Assembly (NCBI GenBank): GCA_030629005.1
Contig: DAOVPV010000005.1
Location: 462-64,461, forward strand
Direction: 5' to 3'
Origin: a bacterium
GTDB taxonomy: Bacteria > Babelota > Babeliae > Babelales > UASB340
DNA: 64,000 bases
Part shown: positions 1 to 64,000 of the stretch, piece after piece
How the letters are laid out: the number at the start of each line of letters is the position of its first letter
How positions within the stretch are numbered: position 1 is the first letter of the stretch
The notes under the pieces: generated by a model
Databases searched by the model: none
The model's input: the letters and a program-made list of their open reading frames with translations, nothing else
Told to the model about the DNA's origin: nothing
Made by a program: the position numbers and the translations under genes

Positions 1-22
1 AGAAACATTTAATGTTTATAAA
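1..22. repeat. 22-nt exact repeat (AGAAACATTTAATGTTTATAAA), identical to 16761-16782; contains the palindrome AAACATT-T-AATGTTT
   Basis: Direct comparison of 1-22 with 16761-16782; similarity continues imperfectly for about 10 more nt. Confidence 0.9.
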
Positions 23-968
23 CAATTCACAAAATATCAATTTACTATCTATAGTAACACCAGTCTTCAATGAAGAAGAAAATATCGAAAAACACCATCA
101 AAACTTAACACTAACTTTATCAAAACTAAAACACTTTAAAAATTATGAAATCATATTCGTAAATGACGGAAGCACAGATAATTCTATAAATATTTTAAAA
201 AAATTAAGCAACATAGATAAAAAATTAAAAATCATAAACTTTACGCGAAACTTTGGGCACGAAGCAGCAACAACGGCCGGCATTAATAATGCAGCAGGTG
301 ATGCTATCGTAATTATAGATGGAGACATGCAAGACCCTACAAAACTAATTCTAGAGTTTGAAAAAGAATACATAAACAACTTTGATATCGTTTACGGTCA
401 ACGTTCAAAACGTTTAAAAGAGTCTTGGCTAAAAAAAATTACATCTAAAGCCTTTTACCCAATATTTAAAGTGTTAACAAAAATAGATATTCCAAAGAAC
501 ACTGGCGATTTTTGTTTAATAAGTCGACGTGCCATCAACATTTTTAATCAACTCCCAGAAAAAAGCCGATTCGTTAGAGGATTAATTTATTGGTCCGGAT
601 TACCAAAAAAAGCAATCTTGTTTGTTCGCAAAGAACGCAATGCAGGACAAACAAAATATAATTATAAAAAATTAACAATATTCGCACTGGAAAATATTAT
701 TTCATTTTCGACAGCACCAATTTATTTTATGATCTTTTTTTCCATGTTTTGTATCACCGCATGTGTTATTGGCGCAATTACCGCTATAATTTTTAGAATT
801 ATGGGATATGTAATAATGCTCGGATGGACATCGCTAATAATTAGTATGTTATTTTTATTTTCTGTAACCCTTTTCTTTTTGGGAATTATAGGTCTTTATA
901 TTGGAAAAATTTTTGAAGAAATAAAAGGTAGACCAACATACCTAATTGAGGAAAAAATCAATTTTTAA
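12..968 (+). CDS. Family-2 glycosyltransferase of the polyprenol-phosphate sugar synthase type (GtrB/ArnC/Dpm1-like)
   Basis: 318-aa ORF with GT-A motifs 'LSIVTPVFNEEENI', 'VNDGSTDNS' and 'DGDMQDP', followed by C-terminal hydrophobic helices. Confidence 0.8.
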   Translation: MFINNSQNINLLSIVTPVFNEEENIEKHHQNLTLTLSKLKHFKNYEIIFVNDGSTDNSINILKKLSNIDKKLKIINFTRNFGHEAATTAGINNAAGDAIVIIDGDMQDPTKLILEFEKEYINNFDIVYGQRSKRLKESWLKKITSKAFYPIFKVLTKIDIPKNTGDFCLISRRAINIFNQLPEKSRFVRGLIYWSGLPKKAILFVRKERNAGQTKYNYKKLTIFALENIISFSTAPIYFMIFFSMFCITACVIGAITAIIFRIMGYVIMLGWTSLIISMLFLFSVTLFFLGIIGLYIGKIFEEIKGRPTYLIEEKINF

Positions 969-2449
969 CTACCATAATAATCAATTTTATCCTCTAATAT
1001 TTCAAAATTAGTTCCAAAATAATGATTAAAAATTAATCTAAAATTATTTACAGGAGAAATAGAATCCCATAACTTTGATTTATCAAAATCTGGTAAACAG
1101 TACGCATTAAACATCGAATATCGTAATTCTTTTATATCATCTTCTGTAAATTTTACCTGAACTCTCGAAGAAAAAAAATTTTCATGCGAACCATGATCAG
1201 CCTGCAATACAATAATTGGCCTTAAACCCGGTTTTTCTAAAATAGAATCAATAAACTCAAGTATTTGTTTATCCATAAAATGTAATTGTTCAATATATGC
1301 TGAATCATTATCAACATATGAATATTGCAAACGACCATCCTTTTTAAAAACAAATGGCATATGTGGACACAAAAAGTGAGAGTAAACAAACTTAGGTCCA
1401 TCTATATTTAATATTTTATTCAAACCATCAAACTGATCTAAATGTTGATTGTACTTAATATAGTTATAAATCCAATTAAGAACACGTCGACTAAACAATT
1501 GATAAATAAATATCTGAGTAAATTCACCAATAAAAAACTTTTTTTTGTAAATATTATTCATATAAGAACTAGGTCCCCACGTATATGAAATATTAATATC
1601 TTTGTAACCTATTTTTTTAAGAAAAAATGCAACATTATTATCTTTTAACATCGGATACGCTAATCCAAAATTTAAATTAATCGTAGTCTTTTTTTTAAAA
1701 TGATATTGTAGATTTAAGGAACTTGGTATAGATAAAACAGTAAAACAATAGTTACTAAAACTCTTTTGTGGTAAATAAAAACCTCTTTTTTTCAAATTAT
1801 TAATAAACCAAGAATCATCATATCCATAATATTTTTTTAAAACATTAGAAGAGGCATGTGCATCAAGTATTATATAATAAATATCTCTTCTATCACTTAA
1901 GGCTAAACAATCATTTAATATTTCAAATGATTTTTCGTGCTGCACTCTAAATCGATTGTTTTCTGAAATATAACTAGAAACATTTGTTCTTATATCAAAA
2001 AAAGAAAATACTGAACTAACCGAATAGAAAAAAATTAAATATAGATAAACCAATGATAAAAACTTAATCAAATTATTATTGATTTCTTTGATAGATAATA
2101 TGAAAACTAATAATGATATAAATAAAAACAAATAAATAAAAAAATAATATTTTGAACTAAAATAACTTAGAAAATTAAAATTTCCATCTAAAACATAAAT
2201 ATATCTATAAATATTTGTAAAAAAATAAACTCCTAGATAAGAAGTGGACAAAAAAATAGCTGCTTTTTTATAATTTCCAATAAATTTTTTCAACAAAAGA
2301 AGAAATATAAAGGCTAAACAAAAAAGAATTATAATCAAAGAAACAAATTCAAAAAAAATAGCTTCACCAACATTTATAGAATATAAATAAATCGCTGGGA
2401 CCAAAAAAGCTAAACAAACATGAACTAAGCTAAAAAAAAACAAACTCAT
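965..2449 (-). CDS. Membrane-anchored sulfatase-like (alkaline phosphatase superfamily; LTA-synthase/phosphoethanolamine-transferase-like) protein, paralogue 1
   Basis: 494 aa; N-terminal multi-TM region, then 'DIYYIILDAHAS' and 'LQADHGSH'; C-terminus 'ISPVNNFRLIFNHYFGTNFEILED' shared with the neighbouring ORF. Confidence 0.65.
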   Translation of the reverse strand: MSLFFFSLVHVCLAFLVPAIYLYSINVGEAIFFEFVSLIIILFCLAFIFLLLLKKFIGNYKKAAIFLSTSYLGVYFFTNIYRYIYVLDGNFNFLSYFSSKYYFFIYLFLFISLLVFILSIKEINNNLIKFLSLVYLYLIFFYSVSSVFSFFDIRTNVSSYISENNRFRVQHEKSFEILNDCLALSDRRDIYYIILDAHASSNVLKKYYGYDDSWFINNLKKRGFYLPQKSFSNYCFTVLSIPSSLNLQYHFKKKTTINLNFGLAYPMLKDNNVAFFLKKIGYKDINISYTWGPSSYMNNIYKKKFFIGEFTQIFIYQLFSRRVLNWIYNYIKYNQHLDQFDGLNKILNIDGPKFVYSHFLCPHMPFVFKKDGRLQYSYVDNDSAYIEQLHFMDKQILEFIDSILEKPGLRPIIVLQADHGSHENFFSSRVQVKFTEDDIKELRYSMFNAYCLPDFDKSKLWDSISPVNNFRLIFNHYFGTNFEILEDKIDYYGS

Positions 2450-2452
2450 TTT

Positions 2453-3958
2453 TTACTCATACTCATTTTGTTCATTTTCTAAAATCTCAAAATCTGTTCC
2501 AAAATATTTATTAAATACAAATCTAAAATTATTAACTGGTGAAATATCATTTGGTAAATCCTTTTTTTCAACACCAGGCAAATGAAATGCACTTAAAATT
2601 CCAAACGTCAAATCCTTTTGATCATCACTTTCAACGTCTATAGAAAAACTATGTTTATCACCATGAGGACCATGATCAGCTTGAACAATAATAATAGGAG
2701 GTTGTTTAGATTCTTTTAAAATAATATCTAACACTTTAGCAATTTCATTATCAATGAATTCTAATTGATTAACATACGCAAATCTATCATTACCTCTAAA
2801 ATAAAGAAACGATCCATTTTTATCAAAAATATAAGGCCTATGGGGACAAAAAAAATGAGTGAAAACAAATTTCGGACTATCTTGTTTTACAACCTTTTTC
2901 AATGTATTTAATTGTCCCAAAATGCTTTGTTGCTTTTGGCTGTCATAATACATATTCAAAAACATTCCAAAGATCGTCTTATTTAAAATTGAATAAAATA
3001 CAGAATAAGAAAAATCAGAAGGAATTGGATAGGAAGCCCCACTCTCTCTTTTTCCAAACTTAGCAGGCCCCCAAACAGATGGTATATTAATAAACTTATA
3101 TCCCAATAAATTTAAAAAATACCGGCTATTACTATTTTTTATAGTATGTGATGCAGAACAAAAAGATAAATCATTATTCTCAGAAATAACTGAATCATAT
3201 TTCATGTTTAAAGAACTAGGAATAGACAAATAAGTATGAGAATAATTACTCATGCTATCTGAAGTAAAATAAAATCCCTTTGTAAGTAATTTTTTCTTAA
3301 AACCCAAAATATCATAATCATAATACTTTTTTAATATATATTCAGATGCATGCGCATCTAAAATTATATAATAAATATCTGGCTTATCAAAAGAAGATAT
3401 TTGTTTCAATTTCTTTAATTGATCTTCATACTTATTTCTAAACTTATCATTATATATATTGTAATGATGAATTTTATTTTGAACCCTAAAATAAGTAAAT
3501 AATCCCCTAATACAAGTAAAAAAAATAAATATACCTAAAAAAATTGTTATCAAATTAAATATTTTTTTATTTACTCGTTTAATCTTTTTGAAAAGAATAA
3601 AAACAATTATAAAAATCAAAAGCCAAATTAAAGAAAAATATCGGGCTCTAAAAAATTTTAAATAACTCCATTTATGAATACCATAAATATTATTATAAAA
3701 CTCAAAGTAAAAATAAACCATCAAATAAAAAACCGATGTAGCAAATGATCCCTTCAAAAAGTCATTATAAATAGACTTAAAAATTAAGAATAAAAAAGCA
3801 TTAATAAAAAACAAACCTAGTATTAAAACTAAAAACTCCGAAATAGGCACTTCACCAATATTAAAAGAGTAGACCGAAAAGGGAATAAGCCACAATAACA
3901 ACGTTGGTTGAATTAAGCCTAATAATAAATCACTCTTAACTATTTTTTTAAAATTCAT
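2453..3958 (-). CDS. Membrane-anchored sulfatase-like protein, paralogue 2 (tandem duplicate)
   Basis: 501 aa; same architecture and motifs ('DIYYIILDAHAS', 'VQADHGPH', 'ISPVNNFRFVFNKYFGTDFEILEN'); 3-nt gap to paralogue 1. Confidence 0.65.
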   Translation of the reverse strand: MNFKKIVKSDLLLGLIQPTLLLWLIPFSVYSFNIGEVPISEFLVLILGLFFINAFLFLIFKSIYNDFLKGSFATSVFYLMVYFYFEFYNNIYGIHKWSYLKFFRARYFSLIWLLIFIIVFILFKKIKRVNKKIFNLITIFLGIFIFFTCIRGLFTYFRVQNKIHHYNIYNDKFRNKYEDQLKKLKQISSFDKPDIYYIILDAHASEYILKKYYDYDILGFKKKLLTKGFYFTSDSMSNYSHTYLSIPSSLNMKYDSVISENNDLSFCSASHTIKNSNSRYFLNLLGYKFINIPSVWGPAKFGKRESGASYPIPSDFSYSVFYSILNKTIFGMFLNMYYDSQKQQSILGQLNTLKKVVKQDSPKFVFTHFFCPHRPYIFDKNGSFLYFRGNDRFAYVNQLEFIDNEIAKVLDIILKESKQPPIIIVQADHGPHGDKHSFSIDVESDDQKDLTFGILSAFHLPGVEKKDLPNDISPVNNFRFVFNKYFGTDFEILENEQNEYE

Positions 3959-5328
3959 TTTTTACCCATAAAATATAAAGTTCTTTTTGAATCTTTTATT
4001 TCTGTTATCTCTTGAATGCTAAAAAATTTACCAAACTCTTTTTCAAAACTATTTATATTATAATCAACAAAAATATCTTTTCTTGTCGCAAGCAAAGTTC
4101 TCACTTTTTTATCCTCTTTTGGAACAAACTCTATAATTAAATTGTTGCTAATAGATGAAAAATATTCTGCAACATAATTAAATGGCAAATTATTAGAAAT
4201 AGTCAGGTGATGAATCAAAGCTAATGCCAGTATAACATCAGGCTTTCCTCGTTTTTTTAAGTTAAGACGCTCACTATTATTCCAACCAATATCAGGACTT
4301 GGATTTGTAAGATCTAAAAATATTGGTAATATATTTTTTTCATTATTTTTTTTAACATTCAAATAATTATTCTCTACGCAAGAAACATCTATATCTGATG
4401 AAAGAACAAAGGCACCCTGCTTACTTGCCAAACAACTAAAAAAACCATCATTTGCGCCCAAATCCCAAACAACCTTAGGCTTAAGTAAATCAAGATAATC
4501 AGAAATAATATTCTTTTTATGATTAAAACCTATTTTAGAATAACTATCACCAGAATAATAATCAGCCCATTCTGTATTACCAGCTTTCCATTTAAGTTTT
4601 TTAATACAATTTTCAAGATTGTCTAACAAAATAATAAAAGATTTTTTACTTAATTTTTTATTATACTTTTTTAAATCTATTTTTTTATCTTCGTAATATT
4701 TTTGACTTTTGGCATGCAAATGAATATTCATCAATATAGAAAAATTTAAATATGTTTTTTTCGGCAAAAGTTTTGAAGCTAGATTAAGAGGGATCCCATC
4801 AATAAAATTTCTTAGAAGCTGATTTAAACGAATATCAACTTTACTCATCAAAAGTAACGGTGCTAAAAAATGCTGACAAAATTGTTTATAACCAACCCAA
4901 AGCTGGCCTTCATTATAAATTTCAAAGGAAAGCGTATCTATAAAAACTGGTTTACCATATAAAAATTGCACATTATACGCACTACAATCTTTTAAAGTCA
5001 TTCCAAACTTTAAAGCACGTAATTGTATTTTTAGCGTAAGAAGCGCCGCATCTTTTAATTGAGAAAAAGACCATTCATAAGGATATGAAATAAAATTAAT
5101 TTTTTTAGGTTTTATAATTTTATATGAATTACTTAAAGAAAAATCATTTACCAAATCATGACTTATAATTAACTTTTTTCCAGATAAATCATCATACAAT
5201 CCAAAATTCATAAAAAAATCATAATGTTCTTTATATGAATAATCTATATATCTATAAATAGATTTATCTTTCCAAAATAAAAAGCCACTAGGATCCCTAA
5301 ATGAACTTTTTTCCTTAAAAAAATCCAT
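3955..5328 (-). CDS. Class I SAM-dependent methyltransferase with a large N-terminal accessory domain
   Basis: 457 aa; motif I 'VWDLGANDGFFSCLA' in the C-terminal half; 4-nt overlap with the downstream sulfatase-like gene. Confidence 0.65.
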   Translation of the reverse strand: MDFFKEKSSFRDPSGFLFWKDKSIYRYIDYSYKEHYDFFMNFGLYDDLSGKKLIISHDLVNDFSLSNSYKIIKPKKINFISYPYEWSFSQLKDAALLTLKIQLRALKFGMTLKDCSAYNVQFLYGKPVFIDTLSFEIYNEGQLWVGYKQFCQHFLAPLLLMSKVDIRLNQLLRNFIDGIPLNLASKLLPKKTYLNFSILMNIHLHAKSQKYYEDKKIDLKKYNKKLSKKSFIILLDNLENCIKKLKWKAGNTEWADYYSGDSYSKIGFNHKKNIISDYLDLLKPKVVWDLGANDGFFSCLASKQGAFVLSSDIDVSCVENNYLNVKKNNEKNILPIFLDLTNPSPDIGWNNSERLNLKKRGKPDVILALALIHHLTISNNLPFNYVAEYFSSISNNLIIEFVPKEDKKVRTLLATRKDIFVDYNINSFEKEFGKFFSIQEITEIKDSKRTLYFMGKK

Positions 5329-5332
5329 TCTA

Positions 5333-5524
5333 TTAATCTTTCTTTTTATTTTTCTTAGAAATAAAATCTTTTATTTTTCTAAAAAAAGTTTTTGCAAAAA
5401 ACAAACTACCTGCAAAAAAAGCTATTAATATCTGAATTAAAAAACTACCAGAACCCGGGTCTATATAAGAAAAAAGATCACTATGAAATAATATTAAAAA
5501 CAAAAAAACTTTGATCAATAACAC
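5333..5524 (-). CDS. Small membrane protein with 'YIDPGSGS' motif and a basic tail
   Basis: 63 aa; two hydrophobic segments, 'DPGSGS' motif, KKNKKKD tail; stop lies 4 nt from the methyltransferase start, so probably first gene of that operon. Confidence 0.45.
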   Translation of the reverse strand: MLLIKVFLFLILFHSDLFSYIDPGSGSFLIQILIAFFAGSLFFAKTFFRKIKDFISKKNKKKD

Positions 5525-5649
5525 AATACTCTCCTAATCTACAACTTAAAATCTATATAAAATTAGATCATATATAAAAAAAATCAAAATTATTGCCAAA
5601 AATAATTATGTTGATAAATTTCAATTAAAATAAAATAGAAGGAATCGCT

Positions 5650-7068
5650 ATGAAAAAAATTAATCTATTTTTATTAACAATTATATTTTTTAATAATATT
5701 TTTTGTTCAAATGTTATTCCAGGAAGTGATCTTTACCCAAAAGAGATTGAATACGTAGAAAATAGAACTCCATTTGTTAACGCTGCTATAAAACTTATAG
5801 CAAATCAAAATTTAGAAACAGAAGAAGTCGAAGATATGGAAATAACAACTTTTCCAAGAATATCTCTATGTTTTAGTGGTGGTAGCTATAGATCTATGAT
5901 AGCAAGTCTTGGCTTTATGGCAGGGGCTGAACAAAATAATTTACTACATGCTGCAACATATATGTCCGCTCTTTCGGGCTCTTGCTGGTTATTAATACCA
6001 TTATTAAACATGAACTGTGAAACTGTTTTTTATAAAAGAATATTAGAAAAAAAAGTAAATAAAAATTTCTTTGATAAAGAAACTTTAAACATAGATAGTA
6101 TTAAAAGCTTTCTTTCAGAGACTGGTCAAAATAAATTAATTGACTTTTGGAGTGCATCTTTGGCTCATCATCTTTTAGGAGACATTGCACCTAATCTAAC
6201 CTTTGAAAAAATAAGAAAAAATCTAAAAACTTTAAACCAATATCCATTTCCAATATTTAATTGCGTTATTGCAAACTCAAAAGACCCTCAAGATGATTTA
6301 CCTTATAATTTTTTAGAAATAACACCATACACAACATATTCTAAAGTTCTTGATAGTACTATAAAAACCAAATACTTAGGCAACGTCTTTAAAAATGGAA
6401 ACCAAAAAACTTATAACCCAGAACTACCTGAAAGTTTTTTTATGGGATTTTTAGGAAGCCCATTTTGTTTATCTGGCGGAGATCTTTTAAATTTTTTATT
6501 ACTAGAGCTTGGTGAATTTTGGCACATAGATGACTACAGATATTTAAATTGGTTCGAACAAAAATTCTATAATTTAAAATTATATAAACACAGGATTTGT
6601 CCTGCAAAAATTCCTAATTACTCTTTAGGCTTAAAACAAAGCAAACTTAGACAAACAAAAAATCTAGAACTAGTTGATGGTGGATTTTGTTTTAATCTAC
6701 CAGCAGAACCATTATTCAGAAGAAATACCGATATTATAATTTTTTTTGATGCTTCTGTAGATGCAACAACACCAAATTATCCAGAACTACAACTTGTCGC
6801 CAATTATGCAAAAGAACATAATATTACATTTCCAAACATAAAAACACCATACCAAGAATCTGAAAACTTAAAAATATTTTTTGACCCTGAAAATCCAGAT
6901 AGTCCAATCATAATTTATTTTACTAATCCAATAACAAAGCCAACATTAAAACTTAGATATGATCCTAAAGAATTTAGGACTCTTTATGATGCAACAGAAC
7001 AATTGGTTTTAGAAAATACTCAAAACATTGCCAAAGCCATTAGTTGGAAAATTGCTCAATTAAATTAA
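5650..7068 (+). CDS. Secreted cytosolic-phospholipase-A2-type (PLA2_B / lysophospholipase catalytic domain) lipase
   Basis: 472 aa; N-terminal leader; 'CFSGGSYRS' (GGGxR-like oxyanion motif), 'ALSGSCW' (GxSGS nucleophile), 'LVDGGFCFNLP' (catalytic Asp region); GAAGGA RBS upstream. Confidence 0.75.
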   Translation: MKKINLFLLTIIFFNNIFCSNVIPGSDLYPKEIEYVENRTPFVNAAIKLIANQNLETEEVEDMEITTFPRISLCFSGGSYRSMIASLGFMAGAEQNNLLHAATYMSALSGSCWLLIPLLNMNCETVFYKRILEKKVNKNFFDKETLNIDSIKSFLSETGQNKLIDFWSASLAHHLLGDIAPNLTFEKIRKNLKTLNQYPFPIFNCVIANSKDPQDDLPYNFLEITPYTTYSKVLDSTIKTKYLGNVFKNGNQKTYNPELPESFFMGFLGSPFCLSGGDLLNFLLLELGEFWHIDDYRYLNWFEQKFYNLKLYKHRICPAKIPNYSLGLKQSKLRQTKNLELVDGGFCFNLPAEPLFRRNTDIIIFFDASVDATTPNYPELQLVANYAKEHNITFPNIKTPYQESENLKIFFDPENPDSPIIIYFTNPITKPTLKLRYDPKEFRTLYDATEQLVLENTQNIAKAISWKIAQLN

Positions 7069-7086
7069 AATCATACCGCAATATTT

Positions 7087-7111
7087 TTATTTATCGATTT
7101 TCGATAAATAA
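7087..7111. promoter_or_regulatory. Perfect 11-3-11 palindrome TTATTTATCGA-TTT-TCGATAAATAA; candidate operator (or terminator of the lipase gene)
   Basis: Read directly. The half-site TTCGATAA recurs at 7121-7128 inside the adjacent promoter spacer. Lies just upstream of an operon encoding an XRE-type HTH protein. Confidence 0.55.
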
Positions 7112-7114
7112 TTG

Positions 7115-7143
7115 TTGACATTCGATAATTAAGATTCTATATT
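7115..7143 (+). promoter_or_regulatory. Sigma70-type promoter: TTGACA, 17-nt spacer, TATATT
   Basis: Consensus -35 at 7115-7120, 17-nt spacer, -10 TATATT at 7138-7143; about 58 nt upstream of the ATG at 7201. Confidence 0.6.
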
Positions 7144-7200
7144 ATCTCAAGTTAATAAAAATTTATATCAATTAAATTTAATATTTATTTGAGGTCCAAC

Positions 7201-7731
7201 ATGAAATCAATAAAAAAATACGCAAAGTATTTAAAATTATTTCTTGTATTTATTGTAGCGCCAATGTCTCTTTATATTTTTGTACAAAATATAATTAATT
7301 GGACTAAAGGATACGTCCCTAAAAATGTTATCCAAAATGTTCCGATTTTTAAGGCAATATCACCAACAACAAAAACGTTAGGAATGGTTATAGATACAAT
7401 TATTCCATTTATAATTTTAATTTTTGGTTTTATCTCATTTATAAAAATTTTAGATCTATTTAAAAAGGGTGAAATTTTTACTACAAACGTTTTTTATCAA
7501 TTTAAAACATTAACAAAACTTGCATTAATTTGGGTTATATACAATCCACTTGGATACACTTTATTACTACTTACAATCACAATAAACAACCCAAAAGGAC
7601 ATCGGTACCTTGGGTTATCATTTTCTAGCCAAGATGCACTAAACATTCTTTTATTTGGCCTATTTCTTCTTGTTACATCACTAATGTACGAGGGATTGCG
7701 CCTTAAAAAAGAATCCGATTTTACGGTGTAA
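7201..7731 (+). CDS. DUF2975-like multi-pass membrane protein
   Basis: ORF track starts at 7189 on TTG. ATG at 7201 is preceded by GAGG. Four hydrophobic segments; immediately followed by a YozG-like HTH gene, the usual pairing for this family. Confidence 0.6.
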   Translation: MKSIKKYAKYLKLFLVFIVAPMSLYIFVQNIINWTKGYVPKNVIQNVPIFKAISPTTKTLGMVIDTIIPFIILIFGFISFIKILDLFKKGEIFTTNVFYQFKTLTKLALIWVIYNPLGYTLLLLTITINNPKGHRYLGLSFSSQDALNILLFGLFLLVTSLMYEGLRLKKESDFTV

Positions 7732-7733
7732 TT

Positions 7734-7940
7734 ATGAAAATAATTGTAAAATTAGATGAAATGATGGCAAAACGTAAAATTAGATTAAAAGAACTTTCTG
7801 AACTTGTAGGCATTACAGAAGCAAATTTATCCATTTTAAAAAATGAAAAGGCTAAGGCTATCAGATTTTCTACATTGGAAGCTTTGTGTAAAACTCTAAA
7901 CTGTCAACCCGGGGATATTTTAGAGTTTGAAAAAGAATAA
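7734..7940 (+). CDS. XRE-family (YozG-like) helix-turn-helix transcriptional regulator
   Basis: 68 aa; 'KIRLKELSELVGITEANLSILKNEKAKAIRFSTLEALCKTLNCQPGDILEF' is a typical HTH_26/XRE sequence. Confidence 0.85.
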   Translation: MKIIVKLDEMMAKRKIRLKELSELVGITEANLSILKNEKAKAIRFSTLEALCKTLNCQPGDILEFEKE

Positions 7941-7969
7941 AAAATATCATTCTACTTTCTCCTTTTTTC

Positions 7970-8003
7970 AAAAAAGCCCTTAATTTTTAAGGGCTTTTTT
8001 TTT
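7970..8003. terminator. Bidirectional rho-independent terminator (A6, AGCCCTTAA, ttt, TTAAGGGCT, T9)
   Basis: 9-bp stem, 3-nt loop, flanking A and T runs; lies between convergent genes and contains the stop codon of the 1207-aa ORF. Confidence 0.75.
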
Positions 8004-11000
8004 CAGAACATATTTTTTTGCTTTTTCAACAGATTCCTTAACTTTAGCACCAAGCTCTCCTTGGACCTCTGGACTAAGCTCATTAAACTTCAAAATAATT
8101 TCTCGAGCAAGTCTCAATTTTTCGGCCTTCATCATGCTATCAACTCTTTCTTTGTAATTAATGTCATGTTTAATAAATAAATTCAAAAAATCATCTAATA
8201 TTAACAAGCTATCCAAGCCTTTAAAATTATCAGTCTCTAAAATAAGGTTATTGTCCCAACCACAAAGAGATTTAAACACAAGAAGCGAATCCTCCTTAAC
8301 CGACAAGCGAAAAAACAAATCTTCAAACTTATCCTTCAGATCAATATTAAAAACAACAGAGTCTTTTTCTTTTTTTAAAAAAACATTTGTTTCGGGATCT
8401 CCATTCATAAAAACAAGCTTATGCAACAGCAACCAGACAAGCTTGGAAATTGCATCGTACTCTATATCACTGATGATTCTTCTACGAAGCGTGATGATTC
8501 CTCTACGAAGCTTGTAGTTCTCAAAAAAATCAACAATCTCTCTCTCTATATAAAAAACAACTTCTTTTTTTTTGATGCCCAACTGATTCAATAAAAGGTC
8601 CTTCCGACATTCATCTCCCCTGTCACCCCATCCGCACCTTACTTCATCTTTTTCAAACTGTTCAATAGCCCTTTTTGCAGCCGCAGCAGCCTCTACCTTA
8701 TAATCCGAAACGCTAAAAAACTTGTGAAATAGGATTTTTAATAAATATTTATGATAAATCTTTTTAATATCACTTTCTTCGTCAAATCTATCCATTTCTT
8801 TTGTAAGCTGCAATAACTCGTTTTCTATAATTTTATTGTAAGCAGTTACATCTTCGGATTTAATCTTCTCTTTTGCATCATCAATAAAACGCTCTAACTT
8901 GGATACCGAGTATAATTTAACCTTATTAGGATCCTTCTCCAACATATCATTAATCCATGGCTCCATAACCAGTCCAAAAATAAACTTTTTGATATCAGCT
9001 TCAACTTTTTCAAAAACATCGCCAGATGAACTATCCACCCCTCCAAATTTATCCATTAAATACCAAAAAGATTTTGTATACTGATCATTTAAAAACACGG
9101 ACGGTTTTGTCAAAATTCGAGCCTGCACAAGATCAAACAATCGGTTCCTTTTTTCTAGATCTTGATAATCAAATATAGACATAACAGTAAACGCATAATG
9201 CTCGTACCACGGCTTATAATAGTTAAAAATAGAATTAAAATCGACATTTACAGGATTCTCTGAATATTGCTTTAAAAACTCACGTGAATCCAGCCAAGAA
9301 TCTTTATCTATAGTAGAAACTTGTTGAGAAAACCGACCACTGCGTGGTCTAAAATAATTGTCTAAATCTGCCGCCAAACTCCACGGCCCACCGGACTCGT
9401 ACTCATTATTGAACAATGTTTCAATAGAAGGCTTAACCTTTTGATATACAGCCTGAAATCCATACTCTTCATACCAATTCTCAAGCTCAACAGACCTTCC
9501 ACCTTTAACTAAATTAAGCCCCTCAATATCCCAAGGCTTTTTCTTTTCAAAAGCAGTCTTACGTTCTGTACGGCGGTCAATCCACCATGGAAGAGCGCCA
9601 TTTTTGTGAGCCGGAAGTCCATAGACCAAAGTTATTGCAACCAATTCATTTACTTTTTCTTTATTAATCATAAACTGCAATAAAACTTTTTTTGATAAAT
9701 CATCAGAATACTTATTCAAAACTTTAATTGTTTCTTCAAACAACCATGATTTATATTTCATGTCATCCGAGAGGCCATCCCAAGACACAGGCGTCCGAAG
9801 GACCCTCTTCTGCAGATCGGAAGGTAAATTTGTTATATCTTGTACGGGAATGGGAATACTTTCAGATATATAAAATTCGTTGTTAGATAAACCCTCTCGC
9901 GCATCTTCTGGAACTTTACCCGCACCAATTTTAATTAGCAAGTCAAAAATTGAATTCAAAATATAATAAACACTCGTTTTAGCATCACCACGAATAAGAT
10001 AATCTGCATAAGTACATTCATCCGCCTTTAAATAATGCATTCCACCAAATAATGACAAATTAAAAGACATCAAATTATTACAACCTATAACACTAAGATC
10101 CCTCTTGAACGGCGAAGTCTTATCAACATTTTTTAGATTGCAAAGCATCAATTCCGTTTCAAAACTTTCATTAATCATATTTTCATTATAAAAATCATAT
10201 ATAGATTTATGCTCATCAGAAAACTCTGTTCCTTCGCCTTTAGAAGCAACAAGTCTTGGAATAAATCCAATATCACCAAAAATATTTAACCAAGAATAAA
10301 GTTCTTTAGCAATAAGCATCATTATGTAATATTTAAGAGTCGTTCCATGATAAAAAGGGATAAAATTCTTAGAAAGCGTTTTTTCGTTCTTTACTACCTG
10401 TGTTACCAATGAAGTAAGACTTGCACCTTTAAGCTCATTGAGATTTTCACCAAAAACGTCCCTCCCATCTATAGGCTCCAGAGCCTTGAATCCGGGTATG
10501 TTTGGATCCAATCCATTGTAGAAAAGACCATACCCAAAGCGAGTACTTATGTATTCAAAAAACACCGCGTTGACCATACTCAAATTACTTCGAGACCCCA
10601 TAACACCAAAGGGAGAATCTTTCCATAACTCTTTTTTCTCAAACCGATCACGAAGCAATTCAGGCATTAATATTCCAGAACGTTCAGGAAGGTTCCACTT
10701 TTGTATAGTTTTTTTTAAACAAAACGCGTTCCGCTTCCGGGATACCTCTCTATCAAACTTCTCTCCGGCAGTTTCTCTATTTTTAAGCTTAGTAATAATA
10801 TCATTTATAAAATCTACAAACTCTTTAAATGTATCTCTTACCCTATCCGAAGGTAAAAAATACAAAACCCAAGCAGGTGCAGCGCCCCCCTGACCTTCAG
10901 TAGTCTCAACATTAAGAAACGGAGATACACGCCATTTTTCATTGTTAATTTTTTCATTCAACAACTTCCTAACAACATCAAAGTTAGACTCTTTACCATT

Positions 11001-11603
11001 CCTTACCGCATTTAAATAATTTTCTGTAACACTTACATCTTCATCACCCTCTTCTGAAGGTTCAGTTTTTATGTACCGTTTCAATTCTTTTAAAAGTTTC
11101 ATTCTCGTAAAAAGGCGGTCTCGATCGGACTTTGGACTACGCTCTCTTTCTCGTTCTAACCAAGCTTCAACTAAAATTTCCTCAGAGCCAGGTACAACAT
11201 CAGCTTTAACAGGCGTTGATTCTTCTTTAATTTCCTCTATAGCATTATTTAAAACTTTTACGCTCTTATAAACACCATCGGGTAGTTTTGTTTCACCAAC
11301 AGTAACATTTTCTGTAATAATCACAGAACAAGGAGGCATTTTAATATTACCAAGTGGTAATTTTTTTATATTAACATTTTGTAGTTTTAGAATCCGACCA
11401 CTTGCTTCAAAAAAAGCTTCTAAATTAAGGCTTTCTTGAAAGGGGGTCTTTTCAATTACTAGCCTTTTTTTAACTTCAGATGTTCCAGCAAAAGAAACAA
11501 ATGGTTCATCCTCAGCGCTCATCGTTTTACAGATAAAAATTAATAAGTAAATACTAGAAAATAATATTACTAAAAGCTTCTTTGAGCTATCAATTTTAAT
11601 CAT
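7980..11603 (-). CDS. Very large leader-bearing protein of unknown function
   Basis: 1207-aa uninterrupted ORF; N-terminal hydrophobic leader ('LLVILFSSIYLLIFICKTMSA'); AGGA RBS; no catalytic motif I can recognise. Confidence 0.8.
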   Translation of the reverse strand: MIKIDSSKKLLVILFSSIYLLIFICKTMSAEDEPFVSFAGTSEVKKRLVIEKTPFQESLNLEAFFEASGRILKLQNVNIKKLPLGNIKMPPCSVIITENVTVGETKLPDGVYKSVKVLNNAIEEIKEESTPVKADVVPGSEEILVEAWLERERERSPKSDRDRLFTRMKLLKELKRYIKTEPSEEGDEDVSVTENYLNAVRNGKESNFDVVRKLLNEKINNEKWRVSPFLNVETTEGQGGAAPAWVLYFLPSDRVRDTFKEFVDFINDIITKLKNRETAGEKFDREVSRKRNAFCLKKTIQKWNLPERSGILMPELLRDRFEKKELWKDSPFGVMGSRSNLSMVNAVFFEYISTRFGYGLFYNGLDPNIPGFKALEPIDGRDVFGENLNELKGASLTSLVTQVVKNEKTLSKNFIPFYHGTTLKYYIMMLIAKELYSWLNIFGDIGFIPRLVASKGEGTEFSDEHKSIYDFYNENMINESFETELMLCNLKNVDKTSPFKRDLSVIGCNNLMSFNLSLFGGMHYLKADECTYADYLIRGDAKTSVYYILNSIFDLLIKIGAGKVPEDAREGLSNNEFYISESIPIPVQDITNLPSDLQKRVLRTPVSWDGLSDDMKYKSWLFEETIKVLNKYSDDLSKKVLLQFMINKEKVNELVAITLVYGLPAHKNGALPWWIDRRTERKTAFEKKKPWDIEGLNLVKGGRSVELENWYEEYGFQAVYQKVKPSIETLFNNEYESGGPWSLAADLDNYFRPRSGRFSQQVSTIDKDSWLDSREFLKQYSENPVNVDFNSIFNYYKPWYEHYAFTVMSIFDYQDLEKRNRLFDLVQARILTKPSVFLNDQYTKSFWYLMDKFGGVDSSSGDVFEKVEADIKKFIFGLVMEPWINDMLEKDPNKVKLYSVSKLERFIDDAKEKIKSEDVTAYNKIIENELLQLTKEMDRFDEESDIKKIYHKYLLKILFHKFFSVSDYKVEAAAAAKRAIEQFEKDEVRCGWGDRGDECRKDLLLNQLGIKKKEVVFYIEREIVDFFENYKLRRGIITLRRRIISDIEYDAISKLVWLLLHKLVFMNGDPETNVFLKKEKDSVVFNIDLKDKFEDLFFRLSVKEDSLLVFKSLCGWDNNLILETDNFKGLDSLLILDDFLNLFIKHDINYKERVDSMMKAEKLRLAREIILKFNELSPEVQGELGAKVKESVEKAKKYVLKKKALKN

Positions 11604-11716
11604 AATAATCCTTAAACTTTATTTTTTATATTTTATTATCATGAATAATAAATATTTTGCTTTTAATGCAATAAAAATTTAACTTTCGTTGATTATTAAA
11701 CTCAAAAAGACATTTT

Positions 11717-11816
11717 TTATAATTTTGAAACTACAAAAAATTCACCGGCCAAAGTATCCCAAGAAACAAAAACCGTATTTTCATCTATCCACTTGTCGTC
11801 AATTAAATGAATACAA
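11717..11816 (-). pseudogene. 3' gene fragment duplicating the C-terminus of ORF 16776-17768
   Basis: Minus-strand translation 'LIDDKWIDENTVFVSWDTLAGEFFVVSKL*' versus 'LIDDKWIDENTVFVSWDSWNGKYSVVKFINYL*'; 11765-11813 and 16823-16871 share a 37-nt exact run. Confidence 0.8.
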
Positions 11817-12089
11817 AAAATAATTAACCAATAATTCATTTAAACCATTGATAATATCCTCAACTCAAGTATAAAATTTCCACTGTTTTATTAATTCATC
11901 GAACAAAACCTAATTTTTTTCTCAAAAAAACAACTTGGAATAAAAAACGCGCTTCTTACAAAAAGAATAACTCCTCAAATAATAAAAAGAAATCTTTTCT
12001 AATTGTCAAAAACACTGTGCCATTTGCATAAAACTACTAAAGTTTTAAACTAATAATATAAAATGGTTTTAAAAATAATGGAGGTCAAA

Positions 12090-12662
12090 ATGAATAAATT
12101 TAAAAATTTATTACTATTATCACTAATAATATCAAATACAGCTTTAACAAACATAACAATTACCCAAGAAAAGGCTCCCTTAATCTCATCAGACAAAACA
12201 ACCAGTTCAAAAGAAATTAATCAAAAACTTGCAAAAATTGTAACGATAATGCAAGCAAAACAAAAAACAACTCAAACAAAACCAACAAAAAGCACTGCAA
12301 CAAAAACTAAAGAAATATCAATTAATACCCTGAAAAAAATCGTAACAGTAATATCATATACTTACAACAATTCAGGAAAACTATTATCTAAAAATACACT
12401 TGTAACAGTAGGTATTATTGCATGGCCATATTTTAAAATGAATCCAGAAGCTTTAGTTAAAATCTCAGAGACAGGAAGCGGCTTTGTTGTTACATTAAAT
12501 GGACTTATTGCGGAAGGAATATTAAAAGGTATGGTTAATAATTTTGAAGCGACAACAAAAATTATTACATTATTAACAGTAAAAGAAACTGGTTCTGCTT
12601 TAGCACAAGGATTTGGAAAACTTGTAGTAGAGGCTCTACTAGGATGGGCAATCAAAAAATAA
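12090..12662 (+). CDS. Leader-bearing Thr/Lys-rich protein, unknown function
   Basis: GGAGG 6 nt upstream of the ATG at 12090 (ORF track begins at 12063); hydrophobic leader, low-complexity 'KQKTTQTKPTKSTATKTK' linker, hydrophobic C-terminal half. Confidence 0.55.
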   Translation: MNKFKNLLLLSLIISNTALTNITITQEKAPLISSDKTTSSKEINQKLAKIVTIMQAKQKTTQTKPTKSTATKTKEISINTLKKIVTVISYTYNNSGKLLSKNTLVTVGIIAWPYFKMNPEALVKISETGSGFVVTLNGLIAEGILKGMVNNFEATTKIITLLTVKETGSALAQGFGKLVVEALLGWAIKK

Positions 12663-12724
12663 TTGCCATTTACAACATATTTTGCTATTAATACAACAAT
12701 ATTAAGCAATAAAGGAATAATCTT

Positions 12725-13258
12725 ATGGCAAAATACTTCGTACTAATAGCATTTTATTTTTTAATTTTTTCAACATTAAACTTATTTGGACTTAGTCGCG
12801 CCAAATATCATCTAGAATGCAAAATAGAAGAACGTGAAAAATCTGGTGGATACGGCCATATACATTTAAAATATAAAAATTTTTCTGGAGAGAATTTGGC
12901 TTATATGGATTTAAACGACATAAGTTTTTATCAAGTTGATTTGCATAAAGCGAACCTAAGTAATGCTCATATATACTACTGCAATTTTAAAAAAGCTAAC
13001 TTAAATGAGGCAAATTTTTCTTATACTAAATTTTTCTTTCTTTATAACCTAGATCAAGTAAAAAGCGTAAAAGGTGCTGATTTTTATAAAGCACGCGGTC
13101 TTAGAAACAAACATAAAGATTTTTTAAGAAAACATGGTGCAATAAATGTTCCCGAAAATACAACCATTCAAGAAGATTGTATAAACAAAATGAAAGAATT
13201 ATTATTATTTGGCGGAATTGTCTACGGATTCTACAAGTTAGTAATAGCAACACATTAA
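12725..13258 (+). CDS. Pentapeptide-repeat protein with N-terminal leader and C-terminal TM anchor
   Basis: 177 aa; 'ENLAYMDLNDISFYQVDLHKANLSNAHIYYCNFKKANLNEANFSYTKF' fits A(D/N)LxX repeats. Confidence 0.7.
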   Translation: MAKYFVLIAFYFLIFSTLNLFGLSRAKYHLECKIEEREKSGGYGHIHLKYKNFSGENLAYMDLNDISFYQVDLHKANLSNAHIYYCNFKKANLNEANFSYTKFFFLYNLDQVKSVKGADFYKARGLRNKHKDFLRKHGAINVPENTTIQEDCINKMKELLLFGGIVYGFYKLVIATH

Positions 13259-13296
13259 AAAAGATAAAACTTTTCTATAGATAATTTTTATCAACG

Positions 13297-13740
13297 TTAA
13301 TTATCAACTTCAATACTTAAATTCTCTTCATCCTTAATTAAAATTTTTGCTAATAAAACTTGATCCTCTTCACTTAGTTCATCCTTTAAAAGGATATCAT
13401 TAAGATAGATAGGAACACCATCAACGTAAATTGGTTCTTTTAATTTTTTCATTGTATATTTTTCATAAACATACAAAGCAACACGCATAAAAATCAATGT
13501 CACTAAAGATCCAACAAAGAAAAAGTTAACCCCCCTATCAAATATTTTACATGCCCTATTAAAAGAATCGTTCCTCATTTGCCATTTAAAAGCCCTAATA
13601 TCATCATCTGTTAAGCCTCTAGTAAAAGACTCTGTCCCACGAATTGACACTCTTCTCTGTTTTGAATAAGAGGCATTAATAACAAAAAAACATAATATAA
13701 ATGTACTTAATAAAAAACGTAAACTCTTTATAGAAACCAT
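13297..13740 (-). CDS. Small leader-bearing membrane protein; its leader resembles that of the upstream Hint protein
   Basis: 147 aa; 'MVSIKSLRFLLSTFILCFFVINAS' compared with 'MVSTKDLCFFILLSLLCVVNLDA' of ORF 15221-16663; one internal TM helix. Confidence 0.55.
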   Translation of the reverse strand: MVSIKSLRFLLSTFILCFFVINASYSKQRRVSIRGTESFTRGLTDDDIRAFKWQMRNDSFNRACKIFDRGVNFFFVGSLVTLIFMRVALYVYEKYTMKKLKEPIYVDGVPIYLNDILLKDELSEEDQVLLAKILIKDEENLSIEVDN

Positions 13741-13773
13741 AAATAAAACCTATAACATTAAAAAAACATTTCT

Positions 13774-14181
13774 CTAAATCAATTTTACAACTTTAGGATC
13801 ATCATCAGATATAACATCCAAAACAAATTCACTACAAATAAAGCAATAATGCGTTGGCTCAAGATTATCTGACCAACCATAGGATTGCGCACTAAGAAAT
13901 GATATATAATTTGAATCTAATACTTTAAAAAACGTCCAGTCACCGTAAAATCCTTTTCCATAACAATCGTGAAGATCAACAGCTAGCTTTTGTGCAAAGC
14001 TTTCATCTGTGGACTTATATGATAATACATTTGAATCAAATAAAATCTGGACTTTATTATCATTTTCCTTAGGACCAGATAAAATAATCTTTAAACCATC
14101 AAAATTATCTTCTATTGACTCAATGTAATACTTACCACCTAAATTCTTAATAGGTTCCCATTTAATAAATTTTTCTTTCAT
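13774..14181 (-). CDS. Small acidic cytoplasmic protein; candidate immunity protein for the upstream Hint-toxin
   Basis: 135 aa, no leader or TM; starts 17 nt downstream of the toxin-like gene on the same strand. Confidence 0.45.
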   Translation of the reverse strand: MKEKFIKWEPIKNLGGKYYIESIEDNFDGLKIILSGPKENDNKVQILFDSNVLSYKSTDESFAQKLAVDLHDCYGKGFYGDWTFFKVLDSNYISFLSAQSYGWSDNLEPTHYCFICSEFVLDVISDDDPKVVKLI

Positions 14182-14198
14182 ATTTTCAACTTTTAAAA

Positions 14199-15224
14199 TT
14201 AATCATTGTATCTAATTTTTAATCTTCTACCATTTTTCTTAATGATTTCTAGTGTAACTCTCTCATCATTACTTTTTGTTCTTACATCAACCTTCCGTCC
14301 ATCTGGAAGTTTACCAGCTTTACCATTAGGAATGGTATGCACATCTGTAACTCCAAGTTTATCAAAATCCTTTTGAGCTTGATCCCATCCTCCATTCTTT
14401 TCTTTTTGAGTTGTTTTTCCTTTAGTTTTATTACCAGGCGTTGCATCTTTTAAAACATCCTTAATTTTATTATCGGCTTCTTCCCTTTTCCTTATCCTTT
14501 CACGCTTTCTCCCCCGCCGTGCTTTTCTAAAACCACTACTAAAAGGAGTTTGTTTTATTATATCCTCTAACTCTTTTACAATTCCAGTTGAACCAGGAAA
14601 GATCAATTCGGTAATAACAACAGCTCCAACAACAGCACCCACCTTAAGTGCTTCTACAATAATTGGAGCCTCAACTAAGGCATACAAACAAACTGACATT
14701 GTCGCAGTAGCGGCAAAATTATGGACCAAAATAGGATCACCACGAGAATTTAAAATAAAAAAGATATTTGCACCATCAATAGAAATATCATATATATCAA
14801 CAGGCTCCGGTATTTCATAAATATAAACATCCGTTACATAAAATTCATCCAATCCTGGAGAATATAATCTATCACCAATTTTTAAGTCCTTAGCTTCAAC
14901 AAATCTTAAAACCTCTCGATTATATATTTTTTGCTCTAAGCCTACTTTTAAAAAACCAACATTTGTATCAATTCTAACAAGTTTTTTTGTTCTTTTTTTC
15001 TTTATCTTTTTTACAAGAGAAGCATCAACTTCTATTCTATTCTCATAAAAATTATAAATTAAAAGCCCATCTCCTTTTTCTAAATCTTTTACTTTTTTTA
15101 TATCAGGATAATCACTACAATCACTAGTTAAAACAATGGTATCAGCCATTAAGCCAAAAATATTTTTCGGTACAAAAAACAACAGTAATAATAAAATAAA
15201 TTTAAAATATCTTTTTAACATCAA
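14199..15224 (-). CDS. Sec-leader + Hint (intein-like, terminal HN) + hydrophobic segment + basic tract + small C-terminal payload; polymorphic-toxin-like protein B
   Basis: 341 aa; 'MADTIVLTSD...' aligns to the Hint N-terminal block; 'DIYDISIDGANIFFILNSRGDPILVHN' matches intein blocks F/G; then 'FAATATMSVCLYALVEAPIIVEALKVGAVVGAVVI', 'RKARRGRKRERIRKREE' and a ~75-aa tail. Confidence 0.7.
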   Translation of the reverse strand: MMLKRYFKFILLLLLFFVPKNIFGLMADTIVLTSDCSDYPDIKKVKDLEKGDGLLIYNFYENRIEVDASLVKKIKKKRTKKLVRIDTNVGFLKVGLEQKIYNREVLRFVEAKDLKIGDRLYSPGLDEFYVTDVYIYEIPEPVDIYDISIDGANIFFILNSRGDPILVHNFAATATMSVCLYALVEAPIIVEALKVGAVVGAVVITELIFPGSTGIVKELEDIIKQTPFSSGFRKARRGRKRERIRKREEADNKIKDVLKDATPGNKTKGKTTQKEKNGGWDQAQKDFDKLGVTDVHTIPNGKAGKLPDGRKVDVRTKSNDERVTLEIIKKNGRRLKIRYND

Positions 15225-16663
15225 AAATCTCCTTGAAATTCATATCTTGCAACGAAAAGAGGTACAACCGTACCATTTTCATCTCTAACTGGATTACCAT
15301 TTTTATCATGTAAAACATCAATAGCAATATCAGAAATAAGAACAGGATCTTTCCGAGAACTTTTTTTGGCCGAAAACTCTTCTTTTACATCTATACCAGA
15401 AAAATCAATATCTTCATTTTCTTTTAATTCAAAATATTCCACAACCTTCTCAGCTGACAATGAGATTATATTCATTGTTGTTGGTATAACAACTTTATAA
15501 ATAGCACAGCCTTCTCCTATACATCTAATAAATGAAGGAAGTATAAGTTGAAATTTTTCTTCTAAATCTAAATAATCCAAGCGATATTTAATAATATCTT
15601 TAGCCCATTTTAATTTCTCAGAATCCAAGCCCGTACATAGTACTGTTGGAATAAATTGCTTTAATTCATCTTTATTCATGTTACTAATACCCTCATAAAA
15701 AATTTTTGAATTGAACTCAAGGCCATCAGCGTCACCAAAAACCTTATTCAAATGGGACACTTGCCGAATCCCCCCTTCCATTAAACTCTTAAAATTATCC
15801 TCATTCAAAGAAACATGGAAACCTTTTTTCATTTGACCTCTCGATAAAATCTTTTTATACACCGTTTTTACAACAGGTCTTAAATAAATATAACCAGCAG
15901 CTGCTCCACCACCAATAATACCTCCAACAATAGCACCACTCAAAATAGCTTTAGCAGATATCTTTCCCCTTGTATGATTTACAACAGCTTTTATTCCTAC
16001 AATCGCGCCAACACCTGCGCAAATGCCAATAGTCCACAATATAGTAGATGTTGCTATAATGTTATGTGTTAATAAAGAATTCCCAGAAGAATCGACAACA
16101 AAAAAAGTATGTGGCCAAGTTAAAGAAAGATCATATGAATCTATCGATTCTTCTAGCTCAATAGTTTTTACCTTTATTACAGTAACAACATCATTATTTA
16201 AACCGAGAAGTTTATCTCCCTTTTTTAAATCCTTTGCCTTCACCCAAATAACACGTAATAATATTTCCAAAAACTCTCGATTTTTCTCCTTAACATGTTT
16301 TAATAATTTAGGTTTCAACTCTGCAAGAGCATTCCATCTATAAAATCTTTGTTTTTTTCCAATATATAAATAACCTCTTCTACCAGAGGAAGAAACTAAT
16401 TCCAATTTAGTAACTCTATTAACATAAGATGGCATTAATTTTTTTTGAACAACTCTTGCTCTATCTAAAACGCATTGTAAATTATTATCATTATAATTAT
16501 CATTTACAGATAAAAGACTATCTCCAAATTCTAAAGCCTCAACATTAGAAAATGTATAACTACCTGTTCTAACAAGCGTATCTGGCAATAAATTTGCATC
16601 TAAATTAACAACACAAAGAAGACTTAGTAAGATAAAAAAACATAAATCTTTTGTAGAAACCAT
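15221..16663 (-). CDS. Sec-leader + Hint (terminal HN) + Gly-rich TM helices + unrelated ~215-aa C-terminal domain; polymorphic-toxin-like protein A
   Basis: 480 aa; 'LLPDTLVRTGS', 'VKAKDLKKGDKLL' and 'DSYDLSLTWPHTFFVVDSSGNSLLTHN' parallel protein B; C-terminus shows no similarity to B; ATGA overlap with B. Confidence 0.7.
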   Translation of the reverse strand: MVSTKDLCFFILLSLLCVVNLDANLLPDTLVRTGSYTFSNVEALEFGDSLLSVNDNYNDNNLQCVLDRARVVQKKLMPSYVNRVTKLELVSSSGRRGYLYIGKKQRFYRWNALAELKPKLLKHVKEKNREFLEILLRVIWVKAKDLKKGDKLLGLNNDVVTVIKVKTIELEESIDSYDLSLTWPHTFFVVDSSGNSLLTHNIIATSTILWTIGICAGVGAIVGIKAVVNHTRGKISAKAILSGAIVGGIIGGGAAAGYIYLRPVVKTVYKKILSRGQMKKGFHVSLNEDNFKSLMEGGIRQVSHLNKVFGDADGLEFNSKIFYEGISNMNKDELKQFIPTVLCTGLDSEKLKWAKDIIKYRLDYLDLEEKFQLILPSFIRCIGEGCAIYKVVIPTTMNIISLSAEKVVEYFELKENEDIDFSGIDVKEEFSAKKSSRKDPVLISDIAIDVLHDKNGNPVRDENGTVVPLFVARYEFQGDF

Positions 16664-16760
16664 AAGAAACCCTTAATTTAAAATAAAACATAGAAAGTAA
16701 TCTTATAGATAAAAAAGAAGATGTAAAGAAAAACATAATAGAAATCGAAACAAACTCGAA

Positions 16761-16782
16761 AGAAACATTTAATGTTTATAAA
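16761..16782. repeat. Second copy of the 22-nt repeat found at 1-22; overlaps the stop codon of ORF 16776-17768
   Basis: Exact identity to 1-22; belongs to the dispersed (C)GRAAGAAACAYTTAATGTT motif family. Confidence 0.9.
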
Positions 16783-17741
16783 TAGTTAATAAACTTCACA
16801 ACCGAATATTTACCATTCCAACTATCCCAAGAAACAAAAACCGTATTTTCATCTATCCATTTGTCATCAATAAGATAGGTAACATCTGTTAAATGACCAA
16901 GCTCTGATCTACTGTGAATTTTAAACTCTCCCATAGAATATTTATGCCAAACACCTAACTCTAGTTCTTTGGCCATCCAAACGTATGCTCGCTCATTCTC
17001 AGACCACTTTAATGGGAAATGCGAAAATCCAATCCACCAACCACAATGTTCTGGATCCAAAGAAGTTAATCTAAAACCAATATTTCCATTTTCTTTAACC
17101 CAAGTAAACTTACATTTAACATCTTTAATTCTACAATTACCCCTGCAGCCCATAGAACCAAACTTTGCTAAACTAGAATGTCTTATATGAGCAACTCGTG
17201 TATTTAAATTTTTTAAAAACATCTGAAAAATATACTGTACATCAGAAACAAATGGGATTCCAAAAACTATAAAATTAGTTTTTTCCGGAAATTTATTTTC
17301 TTTAAAAAACTTTTCAAACTTAGATTTATAAATTAACGAATTTTTAGCATTATTTTTTATACCAGATAAATTTTTATAAAATCCCACTTTTATGGATAAA
17401 AGTATTAATGCAAATAAAATTAATATAATAATATTTTTAAAATATTTATTTATATTTTTTTTACTAAAAAGGTAGATTCCGTAAATAAATGTAAAAATTA
17501 AAATTGGATAAACGGCATTTATATATCGAGGATTTGGATATGCAACCACACCGGGCCAACTAAAAAGAACGCTAGATATAAACAGACCTACAAAAATTTT
17601 TAAATTATTTTTATATGCATAAATCAAAAAACTAAATATAAATATTACTAAAGCTAATAACAAAAGTTTATCTAAATTAGTATGAATACTGAAATTTAAA
17701 AATTCAGATGAAAATCGAACAATAAAATTTAAAAAATTCAT
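16776..17741 (-). CDS. Membrane protein (about 5 TM helices) with a ~190-aa soluble C-terminal domain; possibly the distal half of a split GT-C glycosyltransferase
   Basis: ORF track starts at 17768 on a non-ATG codon; first ATG is at 17741; no recognisable motif in the soluble domain. Confidence 0.5.
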   Translation of the reverse strand: MNFLNFIVRFSSEFLNFSIHTNLDKLLLLALVIFIFSFLIYAYKNNLKIFVGLFISSVLFSWPGVVAYPNPRYINAVYPILIFTFIYGIYLFSKKNINKYFKNIIILILFALILLSIKVGFYKNLSGIKNNAKNSLIYKSKFEKFFKENKFPEKTNFIVFGIPFVSDVQYIFQMFLKNLNTRVAHIRHSSLAKFGSMGCRGNCRIKDVKCKFTWVKENGNIGFRLTSLDPEHCGWWIGFSHFPLKWSENERAYVWMAKELELGVWHKYSMGEFKIHSRSELGHLTDVTYLIDDKWIDENTVFVSWDSWNGKYSVVKFINYL

Positions 17742-17794
17742 AATGTAGCCAATTTTTTCAAAAACCAACCCAACTTAACATTAACCAACAACAT

Positions 17795-17957
17795 CGCCCA
17801 ACGCTTACGCATAGGGCTACCACAAAAACGCCTGCTTACGCAGACTCATTGTAAATTATAATTATTTTAGAAATAAAATATCACGTAAATTTATTAAACC
17901 AACATAGCCTGCGTTAGCGGGCGACTCTACGGTAGCCCTATGCGTAAGCGTTGGGCG
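17795..17957. mobile_element. GC-rich inverted-repeat element (REP-pair or MITE-like), same family as 32976-33287
   Basis: Arms 17795-17843 and 17908-17957; outer 27 nt (CGCCCAACGCTTACGCATAGGGCTACC) are perfectly inverted; AT-rich ~64-nt core; GC-rich against the AT-rich background. Confidence 0.8.
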
Positions 17958-17973
17958 TACAAAAAATAAAACT

Positions 17974-18786
17974 TTATTTTCGTATCAATAACTCTTTTAA
18001 CACTGGAACACGTAGACAAATGTTATTAATAGTTCTAGGCAAACTCGCAAAACCAAAAGCATAAATTCGTATTAACAAATAAATTACATAAACTAGTAAC
18101 ATTAAATATGTTTTATTAAATGCAACTTTTGTCTTTTTCCAAATTGTTTTACTTTCAGAAAATAAAAAAACAAAAATAAATATAGAAAAACCTAAAAAGA
18201 TAGTATTTTCTCGCGAACAGATAGAAAATAAAAAAAACAAAGCTGACAAAAAATTAAATATAAATTTATTTTTAACCCAATAAAATCTAAAACTAATCAA
18301 ACTTAATAACATAAAAAAAATTGCTAAAAAGTTATGCAATGTACTTATCCAAGTTATCCAGTCCATAATAGGATAAAAAGCCAATAACAAACCAGATATT
18401 ACAGAAAAACTAATTGGCATAAAAAAAGAACACAAATAAAAGAACAGCGAAATATTTATAGCATGAAAAAATACATTTAAAAAATAATATGCCCGCACAT
18501 TAAATTCGAATAAATAATAAATAAAACTAAACGGAATATGCTGCATTGGTCTATAAAAACCGGAAACTATATTCGCTTGAGGTACATTAAAATTTACCGG
18601 ATATAAATAATTGCGCTCATCTTCTAAAAAAATGCGTAACAAATCCTTTCCAGATTTTATAATGCCGGCAATTATATTGCCACAATCATCTAAAGAAAAC
18701 CAAATTTCTTTTATAGAAAAAAAATAAAAGACAAACGTTATTAAAAATAAGGTTATTGCCCAGAAAAGTTTGGATTTAAAAAACAT
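17974..18786 (-). CDS. N-terminal portion of a GT-C fold (TMTC/PMT_2-like) membrane glycosyltransferase
   Basis: 270 aa, multi-TM; 'IWFSLDDCGNII' (DD loop-1 motif) and 'GFYRPMQHIPFSF...YFLNVFFHAINISLF' (YRP...H..N pattern); ORF ends just before the REP element. Confidence 0.5.
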   Translation of the reverse strand: MFFKSKLFWAITLFLITFVFYFFSIKEIWFSLDDCGNIIAGIIKSGKDLLRIFLEDERNYLYPVNFNVPQANIVSGFYRPMQHIPFSFIYYLFEFNVRAYYFLNVFFHAINISLFFYLCSFFMPISFSVISGLLLAFYPIMDWITWISTLHNFLAIFFMLLSLISFRFYWVKNKFIFNFLSALFFLFSICSRENTIFLGFSIFIFVFLFSESKTIWKKTKVAFNKTYLMLLVYVIYLLIRIYAFGFASLPRTINNICLRVPVLKELLIRK

Positions 18787-18789
18787 AAG

Positions 18790-20950
<2,161 letters not shown>

Positions 20951-20958
<8 letters not shown>

Positions 20959-22306
20959 AGCTCTCTCCTAAGGGACAAGACTTGTATCTAATTCTATACC
21001 AAAACATTTGTAAACCCTGTGCTACTAAAATTATCAATACTGGCTCAAACATCATCCTAAACCTAGCGCACCCATCGTGCCCAGTAATAAATGCAAAATA
21101 AAAAATATAAAAAATCAATAGAAAAAATATTTTAAAATTCCGCCTAACTAATAAAAAAATTAATGCTGCTAAAATTAAAAATATACGCAATAAACTCCAA
21201 ATTACTTCTAAAACCGCAACAAGTTTTACTGTATACAAATCTGTTCCAGATAAAACATAATTGGAAATTCGATCAAAGAATTTACCCTTAAGTTTGAAAA
21301 AGGATAAATCGCCACCTGCTAAATTTTTATTAACTAAAACTTTTAAATTTGTCGAATAAAGCCCAAACATTGTTTTCATTACATTTTTAAACCAAACTTT
21401 TATAAAAATAAAATGATCTTTTGACAAGGTTTGTTTAAAAATTTCGCCAGCCTTATCCCAACTTTTTGAATCTAATTTATTGCCAGGAACAAGCTTTGCC
21501 ATATTTTTTTGTTCAATCTTTTCTGAAGTTTTATTCTTTATTGCCAAAACTTTCGGCAACAAATAAAAATATAAATTCTCTTTTGCAAGAGTCGTCACAC
21601 AAAAATTTCCATAATTTACTTTATTGAAAACAGCATAAGAAATTACAGGAGCATAAAAAGATATTGCAAATAAAACCAAAGCTTTGAAATTTTTAAATTT
21701 GCTCTCTAAACGTAAGGAAGCAAGTAAAATTAATATAAAAAATATAAAATACATTGCTGCAGGCTTTACCCATACAGAAAGACCTAAAACTAATCCAGAA
21801 TAGACTAAATTTCGGTAATTATTTTTATACAAAAATAATACAAAAAAATACAAAAAACTTGTTAATAAAAAAACAAGCAAACTTTCTGTTAAAATGAAAT
21901 TAGAAAAAGTAATAAAGCCCACGTTTAAGCAGGACAAAATAAATGCGATAATAGCCGTACTAAATCCCCAAATTAAATTGGCAATACTAAAAATTAAAAA
22001 ACAAGTCAAAAGCACCAATATAATTTGCATCCAAATAACAGTATTATTCTTGTTACTAAATATTTTATAAATAGTAGCTAAAAACACAGGATAACCCAAA
22101 GAAAAGTATGGCACAGTTTTATCTGCTTCTTTCAAAACAGTTTTACCATGCTTATAAAACTTTTCAGCATTAAAAATATAAGCCTTTGAGTCTATATCTT
22201 GATATGGATCCACATAATTAGTATGGCTAACATAGTTGCTAAGACTTTTTGCTAAAAACAAAAAAACTAAAGAAAATATTATTAAATACATTTCTTTATA
22301 CTTCAC
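20951..22306 (-). CDS. GT-C fold membrane glycosyltransferase (ArnT/PMT family 39/83-like), copy 1
   Basis: 451 aa, more than 10 TM segments; N-terminal loop 'DSKAYIFNAEKF...PYFSLGYPVFLA'; 8-nt overlap with the manC start. Confidence 0.6.
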
Positions 22307-22308
22307 AA

Positions 22309-23793
22309 CTACCCCTTTAATTTTATGAACTTAATTCTTTCTCTTTTTACATGCCCTGCAAAAAATATATTTTCCCTATCAACATTTCCTAAAAAGGTTT
22401 CCACGCGATCAAATGCAGAAATCATTACAGCATCCATTCCATCATATTTATGCAAGCCATTTCTCCCCATCAAATATAAATTATTAAATTTAGAAAGATA
22501 GTTTTTAACAATATTTAGGCTTTCTTTGTAATTTTTATCATAAACAGGATAAGCTTCACGCTCTCTCAAAATCATTCCATCCAAAATTAAATCTTTCTCA
22601 ACTAATCCTATTTTTTCTAATTCTACTTTACCTAATTCTAGAAGCTGGCCATCTGTTTTATTCCATAAATCATCATCAACAAATGCAAAATATTCAAGAC
22701 TTAGACTAGTATGATCTTTGGCATCTATCATCTTTAAAGAAAAATTATTCATATTACCAACACGGCCCATTCGAACCGTTTTTTCATGAATATAAAGCCA
22801 ATGGTCTGGACATATATTTTTTTTATTAACAATAAAATTTACAGTTATTAAACCACGATAAGATAATTTTTTTGCCGCATTAATTATAAACTCTTCTGGC
22901 AATGGATCTAAAGACAAAATCAAATCTCGTAACGGCATTGTTGAGAAAAAAAAGTCTGCATTATATTCATTTAATTTTTTTGTAGGGCAAACTCTAGGAC
23001 TCAAATTATAAGTTAAAATGGACTTCAACGAATTTTTATTATGTTTTATCTGAATAACTTTTTCATTCAAACAAATCTTTGAATTTTTATTATCTTGAAT
23101 AATATTATCAGCCACTCGTTGCCACAAAGTGCCCGCACCAAGCTCAGGGTAATAAAAAATATCTGCCAGAGTCCGAGGAGCACTTTTCCTTGCAAACTTT
23201 CCAAAAAAAGCATAAAAAATTGCTTTGGATAAAGAAAAGCCTTTTATACGTTCACTAGCCCAGTCAGAAGAAATCTCTGTACAAGGAATTCCCCAAACTT
23301 TTTCTGAATATGTTTTAAAAAAAATAGAAAACAAACGATAACCAAATTTATTAGTTACCCAATCTTGAAATGATTTAACATTCTTAATAGGAAAAAATCG
23401 AATCTTTACATAACTAAAAACGCACAAAAAACCTTCTATTAGGCCTAAACCTAAAATTGCATCTAAAGCTTGTAATGGATAGTGAAAAAAGTGGCTTTTG
23501 TAGTAGATCCGAGTGAATCTTTTTAATTGAACAAAATTATTTTCTTTACTCTCTCCCTCCATCACTTTTTTCCACCAAAGTTCTACTTTTTTTGAATGCG
23601 TTAAAAAATGATGTGGCCCTATATCAAACTTGCAACCATTATACGTAATCGTTTTAGAAAGTCCACCAACTTGATTATCTTTTTCTAAAATATTTAAATT
23701 AAACCGTCCGGTCTTTGTTAATTCAGCCCCAGCCGTAAGACCCGCAGGACCAGCTCCTATAACTACAACTTTTTTTTTATTAAACTCATCCAT
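22309..23793 (-). CDS. FAD/NAD(P)-dependent oxidoreductase (amine-oxidase / UDP-galactopyranose-mutase-like fold)
   Basis: 494 aa; N-terminal 'KVVVIGAGPAGLTAGAEL...ILEKDNQVGG' dinucleotide-binding motif. Confidence 0.7.
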   Translation of the reverse strand: MDEFNKKKVVVIGAGPAGLTAGAELTKTGRFNLNILEKDNQVGGLSKTITYNGCKFDIGPHHFLTHSKKVELWWKKVMEGESKENNFVQLKRFTRIYYKSHFFHYPLQALDAILGLGLIEGFLCVFSYVKIRFFPIKNVKSFQDWVTNKFGYRLFSIFFKTYSEKVWGIPCTEISSDWASERIKGFSLSKAIFYAFFGKFARKSAPRTLADIFYYPELGAGTLWQRVADNIIQDNKNSKICLNEKVIQIKHNKNSLKSILTYNLSPRVCPTKKLNEYNADFFFSTMPLRDLILSLDPLPEEFIINAAKKLSYRGLITVNFIVNKKNICPDHWLYIHEKTVRMGRVGNMNNFSLKMIDAKDHTSLSLEYFAFVDDDLWNKTDGQLLELGKVELEKIGLVEKDLILDGMILREREAYPVYDKNYKESLNIVKNYLSKFNNLYLMGRNGLHKYDGMDAVMISAFDRVETFLGNVDRENIFFAGHVKRERIKFIKLKG

Positions 23794-23879
23794 GCTTTCT
23801 CTTTTTTAACCCGACTTCGCAAAAATGTAATTTTATAATCTATTTTTACAATAAAGCTTCGACGGGGTTTCGCATTGAA

Positions 23880-25274
23880 TCATAATTTAAAATTATGATT
23901 CAGCTTCACAAATTTTAACCAGAATTCAATTGATAAGAGTAACAAAATAGGTTCTATTGACAACCTTAATCTTGCAAATCCACAAGACAAAGAAATTATT
24001 ATAAATAAAAGAATAAAAAATATTAACTTAAAAAAAACTAACCTATAATCATGTGAATAGATAGAATTATAAGCAAAACCGAAAAAACCAATTATTAAAA
24101 AAATAAAAAAAATTATCTCAAAATAGATTATTGGAATAACTAATTTATTATTAACTTTTGGAAATAAAAATCTTTTAAATAAGCCTAAAAGACTGCTTTT
24201 ATTTTTATAATCTGGAAGCTTCCCGGAATCTAAAAATAAAATTTCAGAACTATACAAAGAAAAACATGTTTTTAAAACATTTCTTATACTAATTTTTAAC
24301 GCTACAAGTGGATATTTTAAAAAATAACCAAAAGCCAACCTCTCTCCAACAACACTAACTTCAGCATCGTTTAATTTTCTATTTTTTTTAATAGAAATAT
24401 TATTAATAGATTCTTCCCATTTTTTATTAACTTTGCTTAAAGCCACCATGTAAGAAATATTATCTTTTTGCATGCAAATTCTGGCTGCACCATGTTTTAT
24501 AAAATGTATCCCAGGCAAAGTTGAAAAAAATAAGCATCCTGTCAATAAATAGTTACGCAATAACCATGGCAAAACCGCAACAAACCATCCCAAAAATATA
24601 CATGCAATATTTTTAAACTTTATTAATAATTTTACTCGATCAAACTTGAATAGATATAATTTAGGATTATTAAAACCAAGCAAAATTAAAACTATAACTA
24701 GAAATATTAAATAATGACCTACAGGCCTAAACATACTAGCTAAGCCAAGGAATATTCCAGATATAAAAAGTTTTTTGAATGCCAGGAACGGAGACTTAAT
24801 CCGGGATCTAGTCCTTTTATAAAAATAAAAGATTAAAAATATTAAAAAAAATAATAAAAACAGACCATCCGTCATGGCAAGACCAGAAAAAACAACAAAC
24901 CCAACATCAAAACAAGACAATAGCGCTGCCAATTTTGCTAATAAAACATTCGCAGGAAATAACATTAAAGATAAATAAAAAATTAATATTGGAATAAAAC
25001 AAGATAAAATTATTTGTATAATTAACGAATTATTAAAATCATTAAAAATGTTTGTTGCCGCTAAAAATATAGAATACCCAGGCAAGCGGTAAAAATGCGA
25101 GCTACCATCTGCATTTGTTATTGTTTTGTTTTCTATTATTTGCTCAGCAACTTCCTTGTATACACGGCTATCAAATTGCCAAAGGACAAATTTATCTTTC
25201 ACAAAGAAACTAAAAAATAAAAATCTTATAACAAAAGCAAATATAAATATAAAAATAAAAAATTTTTTATTCAC
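23880..25274 (-). CDS. GT-C fold membrane glycosyltransferase (ArnT/PMT-like), copy 2
   Basis: 464 aa; 'FYRLPGYSIFLAA' and 'FRPVGHYLIFL' shared with copy 3; start overlaps the stop of the USP gene by 8 nt. Confidence 0.6.
   Translation of the reverse strand: MNKKFFIFIFIFAFVIRFLFFSFFVKDKFVLWQFDSRVYKEVAEQIIENKTITNADGSSHFYRLPGYSIFLAATNIFNDFNNSLIIQIILSCFIPILIFYLSLMLFPANVLLAKLAALLSCFDVGFVVFSGLAMTDGLFLLFFLIFLIFYFYKRTRSRIKSPFLAFKKLFISGIFLGLASMFRPVGHYLIFLVIVLILLGFNNPKLYLFKFDRVKLLIKFKNIACIFLGWFVAVLPWLLRNYLLTGCLFFSTLPGIHFIKHGAARICMQKDNISYMVALSKVNKKWEESINNISIKKNRKLNDAEVSVVGERLAFGYFLKYPLVALKISIRNVLKTCFSLYSSEILFLDSGKLPDYKNKSSLLGLFKRFLFPKVNNKLVIPIIYFEIIFFIFLIIGFFGFAYNSIYSHDYRLVFFKLIFFILLFIIISLSCGFARLRLSIEPILLLLSIEFWLKFVKLNHNFKL
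24794..24814. repeat. Half-copy of the hairpin element (ACTTAATCCGGGATCTAGTCC) inside GT-C copy 2
   Basis: Matches the outer end of the element at 27644-27677, at the orthologous codons ('TRSRIKS') of the paralogue. Confidence 0.7.
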
Positions 25275-26460
25275 TTAATGCTTTATTTAAACTACGTGTA
25301 TTCTTAAATATACTATTTATTATTTTTTTATTACCCACAACCACATTGTTCAAAATCACACAAGAACATGGTGCAATATTAAAGCCGTCGATTTTTATAT
25401 TACCTGTAATTTCTATATCTTCTAATTTTATAATGTTGTTATTATTTAAATTTGTATTTTCAAGACTTAAATTACCATTAATTTTTTTAGATTTCAGCTC
25501 AACCTTTTGAAACTTTTCGTCTTCTTTAAAATTTGGAGCATAAGTTTCATCAAAAAGATTAACATCTCCGGCTATTTCTTCTTTAAATTCAGGCAACTTT
25601 CTGTAAAAAACAACTACCGGAGTAAAGGATCCCTTATTTTTCAAATTATCACCTAATTTTTTTTCTTCAATTTTTTCGGTACAAATATCATTACAATACC
25701 ACCAGCTATCTAAGCCATCAGACCTTTCCTCTACCAAAGCAGTATAATGCCCAGAACTTGGAGTACGTCCATTATGATAAATTATACCAAAAAGCTCATA
25801 ATTTACGGGAGTTGCAACATCTGTCTGCTCTTCATCAATAGTAATATTTTCATTAATAATAATATTAGTTAAAATTTTAACATCAATTAGGCCTCTTTCT
25901 ATACACATAATAAAAATATTAGGAGTTTTTTTAAATTTCTTCGTAAACTGTTCATTTAATAAATCTTGAAACGATGAATCTTCCTTTATGGTATCAAATA
26001 TCAAAAGATTGAGCTGATCTCGCACATCTGGTCTTGTTAAATTAAAAGAATAAGATAAACAATCTAAATCTACAAAACAAGAATCTTTGCTTAGTATTTT
26101 TGATAAAAGCTTGGCCACAGGATGTTGAGTCCCCCCAAAACCTCCATTTTTATTCAAAGAAAATAAATTATTAAGGACACTTCCATCACACTCATTCTTA
26201 ATATCTAAATGACGACCCTGACTTGTATCTGCCAAATCATTTAAAATTTTACAAAGACATGTTTGTTCTTGATTTTTTTCAATTAATTTATCAAACAAAA
26301 GGTCTTTAAATGAAGCAAGGCATTGTAATGTTGAATTTAAAAAGCATGTGCTACCGTTATTTTGCAGTCCCCTTCTAGCAGATATGTTTTGAAAAAAAAA
26401 TGGAAATATTAAAATTAAAATTATTTTTGTAGTAAAGATTTTATTTATTTTTTTATTCAT
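25267..26460 (-). CDS. Leader-bearing ubiquitin-specific protease (USP/UCH, peptidase C19) homologue
   Basis: Cys box 'GLQNNGSTCFLNSTLQCL'; His box 'YELFGIIYHNGRTPSSGHYTALV' followed by 'WWYCNDICTEKI'; GGAG RBS before the ATG at 26460; hydrophobic leader 'IILILIFPFFFQNISA'. Confidence 0.8.
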   Translation of the reverse strand: MNKKINKIFTTKIILILIFPFFFQNISARRGLQNNGSTCFLNSTLQCLASFKDLLFDKLIEKNQEQTCLCKILNDLADTSQGRHLDIKNECDGSVLNNLFSLNKNGGFGGTQHPVAKLLSKILSKDSCFVDLDCLSYSFNLTRPDVRDQLNLLIFDTIKEDSSFQDLLNEQFTKKFKKTPNIFIMCIERGLIDVKILTNIIINENITIDEEQTDVATPVNYELFGIIYHNGRTPSSGHYTALVEERSDGLDSWWYCNDICTEKIEEKKLGDNLKNKGSFTPVVVFYRKLPEFKEEIAGDVNLFDETYAPNFKEDEKFQKVELKSKKINGNLSLENTNLNNNNIIKLEDIEITGNIKIDGFNIAPCSCVILNNVVVGNKKIINSIFKNTRSLNKALSE

Positions 26461-26511
26461 AAAAACTCCAATCATATAAACACTAAAAATTACATTTTCC
26501 GTATAACAAAA

Positions 26512-28161
26512 TCAAATATCTAATTTGAATATATTTGTATAAAAACCAAATGATACAAGTATTAATAACGGTTCTATTGGCAAGCGCATTCTAGCATAAC
26601 CACCAGCAAGGCCAATTACTAAAAAGAATGAAATAAAGGCAAACATAGAAAAAAATTTTGATTCTAAAACGAACCCTGAATAACAAAATAAATAAACCAA
26701 GAAGCTTCCAAAAACTCCCAACAAAATAAACAAAAACAAAACTATTTCAAAATAAACTAATAATTTTAAATATATATTCTTCGTAGGTGGAATTAAGTAA
26801 CGCTTAAGCAAATCCCAAACCGTTCGTTTATTAGAAAAATAATCTATACTTTGCCTATTATTTTCTAGATATAAAATTTCTGCAGAATACAAAGAAAAGC
26901 TTGTTCTAAATATATCTATTAAAAAATTCTTTATTGTTATAAATGGATATTTCTTAAAATATTTAAACGCTAAATCAAACTGTAAATTACAATATTCTAT
27001 TTCATTTAAATCCCGGCCCAATTCATTTTTTTTCTCTTGAGCCAACAAGCTTACCTTTTTTCTTAAAATTTCTTTAGTTTTATCATAACTGCATCCTTCT
27101 TCTAACATCGCACTACGAGCTGCTGCAAAGTTTAAAAAATGCCCACCAGGTAAAGTATGAAAAAAAACTTGTCCCTGAGCAACATAATTCCTTACAAGCC
27201 AAGGACTAACAACAATTATAAAACCTAAAGTTAAAAATAAACTTTTTTTTATATTTAATTTTAATTTTTTTTTTATATCTGGATCCCCGATCAAGCCGGG
27301 GATGACAAGAGAGATTTTATTATTTTTAAAATTTAAATTATTTAAAAAAATTAAAATCACAGACAAAAATAATAAATAGTGGCCAACAGGACGAACGAGA
27401 CCAGCAAGACCAAGAAATATACCGGCAACAAAAAGATTTTTGAATGCCGAGCTACTACTTCGTTGAAACTTCGAAGTACAAGACGGAGATCCCGGATCGT
27501 AGTCTCCAGTCTTCGCCATGGGCTTCGACGGACAGGCAGGAATGACAGTGCCTACGGCGCTGTTAATGCTACCAGTACCTAACCCAATATTGCTTTCATT
27601 TAACCCATACTTTGTATTGACCAAATAGTGCTCGCTTTCTGCGTTTGTCATCCCGGACTTGATCCGGGATCTAGTCCCTTTATAAAAATAAAAGATCAAA
27701 AAAAATATAAACAAAAATATAAACAAAGTCTCTGACATAAAAAAGCCAGAATATAAAACAAGACCAATTTGAATAGCACTATACAAAGAAGAAAGCTTTG
27801 CCAAAACCAAGCTTTTTGGAAATAAAATTAAAGATAATAAAAAAATCAATACGGGAATTAACGATCCCAAAAGTATTTGAAACCACAAAACATTTTTGGT
27901 ATCCACACCAAATAATTTATAAAAACTAGCCAAAAACATTGGATATCCTGGTAACCGATAAAAATTTTGTTTACCATTTACTGAATAACCATGCCCAGAA
28001 GAAATGCTTTTAGCTATTTTATGATAAGTATTAGAATCTACCTGCCAGTAATTATTATTTTTAGATAAATAACTATTAAAAATGAAGCTTCTAATTAAAA
28101 AAGAAAACACAAATAAAATTAATAAAAAATACTTATGCTCCTTTATCAATCTAATTATCAA
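26512..28161 (-). CDS. GT-C fold membrane glycosyltransferase (ArnT/PMT-like), copy 3, carrying in-frame repeat-element insertions
   Basis: 549 aa; collinear with copy 2 ('FYRLPGYPMFLAS', 'VRPVGHYLLFL') apart from a 66-codon GC-rich insertion and a 'VIPGLIGDP' hairpin insertion. Confidence 0.6.
   Translation of the reverse strand: MIIRLIKEHKYFLLILFVFSFLIRSFIFNSYLSKNNNYWQVDSNTYHKIAKSISSGHGYSVNGKQNFYRLPGYPMFLASFYKLFGVDTKNVLWFQILLGSLIPVLIFLLSLILFPKSLVLAKLSSLYSAIQIGLVLYSGFFMSETLFIFLFIFFLIFYFYKGTRSRIKSGMTNAESEHYLVNTKYGLNESNIGLGTGSINSAVGTVIPACPSKPMAKTGDYDPGSPSCTSKFQRSSSSAFKNLFVAGIFLGLAGLVRPVGHYLLFLSVILIFLNNLNFKNNKISLVIPGLIGDPDIKKKLKLNIKKSLFLTLGFIIVVSPWLVRNYVAQGQVFFHTLPGGHFLNFAAARSAMLEEGCSYDKTKEILRKKVSLLAQEKKNELGRDLNEIEYCNLQFDLAFKYFKKYPFITIKNFLIDIFRTSFSLYSAEILYLENNRQSIDYFSNKRTVWDLLKRYLIPPTKNIYLKLLVYFEIVLFLFILLGVFGSFLVYLFCYSGFVLESKFFSMFAFISFFLVIGLAGGYARMRLPIEPLLILVSFGFYTNIFKLDI
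27281..27309. repeat. Solo hairpin element GGATCCCCGATCAAGCCGGGGATGACAAG, in frame within the CDS
   Basis: 7-bp GC stem (ATCCCCG/CGGGGAT); translates as 'VIPGLIGDP' in a loop absent from the paralogue. Confidence 0.7.
27487..27677. mobile_element. MITE-like composite: two inverted copies of the (CT)AGATCCCGG...GGATGACA hairpin element flanking ~95 nt, in frame within the CDS
   Basis: Left copy 27487-27548 (expanded loop); right copy 27644-27677 (TTTGTCATCCCGGACTTGATCCGGGATCTAGTCC); conspicuously GC-rich compared with the flanks. Confidence 0.65.
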
Positions 28162-30355
28162 AAACCTCGAAGCCTCCGTTATTTCTAACTAATTTATCTA
28201 CAGTAAGAGTTAATCTTGAAGTTTCTATAATTCGTTTTAAAGGAATCGGTAATTTGTGACTACTTATTCTAACATTTAATATAAACTCATCTAACAAATA
28301 TTGATGCCCCTTATCGGCATATTTATCTGTCCTATTAAAAGAAACTGGCACACCAAATCCTTTTAATACCTTATAATCTTTCATCCAAATAGATTTCCCA
28401 TCAAATAAAATTTCCATATGCTCTTTGCCCATGGCACAATTACCCAAAGAAGAATATGTAAAATTACAACAAGAACCATCTGACATTCTAACAGTTGCTA
28501 TAAAATTATCTATGTTAGATGCATCATCATTATGACTATTAATTGTTTGAACACTCACAGATACCGGGAAAGCATCTGTTAAAAAACAAAATAAATCAAA
28601 AATATGACATGCTTCACCAATAATTCTACCACCATTTTCTTTATCGTTTACCCAGTGTTCTTTAGAAACATAACCCGCATTCATTCTATAATTTATAATT
28701 AATGGATTTGCCCTATTTGAAACAACATTTTTTATTATTAAATTAAACGGCGCAAATGATCGATTAAAATCGACAGTATAAAGAACCTTAGGATTTTGTT
28801 CAAATAGCTTTTCCAATAAATAAAGCTGTTCAAAATTAACAACAGCAGGTTTTTCTACAAATACAGCTTTTCTATATTTTAATGCATCAATAGACTGTTC
28901 AAAATGATATTTATGTGGAGTCGCAATTACCACCACACTTATATCTTCATCGTTAAAAACTCTATCCGTAATATTACCTATTTTTTTTACACCATAAGTT
29001 TTTGCAACAGTTAACATATTAGAATTGTTTTTATCCACCAAGGTGTGTAAATTAACAAATCTATTTCTATTCAAAATAGGCAACAGTTTAACCTTTGCAA
29101 AACCGCCAACTCCAATAAAGCCAACTTGTATTTTTCCACGTGGTGAAACATATTTTGGCAATATTAAATTATCAAAATTTTGATTTTTGTATGAATCTTT
29201 TTTTTTATAAGATTCTATTGAATTCAAAGCTTCTCTCGATATATTCTGACCAAATGTAAACAAAGCGCCAAGACCTCTTTGTTTTTTCAAGTAAAAATAA
29301 GCTCTTTCGGCTTCACTAATATCAAACTCCTGGTCAGCCAAAAAACCTATATTAATTTTTTTGTTTTCTATTAATTCTACAAATAAATCCATATTTCTAT
29401 TTTCGGTCCAACGAACATATGGATATGGATAATCTATACCTTTATTTTCATAGTTAGAATCATAACGTCCAGGACCATATGCACAAGAAATTAAAAAGTC
29501 GATTTCTTTTGAATAAAAAGGATCCCTATCAAAATTAATATCTACATTTCCAACTAAAACAACTCGCCCTTTACGCCGAGTGTAAGTCATAGCATTATTT
29601 ATTATAGACTTATCTCTTCCTGCTGCAGCTATTATTGTAGCGTCAACGCCTTTATGCTTTGTAAGAAAATTTATTTGCTCTTCAATGCCTGTTTTCGCGT
29701 CTAAAACAAAATCTATTCCATTTTTTTTAGCCAATTCTAATCTAGACGGATCTATGTCTATTCCAAAAACTTTACATCCAGCCAATTTACAAAGTTGTGC
29801 TGTAATTTGTCCAATAAGCCCCAATCCTATAACAGCAACACTTTCTCCCAAGCTCAAATTAGCTCTCCTAAAACCCTGCATAGCAATAGAGCCAATTGTT
29901 GTAAGACTTGCAAGTTTCAAATTATTTTTATTAAAAACTTTTACAGCTAAATTAACCGGAACAGAAGCATATTCAGCATGGTTTGCAATATTAGCACCCG
30001 CACACGCAACATAATCTCCTATCTTGAATTTGTCGATATTCTTACCAACTGCAACAACTTTACCCGAGCAAGAATAACCAAGCGCAGACGTCAAACTTAA
30101 TTTATTTTTAATTAAAGAAAGTGTACCCATTGGGCCATCAGACTTTATTGCACCAAATATTTTACTAACATTTTTAGAACTATTTTCTGTAATTTTTTTA
30201 ATTAAATTTTTTTCTGATTCACCGATAGTAGCTAATTCTGTTCCTGAGCTTATAAAAGAATAATAAACTTTTACTAGAATGCTATTATCTTCAAGCAAAG
30301 GAATAGGAACATCTTGTAAAAATAAATTGCCTTTTCTTAAAAAAAGTTGTCTCAT
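28151..30355 (-). CDS. Bi-domain oxidoreductase: N-terminal zinc-type alcohol dehydrogenase (MDR) fused to a C-terminal Gfo/Idh/MocA domain
   Basis: 734 aa; 'VAVIGLGLIGQITAQLCKLAGCKVFGIDID' (MDR Rossmann); 'VGFIGVGGFAKVKLLPIL' and 'VFVEKP' (Gfo/Idh/MocA). Confidence 0.75.
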   Translation of the reverse strand: MRQLFLRKGNLFLQDVPIPLLEDNSILVKVYYSFISSGTELATIGESEKNLIKKITENSSKNVSKIFGAIKSDGPMGTLSLIKNKLSLTSALGYSCSGKVVAVGKNIDKFKIGDYVACAGANIANHAEYASVPVNLAVKVFNKNNLKLASLTTIGSIAMQGFRRANLSLGESVAVIGLGLIGQITAQLCKLAGCKVFGIDIDPSRLELAKKNGIDFVLDAKTGIEEQINFLTKHKGVDATIIAAAGRDKSIINNAMTYTRRKGRVVLVGNVDINFDRDPFYSKEIDFLISCAYGPGRYDSNYENKGIDYPYPYVRWTENRNMDLFVELIENKKINIGFLADQEFDISEAERAYFYLKKQRGLGALFTFGQNISREALNSIESYKKKDSYKNQNFDNLILPKYVSPRGKIQVGFIGVGGFAKVKLLPILNRNRFVNLHTLVDKNNSNMLTVAKTYGVKKIGNITDRVFNDEDISVVVIATPHKYHFEQSIDALKYRKAVFVEKPAVVNFEQLYLLEKLFEQNPKVLYTVDFNRSFAPFNLIIKNVVSNRANPLIINYRMNAGYVSKEHWVNDKENGGRIIGEACHIFDLFCFLTDAFPVSVSVQTINSHNDDASNIDNFIATVRMSDGSCCNFTYSSLGNCAMGKEHMEILFDGKSIWMKDYKVLKGFGVPVSFNRTDKYADKGHQYLLDEFILNVRISSHKLPIPLKRIIETSRLTLTVDKLVRNNGGFEVFDN

Positions 30356-30386
30356 TATTTACTCTCTAAAAAAATGCTTTGTGAAG

Positions 30387-31694
30387 TTAGTTTTTGTACC
30401 TCTTATACATAAGTCCACACTCATCAACAATAATTTTATTTTTTAAATCTATGTTTTTTAATTTTAAAAAAAAGGCGTGTGGAACTAAAATTAAAATAAT
30501 ATCTGACCATAATACAGCAGACTCTAAATTATCAAATCTTCTGAATTTAAATTTATTTAACTCCAATTTAATTATGTTTGGTTCATAAACTGCAAAATCA
30601 AATTTATTTTTATTAGTGTTAAGTTTTTCGGAAGAAACATTTAATGTTAATGTTTTCGAAATTTCTAAAGCAGGAGAACCACGAAGATCATCAACATCTG
30701 CTTTAAAAGTTAATCCTAAAGAAAGCACATTGGGTTTTTTATCCCTTTTTTTATAAAAGGCTTCAACTGTTTTTAATAAATTATTAATAACTAAGCCAGG
30801 CTTATTATCATTAATCTTTCTTGCCATCTGTATAATTTGAGTTTTATCTGGAAACGTTTCTATCAAAAACCATGGGTCAACTGCAATACAATGCCCGCCA
30901 ACACCACAACCTGGAGTTAAAATATTTACCCTTGGATGTTTATTTGCAAGCTCTATTAATTTAAACGGATCTATACCTGCAGACTTCGCCAAATCTGAAA
31001 CTTCATTTGCAAAAGCAATATTTACATCCCTGTAAGCATTTTCTGTTAATTTTACCATTTCAGCAGTCTTATCATCTGTAAGATAAATATTTCCTGTTAT
31101 AAATTCGGAAGAAACATTTAATATTTTTGAATAAAAATCTTTAGCAAGCTCTCCGGATTCAGAACAAATACCACCGATAACCCTATCATTAGAAATTAGT
31201 TCTTCAAAAATTTTACCTGGCAAAACTCGTTCTGGACAATGTGCAACATAAAAATCTTTTGAACATTCTAAACCCGAATTTACTTGTAAAATTTCTGCAA
31301 ACTTTTGAGTTGTACCAACAGGAACTGTTGATTCTAAAATTACTAAATTATTTTTATTAAGAACTTTTGATATCTCTTTGGCTGCACTAAATACATAAGA
31401 TAAATCTGCTTTTTTATGTTCATCAAAATTATTTTCTAGAAATGGAGTCGGAACAGCAACAACAAAGACATCTGCTGCAATTATTTTGTTACTTGCTTTA
31501 AAATTCCCAGACTTTATTGCTAACTTAAGTTTTTCATCGATTCCTGTTTCGAATATTGGTGATTCTGTTTTATTAATTTTTTCTATTTTAGAAATATCAA
31601 CATCAAAACCAAAAACTTGATAACCAGAGAGTGCGGATACTATAGCTGTTGGCAAGCCAATATAACCCAAACCAACAATAGTAACTTTCTTCAT
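30387..31694 (-). CDS. wecC: UDP-N-acetyl-D-mannosamine dehydrogenase-type nucleotide-sugar dehydrogenase
   Basis: 'KVTIVGLGYIGLPTA', 'TAEMVKLTENAYRDVNIAFANE', 'GVGGHCIAVDPWF'; GGAG RBS before the ATG at 31694. Confidence 0.8.
   Translation of the reverse strand: MKKVTIVGLGYIGLPTAIVSALSGYQVFGFDVDISKIEKINKTESPIFETGIDEKLKLAIKSGNFKASNKIIAADVFVVAVPTPFLENNFDEHKKADLSYVFSAAKEISKVLNKNNLVILESTVPVGTTQKFAEILQVNSGLECSKDFYVAHCPERVLPGKIFEELISNDRVIGGICSESGELAKDFYSKILNVSSEFITGNIYLTDDKTAEMVKLTENAYRDVNIAFANEVSDLAKSAGIDPFKLIELANKHPRVNILTPGCGVGGHCIAVDPWFLIETFPDKTQIIQMARKINDNKPGLVINNLLKTVEAFYKKRDKKPNVLSLGLTFKADVDDLRGSPALEISKTLTLNVSSEKLNTNKNKFDFAVYEPNIIKLELNKFKFRRFDNLESAVLWSDIILILVPHAFFLKLKNIDLKNKIIVDECGLMYKRYKN
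30627..30648. repeat. Dispersed motif copy TTCGGAAGAAACATTTAATGTT (codes 'LNVSSEK' on the minus strand)
   Basis: Direct reading; shares more than 18 nt with 31104-31122 and 39399-39420. Confidence 0.8.
31104..31122. repeat. Dispersed motif copy TTCGGAAGAAACATTTAAT (codes 'LNVSSEF')
   Basis: Direct reading; same orientation and reading frame as the other copies. Confidence 0.8.
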
Positions 31695-31739
31695 CACTAC
31701 TCCACTAACCACAGATTATATGCACACAACCTGTATTTT

Positions 31740-32870
31740 TTATAAATTTAATTTTTTTCTAATTATAGAAACAATACGATTACAACTATTCCCGTCACCA
31801 TAAATTGATGACATTTTCTCCGTACCTTTTTTTAGATGATAGCATTTTTCTAAAGAAGATAAAATTAATTTTTCATTAGTTCCAACAAGATCTTCCGAAC
31901 CATCCCAAACGCCCTCCCAACGCTCGGTTACATCTCGCAAAACAATAACATGTTTGCCCAAACTTACAGCTTCTTCTTGAATCCCGCCAGAGTCCGTAGC
32001 AATAAAATCTGCATTTAATAAAATATAAATCAAATCTTTATACAAAAGAGAATCAGTCATAAAAATATTTTTAACATCCGAAATTCCAGACTCTTTTATA
32101 GCACCCAAAACATTTGGGTTTGGATGTTTAGGATAAATAAATAAAACATCTTCGTGCAATTGTGCAAATTTTTTAATACTACTAAAAATTCGCAAAAGCC
32201 CCGGACCAAAAGATTCTCTTCTATGCGCAGTAAGTAAAATTATTTTTTTATTTTCACTTTTGGTTTTATTTACAATATCTTCTATTATTTTGTCTATTTT
32301 TATTTGCCCAAACAAAATTAAATCTTTCATCCAGAACAAAGCATCAACAACAGTATTACCAGTGCAAAAAACTTTATTTCTATCTACACCTTCGGATAAT
32401 AAATTTGCAGTAGAAAATGCAGTTGGCGCAAAATGAAAATCTGCAATTTGAGAAACCAATTTTCTGTTTAATTCTTCTGGAAATGGAGAGCGCATATTGC
32501 CAGTTCTAAGTCCAGCTTCAACATGCCCTGTTGGAATATTCATGTAAAACGCAGCAAGAGCCGCCGCCATTGTGGTTGTTGTATCACCATGAACTAAGAC
32601 TAATATTGGATTAACTTTTTGATAAACCTCACGAACTCTTTCCATTATTGTTCTTTGTAGATAAAAAAGATCTTGCCCTTCTATCATTACGTCAAGATTA
32701 AAATCTGGAGAAACTTTAAAGATATCGAAAACTTGCTGTAACAAATCAGAGTGCTGAAATGTCGCGCATAAAAGTGTGTTTATGTTTTCTTTTTTGAATG
32801 CAATATAAAGGGGCACAAGCTTTATAGCCTCTGCCCTTGTACCTACAACTAAAAGAATTGGTCTTTGCAT
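31740..32870 (-). CDS. wecB: UDP-N-acetylglucosamine 2-epimerase (non-hydrolysing)
   Basis: 376 aa; 'ILLVVGTRAEAIKLVPL', 'HVEAGLRTGN', 'TDSGGIQEEA'. Confidence 0.9.
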   Translation of the reverse strand: MQRPILLVVGTRAEAIKLVPLYIAFKKENINTLLCATFQHSDLLQQVFDIFKVSPDFNLDVMIEGQDLFYLQRTIMERVREVYQKVNPILVLVHGDTTTTMAAALAAFYMNIPTGHVEAGLRTGNMRSPFPEELNRKLVSQIADFHFAPTAFSTANLLSEGVDRNKVFCTGNTVVDALFWMKDLILFGQIKIDKIIEDIVNKTKSENKKIILLTAHRRESFGPGLLRIFSSIKKFAQLHEDVLFIYPKHPNPNVLGAIKESGISDVKNIFMTDSLLYKDLIYILLNADFIATDSGGIQEEAVSLGKHVIVLRDVTERWEGVWDGSEDLVGTNEKLILSSLEKCYHLKKGTEKMSSIYGDGNSCNRIVSIIRKKLNL

Positions 32871-32975
32871 ATTACTCTAACCATTTCGTCTTTTTATTAA
32901 TAAAATTATTAAACTATTTCAATTAGCTTTGCATCTTTGATGTATAATACAATCCGTTCTACCAGTCAACAATAC

Positions 32976-33287
32976 CGCCCAACGCTTACGCATAGGGCTA
33001 CTACAAATACGCCCGCTCACGCAGGCTTATTCTTTGTAATAGAGCTATGGCGTTCTTCTTGGTTTAAAATATAATTTTTTATTTTTTGTAAAGAACTACG
33101 ATCAACAGGAAAAACACCGTAACCTTGTTGCCAGGAAAAATCAGATAAAAAAATAAACATAATTATTTTTCATAGTTAATCTAACAATTACAACCTAAAT
33201 AAAATCCTATTCTTAAACATTTATCAATAAAAAAAAGCCTGCGTAAGCGGGCGTATTTGTGGTAGCCCTATGCGTAAGCGTTGGGCG
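32976..33287. mobile_element. Decayed REPtron: ~50-nt GC-rich inverted arms enclosing a Y1 (IS200/RAYT-like) transposase remnant
   Basis: Arms 32976-33025 and 33238-33287 match 48/50 as inverted repeats and share the CGCCCAACGCTTACGCATAGGGCTAC core with 17795-17957. Confidence 0.8.
33017..33160 (-). pseudogene. C-terminal remnant of an IS200-like / REP-associated tyrosine transposase
   Basis: 47-codon ORF 'MFIFLSDFSWQQGYGVFPVDRSSLQKIKNYILNQEERHSSITKNKPA' matches the family C-terminal pattern WQxGYxxFSV...YIxNQExHH; the N-terminal HUH part is absent. Confidence 0.65.
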
Positions 33288-33366
33288 ATATTGTTTTCTT
33301 ATATTTTAATATTAATACATTCATAAACCTTATGATTTTAATCATATTTAAAATTAAAATATTTGC

Positions 33367-33399
33367 AAAAAAAATAGCCTGGCTTTAAAAACCAGGCTA
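33367..33399 (-). terminator. Rho-independent terminator downstream of the kinase gene
   Basis: TAGCCTGG / CCAGGCTA stem with a 9-nt loop, followed on the minus strand by T8. Confidence 0.7.
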
Positions 33400-33424
33400 T
33401 AACTTAAATCCCTTTTTATAATCT

Positions 33425-34519
33425 TTAATCTGATAAACCTAAAAAACCGTCCAATTTTTCCGTAATAAAACCAATATCCGGCCGCTCTTCTAAATTCAAA
33501 AATAACATTTTTCCAACTAAAACACCTAAAGGTCTCTTTTTATTTTTAAAAAAATATTTCCATATATTTTCATAATTAGGCACCAAAAGATCCCGTTCAA
33601 CATATTTTTTATATTTTAAAGCACGCAAGTATAGATTAAATTCAACCTCACCTGAAGAAGGTCTCCCCCTTGCACGACTCAATAACCCTGTATTAACTAT
33701 CCTTATATTCTTACTTATCCATGAAATAGCGCTTGGATAAAAATCTTTTTTTCTTAACATCTTATAAAAAATATTACCTAAGGCATAAACATCAACAGCC
33801 CTGGTATAACGATAAGTTGAAATCTTAACAACCTCCCCGTCTCTTTCCTCTTCAATCTCACGAAATGGTTTTAAAATCTCCGGAGCTTTATATCCTGTAG
33901 TTCCTCTAGAATAACCCTCTTCGAAAACCTCAAATTCATTAAGTTTTACCGAATAATCAAAATCAATAAGTTTAGCAACAAACCATTTTTTTTCGGGATC
34001 ATTAACTAAAACAATATTTGCAAGCTTCATATCTCTATGAATAACATTATTATTATGTAAATATTGCAAACCTTTAGATATATCCAAAAAATAATTTAAC
34101 TTTTCTTCCATACCCATTATTTGTTTATTATTTCTAAAATATTTATCAAGGCTATTTGTTGCTAATTCTAAAATTATAAACCTTGAAATTTTAGAATATG
34201 CAAAAGCTTTTATCAAATTTTCATGAACATAGATATTATAAAAATTTACCTCTCGCGTTAAGGCTGTCAAACCTTTATCATCAAAAGTAAAAAAAACAAC
34301 CGCAACACCCTTATCATCCCAATTAAATTTAAAAACCTCTTTGTAAGTTCCCTTTCCAAGAAAGTTTTCTTCACTTCGAATTTCACCAGTTCTAGATTTA
34401 ATATTCTCGACATCGTTGTCTTCAGCATCTAAGTCAATTAATTGAGCTGAAGAATAAAAAGATATACTTAAAAATAGAACTAATAGTGATAAATATTTTT
34501 TATTAAATTTAAAAAACAT
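33425..34519 (-). CDS. Leader-bearing eukaryotic-type Ser/Thr protein kinase
   Basis: 364 aa; 'LGKGTYKEVFKF' Gly loop, 'HRDMKLANIVL', 'DFDYS', 'GTTGYKAPE', 'DVYALGNIF'; hydrophobic leader. Confidence 0.85.
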   Translation of the reverse strand: MFFKFNKKYLSLLVLFLSISFYSSAQLIDLDAEDNDVENIKSRTGEIRSEENFLGKGTYKEVFKFNWDDKGVAVVFFTFDDKGLTALTREVNFYNIYVHENLIKAFAYSKISRFIILELATNSLDKYFRNNKQIMGMEEKLNYFLDISKGLQYLHNNNVIHRDMKLANIVLVNDPEKKWFVAKLIDFDYSVKLNEFEVFEEGYSRGTTGYKAPEILKPFREIEEERDGEVVKISTYRYTRAVDVYALGNIFYKMLRKKDFYPSAISWISKNIRIVNTGLLSRARGRPSSGEVEFNLYLRALKYKKYVERDLLVPNYENIWKYFFKNKKRPLGVLVGKMLFLNLEERPDIGFITEKLDGFLGLSD

Positions 34520-34638
34520 ACTCCCCCCTCCATCGTTTATTCCCCAAATATATTTATATTAAAGCATAAAACGTATTTATATATCAATAAATTTAGCATT
34601 TAAATTTATATTTAAAATCTTTTTATACAATTTTATAC

Positions 34639-34684
34639 AAAAAAGCTAGAAAGATTTTTCTTTTCATAAAAATCTTTCTAGCTT
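34639..34684 (-). terminator. Long-stem rho-independent terminator overlapping the stop codon of the SurA-like gene
   Basis: AAGCTAGAAAGATTTTT / AAAAATCTTTCTAGCTT stem, followed on the minus strand by T6. Confidence 0.7.
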
Positions 34685-35577
34685 AAATAAACAATTGACG
34701 CATCTTTTCTTAATTCCGATTCAAATTCTTTTTCAAATGCGACTCTCTTTTTTTCCTGTAATGAAGCTTCTATTCCTGTATAACGTTGCTCCAAAGATAA
34801 TAAGTTCTTCTCGGATCTATCAACAACTTTTACGAGCTGATATGATCCAGAAAATTTTACTGGTTTACAAACTTCACCTTTCTTCATTCCAGAAACAAAG
34901 GCTAAGTTTTTATTCAAGTCTTTCTTTAAGATCCAACCAAGATCATCCCACTTCCCGCCACTTTTATCTGCAACTGAATTACCATCTTTATCTACATCAG
35001 ATTCTGATAAGTCACAAATTTGTAAATTATATTTTTCTTCTGACCAACTTGGATTTTTCTTGTAAAACTCTTCAACTTCTTGAGACATTACAACACCTTT
35101 TTCGCTAAACTGTGCCATTTTTAGTCTTTCTACAGCCATAAACTTTGCAATTTGAGATTTGTAATCAGCTAAGGTTAAACCTTCTTGCTTAAGTTCTTTT
35201 TCAAAATCTTCATCTGATAAATCAACAAGCCCACTTCTAATTTTCAAGCTCGTAATTTGTTTATCAACTTCTGCGCTGGTTGCAAGCATTTTATGTTCTG
35301 CTGCTTTCTGAAAAAGCAATTCTTCATTAATCGCAGCTTCTAGGCTCAACCTTTGCCCACTAGCAACAGCTTGAGGTTTTTCCAATGTTGATTTTAAGAT
35401 ATTAACACCATTAACACGAACAACAATTTTATCTACTGTCGTTTTTTTTATTTTATCGCTTTCAGCAACGTTTTTAACTTCGGCAGCAGAAATCTGCGAT
35501 TTATCAGCACTTGTTTGTTCAGCAAAACAACCAAAAAACATCCCCATTAAAACCAAAAAAGAAAATCTAAATTTCAC
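34678..35577 (-). CDS. SurA/PpiD-like periplasmic chaperone with a parvulin-type PPIase domain
   Basis: 299 aa; leader; 'KIVVRVNGVNILKSTLE' (SurA_N-like); 'GGKWDDLGWILKKDL...GEVCKPVKFSGSYQLVKV' (parvulin-like). Confidence 0.65.
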   Translation of the reverse strand: MKFRFSFLVLMGMFFGCFAEQTSADKSQISAAEVKNVAESDKIKKTTVDKIVVRVNGVNILKSTLEKPQAVASGQRLSLEAAINEELLFQKAAEHKMLATSAEVDKQITSLKIRSGLVDLSDEDFEKELKQEGLTLADYKSQIAKFMAVERLKMAQFSEKGVVMSQEVEEFYKKNPSWSEEKYNLQICDLSESDVDKDGNSVADKSGGKWDDLGWILKKDLNKNLAFVSGMKKGEVCKPVKFSGSYQLVKVVDRSEKNLLSLEQRYTGIEASLQEKKRVAFEKEFESELRKDASIVYLS

Positions 35578-35590
35578 TTTATTCTCCCGT

Positions 35591-37423
35591 CTAAATTTTA
35601 TCCAACTTTATTGTATATTTTATGTTATCTATAGAGCTAATATTTTCAAGTGTTGTTAAATCACCAACATCAGTTTTTTGCAACAAACTAGAAAGTACTC
35701 TACGCATAATTTTGCCAGATCTCGTTTTTGGCAAAGCTTCAACAAAGTATATTTTAGCAGGTTTTACCAAAGCGCCAATCTCTATCTTTAAAGTTAATGT
35801 AATTTCTGCCCTTAAATCATCTAAATCCAAGTCAGATTCTTTTAATACTACAAATAATGCAAAATTCTGCCCCTTTATTCTATCTGGAATAGCTGCAACC
35901 GCGGCTTCTGCAACTTTTTGATTCTTAATTGTTGCATTTTCTATCTCTGAAGTTCCAATTCTATGACCGGCAATATTCAATGTTTCATCAGAACGGCCTA
36001 AAAACCAAATGTATCCATTTTCATCTTTTATAGCATAATCACCTGAATAATAATTATCCTTAAATTTGGACCAATAAACTTCTTCAAATCGTTTATTATC
36101 ACCCCAAACACCTTTAGTTAATCCCGGCCAAGAACTTTTAACAATTAAAAAACCTTTCTGACCATTAGGAATAGAAGTCCCATTTTCATCTACAATATCA
36201 ACCTCAATTCCATCTAACGGTAAAGTTGGAGAACCTGGCTTTAAATCCGAAAGTTTATAATCAATTTTTGGAGCAATCATAAAACCACCAGTTTCTGTTT
36301 GCCACCAAGTGTCTATTATTGGACATTTCTTATTACCAACACGGTCAAAAAACCAATACCAAATGTCTGGATTTATAACCTCACCAACAGAACCCAATAC
36401 CTTTAAACTACTTAAATCAATATTTTCCATCCACTTTTCACCTAGTTTTCTTAGCATTCTTATTGCAGTAGGAGAAGTATATAAAGTTGAAACTTTGTAT
36501 TTTTCTATAAGTTTCCACCAAATAGATGGATTAGGAAAATCTGGAGTACCTTCGTATACAACAGAAGTAGCTCCACTCATAAGCGGCGCATAAACCACAT
36601 ACGAGTGACCGGTTACCCAGCCAACATCAGCAGTACACCAATAAACACCATTCTTTGCCCCACCAAAAGCCGCCCCAAATGAATAATTAACATAAGTTAA
36701 GTAACCACCAGTAGAATGAACGATGCCCTTTGGCTTACCCGTGGTCCCAGAAGTATACAAAATAAACAATGGATCATTAGATTCTACCGCAACTGGCTCA
36801 AAGTAATCTTTAGAATTTTTTATTAAATCTGAATACAAAACATCTCTGCGAGAATCTAAGCTCAAAGATAAATCTGTACGCTTTGCAATAATCACTTTTT
36901 TTATTGCGGTTTCATGTACAGCAAGGTCTACAACAAATTTTAAGTTTATAAATTTTCCACGACGCAAGGAATAATCTGCTGTCATTAAATATTTAGCTTT
37001 AGTATCTATAATTCTATCTTTTAATGATTTATAAGAAAATGCAGAAAATACAACGGTATGGATTGCTCCAACACGAGCAACTGCTAATATCGAAAAAATA
37101 GCCCGAGGAATCATTGGCATGTATATTACAACAACATCACCCTTTTTTACCCCAAGATCCGAAAGTCCACAAGCCAGTCGGTTTACTTCATTGTAAATTT
37201 CTTGATATGTAAAAGTTTGATTCTCGCCAAGCTCATTCTCCCAATGAATAGCAATCTTTTCTCCTGAGCCATTTTTGATATGTCTGTCTAGACATTGATA
37301 GGAGGCGTTAAGTTTTCCACCTGTAAACCAATTTAGGTATGGCTTTTCACCAGTGGTAACATCATCCCATTTTTTGAACCAATCTAACTTTTCAGCCTGT
37401 TTTTCCCAGAATAAGTTATTCAT
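35591..37423 (-). CDS. acs: Acetyl-CoA synthetase (acetate--CoA ligase)
   Basis: 610 aa; 'YTSGTTGKPKG', 'WWQTETGG', 'LPKTRSGKIMRR'. Confidence 0.9.
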   Translation of the reverse strand: MNNLFWEKQAEKLDWFKKWDDVTTGEKPYLNWFTGGKLNASYQCLDRHIKNGSGEKIAIHWENELGENQTFTYQEIYNEVNRLACGLSDLGVKKGDVVVIYMPMIPRAIFSILAVARVGAIHTVVFSAFSYKSLKDRIIDTKAKYLMTADYSLRRGKFINLKFVVDLAVHETAIKKVIIAKRTDLSLSLDSRRDVLYSDLIKNSKDYFEPVAVESNDPLFILYTSGTTGKPKGIVHSTGGYLTYVNYSFGAAFGGAKNGVYWCTADVGWVTGHSYVVYAPLMSGATSVVYEGTPDFPNPSIWWKLIEKYKVSTLYTSPTAIRMLRKLGEKWMENIDLSSLKVLGSVGEVINPDIWYWFFDRVGNKKCPIIDTWWQTETGGFMIAPKIDYKLSDLKPGSPTLPLDGIEVDIVDENGTSIPNGQKGFLIVKSSWPGLTKGVWGDNKRFEEVYWSKFKDNYYSGDYAIKDENGYIWFLGRSDETLNIAGHRIGTSEIENATIKNQKVAEAAVAAIPDRIKGQNFALFVVLKESDLDLDDLRAEITLTLKIEIGALVKPAKIYFVEALPKTRSGKIMRRVLSSLLQKTDVGDLTTLENISSIDNIKYTIKLDKI

Positions 37424-37509
37424 TTTGTATCCAAAGATTTAAGAACAAAAGAAATTTTTTTTAATAAAAACAGAATAGTACAGAAAATATGGCTCCGCAA
37501 AAGGGTCAA

Positions 37510-39171
37510 TTAAACAACAGTTGGTGTTATAAAAATCATTAACTGATCATCACTTTTTAATTTTCTTCTACCAGAAAAAAGCAAACCTAATAATGGAATA
37601 TTCTGCAACACAGGAACTCCATTTTTAATTTTACGCTTTTCATTAGAAATTAGACCACCAATTAAAGTCGTCTGCCCGCTACCAAGAAGAACTCTATTCT
37701 TTGATTTGTTCATAACAATTACAGAAGTCTTTGCTGCAAATGTTGCATCTTTAAAATAAGAATGCTCTACAAAAATATCTAAAAATACAGATTTTCCATC
37801 CGGAGAAACTTCTGGTTTTACTTTAAGTTTCATGCCCAAATCTTTGTAACTTATGGTGTCAATACTTCTTAAAGAACCTTCTATCCGTTCTTGGACATTA
37901 GTTTCTATAGGCACTTGTTGACCTACCAAAATTTCTGCCGGCTCTCCACTGTTTACAAGCAAACTTGGTTTTAAAATAGTTTCTATTTCGCTTTTATTTT
38001 CAGCCGCATTTAAAACCAAATTTAAACGTTTAGAATTTAAATCATTGCCACCAAATATAAACGGGAAGTTTAAAAACCGACTTGCACTATCCGGTAATAA
38101 ATTCAAAGCCCAATCCATAAGATTCCCGTCTTTAAAATCCCCCTGCCCACCTGTTTTTATAGGACCAAATCCTGCAACATTCCATCCATGATTAATACTT
38201 GCAGATCTATTGTAAACACCAGAAACTTGAAATCCAAAACTTTCTTCAAAATCTTTAGCTGCAACTACAATTCGAGCCTCTATTCGAACCTGCGGGATAT
38301 TAGAATCTATTTCTTTTAAATAGTTTTTAAAATCTCTCGCCTGAGACTGTAGGCATCTAAAAAAAATCTTCTTGGTATTGTCATCAAAAGCAATATAAAA
38401 GCCATCTTTACTTTCTATGCTTCCAACAATCCCTGCCCACATTTTTTCCACACGCAATTTAAAACTCTCAGTCCACTTTGCATTATTAACAGTAAATGAT
38501 TCCGCAATAAAAGAATTACTTCTAATATTCTTTAGAATCGGTACAGCCTTAACCGCCGGCATAATACGTAAAATATTATTTTGATTTATTAATACTAATT
38601 CCGACTGCACGCTAGATAATATTATTTTCAATGCATTATCAAGACTTATATTCTTAAAATTTATATTTTGTAGTACACCAAAAACAGACGAGTCTATAAC
38701 AAAATTTAAACCGGCTGTCTGAGCAATAAGAGATATGATGCTTTTTATATCAGCTGATTTTATTTTTAACGATATTTTATTATTCAAAAGAGATTTATGA
38801 TTATATTGTGAATCTATAACCTCTTGTAAATCTTGCAATACTAACTTTTTAACAGGTAGCACATCTTGCTTACTAACATCCTGTTTATCATTTTTAAATT
38901 GAGATAAAAAGTTATCTAACTTTGCTTTGTCATTTATTAACTCTTCCGCCCTTTTTTCTAATTGTTTATCTGAGCTTTTTACGATTTCTTTAACCGTCTT
39001 ACCAAACCGTTCTAGCTCTTTATCTTCAGATTTATCCTTTGCCTCTTGTAGCAATTCTGAAGTATAACTTGGAACGCGAGATAAATCAGGATTTTCATTT
39101 GGCAAAAAAACGTCATTTGCATTTAGTTTTAAAAAAAATAAAATAAAAAATAAGATCAAAATAAAATTCAT
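37510..39171 (-). CDS. pilQ: Secretin (type IV pilus PilQ-like)
   Basis: 553 aa; C-terminal secretin signature 'NGVPVLQNIPLLGLLFSG...IFITPTVV'; preceded by small PilP-like and PilO-like genes. Confidence 0.75.
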   Translation of the reverse strand: MNFILILFFILFFLKLNANDVFLPNENPDLSRVPSYTSELLQEAKDKSEDKELERFGKTVKEIVKSSDKQLEKRAEELINDKAKLDNFLSQFKNDKQDVSKQDVLPVKKLVLQDLQEVIDSQYNHKSLLNNKISLKIKSADIKSIISLIAQTAGLNFVIDSSVFGVLQNINFKNISLDNALKIILSSVQSELVLINQNNILRIMPAVKAVPILKNIRSNSFIAESFTVNNAKWTESFKLRVEKMWAGIVGSIESKDGFYIAFDDNTKKIFFRCLQSQARDFKNYLKEIDSNIPQVRIEARIVVAAKDFEESFGFQVSGVYNRSASINHGWNVAGFGPIKTGGQGDFKDGNLMDWALNLLPDSASRFLNFPFIFGGNDLNSKRLNLVLNAAENKSEIETILKPSLLVNSGEPAEILVGQQVPIETNVQERIEGSLRSIDTISYKDLGMKLKVKPEVSPDGKSVFLDIFVEHSYFKDATFAAKTSVIVMNKSKNRVLLGSGQTTLIGGLISNEKRKIKNGVPVLQNIPLLGLLFSGRRKLKSDDQLMIFITPTVV

Positions 39172-39188
39172 TACTACTTATCCTTAAT

Positions 39189-39521
39189 TTAATAGTTCAA
39201 GACTAACTTTAAGTTTTCTTTTAATAAAATAATATTATTGTTGCTTATTTCTAAAACCTTATATCCCCAAACAATATCATCTTTAAAAACAACTTCTTGA
39301 TTATTTAAATGTTGCAAAATCGCACCGTACCCTTTTTTATATTTGGTAATAGCCATAAGTTTGGGACCATAACTTTTAGAATATTCTATCTCAATTTTTT
39401 CGGAAGAAACACTTAATGTTGTTGAATAATTAAATGGATCTCGTATATTTTGCGAATGTAATCCGGAAAAAACATTTATTAAAAAACATATTTTGAAAAA
39501 AAAATTAATTTTTTTTATCAC
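39189..39521 (-). CDS. PilP-like small periplasmic protein
   Basis: 110 aa with leader; position immediately upstream of the secretin; assignment by context only. Confidence 0.4.
   Translation of the reverse strand: MIKKINFFFKICFLINVFSGLHSQNIRDPFNYSTTLSVSSEKIEIEYSKSYGPKLMAITKYKKGYGAILQHLNNQEVVFKDDIVWGYKVLEISNNNIILLKENLKLVLNY
39399..39420. repeat. Dispersed motif copy TTCGGAAGAAACACTTAATGTT (codes 'LSVSSEK')
   Basis: Direct reading; 26-nt similarity (TCAATYTTTTCGGAAGAAACACTWAA) with 39581-39606. Confidence 0.8.
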
Positions 39522-40113
39522 CCAAAAACTCCAGTACTCTATATTTGAGAATAAATAAAAGATTGTCTTTATCTATCGTTTCAATCTTTTCGGAAGAAAC
39601 ACTAAACTTTTTAGAATTTAATGTTAAAGATTTTATCTTTAAGAAATGGTTATTAACAAAATCATTTTTTAGAAAAGAAATAAAATTCTTAAAAGAACCA
39701 GAAAGCTTTAGTTCATACATATTCTTTCTACAAAAAGCTCTTTTTGCCTTAGATAAAAACTCAAAACTTACAACACTTAGATTATATTTTTCTAACAATG
39801 AAATCACTCGCAATTTATTATTTAATTTTAAATCTTGAATAAAATTTTTTCCCTGTTTTTCTGTTAATTTAGCAAACTCTATATCTAATTCATTATTCTT
39901 ATCTTTAGCACCCTCAAAGGAGAGTTTTTGTTGCTGTAAATTGTTAAGTTCAGCCAACTCCTTATTTACTGAAACATCTGTTGGATTAATTAAAAATAAA
40001 CGAAAAATAACAAAAATGATTAAAAATAATCCTAAAGACATTAAAAAACGTCTAAAAACACTGATATTTCTTAGAAAAATGATTATTCTATGTTCTTTTA
40101 AAATATTTGCCAT
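39505..40113 (-). CDS. PilO/PilN-like bitopic membrane protein
   Basis: 202 aa; single N-terminal TM helix followed by a coiled-coil segment; 17-nt overlap with the PilP-like gene. Confidence 0.4.
   Translation of the reverse strand: MANILKEHRIIIFLRNISVFRRFLMSLGLFLIIFVIFRLFLINPTDVSVNKELAELNNLQQQKLSFEGAKDKNNELDIEFAKLTEKQGKNFIQDLKLNNKLRVISLLEKYNLSVVSFEFLSKAKRAFCRKNMYELKLSGSFKNFISFLKNDFVNNHFLKIKSLTLNSKKFSVSSEKIETIDKDNLLFILKYRVLEFLGDKKN
39589..39607. repeat. Dispersed motif copy TTCGGAAGAAACACTAAAC (codes 'FSVSSEK')
   Basis: Direct reading; same orientation and frame as the other copies. Confidence 0.75.
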
Positions 40114-40321
40114 ACAAACTTTCTTAAATTTCGATTTATTGCAAACTAATAAACAAATATTTTAAAAGTAAATAAAAGAAAAATCTCTCACAAAATATCA
40201 CTTTTTTATCGAAAAATGACATTTTAATTGATTATCATTTGTTAAAAATCAGAAAGAAACCAGACTATTGATATAAAAAATTAAAAAACATTTTTTTAAA
40301 AAAAACCATTTGGAGGTTTAA

Positions 40322-41512
40322 ATGAAATCATTTTTAATAAAAATCACACTTTTTTCTATCTTAGCCACAAGTACAATAAATTATAATACTAAAGCAATGG
40401 GTTTTTTTTCTAAAGATCCCAAACAAAAAGAAGCAGAATTATCCAAAAATATCAAAACAATAACAGAAGAAATAATTGGTATAAGAAATTATATTCAGCA
40501 AACTGAAAATATAAATACAGCAAAATTAAGCGACTTAGAAAAAAAATTAAAAACGTTGAAAACAGAATATTTCAAAAAAAGAAAAGAACTTAAAGAAGTA
40601 CAAAAAACTTTAAGAGGTAAAAAAGCGTCTAAAGCAAGATTACGGTTAGAAGAAAATAAAAACAAAACTCTTGCTCAAATGAAAGAAGAAAGAGAGAGTC
40701 GACGCAAAAAAAATAAATCTAAAATAGAAAAAGCAAGAATCATAAAACAGTCCAGAGAAGAAAAAGAACTGTTATCAACGCTAGAAACAACTATAGCAAG
40801 AGAATTTAAGTCTACACTAACAGAACTTACAAACATAAATGATATTAAAAGAATTGTTGAAACAAGGCTAGATTCAATCGTTCCTAAAATAATAGACGCT
40901 ATAATTTTAGAAACTCAAATCTCTGAAAATCCTAATCATAAAATAATAAATAATATTGCAAAAAATATAAAAGCTTTATGGCTAGTTGCAAAAAAAAGAC
41001 TTAACAATATAAATATTCAAATACCAGAAACAGCTGCAAGAAAAAGAAAAAAAGAAAAAGCTTTTAATATCTGTGAAGAAGAAAATGCTTTATTGTTAGA
41101 AAGGCTCGAGGAGCTAGTTAAACCAGTCGTGAAAGAAAATATCTCTATTCTAGAAGATTACTTAATATCTTTAGATATAGAATTATTAAAAACAAATTCT
41201 GAAGCACTCGCTTTCGCTATAAATGAAATGCTCAATATTTTAATCTTTAATTCTTTTGAATTATTAGAAAACATCGGTGAAAATATTTTAATAGACTGGA
41301 TTATGGTTCAAAAAGATAAAATGCTCTTACCTGGAGCTATAGATAATACATTTGTAATAAGCATAGCTAGAGATGCAATAAAAAATTATGTAAAAGAATC
41401 TTTAGACAACCTATTAATTCTTGTAGAAGAAAAAAGAAACTTTATTACAGATCCAAGAGTACTTACTTATATACAAAAAAATATATTATCTGCTATAGAT
41501 ATACAAGATTAA
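40322..41512 (+). CDS. Leader-bearing coiled-coil protein, unknown function
   Basis: 396 aa; GGAGG RBS; leader; Lys/Glu-rich heptad-like N-terminal half. Confidence 0.6.
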   Translation: MKSFLIKITLFSILATSTINYNTKAMGFFSKDPKQKEAELSKNIKTITEEIIGIRNYIQQTENINTAKLSDLEKKLKTLKTEYFKKRKELKEVQKTLRGKKASKARLRLEENKNKTLAQMKEERESRRKKNKSKIEKARIIKQSREEKELLSTLETTIAREFKSTLTELTNINDIKRIVETRLDSIVPKIIDAIILETQISENPNHKIINNIAKNIKALWLVAKKRLNNINIQIPETAARKRKKEKAFNICEEENALLLERLEELVKPVVKENISILEDYLISLDIELLKTNSEALAFAINEMLNILIFNSFELLENIGENILIDWIMVQKDKMLLPGAIDNTFVISIARDAIKNYVKESLDNLLILVEEKRNFITDPRVLTYIQKNILSAIDIQD

Positions 41513-41549
41513 ATTAATATCGTTTTTAATTAATAGAATTATTATATAA

Positions 41550-41626
41550 CTAGATCCTGAAACAAGTTCAGGATGACAATTAAAAAAAAATCACTATTGT
41601 CATCCTAAACTTATTTCAGGATCTAG
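41550..41626. repeat. Inverted pair of AT-shifted hairpin elements (CTAGATCCTGAAACAAGTTCAGGATGACAAT, 15 nt, inverse copy); probable bidirectional terminator
   Basis: Arms 41550-41580 and 41596-41626 match 29/31 as an inverted repeat; lies between convergent genes; same family as 27644-27677. Confidence 0.7.
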
Positions 41627-41632
41627 TCTTTT

Positions 41633-42850
41633 TTAAAAAGTCTTTTGTACCCACTGAAATGGATTTACAGCAACATTGTTAACCCTAAGCTCCCAATGTA
41701 AGTGATAACCATTAGCATAACCAGTCATACCAAGCCTGCCAATCTTATTACCTTTTTTAAGCATATCGCCAATTTCTACATCTGCAAAATCTTCTAAATG
41801 ACAATAAATTGTAAATACACCAACACCGTGATCTATTACAATAGTATTTCCTGTTAATAAAAAGCGATCTTTAATAATAATTCTGCCAGCCTGACTTGCC
41901 CAAACCACACTCTTTGGCGAATTTAAAATATCAACAGCCTTGTGCAAATAATGCCCTTTTTCTGGAGTAGTTCGAACTTCACCAAAATAGGTAGTCACTC
42001 GTTTAACATCTATAGGCATTTCAAATCTTCCAGACCAAAGTTTTTTATTTGGAGAATCTTGTAACCATTTTTCTATAGCATCTTCCAAAATTTTATTGCT
42101 CATGCTAACTTCTTTTTCTTCTTCAAGTTTTTCCCTGTCTACAATAAAACCTTTCTGCCTTGGAAAATTATACTCCTGAATATCAACTCTACTTGCAAGG
42201 CTCATTTCGTTACCAACAAAGTCTTTTAACCTAGCATTCAAAAGATATTCACCTGCATTTAAATCACAATCTACAGGAATAAAGCATTCGTAAATGTTTG
42301 CATATTCAGATTCAGGATAAAACTTATATTTTTTTTCCAAAAATTGAACATCTAGTTTTTCTACCCTTTTATTCGTCTGAACTTTAGCATGAATTGTATG
42401 TCCCTGAGCAACCTTATATTCTTGGTTTAAAAATGCAGCCTTAAGGTCACTATTATCTACAATAAACTCTATGGTTTCTTCATTTCTATTTTTGTTTCTG
42501 CTAGAGTCTATAATTGCCACATTCAAAGTATGTTTTCCATCAGAAAGATCCACTGTGTCTATTTTAAATGGCAAATTAAAAACCTTTTTACCTATATTTC
42601 TAGAACCATCCACATCAACATGATCGCCATCCAAAAATACAGATATTAAATCAATTTTATATCCATTATTAGAATTTATAGCAACAGAAACCTCGCCTGC
42701 AACATATCCATCCTTTTTTATACCAGTAAGCATAATATCTGGCAGCTCAGAATGAGTAAAATAAGAAAAAACTTTAAGCCCTAAAAAACCTGTAATAAAT
42801 AAGACAAAACCAAAAAAAACTGGGAATTTTAACCTATCAAACATAAACAA
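41633..42850 (-). CDS. M23 family metallopeptidase (LytM-type) with N-terminal TM helix and beta-rich middle region
   Basis: 405 aa; 'HKAVDI' (HxxxD) and 'GYHLHWELR' (HxH). Confidence 0.8.
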   Translation of the reverse strand: MFMFDRLKFPVFFGFVLFITGFLGLKVFSYFTHSELPDIMLTGIKKDGYVAGEVSVAINSNNGYKIDLISVFLDGDHVDVDGSRNIGKKVFNLPFKIDTVDLSDGKHTLNVAIIDSSRNKNRNEETIEFIVDNSDLKAAFLNQEYKVAQGHTIHAKVQTNKRVEKLDVQFLEKKYKFYPESEYANIYECFIPVDCDLNAGEYLLNARLKDFVGNEMSLASRVDIQEYNFPRQKGFIVDREKLEEEKEVSMSNKILEDAIEKWLQDSPNKKLWSGRFEMPIDVKRVTTYFGEVRTTPEKGHYLHKAVDILNSPKSVVWASQAGRIIIKDRFLLTGNTIVIDHGVGVFTIYCHLEDFADVEIGDMLKKGNKIGRLGMTGYANGYHLHWELRVNNVAVNPFQWVQKTF

Positions 42851-42978
42851 CCCCTTTTGATGTTTTTAAATAATATTAAACAAAAAAATAATCCGCCACT
42901 TGCACTTGTGGTCCATTAAATATACATATTTTATATATGTAGTAAATACGTAGCAAGCTACTTTTTATTTAATATAAC

Positions 42979-43005
42979 AAAAAAAGCCCGCATTTACACG
43001 GGCTT
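42979..43005 (-). terminator. Rho-independent terminator downstream of the amine oxidase gene
   Basis: AAGCCCG / CGGGCTT stem with an 8-nt loop, followed on the minus strand by T7. Confidence 0.7.
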
Positions 43006-43041
43006 CAATAAAAATAATGTTATTTATTTTTACATTAAATT

Positions 43042-44517
43042 TTAATGTAATTGAGCCAAAATTTCATCTGCAGCCCTTGCACCAGCCCATGCAGCACCAG
43101 CAAGATCTGGAGAATACATATAATCACCGGCAAAGAAAATTTTATCTGAAACAGATGCTTGCAAGTCGGCTTGATAATTTGTTAAAAATTGTAAAGGTAA
43201 TTTTGCAATACCATTATCATATCGGTTAACTATAGAATCAATAACATCATTTTCGTGGTTGAAAAGAATTCCAGCGCATATTTCAAGTTCTTCTCCAACA
43301 GCATCAACTAAATTAGCATCATTCATAGCCAATAATGTTGAGTCTGTTACAATTGCGTTTACAACATTTGTTGCTTGTAAAAAATATCTATCGGAAGTAC
43401 CAATATCGAAAATTCTTCCAGTCTGACTTAACCAACCATTTATATCTTCATCCATATATAAAACACCATGTAAATTTTTCCCTAGAGGAAATTGTTTTAC
43501 ATATAAACTTACAATAGCTATTGAAGCATAATCTACAGCATTTAACGCTGTTTGTTTTGCCGTAGATAAACCCGAAACAATGTTTTTTGCTATGTAAGCA
43601 GGAGTTGCAACAACAGCATAATCTGCACTATAAGTTGAACTATCCAAGCATGTAACATCAACAGAATAACCATTAATAATAACATTTGTTACTACTTTAT
43701 TTGTAAGAACAGTGGCACCTTTAAAAATAAGGTCATCTTTAATTGCTTTAGCTAAAGATTCATTACCATCTTTTAATAAATACCGAACATCTTGATCTAC
43801 ATTACCATACCAACCAACAGGAACAATACCTGCTAAAGTAGAAACATCTCCACCAGCTTCACCGGCAAGTCCAGCTGCAATGTAATCTGCTACATCTTGA
43901 TTTAATGATTGATAGTTATATAAGTATGTATCTGTACCCATATTTTCTAGCGTATTCCAAATTGTATTTTGAGGATCTTTATCAAAATAAAATTCTTTTG
44001 TTCCAATAGAAGAACTATAATCTCCAGCAATTGCATTTAAACCTATCAAAAGCTTTGCTAAAAATAATAAATTTAGATTATGGTAATTACCATTTTTTAT
44101 GTAAGCCGTCTTTAGATCGTTAAGCGTTTTTTTTCTAATATCACCTATATAATAATCAATTATTGGATGCATATTATTGTAAATATATTGAGCACCTAAA
44201 TTCGATTGAATCCCACCAAGTTCTTCTGAATAAAGCTTACCACCAATATAATTCTGTGATTCTAATAATGTAACATTACAACCATTATCAATTGCAGTAA
44301 CTGCAGCAGCAAGACCAGCCATACCACCACCAACAACAAGAACACTTTTAGTTGTTTTTGTTACAATTGGTTGACCATTAATATCTCTTTTTACAAAAAC
44401 ATACTTTTTTTTTTCCACTTCTGAAGTAGGTACAACTTTTTCATCAACAACAACTTCTGCAAACACAGCTGTAACAAATAAAAATAAAACAGTTGTAGAT
44501 AATACTCTGAATTTCAT
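43042..44517 (-). CDS. Leader-bearing flavin amine oxidase family protein
   Basis: 491 aa; leader; 'VLVVGGGMAGLAAAVTAIDNGCNVTLLESQNYIGGK'; C-terminal 'IFFAGDY...AGAAWAGARAADEIL'. Confidence 0.75.
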   Translation of the reverse strand: MKFRVLSTTVLFLFVTAVFAEVVVDEKVVPTSEVEKKKYVFVKRDINGQPIVTKTTKSVLVVGGGMAGLAAAVTAIDNGCNVTLLESQNYIGGKLYSEELGGIQSNLGAQYIYNNMHPIIDYYIGDIRKKTLNDLKTAYIKNGNYHNLNLLFLAKLLIGLNAIAGDYSSSIGTKEFYFDKDPQNTIWNTLENMGTDTYLYNYQSLNQDVADYIAAGLAGEAGGDVSTLAGIVPVGWYGNVDQDVRYLLKDGNESLAKAIKDDLIFKGATVLTNKVVTNVIINGYSVDVTCLDSSTYSADYAVVATPAYIAKNIVSGLSTAKQTALNAVDYASIAIVSLYVKQFPLGKNLHGVLYMDEDINGWLSQTGRIFDIGTSDRYFLQATNVVNAIVTDSTLLAMNDANLVDAVGEELEICAGILFNHENDVIDSIVNRYDNGIAKLPLQFLTNYQADLQASVSDKIFFAGDYMYSPDLAGAAWAGARAADEILAQLH

Positions 44518-44754
44518 TCACTCTCCTAGTAAAAAATGAAATAATCCAATAAATATAAAAAACTAAACTAAATCTAAAAACACCCTCCCTATAAATTAAA
44601 AATTTCACCTATAAAAAACACGATTTTTGTATTTTACAAAATCACAAAATAAAAGGTCAACAAATGTAAATTTTTAAAAAACATTGCAACTAATAAAAGA
44701 AATATTTTATTATATTATTCAGTTTATAATAAAAAAATAGGAAGAATAAATATT

Positions 44755-44934
44755 ATGTTAAGATTAAATCTATTAAAAGACTTAAACCCACTAAACCAAT
44801 TAAAAGTACTAGATAAAGTTGGACAAATAAAAGATACTATCGGCCAAACAAAGCTTGCTATTTTTATTTTAGTTGGAGTCATGGCAGCAATACTAATTGC
44901 TTTAATTGTACTTATTTTAAAAAAAAGAAAATAG
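44755..44934 (+). CDS. Small C-terminally anchored membrane protein (59 aa), below the ORF-track size cutoff
   Basis: AGGAAG RBS 8 nt upstream of the ATG; 'MLRLNLLKDLNPLNQLKVLDKVGQIKDTIGQTKLAIFILVGVMAAILIALIVLILKKRK'. The TM helix plus KKRK tail looks more protein-like than the antisense 74-aa ORF. Confidence 0.4.
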   Translation: MLRLNLLKDLNPLNQLKVLDKVGQIKDTIGQTKLAIFILVGVMAAILIALIVLILKKRK

Positions 44935-44973
44935 CTAAAACTAATCACGTTACGACGCTTCTACGTAAAAAGA

Positions 44974-45861
44974 TTAAACAAAATTCGTTAGCCCTGGCCA
45001 AAAAGACCGACCTAGTCCTCCTGGATCCAATATACTAATCATGTAATTCGATTGTTTTTTATCTATTTTAAATAAAGTTTCTCCACGGTCAGTTTCAAAA
45101 ACATTTCCAGATATAAAATCATCGGTAAAAAATCTAACGCCCTTGATCATATAATTCAAGTTCAATAAAAAATTATTTAATCTTAATTTTGATAAATCTA
45201 CTAAATCAATAAAATCACTTTTTAAACAAAAATGAGAACAAACACCAGATGCAATAAAACTGCTTACACCAAATAAATCAAAATCAAAATAAATATCATA
45301 AGATGCGACTATATTAAAATTAATATAACCATCAAAATCACAATCTGAACTAATAATTAAACATAATTCATAAAATCCAGGTTCATCTTCAATTTCTAAA
45401 AGATTATGTGTAAAAGAATTTCGTAAATAAATATTTGAATCTATATCTAAAGTAAATTTATAAAAATTATCTAAACTATGCTTATATAACAAATCTTTTT
45501 TTTTACAAGAAATCTTAGAAATCTCTTCTGCGTATCCTTTCAAACAAACCTTTGGATTATTAAAATTAATATTCAAATTACAAACAATATTACCATCGTT
45601 TTTTACAGTAATTTTTTTTATTTTGGAAAATATCATTTTTTTTTCTGTAAGAGTTTCCGCAGGAACAACCGATTGAGCCCTAGAATTAAAAGGATCTTTA
45701 ACAACATCTTCATCTTCTTGCCCTGACAACGGAGCACTCCGTTGAATTCCAGCCTTCTTATCAGATTCACTCATAGAGCGCCACAAACGGCCAAAGCTCA
45801 TTATATTTGATAAGCTTAGACCAAATAAAAAAATTATAAAAACAAAATACTTAATTTTCAT
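44974..45861 (-). CDS. Leader-bearing protein of unknown function, last gene of the NfeD-stomatin operon
   Basis: 295 aa; leader; starts 5 nt after the stomatin stop. Confidence 0.6.
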   Translation of the reverse strand: MKIKYFVFIIFLFGLSLSNIMSFGRLWRSMSESDKKAGIQRSAPLSGQEDEDVVKDPFNSRAQSVVPAETLTEKKMIFSKIKKITVKNDGNIVCNLNINFNNPKVCLKGYAEEISKISCKKKDLLYKHSLDNFYKFTLDIDSNIYLRNSFTHNLLEIEDEPGFYELCLIISSDCDFDGYINFNIVASYDIYFDFDLFGVSSFIASGVCSHFCLKSDFIDLVDLSKLRLNNFLLNLNYMIKGVRFFTDDFISGNVFETDRGETLFKIDKKQSNYMISILDPGGLGRSFWPGLTNFV

Positions 45862-45866
45862 AAAAC

Positions 45867-46820
45867 CTATTTTGCATTAAAAACCTCTTTAATCGTAGAT
45901 AAAGATCCCATAAGAGCGCTAGACTCATATGGCAACAATATCATTTTACCATTTTTATCTTTTGTTATTTCTGGCAATGCCTTTATATAATTAAGCGCAA
46001 CCATGTATGGCAACGGATTAGAACCAGGAATAGATTTTTGAATCATTTGAATTGCTTCAGATTCAGCTTTAGTTGTTAAAAGTCTAGCTTCAGCTTCACC
46101 TTGTGCTCGTGTAATTTTCGCAACCTTTACACCTTCTGATTCCAAAATAGCATATTGCTTTTTACCTTCTGCTTCTAAAATCAATGCACGTTTATCACGT
46201 TCTGCACGCATTTGTTTTTCCATAGCAACACGAATATCTTGCGGAGGATTAACTTCCTGAAGCTCAACTCTATTTACCTTTACACCCCATTTATCTGTTG
46301 CATCATCTAAAATTTCACGTAACTTGTCATTAATTTTATCTCTAGAAACCAACGATTCATCTAAGTCTAAAGCACCAATAACATTACGCAAAGTTGTTTG
46401 AGTTAACTTTTCTATAGCTTGAGGCAAATTAGAAACTTCATAAATAGCTCTTAATGGATCTGTTATTTGATAATATAACAACGCATTAATTTCCATTGTG
46501 ACATTATCACGAGTAATAACATTTTGTTTAGGAAAATCATAAACAGATTCCCTTAAATCTATACGTTCCATAACTTTACTGTATCTGTACATTCTTCCTG
46601 GAGTCGCAGGAGATTCTTTTACAAAAGACCAAAGAACTCTTCTTGGCTGATCCACAAAAGGTAAAATGAAATGCAATCCTGATTGCAAAATCTTACTATA
46701 TTTACCCAAACGTTCTATTAATATGACTTCAGATTGTTTTACAATATAAGTCACTTTAGATATTACAAGTAATAAAAAGAAAACTAATACAATAAAAAAA
46801 GTATAAAACGTAAAAATCAT
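45867..46820 (-). CDS. SPFH/band-7 (stomatin-like) protein
   Basis: 317 aa; N-terminal TM; 'VTMEINALLYYQITDPLRAIYEV', 'RAERDKRALILEAEGKKQ'. Confidence 0.85.
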   Translation of the reverse strand: MIFTFYTFFIVLVFFLLLVISKVTYIVKQSEVILIERLGKYSKILQSGLHFILPFVDQPRRVLWSFVKESPATPGRMYRYSKVMERIDLRESVYDFPKQNVITRDNVTMEINALLYYQITDPLRAIYEVSNLPQAIEKLTQTTLRNVIGALDLDESLVSRDKINDKLREILDDATDKWGVKVNRVELQEVNPPQDIRVAMEKQMRAERDKRALILEAEGKKQYAILESEGVKVAKITRAQGEAEARLLTTKAESEAIQMIQKSIPGSNPLPYMVALNYIKALPEITKDKNGKMILLPYESSALMGSLSTIKEVFNAK

Positions 46821-46849
46821 ATAAAACTCCTAAAAAAAATATAATACAT

Positions 46850-47296
46850 TTACTTAACCATTAATCGATTTCCTTTAACAGAATCAACTTTCACCGTTTG
46901 GCCTTCTAAAATATCAACCCCATTTTTACTAAAAGCCGACCAAATTTCACCTCCAACTTTAACCAAACCAGAATCACTTTTAGTTATAACTTTTACAATA
47001 ATACCATCTTTACCAGCCAATGCATCTACATTTGTCGGCACTCTTTTGTATTCTGTAGCCTTTAAATATTTTCTAAATATAAAAAAAGTAATTAAAAAAG
47101 AAGTTACTAAAGTTATACATTGAACAAAAAAAGAGCATCCTAAAAATGCAGCGCCTGATGCAAAAACAGCACCAATAGAAAAGGTTATAAAAAAGAACAA
47201 ACCTGGTGTAGATAATTCTAATAATAAAAATAACAAAGCAACCAAAAGCCAAAAATAGCCTAGTTGCTCAAAATTAAAAACAATTTCATACAACAT
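46850..47296 (-). CDS. NfeD-family membrane protein
   Basis: 148 aa; three TM helices and a C-terminal OB-like 'GLVKVGGEIWSAFS...GQTVKVDSVKGNRLMV'; canonical partner gene of stomatin. Confidence 0.75.
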   Translation of the reverse strand: MLYEIVFNFEQLGYFWLLVALLFLLLELSTPGLFFFITFSIGAVFASGAAFLGCSFFVQCITLVTSFLITFFIFRKYLKATEYKRVPTNVDALAGKDGIIVKVITKSDSGLVKVGGEIWSAFSKNGVDILEGQTVKVDSVKGNRLMVK

Positions 47297-47300
47297 AATA

Positions 47301-47951
47301 TCACCAGCTTAGAAAACTAAGACTTTCAATAATAGGGTTAATTAAATTTTCCCACTGATCTTCATTAGAAATACCAACTTCTATAGCCAGAGCTGGAGCA
47401 ATTACCCCAACTAAAGACTTTATTGGTATTCCAAACACACCATAAAAATCAAAATTTTTAATATAGTGTTCCTGTGTTAAATGATTCTTTATGCACCGCC
47501 CATAAAAAAGAGTCTTTTTAATATTAAAAAAGTGAGCTTGCTGAACAGGAATAAATTTTCCCGGACTTACACTTCTTAAAGCAAAATCCACCATAGGATT
47601 ATAAACAAGATTATATAAAAGGATCGTTGGCTTTACAAGTTCATGCCCAAATACATGCAAACTTAAATAAAAATCAACATTAAGCCTACCCGCAAAAGAG
47701 GCATTTTGTAAATATTCAATCTCTTCTCCAGGATATCTAGTCAACACACCGCGTATACCATAATAATCATGCAGCTTCTTCTTTAAAGCACCGGCCATTT
47801 TAAAAGCCACGGTTCTTTCAAAACTATCGCCAATTTTACGACCCGTTTTATTTGCATCACCGGCAGGATCTATCATAACCAATAGTTCTGACCGCAAGCC
47901 TAAAAAACTTATTATTAATAGAAAAAATGTAAACTTACAAAACTTAAACAT
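47301..47951 (-). CDS. Amidase_3 (N-acetylmuramoyl-L-alanine amidase)-like protein with an altered metal site
   Basis: 216 aa; 'LVMIDPAGDANKTG' occupies the place of 'IDPGHGG'; 'ERTVAF', 'LSLHV' and 'PALAIEVGISNE' fit the family. Confidence 0.5.
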   Translation of the reverse strand: MFKFCKFTFFLLIISFLGLRSELLVMIDPAGDANKTGRKIGDSFERTVAFKMAGALKKKLHDYYGIRGVLTRYPGEEIEYLQNASFAGRLNVDFYLSLHVFGHELVKPTILLYNLVYNPMVDFALRSVSPGKFIPVQQAHFFNIKKTLFYGRCIKNHLTQEHYIKNFDFYGVFGIPIKSLVGVIAPALAIEVGISNEDQWENLINPIIESLSFLSW

Positions 47952-48062
47952 ACTGTTACTTTAACGTTTTACCGGCTATATTTTATTATTTTATGTAGTA
48001 ATATAATTTTATTATAATACTATTTTAGAATTATTAAATTATTTAAAAAATTAGGTAGAAAT

Positions 48063-50657
48063 ATGAATTCTATAGAAATAAGAGAAAAATTCTTAAACTA
48101 CTTTAAAAAAAATGGTCACGAAATAGTTCCCAGCTCCTCTTTAATACCAGCCCAAGACCCCACCCTGCTTTTTACAAATGCTGGAATGAATCAATTTAAA
48201 AATGTATTCTTAGGCAACGAAAAGAGATCTTACAAACGTGCTACAAGTATTCAAAAATGCGTCCGCGCTGGTGGCAAACATAACGATTTGGAAGAAGTCG
48301 GCTTTACCAATAGACATTTAACATTCTTTGAAATGATGGGAAACTTCTCTTTTGGAAACTATTTTAAAGAAGAAGCTATTAAATTTGCATGGGAATTTTT
48401 AACAAAAGAAGTAAAAATTTCACCAAAAAATCTAAAAATTACAACTTACAAAGACGATGAGCAAGCATTCGAGATCTGGAATAAAACTATAAATATTCCA
48501 ACAGACAAAATTTATAGACTTGGAAATAAAGACAATTTTTGGCAAATGGGCGACACTGGTCCATGCGGACCGTGCTCGGAAATTCACTTTGATAATGGCA
48601 AAGATGTAGGATGTAAATCTGATGGATGCAATCCATCTTGTTCTTGCGGACGTTTTACAGAAATTTGGAATCTTGTATTTATGCAATTTAACAGACAGGA
48701 GAATGGTAAACTCTTACCATTAAAGCAAACTGGCATAGATACCGGTATGGGCTTTGAACGACTAAGCATGATTTTACAAAAAAAGGACTCCGTATTCCAA
48801 ACAGATATTTTTGCACCATTAATTAAAAAAATAGAAAAGCTAACAAAACTTTCTTACGCAAATAGTGATAAAAATACAAAAGCAGCTTTTCATGTTCTTT
48901 GTGACCACGTAAGATCTAGCTCTCTTTTAATTGCGGACGGATGTCTACCATCTAATGATGGGCGTGGCTATGTCTTACGCAAAATAATTAGACGCGCAGC
49001 ACTTTTTGCACAAAAACTCTCTGATAACCCAAAACTATTTACCAGCTTGTCTAAAGAATTTATTAGTTATTTTTCCTTAATTTATAAAAAATTAAAAGAT
49101 AACGAAAAATTAATTCTCTCTACCCTAGAAGACGAAATTACAAAATTCAGTGAAAACTTAAAATCCGGAAAAATAATTTTAGAAAAATATATAGAAGAAA
49201 ACAAAAAAAATAGTAAAAGTAATCTTTCCGGAGAGCAAGTGTTTAAGCTATACGACACTTACGGTTTTCCTCCTGAACTAACCAAAGTAATAGCAAACGA
49301 GCAAAACTTTACACTGGATATGCCAGGCTTTAATAAAGAAATGGAAAAACAGAAAGAACAGTCTGGCAAAAAAGCAAAAGGTAAAAACGCAACACTAGAT
49401 ATTCCAGAAAATATTAATACTAAATTTGTTGGCTACGACAAACTTGAAATAGAAACCGAAATAAACTTTATACTAAAAGAAAATAACGTTAGTTGGATTG
49501 TGACAAATAAATCCCCATTCTACGTTGAATCTGGTGGACAAATAAGTGACAAAGGCTGGATAAATATAAATGACACTGTTTTTGAAATAGAAAATTTTTA
49601 CAAATCTGATAATAGCAATAATCCAGCAATTACTGTTAAAATTAAAAATACTAATATTAAAGTTGGTGATAAAGTTAAATGTATCGTCGACTATTATTCC
49701 AGAACAAACACAACCAAAAATCATACCGCGACACATTTATTACAAGCAGCTTTAGTTCAAGTTTTAGGCAAACATATTCAACAAGCAGGATCTTTTGTAA
49801 ATAGTGAATTTTTGCGTTTCGATTATACAAGCAACCATGCCCTTAAACCAGAAGATACAGAAAAAATAGAAAATATTGTAAACCAAAAAATACAAGCAAA
49901 TATCAACTTAAATATTTTCTACACAACTTTACAAGAAGCGAAAGATGCCGGAGTTACCGCCCTTTTTGGTGAAAAATACAATGCAGATCAAGTCCGTGTT
50001 ATACAAATTCCTGGATTTTCTTCAGAACTTTGCGGAGGAACTCATGTCAAAAGCACAGGCGACATTGGTCTGTTTAAAATAGAAAGCGACATCGCCCTTT
50101 CTTCTGGCGTAAGACGGATTACAGGTATTACCGGACCTAAAGCTATAGAAGTTTTTCAGAATAGTTTTAATACAATAAAAACTTTAGTAGAAAAATTTAA
50201 AGTGAAACCTGAACAAGTTTTAACTGCAGTCGAAAAACAAACTGAAAATATTTCTGATCTAAATTCTCAAATCAAACAACTAAAAAAACAACTTGCCAAA
50301 TCTCAAATTCCAGCATGGCAAAGTCAAGTGCAGCAAGTTGGCAAAGTCCCATTCTTACTCTTAGAACTTCAAGATTTTGATAGTTCCCAAATTAAAGATA
50401 TTTGCGAAAGTATAGAAACAAAATCTCCTGGCTTTTATTTTATAATAAATACAAATTCAAAAACACCAGACAATATCTCATTTTTTGGCTACGTTAGCAA
50501 AAACTTTGCACCACAAGTTAACTTAAAAGAATTTAGCAAATTATTACGAAAAAAATTTGATCTTAAAGGTGGTGGAAGCAACACTTTAATTCAAGGTGGT
50601 GGTAAACAGCCAAAGAATTTAAAAGAAGAAATTATTAAATGGCTTAAAGCTTTATAA
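48063..50657 (+). CDS. alaS: Alanine--tRNA ligase
   Basis: 864 aa; 'FTNAGMNQFK', 'TFFEMMGNFSFGNYFK', editing-domain 'HTATHLL' and 'CGGTHV'. Confidence 0.97.
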   Translation: MNSIEIREKFLNYFKKNGHEIVPSSSLIPAQDPTLLFTNAGMNQFKNVFLGNEKRSYKRATSIQKCVRAGGKHNDLEEVGFTNRHLTFFEMMGNFSFGNYFKEEAIKFAWEFLTKEVKISPKNLKITTYKDDEQAFEIWNKTINIPTDKIYRLGNKDNFWQMGDTGPCGPCSEIHFDNGKDVGCKSDGCNPSCSCGRFTEIWNLVFMQFNRQENGKLLPLKQTGIDTGMGFERLSMILQKKDSVFQTDIFAPLIKKIEKLTKLSYANSDKNTKAAFHVLCDHVRSSSLLIADGCLPSNDGRGYVLRKIIRRAALFAQKLSDNPKLFTSLSKEFISYFSLIYKKLKDNEKLILSTLEDEITKFSENLKSGKIILEKYIEENKKNSKSNLSGEQVFKLYDTYGFPPELTKVIANEQNFTLDMPGFNKEMEKQKEQSGKKAKGKNATLDIPENINTKFVGYDKLEIETEINFILKENNVSWIVTNKSPFYVESGGQISDKGWININDTVFEIENFYKSDNSNNPAITVKIKNTNIKVGDKVKCIVDYYSRTNTTKNHTATHLLQAALVQVLGKHIQQAGSFVNSEFLRFDYTSNHALKPEDTEKIENIVNQKIQANINLNIFYTTLQEAKDAGVTALFGEKYNADQVRVIQIPGFSSELCGGTHVKSTGDIGLFKIESDIALSSGVRRITGITGPKAIEVFQNSFNTIKTLVEKFKVKPEQVLTAVEKQTENISDLNSQIKQLKKQLAKSQIPAWQSQVQQVGKVPFLLLELQDFDSSQIKDICESIETKSPGFYFIINTNSKTPDNISFFGYVSKNFAPQVNLKEFSKLLRKKFDLKGGGSNTLIQGGGKQPKNLKEEIIKWLKAL

Positions 50658-50807
50658 ATGAATAGCCTCAAAAATTTGCACTGCTATCAACTTAAGAATG
50701 CAATTGAGGCACTTAATATTCCCTACGATGTAGATGTCGTTGACTTTAATAATATTCCTGAAGCTTTAAAAGCAGAAATAGAAAGAATTAAAGTATTATG
50801 GAAATAA
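50658..50807 (+). pseudogene. C-terminal remnant of a minimal nucleotidyltransferase (MNT / Pol-beta superfamily)
   Basis: 49-codon ORF 'MNSLKNLHCYQLKNAIEALNIPYDVDVVDFNNIPEALKAEIERIKVLWK' resembles the C-terminal third of ~100-aa MNT proteins; the catalytic GSxxxG...DxD part is missing. Confidence 0.5.
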
Positions 50808-51319
50808 AAAAAGAAAAAAGACTCTTCGATTTTTTTGATAAAAATAATATTAAATACACGTTATATAAACACCAACCAGTATTTACTGTAGAAGATATCC
50901 CTGTTATAACAGAACCAAAAGGTATAACGGCAATACCAGGAACTCATTCAAAAAATCTTTTTCTAAAAGATAAAAGGGATGGAAACTATTTTCTTGTAAG
51001 CGTTACGCAAAATAAACGCGTTGATTTAAAAGAACTAAGCAACACCCTTGGCACAGGCCGATTTTCTTTTGGCAAACCGCAAGCTATGCAAGATTTTCTA
51101 AATCTCGAACCCGGTTCTGTAACTCCGTTTGGTTTAATCTTTGATGAAAATAAAAAAGTAACATTTGTTTTAGATAAAGATTTTTTAGATGTTGATTTTA
51201 TCAACTTTCATCCATTAAGAAATGATATGAATGTTGGCTTAACGCCAGAAATGTTTTTACTGTGTATGGAGAAACTTGGACATAAGCCAAGAGTTATAGA
51301 AATTCCAATTAAAATATAA
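50798..51319 (+). CDS. YbaK/ProX-type aminoacyl-tRNA trans-editing deacylase
   Basis: 173 aa; 'HSKNLFLKDKRDGNYFLVSV...KRVDLKELS...LEPGSVTPFGLI' matches the YbaK/ProX domain. Confidence 0.75.
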   Translation: MEIKKEKRLFDFFDKNNIKYTLYKHQPVFTVEDIPVITEPKGITAIPGTHSKNLFLKDKRDGNYFLVSVTQNKRVDLKELSNTLGTGRFSFGKPQAMQDFLNLEPGSVTPFGLIFDENKKVTFVLDKDFLDVDFINFHPLRNDMNVGLTPEMFLLCMEKLGHKPRVIEIPIKI

Positions 51320-51344
51320 AGTATTTTTTTTAAAGCAAAACCTT

Positions 51345-51550
51345 TCATGCTCGAGCATAAATCAATTCTCCATCTTTTTTTATTTTATATCCAAACGTTG
51401 TAACATTATTTGAAATACGATCAAATTCTTCTTCAGATAGATTGCTATTGGATTATATGTTTTTACTAGTCTATTTTTTACTTCTTCTATGGTTGCTTTA
51501 TCTATCATAACTTTTCCATATAACTTTTTTTTAAAATTATTATTGTTCAT
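51345..51550 (-). pseudogene. Frameshifted and internally deleted minimal nucleotidyltransferase gene
   Basis: Frame 1 'MNNNNFKKKLYGKVMIDKATIEEVKNRLVKTYNPIAIYL' (MNT N-terminus up to where 'FGS' is expected); a second frame gives 'LSEEEFDRISNNVTTFGYKIKKDGELIYARA*' (MNT C-terminus); catalytic core missing. Confidence 0.55.
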
Positions 51551-51682
51551 TTTTTTAAATTATATCAGAAGATTTATCTCAATTCCATATTTTTACTATC
51601 TAAGATGAATTAATAGAGCAATATTTTATTGAAATATAAAGTTTTTGTAAAAAATAATTAATAATTTATAATAGGTTTAATT

Positions 51683-53125
51683 TTAACCTTTAATCACAAC
51701 GCAAGGTCTAAGTTTAGCAATCTTTTTTGCAATACCTATAGAATCAACAACCCTAATTACCTCATCAATATCTTTGTAAGCTATTGGAGCTTCTTCGGCA
51801 AGTCCCGGTACTGAGCCGGCTTGAATAAAGATTCCTCTTTCCCTTAACTCATCACGCAAGGCTTTGCCATGAACTTCTCTTTTTGCAGCTTTACGAGACA
51901 TTCTTCTGCCTGCACCGTGGCAAGTTGATCCTAAAGAAATTTCCATTGCTTTTTGAGTTCCAGCTAAAACATAAGAGGCTGTTCCCATACTTCCCGGAAT
52001 TAATACAGGTTGCCCTGCAGATTGATAATCTTGAGGAATTTCAGGATGATTTGGAGGGAATGCTCTGGTTGCACCCTTTCTGTGTACAATCACTGATTGT
52101 TTTTCACCTTCAATTTGATATTCTTCAATTTTTGCAATGTTATGTGCAACGTCGTAAAGTAAAGAAAGTTCATTGCCTTTTCCAAACTCTTTTTCCCATG
52201 CCTGACGCATAAGATGTGTAATCATTTGTCTATTTGCCCATGCAAAGTTCGCCCCTGCAGCCATGGCATTAAAATAATTTTGACCTTCTGGGCTATTAAA
52301 TGGAACACACGCAAGTTCTCTATCCGGTATCTTTATCCCATAGTTTGGCATAACATTCATCATAATTTTTATATGATCAGTTGCAATTTGATGTCCTAAG
52401 CCTCTTGAGCCTGTATGAATTAAAACGGTCACTTGATTTTTGAAAAGACCAAATGTTTTGGCTATTTCTTCATCATAAATTTCTTCAATAAAATCAACTT
52501 CCACAAAATGATTGCCCGCACCTAATGTTCCTAATTGATCAAGACCTCTTTTTTTTGCATGATCAGAGATAATCGTTGGATCTGCATTGTCTAATTTACC
52601 ATTTGATTCAATGTGATTAATATCATCTTGAGTTGCATAATTATTTTCAAGCATCCAATTAGCACCATCTTTTAAAACCTTATCTAATTCATTTTTATCT
52701 AGTTTTAACTTTCCGCCCCTACCAACTCCAGATGGAATATAATGATAAATTTCTCGAGAAAGAGATTCTAAATTATTTTTTATTTCATTAAATGTAAATT
52801 TGGATTTTAAAAGACGAACTCCACAATTGATGTCGTAACCAATCCCGCCCGGTGAAATTACACCATCAGGTATTTTTGTTGCCGCCACACCCCCAATTGG
52901 AAATCCATAGCCTTCGTGAGCATCTGGCATAACAAGTGCAGGGCCAACAATTCCTTTTAAGGTTGAAACGTTTATTAATTGTTCCAGTGATCTATCAGAA
53001 AAAACTTCATCAAGCATTTTTTCTGAAGCAAAAATTCTTACGGGTACATTCATATCAGATCTGTAGCTTTTAGGAATTTCCCAAATAAAATCTGATATTT
53101 TTTTTAAATCTTCTTTTACTACCAT
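51683..53125 (-). CDS. rtcB: RNA 3'-phosphate ligase RtcB
   Basis: 'GGIGYDINCGVR', 'HTGSRGLGHQ', 'GSMGTASYVL', 'CHGAGR'; AGGA RBS before the ATG at 53125 (ORF track extends to 53152). Confidence 0.93.
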   Translation of the reverse strand: MVVKEDLKKISDFIWEIPKSYRSDMNVPVRIFASEKMLDEVFSDRSLEQLINVSTLKGIVGPALVMPDAHEGYGFPIGGVAATKIPDGVISPGGIGYDINCGVRLLKSKFTFNEIKNNLESLSREIYHYIPSGVGRGGKLKLDKNELDKVLKDGANWMLENNYATQDDINHIESNGKLDNADPTIISDHAKKRGLDQLGTLGAGNHFVEVDFIEEIYDEEIAKTFGLFKNQVTVLIHTGSRGLGHQIATDHIKIMMNVMPNYGIKIPDRELACVPFNSPEGQNYFNAMAAGANFAWANRQMITHLMRQAWEKEFGKGNELSLLYDVAHNIAKIEEYQIEGEKQSVIVHRKGATRAFPPNHPEIPQDYQSAGQPVLIPGSMGTASYVLAGTQKAMEISLGSTCHGAGRRMSRKAAKREVHGKALRDELRERGIFIQAGSVPGLAEEAPIAYKDIDEVIRVVDSIGIAKKIAKLRPCVVIKG

Positions 53126-53141
53126 TTTAAATCCTTTGTTT

Positions 53142-53555
53142 TTAAATATCAAAAATTATATTTGTTTGTAGTACTCCACCTTCTTTTTTGATCTCGGCTT
53201 CGTGGTATGTTACTGCTTTTATGTCTTCATCAAATTTATCGACTCTTTTACCGTAAATAGTACATTCTAGAAAGTTTTCAGATAGATTTTTAAAATCTAC
53301 ATTGCAATAGACGGCTTTGTTTATTTGACTTTGAGTTAATACTTCAGATAAAAAATCAATTAAGAGTGTTGTGCTATCTGCACTTTTAATTTTAACATTC
53401 TCTTTTTCTTCAAATTTATCTGTTTGTTTACATAGATCCTTTTTTAAAAGTTGAGCCATTCCGTCAAGTGATACTTTAAATAATTCTTCTGGCGTGTCAG
53501 CTTTAACTAATAATCTGACGTCTGCAGTATGTGGGTGAAATTCATAAGATTTCAT
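53142..53555 (-). CDS. Archease (RtcB activator)
   Basis: 137 aa; 'YEFHPHTADVRL' and 'IKAVTYHEAEIKKE' match archease N- and C-terminal signatures; directly upstream of rtcB. Confidence 0.75.
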   Translation of the reverse strand: MKSYEFHPHTADVRLLVKADTPEELFKVSLDGMAQLLKKDLCKQTDKFEEKENVKIKSADSTTLLIDFLSEVLTQSQINKAVYCNVDFKNLSENFLECTIYGKRVDKFDEDIKAVTYHEAEIKKEGGVLQTNIIFDI

Positions 53556-53872
53556 TATTTACCTTTTTTATCTAAGAGGGAATGTTGTTACTGTTGTGTA
53601 ATTGGATCCACTTTTATTTAGTCCTGATTTTATCAGTATACAATAATCTACAAGTATATTTGAAATATTTGGTTGTTTGATTTGTAATTTTTCGTAATCT
53701 AAGGGTTTTTTACTTCTTGCCAAGGTTATATTTGGAAACAAATTAATGAATATTTATAAATTTTCTGTTTATATATTTGTAACAAGAAAATAATTGTCTT
53801 TTATTAATTTTGTTATATTATAACCAGGATGAAGTTTGCAGTAATTATTTACTATAGATACTGTATATTCTG

Positions 53873-55201
53873 TCAATCTGCATATTCTGTCTGTTTGGAC
53901 AAGTGAAAACGTTTAATTAATTTGTAAATTTTATTGAAAGTTTTAGCGGTAGCATTGGCTGGTGCTTTGGCAAAAGTTTCACCAGAAGTTTCAGCGAGAG
54001 TTTTGGTTATAGTATCAATGAAATTTTCATGGGAATCGTCGGCTGAACTTTCATAATAAGAAAATTCACCGGAAGTTTCATCTGAACCTTCATAATAACA
54101 AGAAGATTCATCGGAAGCTTCAGCGGCAACATCATAGGAAGTTTTTGATTTTTTTGCAAGTTCTAATGCAGAAAGGCCATCAACGTTTTTGATTAAGTAA
54201 TTAGCACCTGCTTCAACCAGCATTTTTACAAATTCATAATTACCTAATTTAATTGCTAAATGAAGAGGTGTGTCACCGTTTCTATTAAGAATGTTAAGAT
54301 TGCAATGTTTACAAAAAATTTCCATTGCATAGAAAACATTTCGGCAAGTAGCTTCGTGTATTGCTGTATTGCCGTTTATTTTGCACTGAATTGTATAATC
54401 TGCTCCATCATAAAGTAAATTTGCCAAAAAGATTTTATAAAAGATTTTTTTCATGTATTCTCTTGTATTAGTTGTCATGGATATTTTTGTACCATGATTT
54501 TCTAGTAAAAATTCGTCTGCTACTTTTATTCCATATGGACTATTTATTACAAAATAATGTAGTATTGACAAATTAATTTCTTTTATTTCAAAAACGATAT
54601 TAGGAGTTCCTTCTTTTTTAATTTCTTCTAAAATTCTACCATAGTCACCTTCTTGTAATAAATCACTATATTCAAAAAAAGATTTTTCTGCTATTGTATT
54701 GCTAATGCGATATGGATTTATGATATTAGGATTAGGTACATTTATGGAACTGTGGCGCAGAAAAAAAGATACTAATGGTTTATAAGTAATTTGCTCTTCC
54801 ATAACACTAATATCTATACTCCATTCAATATGTGTGTTTTTTTCTAAAATTATTTTATATAAATCTGCTATGTTAATTTTTATAAAACAGCCATGTTCTA
54901 TGTTTAAAATAACAAAATCTTGATATATTTCAGATTCAATTATTTCTCCATAAATATTAAATTCGTATATTTTTTCTTTATCTTCACCGAAATAATATTC
55001 TCCTTTAAAATAATATTCGCCTAGAGTTTTTCCTGTTGGTTCTTCTGTTATATCCATAAATGATATTTCTTTTGATTTTAGTAATGAAGAAATGATGTCT
55101 ATTCTAGAAACACCTTCACATGTTGTTTTTTGCATAGAAAAAGCATAGCCTGTGAAAAAAATTAACTTACACAGAAATATTGATTTAAAAAGATTTTTCA
55201 T
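53873..55201 (-). CDS. Leader-bearing ankyrin-repeat protein with an acidic Ser/Glu/Tyr-rich repetitive tail
   Basis: 442 aa; 'NGNTAIHEA', 'NRNGDTPLHLAIKLGNYEFVKMLVEAGANYLIKNVDGLSALELA'; tail 'SDESSCYYEGSDETSGEFSYYESSADDS'. Confidence 0.85.
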   Translation of the reverse strand: MKNLFKSIFLCKLIFFTGYAFSMQKTTCEGVSRIDIISSLLKSKEISFMDITEEPTGKTLGEYYFKGEYYFGEDKEKIYEFNIYGEIIESEIYQDFVILNIEHGCFIKINIADLYKIILEKNTHIEWSIDISVMEEQITYKPLVSFFLRHSSINVPNPNIINPYRISNTIAEKSFFEYSDLLQEGDYGRILEEIKKEGTPNIVFEIKEINLSILHYFVINSPYGIKVADEFLLENHGTKISMTTNTREYMKKIFYKIFLANLLYDGADYTIQCKINGNTAIHEATCRNVFYAMEIFCKHCNLNILNRNGDTPLHLAIKLGNYEFVKMLVEAGANYLIKNVDGLSALELAKKSKTSYDVAAEASDESSCYYEGSDETSGEFSYYESSADDSHENFIDTITKTLAETSGETFAKAPANATAKTFNKIYKLIKRFHLSKQTEYAD

Positions 55202-55572
55202 AATTTTATCCTTCAGTTTTATAGTTTTAGTGTCTAATTTTATAATGACTTATTTAAAATAAAATAACTTTAGTTTAATTTTTACTTTAGATTAATTTTT
55301 AATATATAATTTCAAATAGTATATCAATTTGAAGTGGTGTAAATAGCCTACTCTAAAAAGGGCTTAAATTGTTGAATTTTTGCAAGAACCGGAGAAAAAA
55401 TAACAAAAAGATTTTTTGATACAATAAATGAATAGTACTCTATAACAAACAATGAACTTAAAAATGACTCTGTAGTCTATACTGGTGAACTTTCTATGGT
55501 TGTAAAAAATGGAAAATACGTATCTTGGATTGATAGTTCTAAAATTATAGAAAATTTAAACAAATAAATTCC

Positions 55573-55730
55573 TAACTCAAATTTTCACGATTTTTCTTAG
55601 AATTTTGAATCGCAAAAAAATGCTCTGGTCTTTTTAATCGCATATAATAATTAAGCTTGCCCTCAGCTCTTTGTGTAGAAATACCAAACTTACGCAAAAC
55701 TAAACGTTCGGTTTCTATAATTTTTTTCAT
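55573..55730 (-). CDS. Small ORF (51 aa) overlapping the stop of the upstream ATPase gene
   Basis: ATGA start/stop overlap with ORF 55727-56851; 'MKKIIETERLVLRKF...'; no confident homology. Confidence 0.3.
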
Positions 55731-56851
55731 TTTAAATTTTTAAGTCCCATCGCAGTAACTTTTTCATGTAGTAAAAATTTTTGATTGTGTGGATAAATAA
55801 CATAAAGATGATCGAGATTTAAATTGTTTAAAGCAATATGCATAGACTTAGTTAATTTTGGAGCATCCGTATATTTAAACTCAAAACCAATTCTTTTCCC
55901 ATCCTTTATTATTAATAAATCAAGCTCGGCCCCATCTTGTGTTCCCCAAAAATAACATTCATCTGTCTGTGCATGATGATATTTAATAATTTCTTCTAAG
56001 GCAAAGCCTTCCCAGGATGCTCCTAATTTTGGATAAGTAAAAATATCATCATAATTTTTTAAGTTAAATAAAGAATGTAATATTCCACTATCGCGAATAT
56101 AAATTTTAGGTAATTTTACCTGTCTTTTACTTATGTTTTCAAACCATGGCTGCAATACGCGTATCATAAAAGTTCCAGCTAAAATATCTATATATTTTTT
56201 TACAGTATGATTTGTTAACCCCAAAGATTTACTCAATTCAGAAATATTAAGTTTATTGCCATGATAATGAGAAAGCATCATCCAGAAACGCCTCATTTGT
56301 AATGCTGGAACATTAAATCCCAAATTAGGAATATCTCTTTCTAAAAATGTTGAAATATAAGATTGTCTCCACGCAAAACTTTCATCATCTGATTTTGCTA
56401 AATAAGAACGTGGAAATCCTCCTCTAATCCATAGTTTTTTTTGTTCATTTGTTTCAAATAATCCAAATGGAGGAAGCTCTATATAACCAATTCTACCTGC
56501 AAGAGTTTCTGACGATTGTTGTAATAAATCTCTTGATGCACTACCTAAGATTAAAAATTTACGAGGTCTTTCATCAACTAAAACTCGCAATACTTTGAAT
56601 AACTCTGGTAAAAATTGAACTTCATCAATAACAATTAAATCTGCTTTACTATCTTTTAAAGCAAGCATAGGATTCTCTAGCTTTGCTAAATCCAAAGGAT
56701 TTTCTAAATCAAAAAATTCTACATTTGAAAATTTATTAGCATATTGCCTGGCTAAAGTTGTTTTACCAACCTGCCTCGGTCCCAATATCCCGCAAACAGA
56801 GTGTATTTTATATTGAAAATCTATTTTTTCTAAAAAATATAATCTTTTCAT
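55727..56851 (-). CDS. AAA-type ATPase with DUF4143-like C-terminal domain
   Basis: 374 aa; Walker A 'GPRQVGKTTL', Walker B 'LIVIDEVQ'; C-terminal half typical of the AAA_14/DUF4143 family. Confidence 0.75.
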   Translation of the reverse strand: MKRLYFLEKIDFQYKIHSVCGILGPRQVGKTTLARQYANKFSNVEFFDLENPLDLAKLENPMLALKDSKADLIVIDEVQFLPELFKVLRVLVDERPRKFLILGSASRDLLQQSSETLAGRIGYIELPPFGLFETNEQKKLWIRGGFPRSYLAKSDDESFAWRQSYISTFLERDIPNLGFNVPALQMRRFWMMLSHYHGNKLNISELSKSLGLTNHTVKKYIDILAGTFMIRVLQPWFENISKRQVKLPKIYIRDSGILHSLFNLKNYDDIFTYPKLGASWEGFALEEIIKYHHAQTDECYFWGTQDGAELDLLIIKDGKRIGFEFKYTDAPKLTKSMHIALNNLNLDHLYVIYPHNQKFLLHEKVTAMGLKNLK

Positions 56852-57022
56852 GAAAAAGGCCCTTTTTTACCTAAAACATCCCCGGTTTTTTGACTTCCAA
56901 TTTATATTTTACAGGGATGTCTAAATAAAAACAAGGATTTTTATTCCTCTAACAAAACCTCAACCGAGTTAAGTTGTAATGCTTTGACAGAATATGGAAA
57001 ATAAAAACTAGTGTTTTATAAA

Positions 57023-57934
57023 TTATTTGACACTCTTAAAAAACCGACTCCATCTAATTCTACTCCAAAAATCGATTGGATGTTTTATTAGTTCAAAAAA
57101 CCAAATCGGTTCTTGGCTATCTATAGAAAAAATTATAAATTTAACTTTTCCCATAATTTCACTTCCATCACAAAAACCCCAAAACCGACTATCCAGACTG
57201 CCTTTTCTGTTATCACCCATGAGCCAATACTTATTTTCTGGAATTGTCATTGGACCAAATTCATCAATACAGTTACTACCATCATATGTTGGGGTATATG
57301 GATAATCCAAAATAACACCTCCATATTCATCTCGTACAACTTCGTTATATCTTAATTTATAAAAATCTTGTAAACCAAAACTCTTATCTGGTTGATAGGT
57401 GTATTTGTAATACTGTTTAGTTTTGTGTAAAAAATCAGGGATTCTTATTGGCCCAATATTATTTAAATCTATAATACCAGAAGTTTTACGTACAAGAATT
57501 AATGGATATGGATTTATATATTTTCTTTCACTTAACTTTTCACCATTAACATAAACTTGTGGAACATCATCTTCGATTTTACCTTCTATAACATCACCAG
57601 GAATTCCAATTACTCTTTTTGTCCAGTTACTTGGTCCTTCTGGTAATAAAAAAGGTATACTAATTCCTATATATTTTTGATACAAACGAATTAAGGAATT
57701 TTTGTCATAAACAAAAGTGGGATCATTTACAACAATACAATCACCATGCTTTATATCATCAAAAAAATATGTAAATTTATTGCCATAAAGTCTTTCTCCA
57801 ACTAAAATATTAGGCTCTGCAGAACCAGTTGGAACATGATACAAACCAAAAACAAAAGTCCTAATTACAAAAACAACAATTCCTGCAAAAATAATGGCCT
57901 CTACCCATTCTCTTAATAGCGACTTTTTTTTCAT
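57023..57934 (-). CDS. lepB: Signal peptidase I
   Basis: 303 aa; 'PTGSAEPNILVGERL' (Ser box), 'KRVIGIPGDVIE', 'GDNRKGSLDSRFWG'. Confidence 0.85.
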   Translation of the reverse strand: MKKKSLLREWVEAIIFAGIVVFVIRTFVFGLYHVPTGSAEPNILVGERLYGNKFTYFFDDIKHGDCIVVNDPTFVYDKNSLIRLYQKYIGISIPFLLPEGPSNWTKRVIGIPGDVIEGKIEDDVPQVYVNGEKLSERKYINPYPLILVRKTSGIIDLNNIGPIRIPDFLHKTKQYYKYTYQPDKSFGLQDFYKLRYNEVVRDEYGGVILDYPYTPTYDGSNCIDEFGPMTIPENKYWLMGDNRKGSLDSRFWGFCDGSEIMGKVKFIIFSIDSQEPIWFFELIKHPIDFWSRIRWSRFFKSVK

Positions 57935-57965
57935 AATTTTACCCTAGTGTTAGAAATTACTATAT

Positions 57966-57998
57966 GAAGAGATCCTGAAATAAATTCAAGATCTCTTC
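57966..57998. repeat. Solo AT-shifted hairpin element (GAAGAGATCCTGAAATAAATTCAAGATCTCTTC)
   Basis: 9-bp stem; the core AGATCCTGAAATAAATTCAAGAT resembles the arm at 41550-41580. Confidence 0.5.
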
Positions 57999-58044
57999 TT
58001 TCTTTTTTTAAATATATTTTATAAAAGCAAAATATCAAATAAAA

Positions 58045-59403
58045 CTATTCGATAATCTTATTCTCTTTTTGTAACATATTAAACTTGTTACCAACAAATA
58101 CAGCAACAACAAGCCAGAAGCCAACAATTCCTAAAGATATAAAAGATCCAAAGAAAATTAAATTAGAAAGATTCCCACCTAAAGAACCTGTAACAGTAGC
58201 ACCAAGACCTTTGAAAGTTCTGCCGCCAAATCCATCTATCCAACTCTTTGCTTTAAATTTTACATCCTTACTTGTTGGAATATATATAACCTCTTTTGAT
58301 GGATTATTAAGGGTGTAACTTAGACCTTTAAATAAAACAACTGCTACAAAAAATGCCCACATTAAAACATTCAAGCTTGCACCAAAACTATACAATCCAA
58401 ATAACACAGAAATAATTACACCAATTATTGTAGGGAACATGATTAAACAAAATTTCAAACCAAATTTACGCATAAAAAAACTAGTTCCAAGTAATGCAAA
58501 TGCTAAAGACATCGCTCCAACTGACATTCCATTTAACGCCTTAAACCAAGCAAATCCTGCACCGCTATCTAAAGCAACAGGATAAATTTGTGTAGCACAT
58601 AAACCCATCTGAAATTCTACAATTGTTCCTATAACTTCATAAAGGACCGTAACAAATAAAATTCCAGTAATATATGGATGAGTAAAAATTAATTTTAAAC
58701 CTTCAAATATTCCCGTTTTGGATTTTTGTGCCCTGCCGGATTTATCATCCAAAAACACCGCTGTTTTCATATATTTTTTAATAAAAAACGGTAACAACCC
58801 AATTAAAATTCCACCAATAGCAAAAATAACCCCAAAGCCTAAATGTCTTACATATCTAGCAACAAAAGACGTTCCAACCAAAGCACCCAATTGTGCAAAG
58901 CAAAACATCATACCATAGCCCTTTTTTGCAGATTCTGTGGTTGTAGAACTTGCAACTATTGCTAAAAATAATGCCGGCACTAATGAACCAAAACTTTCTA
59001 TAAAACAATATGTAAACCATCCCAAAACTTTACCTGGAACAAAAGACAAAAAGTCTGGACTAGAAGATAAAGAAACTAATTCAGGATGAGATATAAAATA
59101 ACCAAGCAAAATAAATCCGAAACTAAAAAATCCAGAAATAACGTAAAAAAGTATATTGCGTTTTAGTAAATTAAGTAACTTGTTATAAAAAAGCACTACA
59201 CCAATAACAACAACAAGAGAGACCATCTTTGCAAAAGGTTGATATCTGTAATCAACAAGAACAGAAAAAACAGAGTCTTTCATAACTCGTAAAAGCCAGT
59301 AAGAACCTATCAATAAAAAAAATATCGTAGATAACAAACCAAATTTTTTAAATTCTTGTTCTGTAAAATCACCCCACAAAAATCGAACAACTTTAGTTAG
59401 CAT
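58045..59403 (-). CDS. TLC-family nucleotide (ATP/ADP) translocase
   Basis: 452 aa, about 12 TM segments; 'GLKLIFTHPYITGILF' and 'SYTLNNPSKEVIYIPTSKDVKFKAKSWIDGFGGRTFKGLGA' parallel conserved Rickettsia/Chlamydia Tlc segments recalled from memory. Confidence 0.75.
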   Translation of the reverse strand: MLTKVVRFLWGDFTEQEFKKFGLLSTIFFLLIGSYWLLRVMKDSVFSVLVDYRYQPFAKMVSLVVVIGVVLFYNKLLNLLKRNILFYVISGFFSFGFILLGYFISHPELVSLSSSPDFLSFVPGKVLGWFTYCFIESFGSLVPALFLAIVASSTTTESAKKGYGMMFCFAQLGALVGTSFVARYVRHLGFGVIFAIGGILIGLLPFFIKKYMKTAVFLDDKSGRAQKSKTGIFEGLKLIFTHPYITGILFVTVLYEVIGTIVEFQMGLCATQIYPVALDSGAGFAWFKALNGMSVGAMSLAFALLGTSFFMRKFGLKFCLIMFPTIIGVIISVLFGLYSFGASLNVLMWAFFVAVVLFKGLSYTLNNPSKEVIYIPTSKDVKFKAKSWIDGFGGRTFKGLGATVTGSLGGNLSNLIFFGSFISLGIVGFWLVVAVFVGNKFNMLQKENKIIE

Positions 59404-59581
59404 TAGCTCGCCCCACTAGATAAAAATAAAAAGATAAATTTATATAACAAACGAATTTTAACTCTACTCCTGAGAAGCTTAAAATTCAAGCTTATAAAAA
59501 TAATTAACAATAAAGCTTAAGTTAAAAAAATATATATAATATTTTTATCATTATTTCCCCCAAAATTTTAGTCTAAAAAAC

Positions 59582-60925
59582 TTATTTTATTTTTTTATCC
59601 TGAACTTCATAGCCTTTTTTTAAAAGTTGATCTCTTATGCTATCAGCTAATTCCCATTTTTTTTCTTTACGAGCAACTTCACGTTTTCTTAAAAGATCTT
59701 CTATCTCAGGAGTTAATACAGTTTTTTCTTCTAAAGCATCCAATTTTAAGCCTAACAACTTATTCATAAAACACTTGACTAAAGTTGCCAAACTCTCTGT
59801 TTTTTTAATTTCAAATAAATTTTCAAACAATATACCTAATAATTTGGGTGTATTTAAATCATCACACAATGCAACAAGCATAGAGGAAAGCAAAGAATTT
59901 GACTGCGCAACTTCAAGATCTATTTTTTCATTACCAACATCAATATTTTCAAAAACAGAAACAAGTTTTTCGTAAGCCGTTTTTGAAGCACTTAAGCTTT
60001 GCAATGTAAACTCAATTGGAGTTCTATAACCATGTTGTAAAAAATAAAAACGTAAAACCATAGGGTCAATTTTTTCAAATATCGCTCTTAATGTAAAAAA
60101 GTTTCCCAAAGACTTGGACATTTTTTCTTTATTTATATTTATAAAAGCATTATGAACCCAATATCTGGCAAACTCTTTTGAACCATGGCACTCAGATTGA
60201 GCAATTTCATTTTCATGATGAGGAAAAATTAAATCCATACCACCACCATGAATATCTATTGTTTCTCCCAAAAATTTTTGAGCAATAACAGAACATTCTA
60301 TGTGCCAACCAGGTCTACCATATCCCCACGGAGTCTCCCAAAACAAATCTTCTTTATTGCCTTTCCATAATACAAAATCTGTAGGATGCTTTTTACGCTC
60401 ATCAATATCTACACGCGCACCTAATTTTAAATCATCAATGTTTTTACCAGAAAGTTTGCCATATTCAGAAAAAGATTTTACATCAAAATAAACATCTCCA
60501 TCCAAAACATATGCATGTTTTTTTGTTATTAATTTTTCAATAAACTTTATTATTTCTGAAATGTTTTCTGTTACTTTAGGCTCATAATCTGGCTTTAAAT
60601 TATTAAGAGTCTGCATGTCTTGCCAAAAGTTTTTAGTATATTTTTGAGCTATCGTTAAATAATCAGAAACACTGCCCGTTTCAGCTAAAGCTTTATTTAT
60701 AAGTTTATCATCAATGTCTGTAATATTACGAACATAAGTAACATCATATTCTAAAAATTTTAAAAGTCTGTATAAAATATCAAAGTTTGTATAACACCTA
60801 CCATGACCTATATGAGAATCGGCATATGGTGTAACACCACAAACATACATTCCAACTTTATTTTTATTTAAAGGTACAAAATTTTCTTTTTTTCTCTTTA
60901 ATGTATTTGTAATAATTAAATTCAT
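59582..60925 (-). CDS. cysS: Cysteine--tRNA ligase
   Basis: 447 aa; 'HIGHGR' and 'KMSKSLGN' class I signatures. Confidence 0.95.
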   Translation of the reverse strand: MNLIITNTLKRKKENFVPLNKNKVGMYVCGVTPYADSHIGHGRCYTNFDILYRLLKFLEYDVTYVRNITDIDDKLINKALAETGSVSDYLTIAQKYTKNFWQDMQTLNNLKPDYEPKVTENISEIIKFIEKLITKKHAYVLDGDVYFDVKSFSEYGKLSGKNIDDLKLGARVDIDERKKHPTDFVLWKGNKEDLFWETPWGYGRPGWHIECSVIAQKFLGETIDIHGGGMDLIFPHHENEIAQSECHGSKEFARYWVHNAFININKEKMSKSLGNFFTLRAIFEKIDPMVLRFYFLQHGYRTPIEFTLQSLSASKTAYEKLVSVFENIDVGNEKIDLEVAQSNSLLSSMLVALCDDLNTPKLLGILFENLFEIKKTESLATLVKCFMNKLLGLKLDALEEKTVLTPEIEDLLRKREVARKEKKWELADSIRDQLLKKGYEVQDKKIK

Positions 60926-60946
60926 ATTCTCACAACCTAAAGCTTA

Positions 60947-62266
60947 TTAAATACTCAACTCTTTAGCTTCACCGGTTTTAAACAAAATCTGTTTTTCATC
61001 AGAGCTCAAATTATCATCTTGTTCTAACGCAAGCTCATTATAAAGTTCACCCGCTTTTTTTATTAAACTATCTTTCTGTTTTTTTTCAATATCTTTTGTT
61101 TCTATATATTTTTCTAAAAGAGTATTTAAATCCATATCAACACTTAAAACCGCTCTAAGTTCTCTAGTAATATTGGGTCTAACAGGAATAATAGACGCGA
61201 TGCTAATAGCACCATCACAAGCTTGCTGAACCTCTTGCAAATCAACATGATCTTTTTTCCCATCAGGTACATGATAAATTATTTTTACTATCGCATCTTT
61301 AATATCATATTTTTTTATTTCATCCAAAATTTGTTCTGTCTGATCACAACCATCTTTTAAATACACCTCTATCTGAATCATAGGGCGTGTTTTTGTTTTT
61401 ATAAATTCAAATGAACAGCGTTTTTTATCACCAGAATTATCAATTTGATTATCCACACTAACGGAACAAAATCCTTTTTCTTCTTTTCGTTCCCCAAAAT
61501 CTACACGCTCTATAGAACCAGAATATACAACAGCAGGATAACCTTTAGGATTTAAATTCTGAAATCTATGCAAATGCCCCAATGCCACATAATCAAAACA
61601 ATTTAAAGCTAACTGTGATGGCAAAAATACCGGATCATTTCCAAAAACAGCACATTTTTCTGAACCAGAAAAAATTCCTGTAGAAACGGTCAAATGTCCT
61701 GCCAATATCGCCGGTATGTTTTTATCTAACTTTTCGGATAAATTTAAAATAATTTCATACACCGCTTTAGACAAATATTCAGTTATTTCCTTAGAACTTT
61801 TTAAATGGAACTTTTTCTGAGTAATAAGATTATTACGAGTTGGCCATGGAATACCAACAACTTGTATCGGGCCATTTTTTGTTTCTAATTTTATAATCTC
61901 GGGCTTAGAAACAACATGCAATCCAGGAAGAGGCAAATAATCTAAAACTTCTAATGAATTACTTTTTCCAAAACTTAACGGATTATCATGATTGCCAACA
62001 ATAGAAATAATAGGAATATTAACCTTCTGTAATCTTAAAAGCTCTGTCATAAAAATTTTTTGTTGAGTCGGAGTCGGAAATGCAGTTTTATAAGCATCAC
62101 CACAAAAAAGAAAAAAATCTATTTTATCAGCTATGGCCTTGTCTACAATATCAGCCAGACTATCCTTAAAATCTAAAAGACGGGAATGAATTCCCGTCTT
62201 ACTATCAACTTTTCCGTAATTTTCCATCCCTAAATGAATATCTGCTGTATGAAAAAATTTAATCAT
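60947..62266 (-). CDS. sbcD: SbcD/Mre11-type metallophosphoesterase nuclease
   Basis: 439 aa; 'FFHTADIHLG', 'CGDAYK', 'VGNHDN', 'LGHLH'. Confidence 0.8.
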   Translation of the reverse strand: MIKFFHTADIHLGMENYGKVDSKTGIHSRLLDFKDSLADIVDKAIADKIDFFLFCGDAYKTAFPTPTQQKIFMTELLRLQKVNIPIISIVGNHDNPLSFGKSNSLEVLDYLPLPGLHVVSKPEIIKLETKNGPIQVVGIPWPTRNNLITQKKFHLKSSKEITEYLSKAVYEIILNLSEKLDKNIPAILAGHLTVSTGIFSGSEKCAVFGNDPVFLPSQLALNCFDYVALGHLHRFQNLNPKGYPAVVYSGSIERVDFGERKEEKGFCSVSVDNQIDNSGDKKRCSFEFIKTKTRPMIQIEVYLKDGCDQTEQILDEIKKYDIKDAIVKIIYHVPDGKKDHVDLQEVQQACDGAISIASIIPVRPNITRELRAVLSVDMDLNTLLEKYIETKDIEKKQKDSLIKKAGELYNELALEQDDNLSSDEKQILFKTGEAKELSI

Positions 62267-63738
62267 AAATTCTGCATATTTTTCGTTTTTACAGCTCCAA
62301 CAAAATTCAATTTAGAACTTTTATCTTTGTTTTTATCACTAGACAAGTCTTTCTTTTTCGCTTCTTTCTTTTTTTTTAACTTTGCAGCATAATCAATTTT
62401 ATTTTCTTGCTTACTTCTAGCTATTGCCAAACTATCTTTTGGAACCTCTTTGGTTATAGTAGAACCTGCAGCAGTATATGCTCCTTGGTTTATTGTAATA
62501 GGCGCAACTAAAGTATTATTACTTCCAATAAAAACATTATCTTTTATTTCTGTTCTATGCTTATTAATGCCGTCATAATTACATGTTATGGTTCCAGCTC
62601 CAATATTAACATTATTTCCAATTGTAGAATCTCCTAAATATGTAAGATGCTTAGCCGAAGAATTATTTCCAACTTCGCTATTTTTTATTTCTACAAAATT
62701 TCCGATATTAACATTATTTTTAAGAATTACACCTTTTCTTAATCTGGCAAAAGGGCCTACATGTGTATTATCACCAATCTTACTCGACTGTACAATAGAG
62801 TGTGAATGAATATAAGAACCGTCACCTATTCTAGAGTTTTCTACAATACAAAAAGCATTTACAGTGCAATCTTTACCGATCTTGGTCCCTTTTATAATAT
62901 GAGCGCCTGTACCAATATAAGAACCAACTCCTATTTTTACGTCCCAATCTAAATGTATGTTTTGTGCAAGTTCAAATTGAACCCCATGAGTCATCCAATA
63001 TTTGATAAACTGAGAACGTTTTATTTGCTCTACAGCCCAAAGCTCTTCTAAGGTATTTACACCACGAATGTTATCATAGGGAACAGGGATTGTTTTTACA
63101 TTCAATCCCTGATCACTTGCCATTTTTACTAAATCAGTTAAATAATATTCGCCTTTAACAGGATCTATTTTTATTTTATCTATATTTTGTTCTAAAAAAT
63201 CTTTTTTAAATAAATATATACCACTATTTATTAGCGTTACAAAACGTTGTTCTTCTGTAAGATTTCTGTCCTCAATAACAGATATTTTTTTACCATCACG
63301 CATAACCCTTCCATAACCATCTGGATTTAAGGAATGTGAAGATAAAAATGTAACAACAGAATCACTATTAATATGAGAATCAACAAGCTTATTTACAATC
63401 TCTTCCGTTAATAATGGACAATCCCCATTCATAACCAATATATTATCTTTATTCCAAGATTTACGAGTAGAAGCAATAGCATGTCCTGTTCCAAGTTGTA
63501 CTCCCTGATGTACATAGTCAACATTATTTATTCCAGCCTTTTTTATGGCTATTTTAATCTCTTCAGCTTGATAACCTACAACAAACGTTGTTGATATTCT
63601 CAAATTTTTAAGAAGCTTCGCTGAATATATAATCATAGATTGACCGCAAATTGAATATAATAATTTGCTCTTATTTGTTTTAAACCTTGAAGACTTGCCT
63701 GCGGCAAGAACCAAAGCCTTTACATTAACATTGTCCAT
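62263..63738 (-). CDS. glmU: Bifunctional GlcNAc-1-P uridyltransferase / GlcN-1-P acetyltransferase with a Lys-rich C-terminal extension
   Basis: 491 aa; 'VLAAGKSSRFK'; left-handed beta-helix hexapeptide repeats; about 35 extra residues 'KLKKKKEAKKKDLSSDKNKDK...'. Confidence 0.92.
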   Translation of the reverse strand: MDNVNVKALVLAAGKSSRFKTNKSKLLYSICGQSMIIYSAKLLKNLRISTTFVVGYQAEEIKIAIKKAGINNVDYVHQGVQLGTGHAIASTRKSWNKDNILVMNGDCPLLTEEIVNKLVDSHINSDSVVTFLSSHSLNPDGYGRVMRDGKKISVIEDRNLTEEQRFVTLINSGIYLFKKDFLEQNIDKIKIDPVKGEYYLTDLVKMASDQGLNVKTIPVPYDNIRGVNTLEELWAVEQIKRSQFIKYWMTHGVQFELAQNIHLDWDVKIGVGSYIGTGAHIIKGTKIGKDCTVNAFCIVENSRIGDGSYIHSHSIVQSSKIGDNTHVGPFARLRKGVILKNNVNIGNFVEIKNSEVGNNSSAKHLTYLGDSTIGNNVNIGAGTITCNYDGINKHRTEIKDNVFIGSNNTLVAPITINQGAYTAAGSTITKEVPKDSLAIARSKQENKIDYAAKLKKKKEAKKKDLSSDKNKDKSSKLNFVGAVKTKNMQNL

Positions 63739-63965
63739 ATTTTTACCTCACTAAAATTTTAATTCTCCATTTTAAATATTAAATAAATTTAATCAACAAA
63801 ACCTAAAATTAAGGTCATTTACTTAAACGTTGATAAGATTATGCATTATTAAAAGATAAATCAATTATTTATAAATAAAATAATAATTAACACCAATTTA
63901 CAATACGTTTGCTTTATAACCCTTTGTTTTTTTATAAAAAAAAATATAAAGTAATTGTACTTAGC

Positions 63966-64000
63966 GGAGAGATGGCTGAGTGGTCGAAAGCGGCCGCCTC
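63966..64000 (+). tRNA. 5' part of a class II tRNA, most likely tRNA-Ser, truncated by the window edge
   Basis: GGAGAGA-TG-GCT-GAGTGGTCGAA-AGC-G-GCCGC-CT-C fits acceptor, 3-bp D stem, long D loop and anticodon stem of tRNA-Ser; the first anticodon base would be C. Confidence 0.7.

Follow-up and report, generated by a model that had tools for sequence, protein, structure and literature searches.

Two neighbouring genes for GT-C glycosyltransferases on a metagenomic Dependentiae scaffold (contig DAOVPV010000005.1) differ by 66 codons of GC-rich DNA, which raises the question of what this extra DNA is and how it came to lie in an open reading frame. The window, i.e. the whole stretch of DNA analysed (64,000 nt), contains three paralogues that bear on it:

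26512–28161, minus strand: long GT-C glycosyltransferase paralogue carrying the inserts, an ORF of 549 aa counted from a TTG start and of 532 aa in the database annotation
23880–25274, minus strand: short GT-C paralogue, 464 aa, from the paralogue alignment
20951–22306, minus strand: third, more distant paralogue, free of units at both sites and serving as the uninserted reference (PMT_2 match, E = 3e-11)

The long and short paralogues align at 42% aa identity and, as proposed in the first-pass annotation, are collinear save for two extra segments in the longer gene. The coordinates and counts given there were also correct: the interval separating TGAATGCC from ACTTRATCCGGGATCTAG measures 208 nt in the long gene (27449–27656) and 10 nt in the short one (24784–24793), a difference of 198 nt or 66 codons, and the reading frame remains open through these codons and through a separate insert of 11 codons relative to relatives. 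The extra DNA is indeed markedly GC-rich (48.6% GC vs 25.6% for the remainder of the gene and 29.3% for the window). The match of the long protein to PMT_2 is weak, and its homologues are named as Dependentiae or Babeliales GT39/ArnT-like proteins. A profile of the glycosyltransferase family gave no match to PDB sequences, and exact look-ups of the long protein from its TTG start and of the UCH neighbour protein returned no record. The AlphaFold model of the long protein (pLDDT 86.5 overall) gave top Foldseek matches that were all GT-C enzymes (AglB, ArnT, PglB, STT3, Pmt) at TM values of 0.3–0.45, confirming the GT-C fold alone; values in this range are too loose to place loops on either side of the membrane.

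Most of the extra DNA is made up of short repeat copies and the DNA between them. The repeat unit is a hairpin of 28–30 nt in which an 8-bp stem, opening with the pairs A-T and T-A, closes a 5-nt loop; TGTC forms its unpaired head and CTA(G) its unpaired tail. The long gene contains the following elements:

27645–27674, minus strand: intact unit 1 of a head-to-head pair (0 mismatches to the motif; covariance model E = 1.6e-17)
27549–27644, minus strand: 96-nt spacer separating the units (42.7% GC), encoding NAESEHYLVNTKYGLNESNIGLGTGSINSAVGT
27487–27548, minus strand: unit 2 of the pair, decayed or loop-expanded, recognized from the whole-region fold and from its resemblance to a unit in a GT4 gene
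27449–27486, minus strand: residual extra DNA adjoining the pair, responsible for a separate 10 codons (30 nt) by which the long and short paralogues differ
27279–27308, plus strand: solo unit, located in another loop and differing from the motif at 1 position (covariance model E = 1.1e-11)

On the coding (minus) strand unit 1 reads CTAG ATCCCGGA TCAAG TCCGGGAT GACAA, encodes TRSRIKSGMT and folds at −8.4 kcal/mol (z = −3.5), with none of 200 shuffles being as stable. Unit 2, read head first on the coding strand as CTGTC ATTCCTGCC ...GTCGAAG... GATCCGGGATCT and encoding VIPACPSKPMAKTGDYDPGS, has kept its tail and first arm (AGATCCCGGATC) and its head (GGAATGACAG) with about 40 nt between them; it forms no stable hairpin alone (z = +0.77 against shuffles) and is too decayed to be detected by the covariance model. 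Its 12-nt terminal repeat nevertheless pairs with unit 1 in the whole-region fold, and its local alignment with the loop-expanded GT4 unit of the same contig scores 29.5, a value reached by 3 of 1000 shuffles. The view that inverted hairpin copies bound the extra DNA was thus borne out at the right end (27645–27674), whereas at the left end (27487–27548) no hairpin stands. The solo unit, previously described as a third hairpin adding VIPGLIGDP to another loop, is intact and forms a clean 33-nt (11-codon) insertion encoding LVIPGLIGDPD, marked by one gap of 33 nt when the gene is aligned at the DNA level with the orthologue P0002. The residual DNA includes a small unrelated hairpin, TACTTCG-N9-CGAAGTA (27456–27478), which occurs once in the window. 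The peptides VIPGLIGDP, TRSRIKSGMT, CHPELVSGS and ILKQVQDD are repeat-encoded and not domain sequence, and examples of peptides spanning the insert junctions are GTRSRIKSGMTNAE and SLVIPGLIGDPD.

The motif CTAGATCC-N13-GGATGACAA, allowing up to 3 mismatches, has 4 intact copies in the window against 0.02 expected by chance, and the covariance model recovered the same 4 copies (E = 1e-11 to 1e-17). Across about 80 kb of the contig, six sites hold 6 intact units in this E range together with 4 or more decayed copies. Two further features of the window are of note:

41550–41626, no strand assigned: intergenic head-to-head pair with TGAA stems and a 17-nt spacer, between two convergent genes (covariance E = 1.5e-17 and 1.3e-14)
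57962–57996, plus strand: terminator-like hairpin (covariance match to the stem-loop only, E = 5e-4)

The 97-nt segment containing the intergenic pair (41540–41636) folds at −25.4 kcal/mol (z = −10). The terminator-like hairpin has the stem-loop core common to the units (ATCCTGAA ATAAA TTCAAGAT) without head or tail, its stem being extended and followed by a T-run. Rfam and tRNA scans of the window gave nothing.

On the same contig, an AsnB-like gene and the GT4 gene carry in-frame units with a common spacer of about 50 nt. The AsnB insert lies in the linker between two domains, as aligned with PDB entry 1CT9, and its peptide found no match among 5.8 billion proteins. Four genes of one polysaccharide cluster carry units (GT-C long, GT-C short, AsnB-like and GT4), and in all four the ORF runs uninterrupted through the inserts. 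Three of the six frames of the unit are open, every intragenic copy is in an open frame, and the intragenic tail reads CTGG wherever the canonical CTAG would make a stop codon. Of the intact units on the contig 4 of 6 are intragenic, compared with 3 of 38 at low-GC loci elsewhere. The AsnB and GT-C inserts have spacers that are not significantly alike (score 22 vs a shuffle median of 21), and no DNA similar to the GT-C spacer was found in any locus fetched. A longer MITE was also considered, but a blastn search with the entire insert returned, from 120 loci that carry units, the 30-nt unit only. The earlier term “MITE-like” is apt in so far as pair-plus-spacer composites occur on the contig, but the repeated entity is the 30-nt hairpin and the GT-C spacer is unique.

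An exact-flank scan of species-representative genomes gave matches at 119 or more loci. Among the matches listed, 52 of 126 had complementary bases at all four inner stem pairs left free by the scan (chance about 0.4% each), and these included 12 or more different stems. In an alignment of 52 units both sides change in 6 of the 8 pairs, and the covariation score, for which the inner stem pairs of the aligned units were pre-selected, was 0.54 vs 0.18 in shuffles; A-U and U-A occupy pairs 1 and 2 in 51 of these units. Units with matching flanks are also present in two Rickettsiales MAGs (L060 and L095). Repetition of the hairpin, as anticipated in the first-pass annotation, was thus seen by motif, exact-flank and covariance scans both on the contig, inside and outside the window, and across many other genomes. 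A phage vector was dropped from consideration, with 0 exact unit matches in viral contigs.

Two of the units also match a published definition. The search pattern for Ssn-related motifs (SRMs), HGTCWYN(0-2)YYVSBRHN(0-5)WNVSBRGN(0-2)RNCYNB (Chenal et al. 2025, PMC11893778), matches only 27279–27307 and 27646–27674 in 80 kb (Markov-shuffle mean 0.02), these being the two GC-stem units of the long gene; the four units with TGAA stems do not match it, and a second unit class (core YTCGCTNCGCTCR) also falls outside it. Ssn is a small GIY-YIG nuclease of other bacteria whose gene is flanked by such repeats and which binds them as single-stranded hairpins and cuts a few nt away, the cognate ssn being a stand-alone GIY-YIG gene of type cd10448 (PMC11893778). 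In metagenomic loci encoding GIY-YIG relatives, 54 of 80 had a unit within 200 nt of the gene, 24 of them on both sides, with a unit density of 2.7 per kb near the gene vs 0.15 per kb elsewhere. In Flavobacteriaceae, five of six loci (L031, L211, L218, L219 and L220, but not L206) were flanked by hairpins of like architecture. The flanked genes are stand-alone and encode proteins of about 95–110 aa that match PF01541 at about E = 1e-15; a few of the flanking units carry the ATCCTGAA stem of the window. This association was at one point taken for an undescribed partner of the repeats but had already been published (Chenal et al. 2025, PMC11893778), so that the flanking result is an independent confirmation and not a discovery; intragenic copies, Dependentiae and Bacteroidota lie outside the discussion in that paper. 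A profile HMM of three unit-flanked proteins detected no Ssn-like GIY-YIG gene in the window, in L124 and L125 or in the other Dependentiae loci, and no Y1 transposase was found, the searches covering 80 kb of this genome and about 70 kb of other Dependentiae; the notion that the units are still mobile in this organism is thus unsupported. Likewise, a tblastn search of the window and of 986 kb from loci bearing units gave no match to an approximate IS200 TnpA query, which is a weak negative.

The short paralogue carries a trace of the same insert:

24784–24811, minus strand: unit remnant comprising tail, first arm and loop (coding strand ACTAGATCCCGGATTAAG)

This remnant abuts TCTCCGT, a 7-mer that in the long gene sits past the far end of the pair, a direct join implying that 168 nt (56 codons) were lost from within a long-like state. 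An origin by simple slippage between two copies of ATCCCGGA was rejected, since this would delete 161 nt where 168 nt are missing. The orthologue P0002 (68% identical) has a different unit in the opposite orientation, so the duplication that gave rise to the paralogues (42% identity) is much older than the insertion. We infer that the short paralogue most likely received an internally deleted copy of the insert by gene conversion from the long paralogue, which lies one gene away. The half-site reported earlier in the short gene is thus present, but the origins offered for it, insertion before the duplication with partial deletion or a reusable target site, fit less well than gene conversion. 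In another locus (L122) a unit lies within, and near the upstream edge of, a tract 86–100% identical between paralogues that are otherwise 33–85% identical. Identity between the long and short paralogues of the window also peaks beside the unit site, but this peak is ambiguous, as conversion tracts also span the most conserved helices.

These observations invite a more active role for the units, in which nicking or hairpin formation in single-stranded DNA at a unit would seed both gene conversion between paralogues and repeated re-insertion at the same codons. Though unlikely, such a role would account for one loop having taken up units of differing stem and orientation in at least four Dependentiae lineages, and also for the unit in the L122 tract and the identity peak beside the unit site in the window. 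If true, it would place repeat-gene-repeat control of recombination, of the kind seen in Neisseria, inside coding sequence at a surface-glycan locus of an intracellular bacterium. By analogy with the NTS repeats around Neisseria genes, the inserts might be more than passive passengers, being retained at this locus for promoting recombination or gene conversion or for modulating the uptake of transforming DNA. NTS-gene-NTS arrangements reduce transformation in Neisseria meningitidis (PMC11893778), and the spread of units over four genes of the polysaccharide cluster, their intragenic excess on the contig and the position of the L122 unit would all be in keeping with such a function. It is nonetheless distinctly unlikely: no Ssn gene was found in the 80 kb searched, the identity peak can be read in more than one way as noted above, and both unit 2 and the short-paralogue copy have decayed, which speaks against selection on the hairpins themselves.

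Comparison with relatives indicates that the extra DNA was gained. The long gene has 83 residues at the insert site, whereas P0002 has 24 and P0007 and P0009 have 4; together with P0012 these are the nearest relatives, and because their loops are of 4–24 residues the immediate ancestor probably had a short loop at this position. The suggested alignment with orthologues therefore did reveal closest relatives without the extra segment. A loop of at least 45 residues is however present at the site in 87 of 119 homologues, and the majority of distant homologues have a Cys-containing loop of 45–100 residues. The extra segment could accordingly be mostly a leftover of an ancestral long loop into which two units were inserted separately, with only about 60 nt being foreign. 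In P0008 a head-to-head pair brackets an AT-rich stretch that retains the ancestral Cys motif (RFCSGIC), so that insertion on either side of host sequence is possible. For the long GT-C gene the leftover reading is very unlikely, since its spacer does not resemble the conserved HLFFC...C..ICSG loop and has a far higher GC content than the gene, and the nearest relatives have short loops. The long loop of distant homologues is, as judged by alignment, ancestral and unrelated to the inserted sequence, in agreement with the earlier expectation that the extra segment would not be conserved in them. As the GT-C spacer matches nothing else, its arrival together with the units cannot be demonstrated.

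The same loop has been hit elsewhere in the group, by the pair in P0008 and by single units in P0002 and in a neighbouring paralogue of P0002. In the AlphaFold model the two inserts of the long protein are coil between helices, with pLDDT values of 38–53 (residues 160–235) and 55–78 (residues 276–293); both are thus predicted to lie in disordered loops, consistent with the placement in loops previously supposed. The K/R-rich short loops and the positions of conserved D42, E144, R257 and H261 tentatively suggest the cytoplasmic side. A chimeric join at a repeated hairpin during metagenome assembly is extremely improbable: although misjoins arise at repeats, the sequence is a metagenomic scaffold the long protein is encoded by a single contig on record and one assembly spans the insert, the block is in frame and stop-free with collinear gene sequence on both sides, P0008, an independent organism from another sample, has the same pair architecture in this loop, and an independent Logan assembly (L002) reproduces window positions 20153–25139, including the short paralogue and its remnant, at 99.96%. 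The scaffold stems from bin ERZ23498683 of sample SAMN18200505 (reads SRR13892594), and P0008 from SAMN18200500, a sister sample within that study.

The reading that very probably holds is that the extra DNA represents CGTC-tagged REP/SRM (NTS-like) copies inserted in frame in tolerant loops of the long GT-C protein, with the deleted copy of the short paralogue most likely acquired by conversion. Units would multiply in genomes singly or as head-to-head pairs with a spacer, and copies would have landed within genes of this gene-dense, 29%-GC Dependentiae genome, the survivors being only those in an open frame and a tolerant loop. The long gene would have retained a solo unit (+11 codons) and a head-to-head pair with its spacer, of which the second unit decayed, the pair and a further 30 nt making up the 66 codons; the short paralogue would hold an internally deleted copy derived from the long one. 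The inserts are presumably neutral for the enzyme, and the units presumably spread as related repeats do, perhaps with a part played by Ssn in this genome.

The in-frame insertion is a real event of a known kind, now in a new bacterial group, and the repeats are of a widespread bacterial family that was first recognized in Rickettsia and Neisseria. Palindromic in-frame insertion, best known from Rickettsia, extends to Dependentiae as a second, unrelated AT-rich intracellular lineage, and the CGTC REP/SRM superfamily is common to the inserted repeats of both. One loop with differing copies across lineages, together with uninserted relatives, provides a compact natural experiment on the tolerance and decay of inserts. 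As the published SRM pattern misses units with AT-rich stems and a second class that also flanks Ssn-like genes, surveys of repeats and their nucleases probably undercount low-GC phyla. For annotation, the odd peptides named above are to be read as repeat-encoded.

Compared with classical MITEs, the composites have terminal inverted repeats, the arms of the pairs being 28–32 nt and 94% complementary in the intergenic copy, but no consistent direct repeat flanks the four insertions as a target-site duplication. GTAG REPs and REPINs are short tagged hairpins mobilized by RAYT (TnpA-REP) tyrosine transposases, the nuclease gene being single-copy amid its own repeats. The present units resemble them in being short tagged hairpins, in forming inverted doublets that fold into one long hairpin and, as a class, in the single-copy nuclease gene amid its own repeats. 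They differ in having no 5′ GT[AG]G at the hairpin foot, where CTAG or CCAG is found with TGTC at the other end, and the partner enzyme known for the CGTC/SRM class is a GIY-YIG nuclease instead of an HUH-Y1 transposase.

A close likeness is to CGTC REPs, whose families CGTC-1 to CGTC-4 include dRS3 of Neisseria and RPE-6 and RPE-4 of Rickettsia conorii (Di Nocera, De Gregorio & Rocco 2013, PMC3733652). These have a CGTC head (TGTC and CCTC being accepted variants), an 8–9 bp stem beginning A-T, T-A, a 4–5 nt loop and a 3-nt unpaired tail with consensus CCA (PMC3733652). Of the intact contig units, five of six have TGTC directly 5′ of the stem and one has GGTC; the stems are of 8 bp (ATCCNNNN/NNNNGGAT) with A-T and T-A as first pairs, the loops of 5 nt (CTTGA, CTTGT, CTTAT), and every unit has a tail, which is CCA in the solo unit and in one AsnB unit and CTA in the other four. 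CGTC REPs occur mostly as head-to-head dimers with spacers of 20–100 bp and are multi-copy, dispersed over the genome and typically located between convergent genes, with single and paired in-frame intragenic copies documented (PMC3733652); all three pairs of the contig (intergenic, GT-C long and AsnB) likewise have their heads facing. The differences are the tails, mostly CTA instead of CCA, and the AT-rich stems (TGAA) of some units, and Dependentiae are not among the five phyla from which CGTC REPs were reported (PMC3733652). Compared by described features, the units have the structure that defines CGTC REPs (PMC3733652).

The Rickettsia palindromic elements, as summarized from Ogata et al. 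2000, lie in frame in unrelated housekeeping and metabolic genes of an obligate intracellular AT-rich host, at positions compatible with the protein fold (PMC10969869, PMC3733652). The Dependentiae units share with them the presence of palindromic repeats in frame in protein-coding genes, the unbroken frames and the loop positions. Rickettsia belongs to a different phylum, and classic RPE-1 is a palindrome of about 100–150 bp with its own conserved peptide, whereas here a 30-nt unit forms composites of 80–190 nt. The analogy drawn in the first-pass annotation was one of behaviour and is upheld as such by the in-frame insertion and the loop positions; it is also more than behavioural, because RPE-4 (CGTC-4) and RPE-6 (CGTC-1) belong to the same CGTC REP superfamily (PMC3733652), the defining features of which are found in the units described here.

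The window forms part of a 110.6-kb metagenomic scaffold (ENA ERZ23498683 scaffold_40), and the nearest relatives of its genes carry the names Candidatus Dependentiae or Babeliales. Its polysaccharide gene cluster encodes three GT-C-type glycosyltransferase paralogues, two of which are referred to here as long and short:

20951-22306, minus strand: third, more distant GT-C paralogue
23880-25274, minus strand: short GT-C paralogue
26512-28161, minus strand: long GT-C paralogue

Alignment of long with short (42% identity) agreed with the first-pass annotation that the two are collinear apart from two extra segments in long. At the first site long has 208 nt (27449-27656) and short 10 nt, the net gain being exactly 66 codons with the reading frame left open, and the reported GC-richness of this 66-codon block was borne out, with 48.6% GC compared with 25.6% in the remainder of the gene and 29.3% in the window. 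The second segment includes a solo hairpin (27279-27308). Between long and short lies a gene for a eukaryote-type ubiquitin C-terminal hydrolase (Pfam UCH, E = 1.5e-22; 25267-26475, minus strand); in L122, the locus carrying the orthologue P0002, the paralogues are directly adjacent, without this gene between them.

The hairpins belong to a structured, covarying, multi-copy repeat family, whose copies share, head first, the architecture (T)TGTC / ATCCNNNN / 5-nt loop / NNNNGGAT / CTA(G). With up to 3 mismatches allowed, CTAGATCC-N13-GGATGACAA was present at four places in the window (0.02 expected), two of them within the long gene and two forming an inverted pair (41550-41626) between convergent genes. 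Stem changes among copies were compensating (CCCGGA/TCCGGG; CCCCGG/TCGGGG, with one mismatch; CCTGAA/TTCAGG). Single units had folding energies of -6.5 to -8.4 kcal/mol, and the 97-nt stretch with the intergenic pair folded as one long hairpin (-25.4 kcal/mol, z = -10). With 10 kb added on the left (L124) and 5.6 kb on the right (L125), the contig sequence came to about 80 kb, in which exactly six units (E = 1e-11 to 1e-17) were recovered by a covariance model trained on 52 distinct units taken from other genomes. The motif is repeated on this contig, as the first-pass annotation required, and in other genomes. In the 52-unit alignment, six of the eight stem pairs showed changes on both sides, and the covariation score was 0.54 versus 0.18 for shuffles (0 of 500 reaching it), the inner four pairs of this alignment having been pre-selected for complementarity. 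The unbiased complementarity figure comes instead from scanning species-representative genomes for exact matches to the 17 flank bases, which gave at least 119 loci. Among the 126 exact-flank matches listed none was random-looking: 52 were hairpins with all four free inner pairs complementary and at least 12 different stems, and 68, with identical flank bases, formed a second unit class whose core YTCGCTNCGCTCR pairs over only 5 bp. At 57962-57996 of the window the unit's stem-loop core occurs without head or tail; as its stem is extended to 14 bp and followed by a T-run, this hairpin looks like an intrinsic terminator, either derived from the unit or ancestral to it.

On the coding strand, the 66-codon block is made up as follows:

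Intact unit, tail first: CTAG ATCCCGGA TCAAG TCCGGGAT GACAA, encoding TRSRIKSGMT
Spacer: 96 nt, 42.7% GC
Head-first element: CTGTC ATTCCTGCC...GATCCGGGATCT, encoding VIPACPSKPMAKTGDYDPGS
Further 38 nt with an unrelated small hairpin (27456-27478)

In the minimum-energy fold of this region, a 12-nt terminal inverted repeat joins both ends of the block by base pairing. The block therefore consists of two head-to-head units, the second of which is decayed or loop-expanded. Of the inverted hairpin copies proposed for the block ends, one is an intact unit and the ends do pair, but the other unit forms no stable hairpin, its fold being no better than shuffles and the covariance model leaving it undetected. 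A loop-expanded unit elsewhere on the contig, inside a different gene, is similar to this second unit (local alignment score 29.5; 3 of 1000 shuffles did as well). In 120 unit-bearing loci of other genomes, no match to the block extended beyond the 30-nt unit.

Conservation of the extra segment in distant homologues, which would make it ancestral protein sequence, was examined at the block site. A loop of 45-100 residues is present there in 87 of 119 homologues, at least 56 of the 87 with a conserved H..C...C..C pattern, and its sequence is unrelated to the block in long. The nearest relatives have short loops, of 24 residues in the syntenic P0002 (68% identical), four in P0007 and P0009 and eight in P0012. 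In the DNA alignment with P0002 the solo unit corresponded to a single 33-nt gap, a comparison of orthologues of the kind proposed in the first-pass annotation; judged by these alignments, the units are shown to be insertions relative to orthologues. In the alignment columns of long's residues 161-243, most family members have a loop with a conserved His + three Cys pattern (HLFFC…C..ICSG). It may be a small module that binds metal or forms disulfides, and it has been lost in about one quarter of the family, this lineage included. An AlphaFold2 model of long (122 aligned sequences; mean pLDDT 86.5, pTM 0.87) placed residues 160-235 (pLDDT 38-53) and 276-293 (pLDDT 55-78) in coil, and its best structural matches were all GT-C enzymes. 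From this low-confidence coil and the GT-C matches, both inserts are predicted to lie in disordered loops between transmembrane helices, in line with the earlier suggestion.

The presence of units at the same loop in both L122 genes, in P0008 and apparently in P0067 means that this loop has been struck repeatedly. One unit is present there in P0002 and another in its adjacent paralogue, with a TGAA stem (CDCHPELVSGS) and oriented opposite to the copy in long. These tandem paralogues (L122 6001-8818; JGI Ga0209417_1000074) share 86-100% DNA identity over about 150 codons including the unit, versus 33-85% elsewhere, marking a clear gene-conversion tract. In P0008, which comes from a different sample and is 57% identical, two units with ATCCCGGA stems and 6-nt loops sit head to head around 75 AT-rich nucleotides in which the ancestral Cys motif is still encoded. 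P0067 appears, from the peptides FLRKQESS and WIPASAGMT, to have two units of another CGTC type. What the short paralogue retains of a unit is ACTAGATCCCGGATTAAG (tail, first arm and loop), which abuts TCTCCGT, the 7-mer found beyond the pair's far end in long; relative to a long-like state it has a 168-nt (56-codon) internal deletion and a separate 30-nt difference. Insertion before the duplication had been offered as one origin of this half-site and is not favored: as long and short are 42% identical and long and P0002 68%, with a different unit in P0002, the insertion is younger than the duplication. The remnant is best explained by gene conversion with long, one gene away, as donor and a subsequent deletion. 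Adjoining the site, long and short reach a peak of 79-86% nucleotide identity, versus 33-73% elsewhere; since this peak coincides with the family's most conserved region, the conversion step from long to short is one that we infer. An active role of the intragenic units in triggering gene conversion and re-insertion at this glycan locus is judged unlikely.

Further in-frame copies were present in the left extension of the contig:

L124 2674-2793 (gene 1488-3491), minus strand, about 7.2 kb left of the window start: complete head-to-head pair in an AsnB-like gene
L124 830-912 (gene 267-1484), minus strand: loop-expanded unit in a GT4 glycosyltransferase gene

The AsnB-like insert (50% GC versus 30% for the gene) has a 56-nt GC-rich spacer, reads WILKQVQDD-PAVALSSYGGHGKRSIRVL-CHPELVSGS (…WILKQVQDDPAVALSSYGGHGKRSIRVLCHPELVSGS…) and, by comparison with PDB entry 1CT9, lies in the interdomain linker. 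In the GT4 gene, a 28-nt piece similar to the second unit class enlarges the loop of the unit, and the unit is followed by a spacer of about 50 nt, shared with the AsnB insert and encoding QDDPAVAKGYGGHGKR (in-frame stretch …ILKQPFDYAQDRIQDDPAVAKGYGGHGKR…). Given this common spacer, the composite of unit and spacer has undergone at least two copying events, in the manner of a MITE. Four of the six intact units on the contig lie inside genes; in other low-GC loci, 3 of 38 hairpin units do so. All intragenic copies use one of a unit's three open frames, and the one copy placed where the canonical CTAG tail would give a stop codon has CTGG instead. A second, unrelated GC-rich repeat family is intergenic (window 17787-17957 and 32968-33295) and also looks MITE-like; its inverted arms measure 52-86 nt (CGCCCAACGCTTACGCATAGGGCTAC..., 85-89% complementary), and the DNA that they enclose is 59 nt long at one of the two sites and 180 nt long and AT-rich at the other.

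Among the matches listed, unit hosts included Dependentiae, Patescibacteria, Bacteroidota, Alpha- and Gammaproteobacteria, Rickettsiales, Acidobacteriota, Nitrospirota, Firmicutes and others, the second unit class (L003-L121) being mainly from Acidobacteriota, Desulfobaccales, Nitrospirales and candidate phyla. The TGAA unit at window positions 41548-41579 recurs, 100% identical across its 32 nt, in two Patescibacteria MAGs and a Winogradskyella chromosome (L010, L070, L086), pointing to either very strong constraint or recent exchange. No exact copy of the unit was found in 2.9 million viral contigs. In four loci of different phyla (L026, L044, L049, L062) a unit adjoins the groES-groEL operon. 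When ORFs near units were clustered, without prior expectation, a stand-alone GIY-YIG protein (PF01541, about 95-110 aa) emerged whose gene lies between units in three phyla. Of 80 metagenomic loci with this protein, 54 had a unit within 200 nt and 24 had units on both sides; unit density was 2.7 per kb near GIY-YIG genes versus 0.15 per kb elsewhere. Hairpin units flanked five of six Flavobacteriaceae GIY-YIG loci, and the second unit class flanks Ssn-like GIY-YIG genes in L040, L102 and most of L126-L205. One of the five flanked Flavobacteriaceae loci holds an array of units:

L218 1-3333 (Mariniflexile aquimaris, JBHTIB010000012.1): two tandem GIY-YIG (Ssn-like) genes in a 24-unit array

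Here two unit subtypes alternate in opposite orientation and each nuclease gene terminates within a unit, a layout similar to that of the mosaic REP clusters of E. coli.

The association of GIY-YIG genes with such units is already published (Chenal et al. 2025, PMC11893778). There, NTS/SRM hairpins flank the genes of the Ssn family, site-specific ssDNA nucleases that bind the hairpin, cut a few nucleotides upstream and modulate transformation in Neisseria meningitidis; symbionts such as Rickettsia and Wolbachia are overrepresented among the SRM-rich genomes. Intragenic copies, Dependentiae and Bacteroidota are unmentioned in that paper, and our literature search returned no paper tying Dependentiae to such repeats. 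A search of the sequence examined for this organism found no ssn gene. Units may have spread via single-stranded hairpin intermediates with involvement of an Ssn-type nuclease; selection would have left only in-frame, stop-free copies in tolerant loops, with later decay probably accounting for such copies as the second unit of the block and the remnant in short.

CGTC-tagged REPs have an unpaired CGTC, TGTC or CCTC head, stems of 8-9 bp opening with A-T, T-A, loops of 4-5 nt and a 3-nt tail, occur mainly as head-to-head dimers with spacers of 20-100 bp, and have intragenic copies in several species and no known dedicated transposase (Di Nocera et al. 2013, PMC3733652). The contig's units agree with this description in every structural respect. 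With the degenerate SRM pattern, only the two GC-stem units of long matched in 80 kb (0.02 expected by chance), whereas TGAA-stem and second-class units fall outside it, so that AT-rich variants are undercounted by the published pattern (PMC11893778). In the same survey of CGTC REPs, RPE-6 and RPE-4 of R. conorii correspond to CGTC-1 and CGTC-4, respectively, and Neisseria dRS3 to CGTC-1 (PMC3733652). The likeness to Rickettsia palindromic elements drawn in the first-pass annotation was essentially right: the units are real members of the CGTC-REP/SRM superfamily that includes RPE-4 and RPE-6, in open frames within Dependentiae genes. This brings a Rickettsia-type phenomenon to a second intracellular lineage and makes one repeatedly hit protein loop available for study.

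Follow-up and report, generated by a model that had tools for sequence, protein, structure and literature searches.

The sequence TCGGAAGAAACATTTAATGTT is a discrete 21-nt unit that is present in 116 copies, at 3 or fewer mismatches, in the 1.05-Mb genome of an uncultured intracellular bacterium of the phylum Dependentiae (genome 95% complete). It is an insertion unit and neither a protein motif nor an uptake signal, nor is it repeated by chance. In our view it is probably a micro-insertion element that is complete but non-autonomous and that recently spread in one Dependentiae species, moving as single-stranded DNA at the replication fork with the help of an enzyme provided in trans. The element is among the smallest mobile-looking DNA elements seen.

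Copies in the window and insertion into genes

The window, which is the whole 64,000-nt stretch of DNA that was analysed, contains seven matches to the motif, compared with 0.14 expected from shuffled sequences, and exactly four occurrences of the 10-mer CGGAAGAAAC. The copies and two features of their context are as follows, with positions counted from the start of the window.

1..16 (+): the 3'-terminal 16 nt of a 21-mer copy (TCGAAAGAAACATTTAATGTT), which starts 4-5 nt before the window and is cut by its edge
16756..16776 (+): 21-mer copy (TCGAAAGAAACATTTAATGTT) at the boundary of an ORF on the minus strand (16776..17768)
30387..31712 (-): wecC-like nucleotide-sugar (UDP-ManNAc) dehydrogenase gene, a member of the UDP-ManNAc dehydrogenase family and host of two insertions
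30628..30654 (+): 27-nt form in wecC, consisting of the 21-mer and a 6-nt AATGTT duplication; in frame; flank TTCGA
31105..31125 (+): 21-mer (TCGGAAGAAACATTTAATATT) in wecC; in frame; flank TTTGA
32969..33289 (no strand given): context and not a copy of the element; decayed remnant of an IS200-like Y1 transposase (33059-33142, minus strand), flanked by GC-rich GTAG-REP-like repeats in inverted orientation
39400..39420 (+): 21-mer with 1 mismatch in a 110-aa 'pilP-like' ORF; flank GTTGA
39463..39483 (+): degenerate copy (CCGGAAAAAACATTTATTAAA) in the 110-aa 'pilP-like' ORF too, within the part that encodes the signal peptide
39590..39625 (+): 36-nt variant (TCGGAAGAA-ACACTAAACTTTTTAGA-ATTTAATGTT) in a 202-aa 'pilO-like' ORF; flank AAAGA

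An initial annotation of the window had listed six copies in a single orientation and had estimated that the 10-mer was more frequent than chance would allow. All six are present and in (+) orientation, the degenerate copy at 39463-39483 being a seventh, and the excess was borne out genome-wide, where a search at 2 or fewer mismatches resulted in 110 copies of the 21-mer and none of the reversed control. The two copies placed at gene boundaries are indeed located there (1-16 and 16756-16776). They have 27 identical nt in common, including a 3' TATAAA, and the internal ATG of the copy at 1-16 is the first start codon of a GT2 glycosyltransferase ORF (12..968). The copies in the pilP- and pilO-like genes were likewise found on the (+) strand, the first with its mismatch, but the second is in fact the 36-nt variant, and neither gene label was confirmed by Pfam or NCBIfam. 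Type IV pilus/secretin genes adjoin copies in the window.

The two wecC copies were examined against orthologues. As annotated, TTCGGAAGAAACATTTAAT occurs exactly at 30627-30645 and 31104-31122 and is read on the minus strand as TLNVSSEKLN and ILNVSSEFIT. These segments had been thought to be variable; in the orthologue alignment they are instead gap-free conserved stretches that are interrupted by the unit. Both copies are absent from 9/9 orthologues, which have clean 7- and 9-aa gaps, and exact deletion of the 21 nt (or 27 nt) regains the orthologous wecC sequence. The 27-nt insert encodes TLTLNVSSE on the minus strand and its removal leaves EISKKLN, as in orthologues, and the insert at 31105..31125, which falls in the linker that joins the NAD-binding domain to the central one, encodes ILNVSSE and its removal leaves FYSKFITG. 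Outside the organism itself, the closest wecC homologue in a search of 5.8 billion proteins has 64% identity. In the closest genome (G001), the orthologues of the 'pilP-like' and 'pilO-like' ORFs have gaps of 9 aa at the position of 39400..39420 and of 13 aa at that of the 36-nt variant, which encodes LNSKKFSVSSE. Among the other decidable genic sites, 12 of 14 correspond to clean 6-9-aa (~7 aa) gaps in G001; the two exceptions, at C5:26100 and C14:183583, are equal in length to G001. These alignments show that the motif arises by insertion, without target duplication. Presence/absence polymorphism was not detected at 10 copies compared between two assemblies that are 99.93-99.95% identical, the second of which represents the same population (ENA ERZ23498683, Logan SRR13892594) and has all 10 in place, so mobility is inferred from comparison and not observed.

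Across the genome, 73 of the 116 copies (63%) lie inside genes and 43 (37%) are intergenic or at gene boundaries; given that 10% of the DNA is non-coding, this is an approximately 3-4-fold enrichment between genes. Essential proteins often gain seven harmless amino acids from the inserts, and dozens of host proteins, including wecC, carry one. The four clear genic copies of the window read L(N/S)VSSE or a variant of it (LNSKKFSVSSE in the 36-nt form), which could suggest a recurrent peptide motif, LNVSSE/D, under selection at the protein level. We give this reading almost no credence, as the same DNA is read genome-wide as SEETFNV, RKKHLM, TLNVSSD and NIKCFFR, 37% of the copies are non-coding or at gene boundaries, and the orthologues lack the segment entirely. 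Genome-wide, copies occupy all four stop-free frames and both gene orientations. The protein motif was refuted by these frame and location counts. The observations that the initial annotation named as contrary to its reading of the repeat were not made: the excess is genome-wide and extends beyond the window, and the orthologues are without the peptide altogether, instead of spelling it in different codons.

Structure, target and decay of the unit

The 21-nt core form consists of a 9-nt left end, TCGGAAGAA, that abuts a 12-nt right end, ACATTTAATGTT, and the two ends are not inverted repeats of each other. The right end contains a 5-bp hairpin, which is weak (-1.9 kcal/mol). Its palindrome, AACAT-TTA-ATGTT, is the conserved one, and not the AAACATT-T-AATGTTT first proposed, and the 'extended hairpin' that had been described at 30627-30660 resolves into the 21-mer, the 6-nt duplication and the target flank. 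Variants of 27, 36 and 69 nt have both ends, the target and the polarity in common with the 21-nt form, and a second hairpin (CACAC/GTGTG) is present in the 36-nt form only. The 21 positions are conserved throughout, in contrast to the variable flanks, and no target duplication was seen. When flanks of 150 nt were compared, nothing was common beyond the 21 nt, save between neighbouring copies, and 74 of the 84 exact copies of the 9-mer TCGGAAGAA are located within recognised elements. On both grounds the motif was rejected as the end of a larger element, and the 21-mer is the entire element. Among the three explanations offered initially, the mobile element is supported, as a whole element instead of an end, and the uptake sequence is not.

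The insertion point is immediately 5' of NNNGA, with G at +24 in 81% and A at +25 in 71% of the copies, across all location classes. Read on the opposite, G-rich strand, the arrangement is 5'-TTCNNN^AACATTAAATGTTTCTTCCGA^, with insertion 3' of TTCNNN, and the element's own 3' end (TTCCGA^) obeys the TTCNNN^ rule too. In one case (C12:27013) the copy is nested, interrupting an older one precisely at its internal TTCTTC^ site. Sorting the copies by condition resulted in 41 perfect copies, 46 with 1 mismatch and 29 with 2-3 mismatches, such that 35% are intact. The per-site changes (G>A 14%, C>T 5% and others ~1%) show that copies decay by AT-biased mutation.

Species specificity and replication polarity

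Among relatives, the 21-mer search returned no copies in 29 of 30 genomes, compared with 110 in the host genome. In all, 40 related genomes contained no 21-mer except for one 20/21 match in G009, and the exact 21-mer had no match in collections of species-representative genomes, viral sequences and metagenome contigs. The 15-nt right end occurs in relatives at control-level frequency only. In 400 kb of G001 that were searched for an equivalent element, no dispersed high-copy k-mer was found; the top k-mer there is from a 90-bp tandem protein repeat.

The genome-wide count on both strands, which had been proposed as a check, revealed a strong orientation bias relative to replication. In 106 of the 116 copies (~91%, p = 2e-21), the strand that begins TCGG is the lagging-strand sequence, whatever the orientation of the gene, and genic copies (67/73) show the same bias as intergenic ones (39/43). 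Of the 36- and 69-nt forms, 20 of 21 have the polarity of the 21-mer. Copy orientation flips at oriC, located at C8:65.5-66.0 kb by the minimum of the cumulative skew and a cluster of 3 of the 16 perfect DnaA boxes in the genome, and again at the terminus, where a dif-like site (GATTCCGATAATAATTATTATGTTAAAA) is found at the C1/C2 junction. The dnaA gene (C1:43.8 kb) was rejected as an origin marker, as there is no skew switch at this gene. Target availability was rejected as the cause of the polarity, as GA, the target dinucleotide, is less frequent on the preferred strand. The host genome contains two further repeat families, and both are unbiased (30:27 and 18:15). The wrong-way copies are all young (10/10 with 0-1 mismatch; hypergeometric p ~0.05), a hint that the polarity may in part be due to selection.

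Polarity that follows the replichores is also expected of a functional chromosome signal under selection, such as a guide of the KOPS or Chi type for a translocase or recombinase, a permissive Ter-like site or an uptake sequence specific to one strand, and the youth of the wrong-way copies and the type IV pilus/secretin genes adjoining copies in the window would fit such a role. We nevertheless judge this explanation very improbable. The motif is absent from genomes of the same genus, is created by insertion and not by substitution, and has a density of merely ~1 per 9 kb genome-wide; only 35% of copies are intact, and their decay follows the mutational bias of the genome without a pattern of purifying selection. 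At 21 nt it is also longer than known polar or uptake signals (8-12 nt), and its longer variants keep just the two ends around arbitrary interiors. DUS/USS uptake sequences occur at ~1 per kb, equally in both orientations, throughout a genus or family, and arise by substitution; the unit is species-specific, strand-biased and sparse. KOPS and Chi are 5-8 nt in length, have a leading-strand skew and are conserved among relatives, whereas the unit, which is polar as they are, is 21 nt, species-specific, inserted and decaying. Uptake sequence, KOPS and Chi were rejected on species specificity, origin by insertion and decay.

The lagging-strand polarity could also arise if an abundant 21-nt single-stranded oligonucleotide, or a template switch, were joined to nascent lagging strands at microhomology without a dedicated enzyme, and the 5' end of the element, TCGGA, does resemble the flank that follows it, NNNGA. 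This scheme is very unlikely: the microhomology is 2-3 nt and on one side only, no reverse transcriptase or retron was found in the host genome as a source of the oligonucleotide, and sequence-specific cleavage and joining are indicated by the exact sizes of the 21-, 36- and 69-nt units, whose ends are identical, and by the nested insertion at a predicted internal site.

Candidate enzymes, possible mechanism and known systems

The host genome encodes one intact Y1 transposase of the IS200/IS605 family (contig C6:5963-6367). This IS200-like enzyme is the sole candidate found for moving the element, and no enzyme was tied to the element. The gene is flanked by GC-rich GTAG-type hairpin repeats unrelated to the 21-mer, and it is present as well in relatives of the same genus and family whose genomes have no 21-mer. 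Searches of the host genome for reverse transcriptase (RVT_1), TnpB (PF07282) and IS110 (PF01548) resulted in no matches; a Y2/IS91 search likewise gave none, as did its controls. Besides the Y1 transposase, the only enzymes found that break and join DNA are two Xer-like recombinases.

Single-strand transposition that is strand-specific and coupled to the replication fork, with the activity supplied in trans, is the mechanism that we consider most likely. The element would move as single-stranded DNA at the fork, where a trans-supplied enzyme would cut the left flank and the right end 3' of TTCNNN, and the cut strand would be pasted 3' of another TTCNNN on the lagging-strand template, following the logic of the IS200/IS605 Y1 (HUH) transposases. 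Being a multiple of three nt long and free of stops in four frames, copies can survive inside the genes of a 90%-coding genome, and those in the two stop-containing frames are purged by selection. In its fullest form, the proposal is that 21 nt of two abutting transposon ends make up a complete and recently active single-strand transposon, the smallest transposable element known, that is fitted to a gene-dense genome by its seven codons without stops in four frames and is pasted at the fork by an HUH-type enzyme, either host-resident or another. This fuller version is tentative, with somewhat less than an even chance in our estimation. Several points speak against the mechanism: the repeats flanking the Y1 candidate are unrelated to the element; there is a single weak hairpin in place of the two longer ones at IS200/IS605 ends; the conserved target bases are 3 nt off the junction and do not abut it; and the sites at C5:26100 and C14:183583 have no length difference from G001.

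The mobile micro-element may instead be moved by another enzyme, either tyrosine recombinases of the XerC/D type that act on single strands in folded form, or an enzyme of a phage, a plasmid or the unassembled ~5% of this 95%-complete genome. We regard this as unlikely, though it is the foremost of the alternatives. The Xer-like recombinases are present, the repeats of the Y1 gene are unrelated to the element, and the dif-like site has TTCCGAT in common with the element end and flank and also contains an ATGTT arm. By rough estimates, however, the chance of any 7-mer common to dif and the element is ~10%, and that of one as GC-rich as TTCCGAT ~3-4%, and the dif-like arms are in permuted order within the element. 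Moreover, elements that exploit Xer integrate at dif and not at more than 100 dispersed sites, and Xer systems offer no known reason for replication polarity.

Several features of the unit are those of the single-strand ('peel and paste') transposons of the IS200/IS605 family and of derivatives that lack the transposase. Members of that family insert, with no duplication, such that their left end comes to lie 3' of a specific target of 4-5 nt on the lagging-strand template (PMC5027513). The element similarly lacks terminal inverted repeats and target duplication, and has a one-sided short specific target, lagging-strand-template orientation, a hairpin at one end and a Y1 gene in the genome (PMC5027513). 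On the G-rich strand, the template of the lagging strand, TTCNNN^ precedes the element, and 106/116 copies have this polarity. The specific bases, however, are 3 nt off the junction, and either strand may be the one that is processed. The element differs in that it does not have imperfect subterminal hairpins, which the transposase recognises, at both ends, with one weak hairpin in the 21-mer, in measuring 21 nt instead of the hundreds of nt of known derivatives, and in that the Y1 gene's own element does not have the ends of the 21-mer.

REP/REPIN-RAYT systems resemble the element in that their repeats are short and hairpin-forming, have a conserved 5' extension and are mobilised in trans by a Y1 enzyme encoded in single copy, and a REPtron-like locus is present in the host genome. 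REPs, however, are extragenic, GTAG/CGTC-tagged and GC-rich and usually occur as inverted doublets, whereas 73 of the 116 copies are genic and the element is a co-oriented singleton with an AT-rich hairpin and no GTAG tag. Rickettsia palindromic elements (RPEs), of ~100-150 bp, insert in frame into protein-coding genes, and the element is like them in adding a tolerated peptide to genes of an obligate intracellular bacterium; to our knowledge, RPEs have no replication polarity or defined target like those of the element. The element is unlike a MITE, a derivative of DDE transposons, as it has neither terminal inverted repeats nor a target-site duplication.

The SDR1-8 repeats of Nostocaceae were reportedly described by Elhai et al. 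2008 (Genome Res 18:1484). According to papers that cite that work, they are dispersed, high-copy repeats of ~20-27 nt that are proposed to be mobile and lack a known transposase (PMC3116915, PMC5861425, PMC2884548). Insofar as those papers describe them, the likeness is one of kind only, both being dispersed ~21-27-nt units seen as insertions between orthologous regions; no evidence of sequence relatedness was found in these secondary accounts. As far as the same accounts go, the element differs in its phylum, strict replication polarity and NNNGA target, in being mostly in frame inside genes, and in forming a 21/27/36/69-nt series with common ends.

If this interpretation is true, ~21 nt suffice for excision and for the choice of target and strand, which would lower the minimum size of a mobile element. 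The whole substrate fits in one synthetic oligonucleotide, which makes strand-specific transposition easy to study in vitro. Element orientation serves as a replichore marker in unclosed metagenome-assembled genomes, as it flips at oriC and dif here, and such units give rise to spurious 'conserved peptide' signals and shifted start codons, which is of concern for genome annotation. For the host itself, the element would be a source of seven-residue insertions in the essential proteins of a reduced genome.

Copies of the 21-nt unit and their insertion into genes

The initial annotation had described a ~20-nt motif occurring twice within wecC, and both strings (30627-30648 and 31104-31122) are present, with 19 bases identical between them; on the minus strand they are read as ...TLNVSSEKLN and ...ILNVSSEFIT, the same peptide core as claimed. 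The additional copies reported at 1-22, 16756-16782, 39399-39420, and 39589-39607 were all recovered. Searching with the 19-mer at up to three mismatches yielded seven matches in the window, compared to 0.14 expected from dinucleotide shuffles, and six of these share the plus strand. The seventh (35975-35993, minus strand, three mismatches) is probably a chance match.

The window corresponds to C9:462-64461 in the source genome (1.05 Mb, ~30% GC, 15 contigs), which has Candidatus Dependentiae (also TM6 or Babeliales) as its nearest named relatives. A genome-wide count resulted in 116 copies at three or fewer mismatches (41 with none, 46 with one, 23 with two, and six with three), and a profile search of the genome added ~50 weaker or partial matches. 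The reversed-sequence control had zero matches in this genome, and the k-mers of the unit are its most over-represented k-mers. The consensus of all copies, TCGGAAGAAACATTTAATGTT, is 21 nt long with sharp edges in the information profile; its flanks are weakly A-rich upstream and consist downstream of three free positions followed by G (81%) and A (71%). The boundary copies at 1-22 and 16756-16782 are identical over 27 bases (TCGAAAGAAACATTTAATGTTTATAAA), carry the same G>A subvariant, and have a 3' TATAAA in place of the usual NNNGA flank. Four copies lie inside 440 bp at C14:156,262-156,730, two of them in a lipoprotein signal peptide, within its positively charged N-terminus (MKNRKKHLMLRMKLTIRKKHLML...), a third immediately 5' of the ribosome-binding site of the following gene, and the fourth in a linker of an FKBP-type isomerase. 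Another two copies are directly upstream of dnaK (C1:29,334-29,377).

The gene hosting the two originally described copies is:
30387-31712, minus strand, wecC, UDP-N-acetyl-D-mannosamine dehydrogenase (WecC) family

In an alignment of wecC and nine orthologues drawn from its genus, family, and order, both copies appeared as clean gaps of 7 and 9 residues in sequence that is otherwise conserved and ungapped. Removing exactly 21 nt at 31105-31125 (TAT TCA AA[...]A TTT ATA) restores FYSKFIT, and removing 27 nt at 30628-30654 restores EISKKLN, in each case as in the orthologues. Comparison of motif-bearing genes over 400 kb of the closest relative genome (G001) revealed a gap of 6-9 residues at the motif in 12 of 14 decidable sites and unchanged length at the other two, with another six sites uninformative. 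Conservation spans all 21 positions while the flanks vary between copies, and a target-site duplication is therefore absent; the 150-nt flanks share no sequence beyond neighbouring copies, and so a larger parent element is absent as well. The common reading frame of the wecC copies does not extend to the genome, where all four stop-free frames are in use (SEETFNV, RKKHLM, TLNVSSD, and NIKCFFR). Copies occur in genes of both orientations, and, with 90% of the genome coding, 43 of the 116 lie between genes or at their boundaries. The unit is an insertion and operates at the level of DNA.

Target, size series, and replication polarity

On the G-rich strand, the lagging-strand template, a copy reads 5'-TTCNNN^AACATTAAATGTTTCTTCCGA^tttt, and TTCNNN^ fits both the flank preceding the element and the element's own final six bases. 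This rule predicts an internal TTCTTC^ site within the 21-mer, and in the nested pair at C12:27013 the newer copy sits exactly at the internal TTCTTC^ of the older one. Intergenic copies are preferentially located just 5' of the Shine-Dalgarno sequences of same-strand genes, which are the main GA-containing sites of the AT-rich spacers; a same-strand gene start lies within 60 nt in 22 of the 43 intergenic or boundary copies. The 21-mer is the shortest in a series with common ends, target, and polarity:

27-nt form: 21-mer plus a 6-nt AATGTT duplication; ~5 copies, including 30628-30654 in wecC
36-nt form: TCGGAAGAA-CACACGAGTGTGGAA-ACATTTAATGTT, which adds a second small hairpin; 14 copies
36-nt variant whose interior differs: window 39590-39625, matching a 13-residue gap in the closest relative
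69-nt form: 36-mer whose hairpin holds a separate, nested 33-nt GC-rich repeat; 7 copies

The length of every form is a multiple of three, and 20 of 21 long forms have the same polarity. The two ends alone recur in every form, as expected of transposon ends and not of a protein-binding site, one of the explanations originally offered.

Contig C8 has its cumulative GC skew minimum at 65,013, and the adjoining 504-bp intergenic gap contains three of the genome's 16 perfect DnaA boxes; from these two features, C8:65,532-66,036 is the predicted oriC. The dnaA gene is on another contig (C1:43,820), with no skew change there. A dif-like 28-mer, GATTCCGATAATAATTATTATGTTAAAA, is located at the overlapping ends of C1 and C2 (C1:312 / C2:16), where the skew changes from positive to negative; it joins these contigs, and the heptamer TTCCGAT is common to it and to the 21-mer's end plus flank. 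Orientation of the 21-mer flips at the predicted oriC and at the dif-like terminus, with TCGG...GTT being the lagging-strand sequence in 106 of 116 copies (binomial p = 2e-21), and the bias is equally strong for genic (67/73) and non-genic (39/43) copies. Of the genic copies on the C-rich strand, 33 run with the host gene and 33 against it. Polarity tracks replication and not transcription, and gene orientation is irrelevant. Target supply does not explain the bias, since the preferred strand has fewer GA dinucleotides than the other (45,313 vs 58,034). Two control repeats, the ATCCTGAAC...GTTCAGGAT hairpin family and a GC-rich 33-nt family, are split 30:27 and 18:15 in orientation, and the strand bias is therefore not general to the repeats of this genome.

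Candidate enzyme and neighbouring repeats

Precise insertion, the lack of a duplication, a short one-sided target, a hairpin-bearing end, and orientation by replication arm were all observed for the element, and it is by these behaviours that IS200/IS605 single-strand transposition is defined. In this family, each element has its own target of 4-5 nt on the lagging-strand template and places its left end 3' of it; the excision step is precise (PMC5027513). The element would be moved by fork-coupled single-strand cut-and-paste, with both junctions putatively cleaved after TTCNNN. A single intact Y1 transposase of the IS200/IS605 family (134 aa, HUH and Tyr motifs, C6:5963-6367) is encoded in the genome, together with two Xer-type recombinases; searches of it for a reverse transcriptase, TnpB, or an IS110 transposase gave no match. 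The Y1 enzyme is a candidate for mobilising the 21-mer, albeit a rather unlikely one: its gene, in intact and decayed copies, is flanked by inverted GC-rich GTAG-tagged hairpin repeats unrelated to the 21-mer, and it also occurs in relatives without the 21-mer.

The Y1 gene between these inverted repeats, ~55 nt each, forms a REPtron-like locus:

C6:5840-6530, intact locus with the 134-aa Y1 gene
window 32969-33289 (C9:33430-33750), decayed locus with a 28-aa Y1 remnant at ~33059-33142, minus strand
window 17796-17959 and C2:8327-8470, gene-less doublets of the same GTAG-tagged repeats

A perfect 21-nt hairpin repeat, ATCCTGAACTTGTTTCAGGAT, is present in 57 copies, including window 41554-41623 (C9:42015-42083), mostly as REPIN-like inverted pairs ~50 nt apart. 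It is shared with the genus relative G001 and is unbiased with respect to replication strand (30:27); it could represent bidirectional terminators or a second REP family. A ~33-nt GC-rich unit (e.g. CCAGTCTTCGCGCAAGGCTTCGACGGGCACGGC) has ~33 copies genome-wide in genes and spacers, one of them at window ~27511-27545 (C9:27972) inside ORF 26512..28161(-); it too is shared with G001, lacks strand bias (18:15), and looks like a second in-frame micro-insertion family. Nesting of one such copy inside the 36-nt element accounts for the 69-nt form. Adjoining the Y1 transposase, a 347-aa membrane-protein gene (C6:6489-7532; locus L116:1979-3022, minus strand) carries three distinct in-frame repeat inserts: the 21-mer (QTKHLMF), a ATCCTGAA hairpin, and a duplicated GC-rich segment (MTNAECGP x2).

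Distribution, decay, and relation to known elements

Among 30 relatives, three of the same genus, the 21-mer has no copy at two or fewer mismatches except one 20/21 match, TCCGAAGAAACATTTAATGTT, in a genome of a different genus (G009:C2:20505-20525, locus L002:1501-1521). This copy encodes TLNVSSD within a secreted protein of 756 aa whose length differs from the source-genome orthologue by only 2 residues. The match could reflect chance (p ~0.006), an insertion offset by a deletion, or a sequence resembling a progenitor. The 15-nt right end is no more frequent in 40 relatives than its reversed control, and the exact 21-mer was absent from ~185,000 species-representative genomes, IMG/VR, and JGI metagenome contigs. 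Besides the organism's own, the closest wecC product among 5.8 billion proteins is just 64% identical, leaving no near relative on hand to date the insertions. In a second assembly from this population (99.93-99.95% identity), none of the ten copies compared is missing.

Relative to the consensus, G>A (14% per G site) and C>T (5%) predominate, with other substitutions each near 1%; this AT-biased, strand-asymmetric pattern is the one producing the genome's skew and indicates neutral decay after insertion and not upkeep of a functional sequence. All ten copies of opposite polarity have zero or one mismatch (hypergeometric p ~0.05), a weak hint that they are lost faster than the others.

Assignment of the 21-mer as a REP, MITE, uptake sequence, or KOPS/Chi motif was rejected, as the defining features of each are lacking, and it shares some but not all features of IS200/IS605 derivatives. 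Nearest in kind, judging by the available account of them, are the 21-27-nt small dispersed repeats (SDR) of Nostocaceae; in behaviour it comes closest to IS200/IS605 elements and REP/RAYT systems, and in consequence to the Rickettsia palindromic elements, which are in frame. The 21-mer is of high interest for research on mobile DNA and reduced genomes.

Follow-up and report, generated by a model that had tools for sequence, protein, structure and literature searches.

Two inverted arms around the remnant of a Y1 transposase gene

The window, by which we mean the whole stretch of 64,000 nucleotides that was analysed, corresponds to positions C9:462-64461 of the genome G000, a draft of 1.05 Mb with 30% GC distributed over 15 contigs, in agreement with the AT-rich and small genome that the earlier note had supposed. 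G000, like all the genomes of relatives used here, was assembled from metagenomes; its contigs are designated by C-numbers, and its congeners by G001, G002 and G003. Two arms located at 32976-33025 and 33238-33287 appeared on direct reading as reverse complements of each other at 48 of 50 positions (two mismatches), and a repeat search extended the pair to 32968-33041 and 33222-33295 (74 nt at 89%). The arms contain 60% GC, compared with 24% in the 212 nt that they enclose and 29% in the whole window. The features of the locus are the following:

32976-33025, minus strand: arm 3' of the gene remnant, with the order hairpin A, spacer, GTAG, hairpin B on this strand
32977-33001, minus strand: hairpin B of this left arm with its 5' GTAG, GTAG followed by CCC-T-ATGC-GTAA-GCGT-T-GGG, with a T.T mismatch
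33011-33026, minus strand: hairpin A of the left arm, GCCTGC-GTGA-GCGGGC and then GTATTTGTAG, weakly terminator-like
33017-33160, minus strand: ORF of 47 aa, MFIFLSDFSWQQGYGVFPVDRSSLQKIKNYILNQEERHSSITKNKPA, which runs into the arm
33047-33154, minus strand: 3' gene remnant, equivalent to codons 85-124 of the intact copy, with WQQGY (catalytic tyrosine) and YILNQEERH kept
33155-33173, minus strand: 5' gene stub, composed of the original start (33173) and the next six codons, ATGAAAAATAATTATGTTT, MKNNYV (MKNNHV in the intact copy on C6)
33174-33237, minus strand: leader or former promoter region, 64 nt versus 79 nt in the intact copy, with small deletions
33238-33287, plus strand: arm 5' of the gene remnant (66.6 bits against the arm profile, nhmmer)
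33237-33252, plus strand: hairpin A of this right arm, followed by the spacer
33262-33265, plus strand: GTAG of the right arm
33265-33286, plus strand: hairpin B of the right arm

Each arm is composed of two related hairpins with GTAA or GTGA loops, which accounts for the internal sub-repeats reported in the earlier note. On one strand, the arm plan comprises hairpin A (GCCTGC-GTRA-GCGGGC), a 9-nt spacer, the tetranucleotide GTAG and hairpin B, an imperfect palindrome interrupted by the T.T mismatch; hairpin A is devoid of GTAG and is preceded instead by [AT][AG]AG. The left arm scored 65.6 bits against the arm profile (nhmmer); its hairpin B matches the family pattern exactly (C9:33438-33462), and that of the right arm matches it at C9:33723-33747. 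The 47-aa ORF ends in a stop codon that hairpin A of the left arm overlaps. Folded as single-stranded DNA, the arm strand reached -12 kcal/mol with a z of about -2.5 to -2.8, versus about 0 for its complement, which behaved like shuffled sequences. The REP-like imperfect hairpins expected from the earlier note were therefore found, on one strand only, and the well-folding strand is the opposite one at the two ends of the unit. No family came near any gathering score in an Rfam search of positions 32700-33600.

Anatomy and decay of the fossil gene

The 47-aa peptide, recognised beforehand from its letters as the C-terminal part of a Y1 transposase, matched positions 94-121 of the 121 of the Pfam profile PF01797 (Y1_Tnp) with an E value of 1.1e-4 and 22.7 bits (cut-off 23), and a search with the same profile over the whole G000 genome recovered the fossil site at E 7e-4. 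NCBIfam models returned nothing meaningful for a piece as short as this. Since the borderline Pfam score is insufficient alone, it is the tblastn match with an intact paralogue located on contig C6 (E 3e-15, 73% identity) that settles the Y1 homology of the fossil.

Comparison with this paralogue, to which the 3' remnant is 86.7% identical over 105 nt, indicates how the gene decayed. A frameshifting deletion of 233 nt removed nucleotides 20-252 of the coding sequence, that is, codons 7-84 including the HUH motif DHIH, and left its junction between 33155 and 33154 at a TTT microhomology. The HUH half is thus absent, as the earlier note stated, but through an internal loss that spared the start codon with its six codons, and not through truncation of the N-terminal end. 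The fossil is also short of another 9 nt and carries small deletions in its leader. Read from the original start, the frame meets a stop after 10 codons, while the ATG of the 47-aa ORF was created by the deletion junction or adjoins it and lies out of frame with the original start. The fossil leader retains ATTGATAAAT and AATAGG-TTTTATT; its local alignment score by itself corresponds to a p of about 0.09, and its homology is therefore deduced from collinearity between arm and start codon. As the frameshifting deletion includes HUH and was accompanied by further losses, the fossil is unable to produce an active enzyme, and the gene can be considered dead, as first proposed. Its arms are still intact despite the decay of the gene. 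The 35 codons shared by the fossil and the C6 copy differ by seven synonymous and six non-synonymous changes, and the conserved HH has become RH; this small sample suggests that both copies diverged as working genes for a while before the deletion took place. Given the intact twin elsewhere in G000, the fossil itself is an ordinary, routine pseudogene.

An intact paralogue between the same arms

The PF01797 search detected two places in G000, the fossil and an open gene on C6 whose match (C6:6011-6346, 96.4 bits) lies above the cut-off. This gene (C6:5990-6367) encodes 125 aa, MKNNHVF...EDHIHILV...SWQQGYGVFTVDRHSLQKMKKYILNQEEHHKS, with the HUH motif DHIH at residues 56-59 and the catalytic tyrosine Y99 within WQQGY, and it was likewise called in an independent ENA assembly (ERZ23498683) that carries the C6 locus. 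One arm is located to its left (5857-5910) and two in tandem to its right (6381-6432 and 6468-6521), so that the intact unit of about 0.58 kb consists of an inverted arm, a 79-nt leader, the 125-aa gene and an inverted arm. Fossil and C6 unit are collinear over their whole length between the outer arm edges, and an alignment of the two loci gave no similarity outside the arms. The nucleotide identity of the fossil with C6 exceeds that with any congeneric copy (78.5% at most), which identifies it as a within-lineage paralogue.

The search for an intact RAYT gene proposed in the earlier note was consequently successful insofar as an intact Y1 paralogue exists, even if it is not a canonical RAYT. 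As to the proposal that the repeat family is no longer mobilised from this copy, with an intact C6 paralogue between the same arms the family retains a potential enzyme in trans.

A small family of GTAG-tagged hairpins dispersed in the genome

A profile built from five arms was run against G000 and found complete arms at only four loci, the two Y1 loci and two gene-less pairs, while single copies of hairpin B were located elsewhere:

17793-17958 of the window (C9:18254-18419), no strand assigned: gene-less inverted arm pair, with arms at 17793-17849 and 17905-17958 and a spacer of about 55 nt
C2:8331-8462: gene-less inverted arm pair, detected with the arm profile
C8:159276, C2:68979, C2:87964 and C6:27477: single hairpin-B copies, with a disrupted one at C14:36248

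The arms are thus not confined to their two places at the window locus, a restriction that the earlier note had named as a refutation of its reading. A pattern search with hairpin B retrieved 13 copies in G000 (seven forward and six reverse) against none in the control, all of them extragenic and five between convergent genes; no tRNA or tmRNA gene of G000 (40 in total) has a copy closer than 2.6 kb. Several singlets show a double foot, GTAGCCC...GGGCTAC. In its structure hairpin B agrees with a REP, which is defined as an imperfect palindrome (20-40 nt) whose 5' foot carries GT[AG]G. Its copies are dispersed and always extragenic, and number only 13 in the 1.05 Mb of G000 and four in G001. 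The arms therefore belong to a family of imperfect hairpins with a GTAG tag that is small and specific to the species. When contigs of JGI metagenomes were scanned for exact matches to the flank-arm junction and to hairpin B, none was obtained.

Two GT-C-related ORFs of G000 are kept apart by the gene-less pair at 17793-17958 and some 70 nt of AT-rich sequence at its flank. In G001, G002 and G003 the orthologues of these ORFs overlap by ATGA, which couples their translation, and the hairpin pair is absent from the junction. Comparison with the congeners thus identifies the pair as a lineage-specific insertion by which the two genes are uncoupled. The alternative that it had split a single GT-C gene was discarded, given that the ORFs are already separate in the three congeners. 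The two gene-less pairs (166 and 132 bp) might be units reduced by further deletion in which the transposase leader persists; when their spacers were compared with the C6 leader, local alignment did not surpass shuffles (p values of 0.12-0.75), and global alignment with cheap gaps retrieved AT-rich scraps only.

A second GC-rich hairpin element of about 30 nt (for instance CCGTCCGCCGTAGCCTTGGCGAAGGCTGGAT) was observed nested in the loop region of hairpin A or B in the Y1 arms of G002 and G003, and a similar insert occurs inside a solo hairpin B of G000 (C14:36248-36300). The hairpins of one repeat family thus seem to serve as insertion sites for another family.

Conservation and position of the unit in relatives

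A match to the C6 protein was found in 28 of 61 related genomes, with identities of 68-73% in the three congeners, which carry one or two copies each, and of 42-58% in other genera of the family. All family-level loci inspected, with the exception of one on a short contig, show the REPtron layout of the window locus and of C6, the gene being placed between inverted arms of 23-110 nt. The order of hairpin A, spacer, [G/T]TAG and imperfect hairpin B is kept across genera, while each genus has stem sequences of its own. The comparison of these loci shows that, in the family relatives examined bar that one, the arm-gene-arm design is conserved with the arm sequence co-varying. Within the genus, none of the 14 predicted pairs is broken and three show compensatory changes, and the arms of one unit resemble each other more than the arms of different units. 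The four copies of its own hairpin-B variant in G001 correspond to two around the gene and two elsewhere. Regarding the protein, the genus copies yielded dN/dS values of 0.16-0.36, which indicates selection on this short product, and they keep both HUH and the tyrosine.

The unit does not keep its place. Counterparts of the genes that flank the C6 unit are lacking next to the units of G001-G003 and of other family members, and units are non-syntenic between G000, G001 and G003; the copy on contig C31 of G003 is syntenic with that of G002. The second copy in G003 (C34) shares 95.5% identity with the C31 copy over 489 nt of unit plus arms and nothing outside, and the similarity between the G001 and G003 units is limited to the unit itself. 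Upstream of wecB, the site of the fossil in G000, neither the fossil nor hairpins were found in G001-G003 and G005, where a different ORF abuts wecB.

The interval between a SurA-like gene and wecB is variable. In G000 it holds a eukaryotic-type kinase paralogue (33425-34519) besides the fossil, and in G001-G003 and G005 an unrelated coiled-coil-like ORF without tblastn match in G000. The kinase-like gene has its own intrinsic terminator immediately behind it at 33374-33400 (minus strand), a 12-bp stem ATAGCCTGG…CCAGGCTAT followed by T8, a canonical structure which makes it independent of the Y1 arms for termination.

A solo arm or a decayed trace of it lies directly 3' of uppP/bacA in G001 (L048 1429-1474) and G003 (L050 1427-1464), the position that the right arms of C6 occupy in G000 (C6:6468-6521). 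C6 may hence be the old resident site, perhaps ancestral for the unit in this genus, with the window copy as the derived one. In addition, the UppP protein of G000 (C6:6489-7532, minus strand) contains an in-frame GC-rich insert of about 36 aa with the repeated motif …GMTNAECGPRMTNAECGPGMPRPSH…, which is absent in the congeners, so that the alignment with them is divided into residues 1-74 and 111-337; the insert resembles a further hairpin-repeat insertion, in this case within a gene. Within the same order, G042, G058 and G055 carry 4-11 copies, several of them identical, of an IS200-like gene whose product is 28-33% identical to the C6 protein, and many of these matches include one in-frame stop within the aligned span. 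These genes have the appearance of genuine IS200 elements in multiple copies and are to be distinguished from the arm-flanked units.

Affiliation of the enzyme

The C6 protein passed the NCBIfam model of IS200/IS605 transposases (NF033573, 83 bits, cut-off 55) and failed the REP_Tyr_transpos model (NF047646, 29.4 bits, cut-off 80). Its best PDB matches were 2fyx, 2xm3 (ISDra2 of Deinococcus) and 2a6m (IS608), together with archaeal IS200-like proteins, and the E. coli RayT did not appear among the matches with an E of 1 or less. In C6 and in all genus copies the motifs read DHIH, WQ and YILNQEEHH, equivalent to Y---Q--HH and not to Y---NP. In the classification of Quentin, Siguier, Chandler & Fichant (2018, PMC6006769, Table 1), the motifs DH[IV]H, WQ and YIKNQKEHH belong to subclass 1.2, described as close to IS200 and without IS properties, with low copy number, a C-terminal tail of 30 aa and the entry 'REP: no', and found mainly in Cyanobacteria and Bacteroidetes, while canonical GT[AG]G REPs were recorded near subclasses 2.2, 2.4, 2.5, 2.7 and 2.8 only. 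The enzyme therefore fits TnpAY1 subclass 1.2, in an assignment made by motif only, and by its sequence it is not a canonical class-2 RAYT. This modifies the initial identification of a REPtron with its RAYT, of which the layout and the REP-like arms stand and the class of the enzyme does not.

The proteins of this genus resemble subclass 1.2 in motifs, core length, low copy number and diverged paralogues, but differ in that their genes are flanked by GTAG hairpin arms and their host has a Dependentiae-type reduced genome. The C-terminal tail of about 30 aa is missing in the genus copies, which end 2-6 residues after HH with a total of 125-128 aa; a tail of the form HHk..sFe.Ef..lL is kept in other genera of the family and in homologues of Verrucomicrobia, Planctomycetes and Bacteroidetes.

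Distant homologues in other phyla also possess long inverted arms, of 105-273 nt, with GTAG-footed hairpins. In a Verrucomicrobiae MAG (CAWJVG010000005.1, locus L007) the flanking hairpin occurs in 27 copies against none in the control, most of which form inverted pairs at a distance of 180-280 nt, and in a Phycisphaeraceae MAG (CAZMCC010000066.1, locus L003) 15 exact hairpin copies were counted, often paired about 200 nt apart, the count with one mismatch being noisy in relation to its own control. The hairpin arms of these Verrucomicrobiae and Phycisphaeraceae genomes contradict the 'REP: no' entry of subclass 1.2, a subclass that no paper found in our literature search had revisited. At another locus, L008, two copies of a full-length subclass-1.2-type Y1 gene are arranged in tandem.

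Relation to known systems

The REPtron of E. coli (tnpA-REP, encoding RayT/YafM, flanked by REP/BIME; Ton-Hoang et al. 2012, PMC3333891; Messing et al. 2012, PMC3479197) shares with our unit a Y1 HUH gene placed between inverted GTAG-tagged hairpins, the extragenic dispersal of these hairpins as singlets and inverted pairs, and the tandem multiplication of arms on one side, represented here by the two right arms of C6. It differs in its enzyme, since the protein described here fails REP_Tyr_transpos, has Y---Q--HH instead of Y---NP and comprises 125 aa only. It differs also in its repeats, as 13 copies are present here and not hundreds, the arm is a fixed doublet of two different hairpins, and the whole unit has been duplicated and relocated among congeners.

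Dispersed inverted hairpin pairs with short spacers, as well as flanking repeats that are enzyme-specific and co-diverge with the enzyme, are likewise known from the REPIN-RAYT systems of Pseudomonas (Bertels & Rainey 2011, PMC3116915; Bertels et al. 2017, PMC5581495). The RAYTs of groups 2 and 3, which belong to class 2, are inherited vertically in single copy and accompanied by large populations of REPINs (PMC3116915, PMC5581495), whereas the repeat populations found here are tiny and the gene-bearing unit changes place.

The nearest published analogues of such a low-copy unit are the REPtrons that Di Nocera, De Gregorio & Rocco (2013, PMC3733652) described in species with few or no dispersed REPs, and the TIR-flanked genes which they named TIRYT. 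TIRYTs and TIRtrons also consist of a Y1 gene between longer terminal inverted repeats, which may themselves constitute small repeat families, in REP-poor genomes; they are mostly of subclass 2.1, with HTH tails and inverted repeats of the GGGGWSAS type (PMC3733652), while the arms considered here are made of GTAG-footed hairpins and the protein is of class 1. Overall, the system is a REPtron-like variant of modest novelty, in which a type of enzyme is newly linked to such hairpin repeats.

Probable mobility of the unit and competing explanations

The window locus most probably represents a dead, internally deleted copy of an arm-gene-arm unit whose Y1 enzyme is presumed to copy or move hairpin-bounded DNA. 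From the positions compared across the congeners it follows that arm-bounded DNA, whether it carried the gene or not, was copied or moved during the divergence of the genus, either by Y1 transposition or by recombination between arms. In at least two cases the unit was duplicated from arm to arm, with homology ceasing exactly at the outer arm edges, and such duplications, together with the different sites occupied in congeners, indicate that the unit behaves as a low-copy mobile element. Judging from these comparative positions, its behaviour would be IS-like rather than that of a fixed, domesticated RAYT.

By analogy with the TnpA proteins of IS608 and ISDra2 and with the TnpA-REP of E. coli, the Y1 enzyme might bind GTAG-footed hairpins in single-stranded DNA and cut beside them, and would thereby copy or move the DNA that they bound. 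The mobilised DNA could consist of gene-less hairpin pairs or, by the same analogy, of the whole unit including its own gene. The fossil would then be a non-autonomous derivative, with arms on which the C6 enzyme could still act in trans. Several points weigh against this explanation. Inverted arms do not agree with the IS200/IS605 model, which places the hairpins of both ends on one strand; the copy number is very low for a REP family; the Pfam score of the peptide by itself falls just short of the cut-off; and dispersed arms that recombine or undergo gene conversion could likewise account for the copying or deletion of the gene. The edges of the arms were also inspected for duplicated target sites or a conserved target motif, and displayed only a weak AT-rich resemblance.

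Recombination of this kind is the core of the best surviving alternative, a classical domesticated REPtron in which the Y1 gene is an immobile host gene whose product mobilises nothing but hairpin pairs, in trans, and its copies and positions result from homologous recombination or gene conversion between pre-existing arm pairs. Such a system would have inverted, GTAG-tagged arms, gene-less pairs, single hairpins and a low copy number, as observed, and the high divergence of within-genome paralogues in the family agrees with it. The solo arm 3' of uppP, common to G000, G001 and G003, suggests an old resident site, and the greater likeness of arms within a unit than between units is consistent with conversion. 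However, of the NCBIfam models the protein passes that of IS200 but not that of RAYT, the homology of two independent duplications ends exactly at the outer arm edges, and arms that measure 50-60 nt and are about 90% identical offer recombination a short substrate. We regard the domesticated REPtron as a possible but rather unlikely explanation.

Quite improbable is that the locus is a dead copy of an ordinary insertion sequence of the IS200/IS605 family (as IS200, IS608 or ISDra2) whose arms would be the subterminal hairpins of its left and right ends. Ends of this family carry subterminal hairpins on the same strand and no terminal inverted repeats. This family includes the closest proteins by sequence and by solved structure, as the NF033573 score and the ISDra2 and IS608 TnpA matches indicate, and it shares the small size of the element, its single short gene, its hairpin ends and the decay into partial copies that is typical of insertion sequences. 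Nevertheless, the arms of the window locus are inverted at 48 of 50 positions and their good folds lie on opposite strands at the two ends, tnpB is lacking, and the two G000 copies are 87% identical and not near-identical. Moreover, gene-less pairs and singlets are scattered through the genome in the manner of REPs, and the motif Y---Q--HH is that of a subclass described as devoid of IS properties.

That the 47-aa ORF encodes a functional small protein, for instance a C-terminal Y1 fragment that modulates the intact enzyme, is a very remote prospect. The ORF is open, possesses an ATG and keeps the region of the catalytic tyrosine, and its seven synonymous versus six non-synonymous differences represent an excess over expectation which reveals some past constraint; but its start codon, which originated at the deletion junction, lies in another frame than the original one, erosion has affected the promoter-proximal leader, HH has changed to RH, the tail of the ORF reads into the arm, the locus is lineage-specific and no promoter-like site points into the ORF. 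Finally, it is hardly conceivable that the arms are mere GC-rich terminator or insulator hairpins with a Y1-like peptide nearby by coincidence, for although hairpin A followed by GTATTTGT yields a weak terminator score facing outward on both outward strands and several single copies lie between convergent genes, the arm-gene-arm layout with co-varying arms recurs at the other Y1 loci examined in the family and in two other phyla, and the neighbouring kinase gene is provided with a canonical terminator of its own.

Starting from the preferred reading, a dead copy of a mobile arm-gene-arm unit, a broader scheme can be put forward tentatively, as a speculation that we hold to be doubtful. Y1 proteins with Y---Q--HH might be the enzymes of a widespread class of GTAG hairpins, of which the Dependentiae unit would be a still autonomous representative, an 'autonomous REPIN' intermediate between IS200 and REPtron, with the fossil and the gene-less pairs as successive non-autonomous derivatives.

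Significance

These data place a REPtron-like system in a phylum whose members are obligate intracellular bacteria, presumably the Dependentiae, for which our literature search found no paper reporting REP sequences or RAYTs. The system rests on an IS200-proximal subclass of Y1 enzymes that the reference classification (PMC6006769) records as REP-less. A gene-bearing unit, an internally deleted copy and gene-less hairpin pairs are found side by side in one 1-Mb genome. Hairpin insertions also matter for genome annotation, as one of them parts a gene pair that is translationally coupled in relatives. With an enzyme of 125 aa and 13 substrate copies, this unit would constitute an unusually simple test system for the origin of REP and REPIN populations from insertion sequences and for the handling of inverted hairpins by Y1 enzymes.
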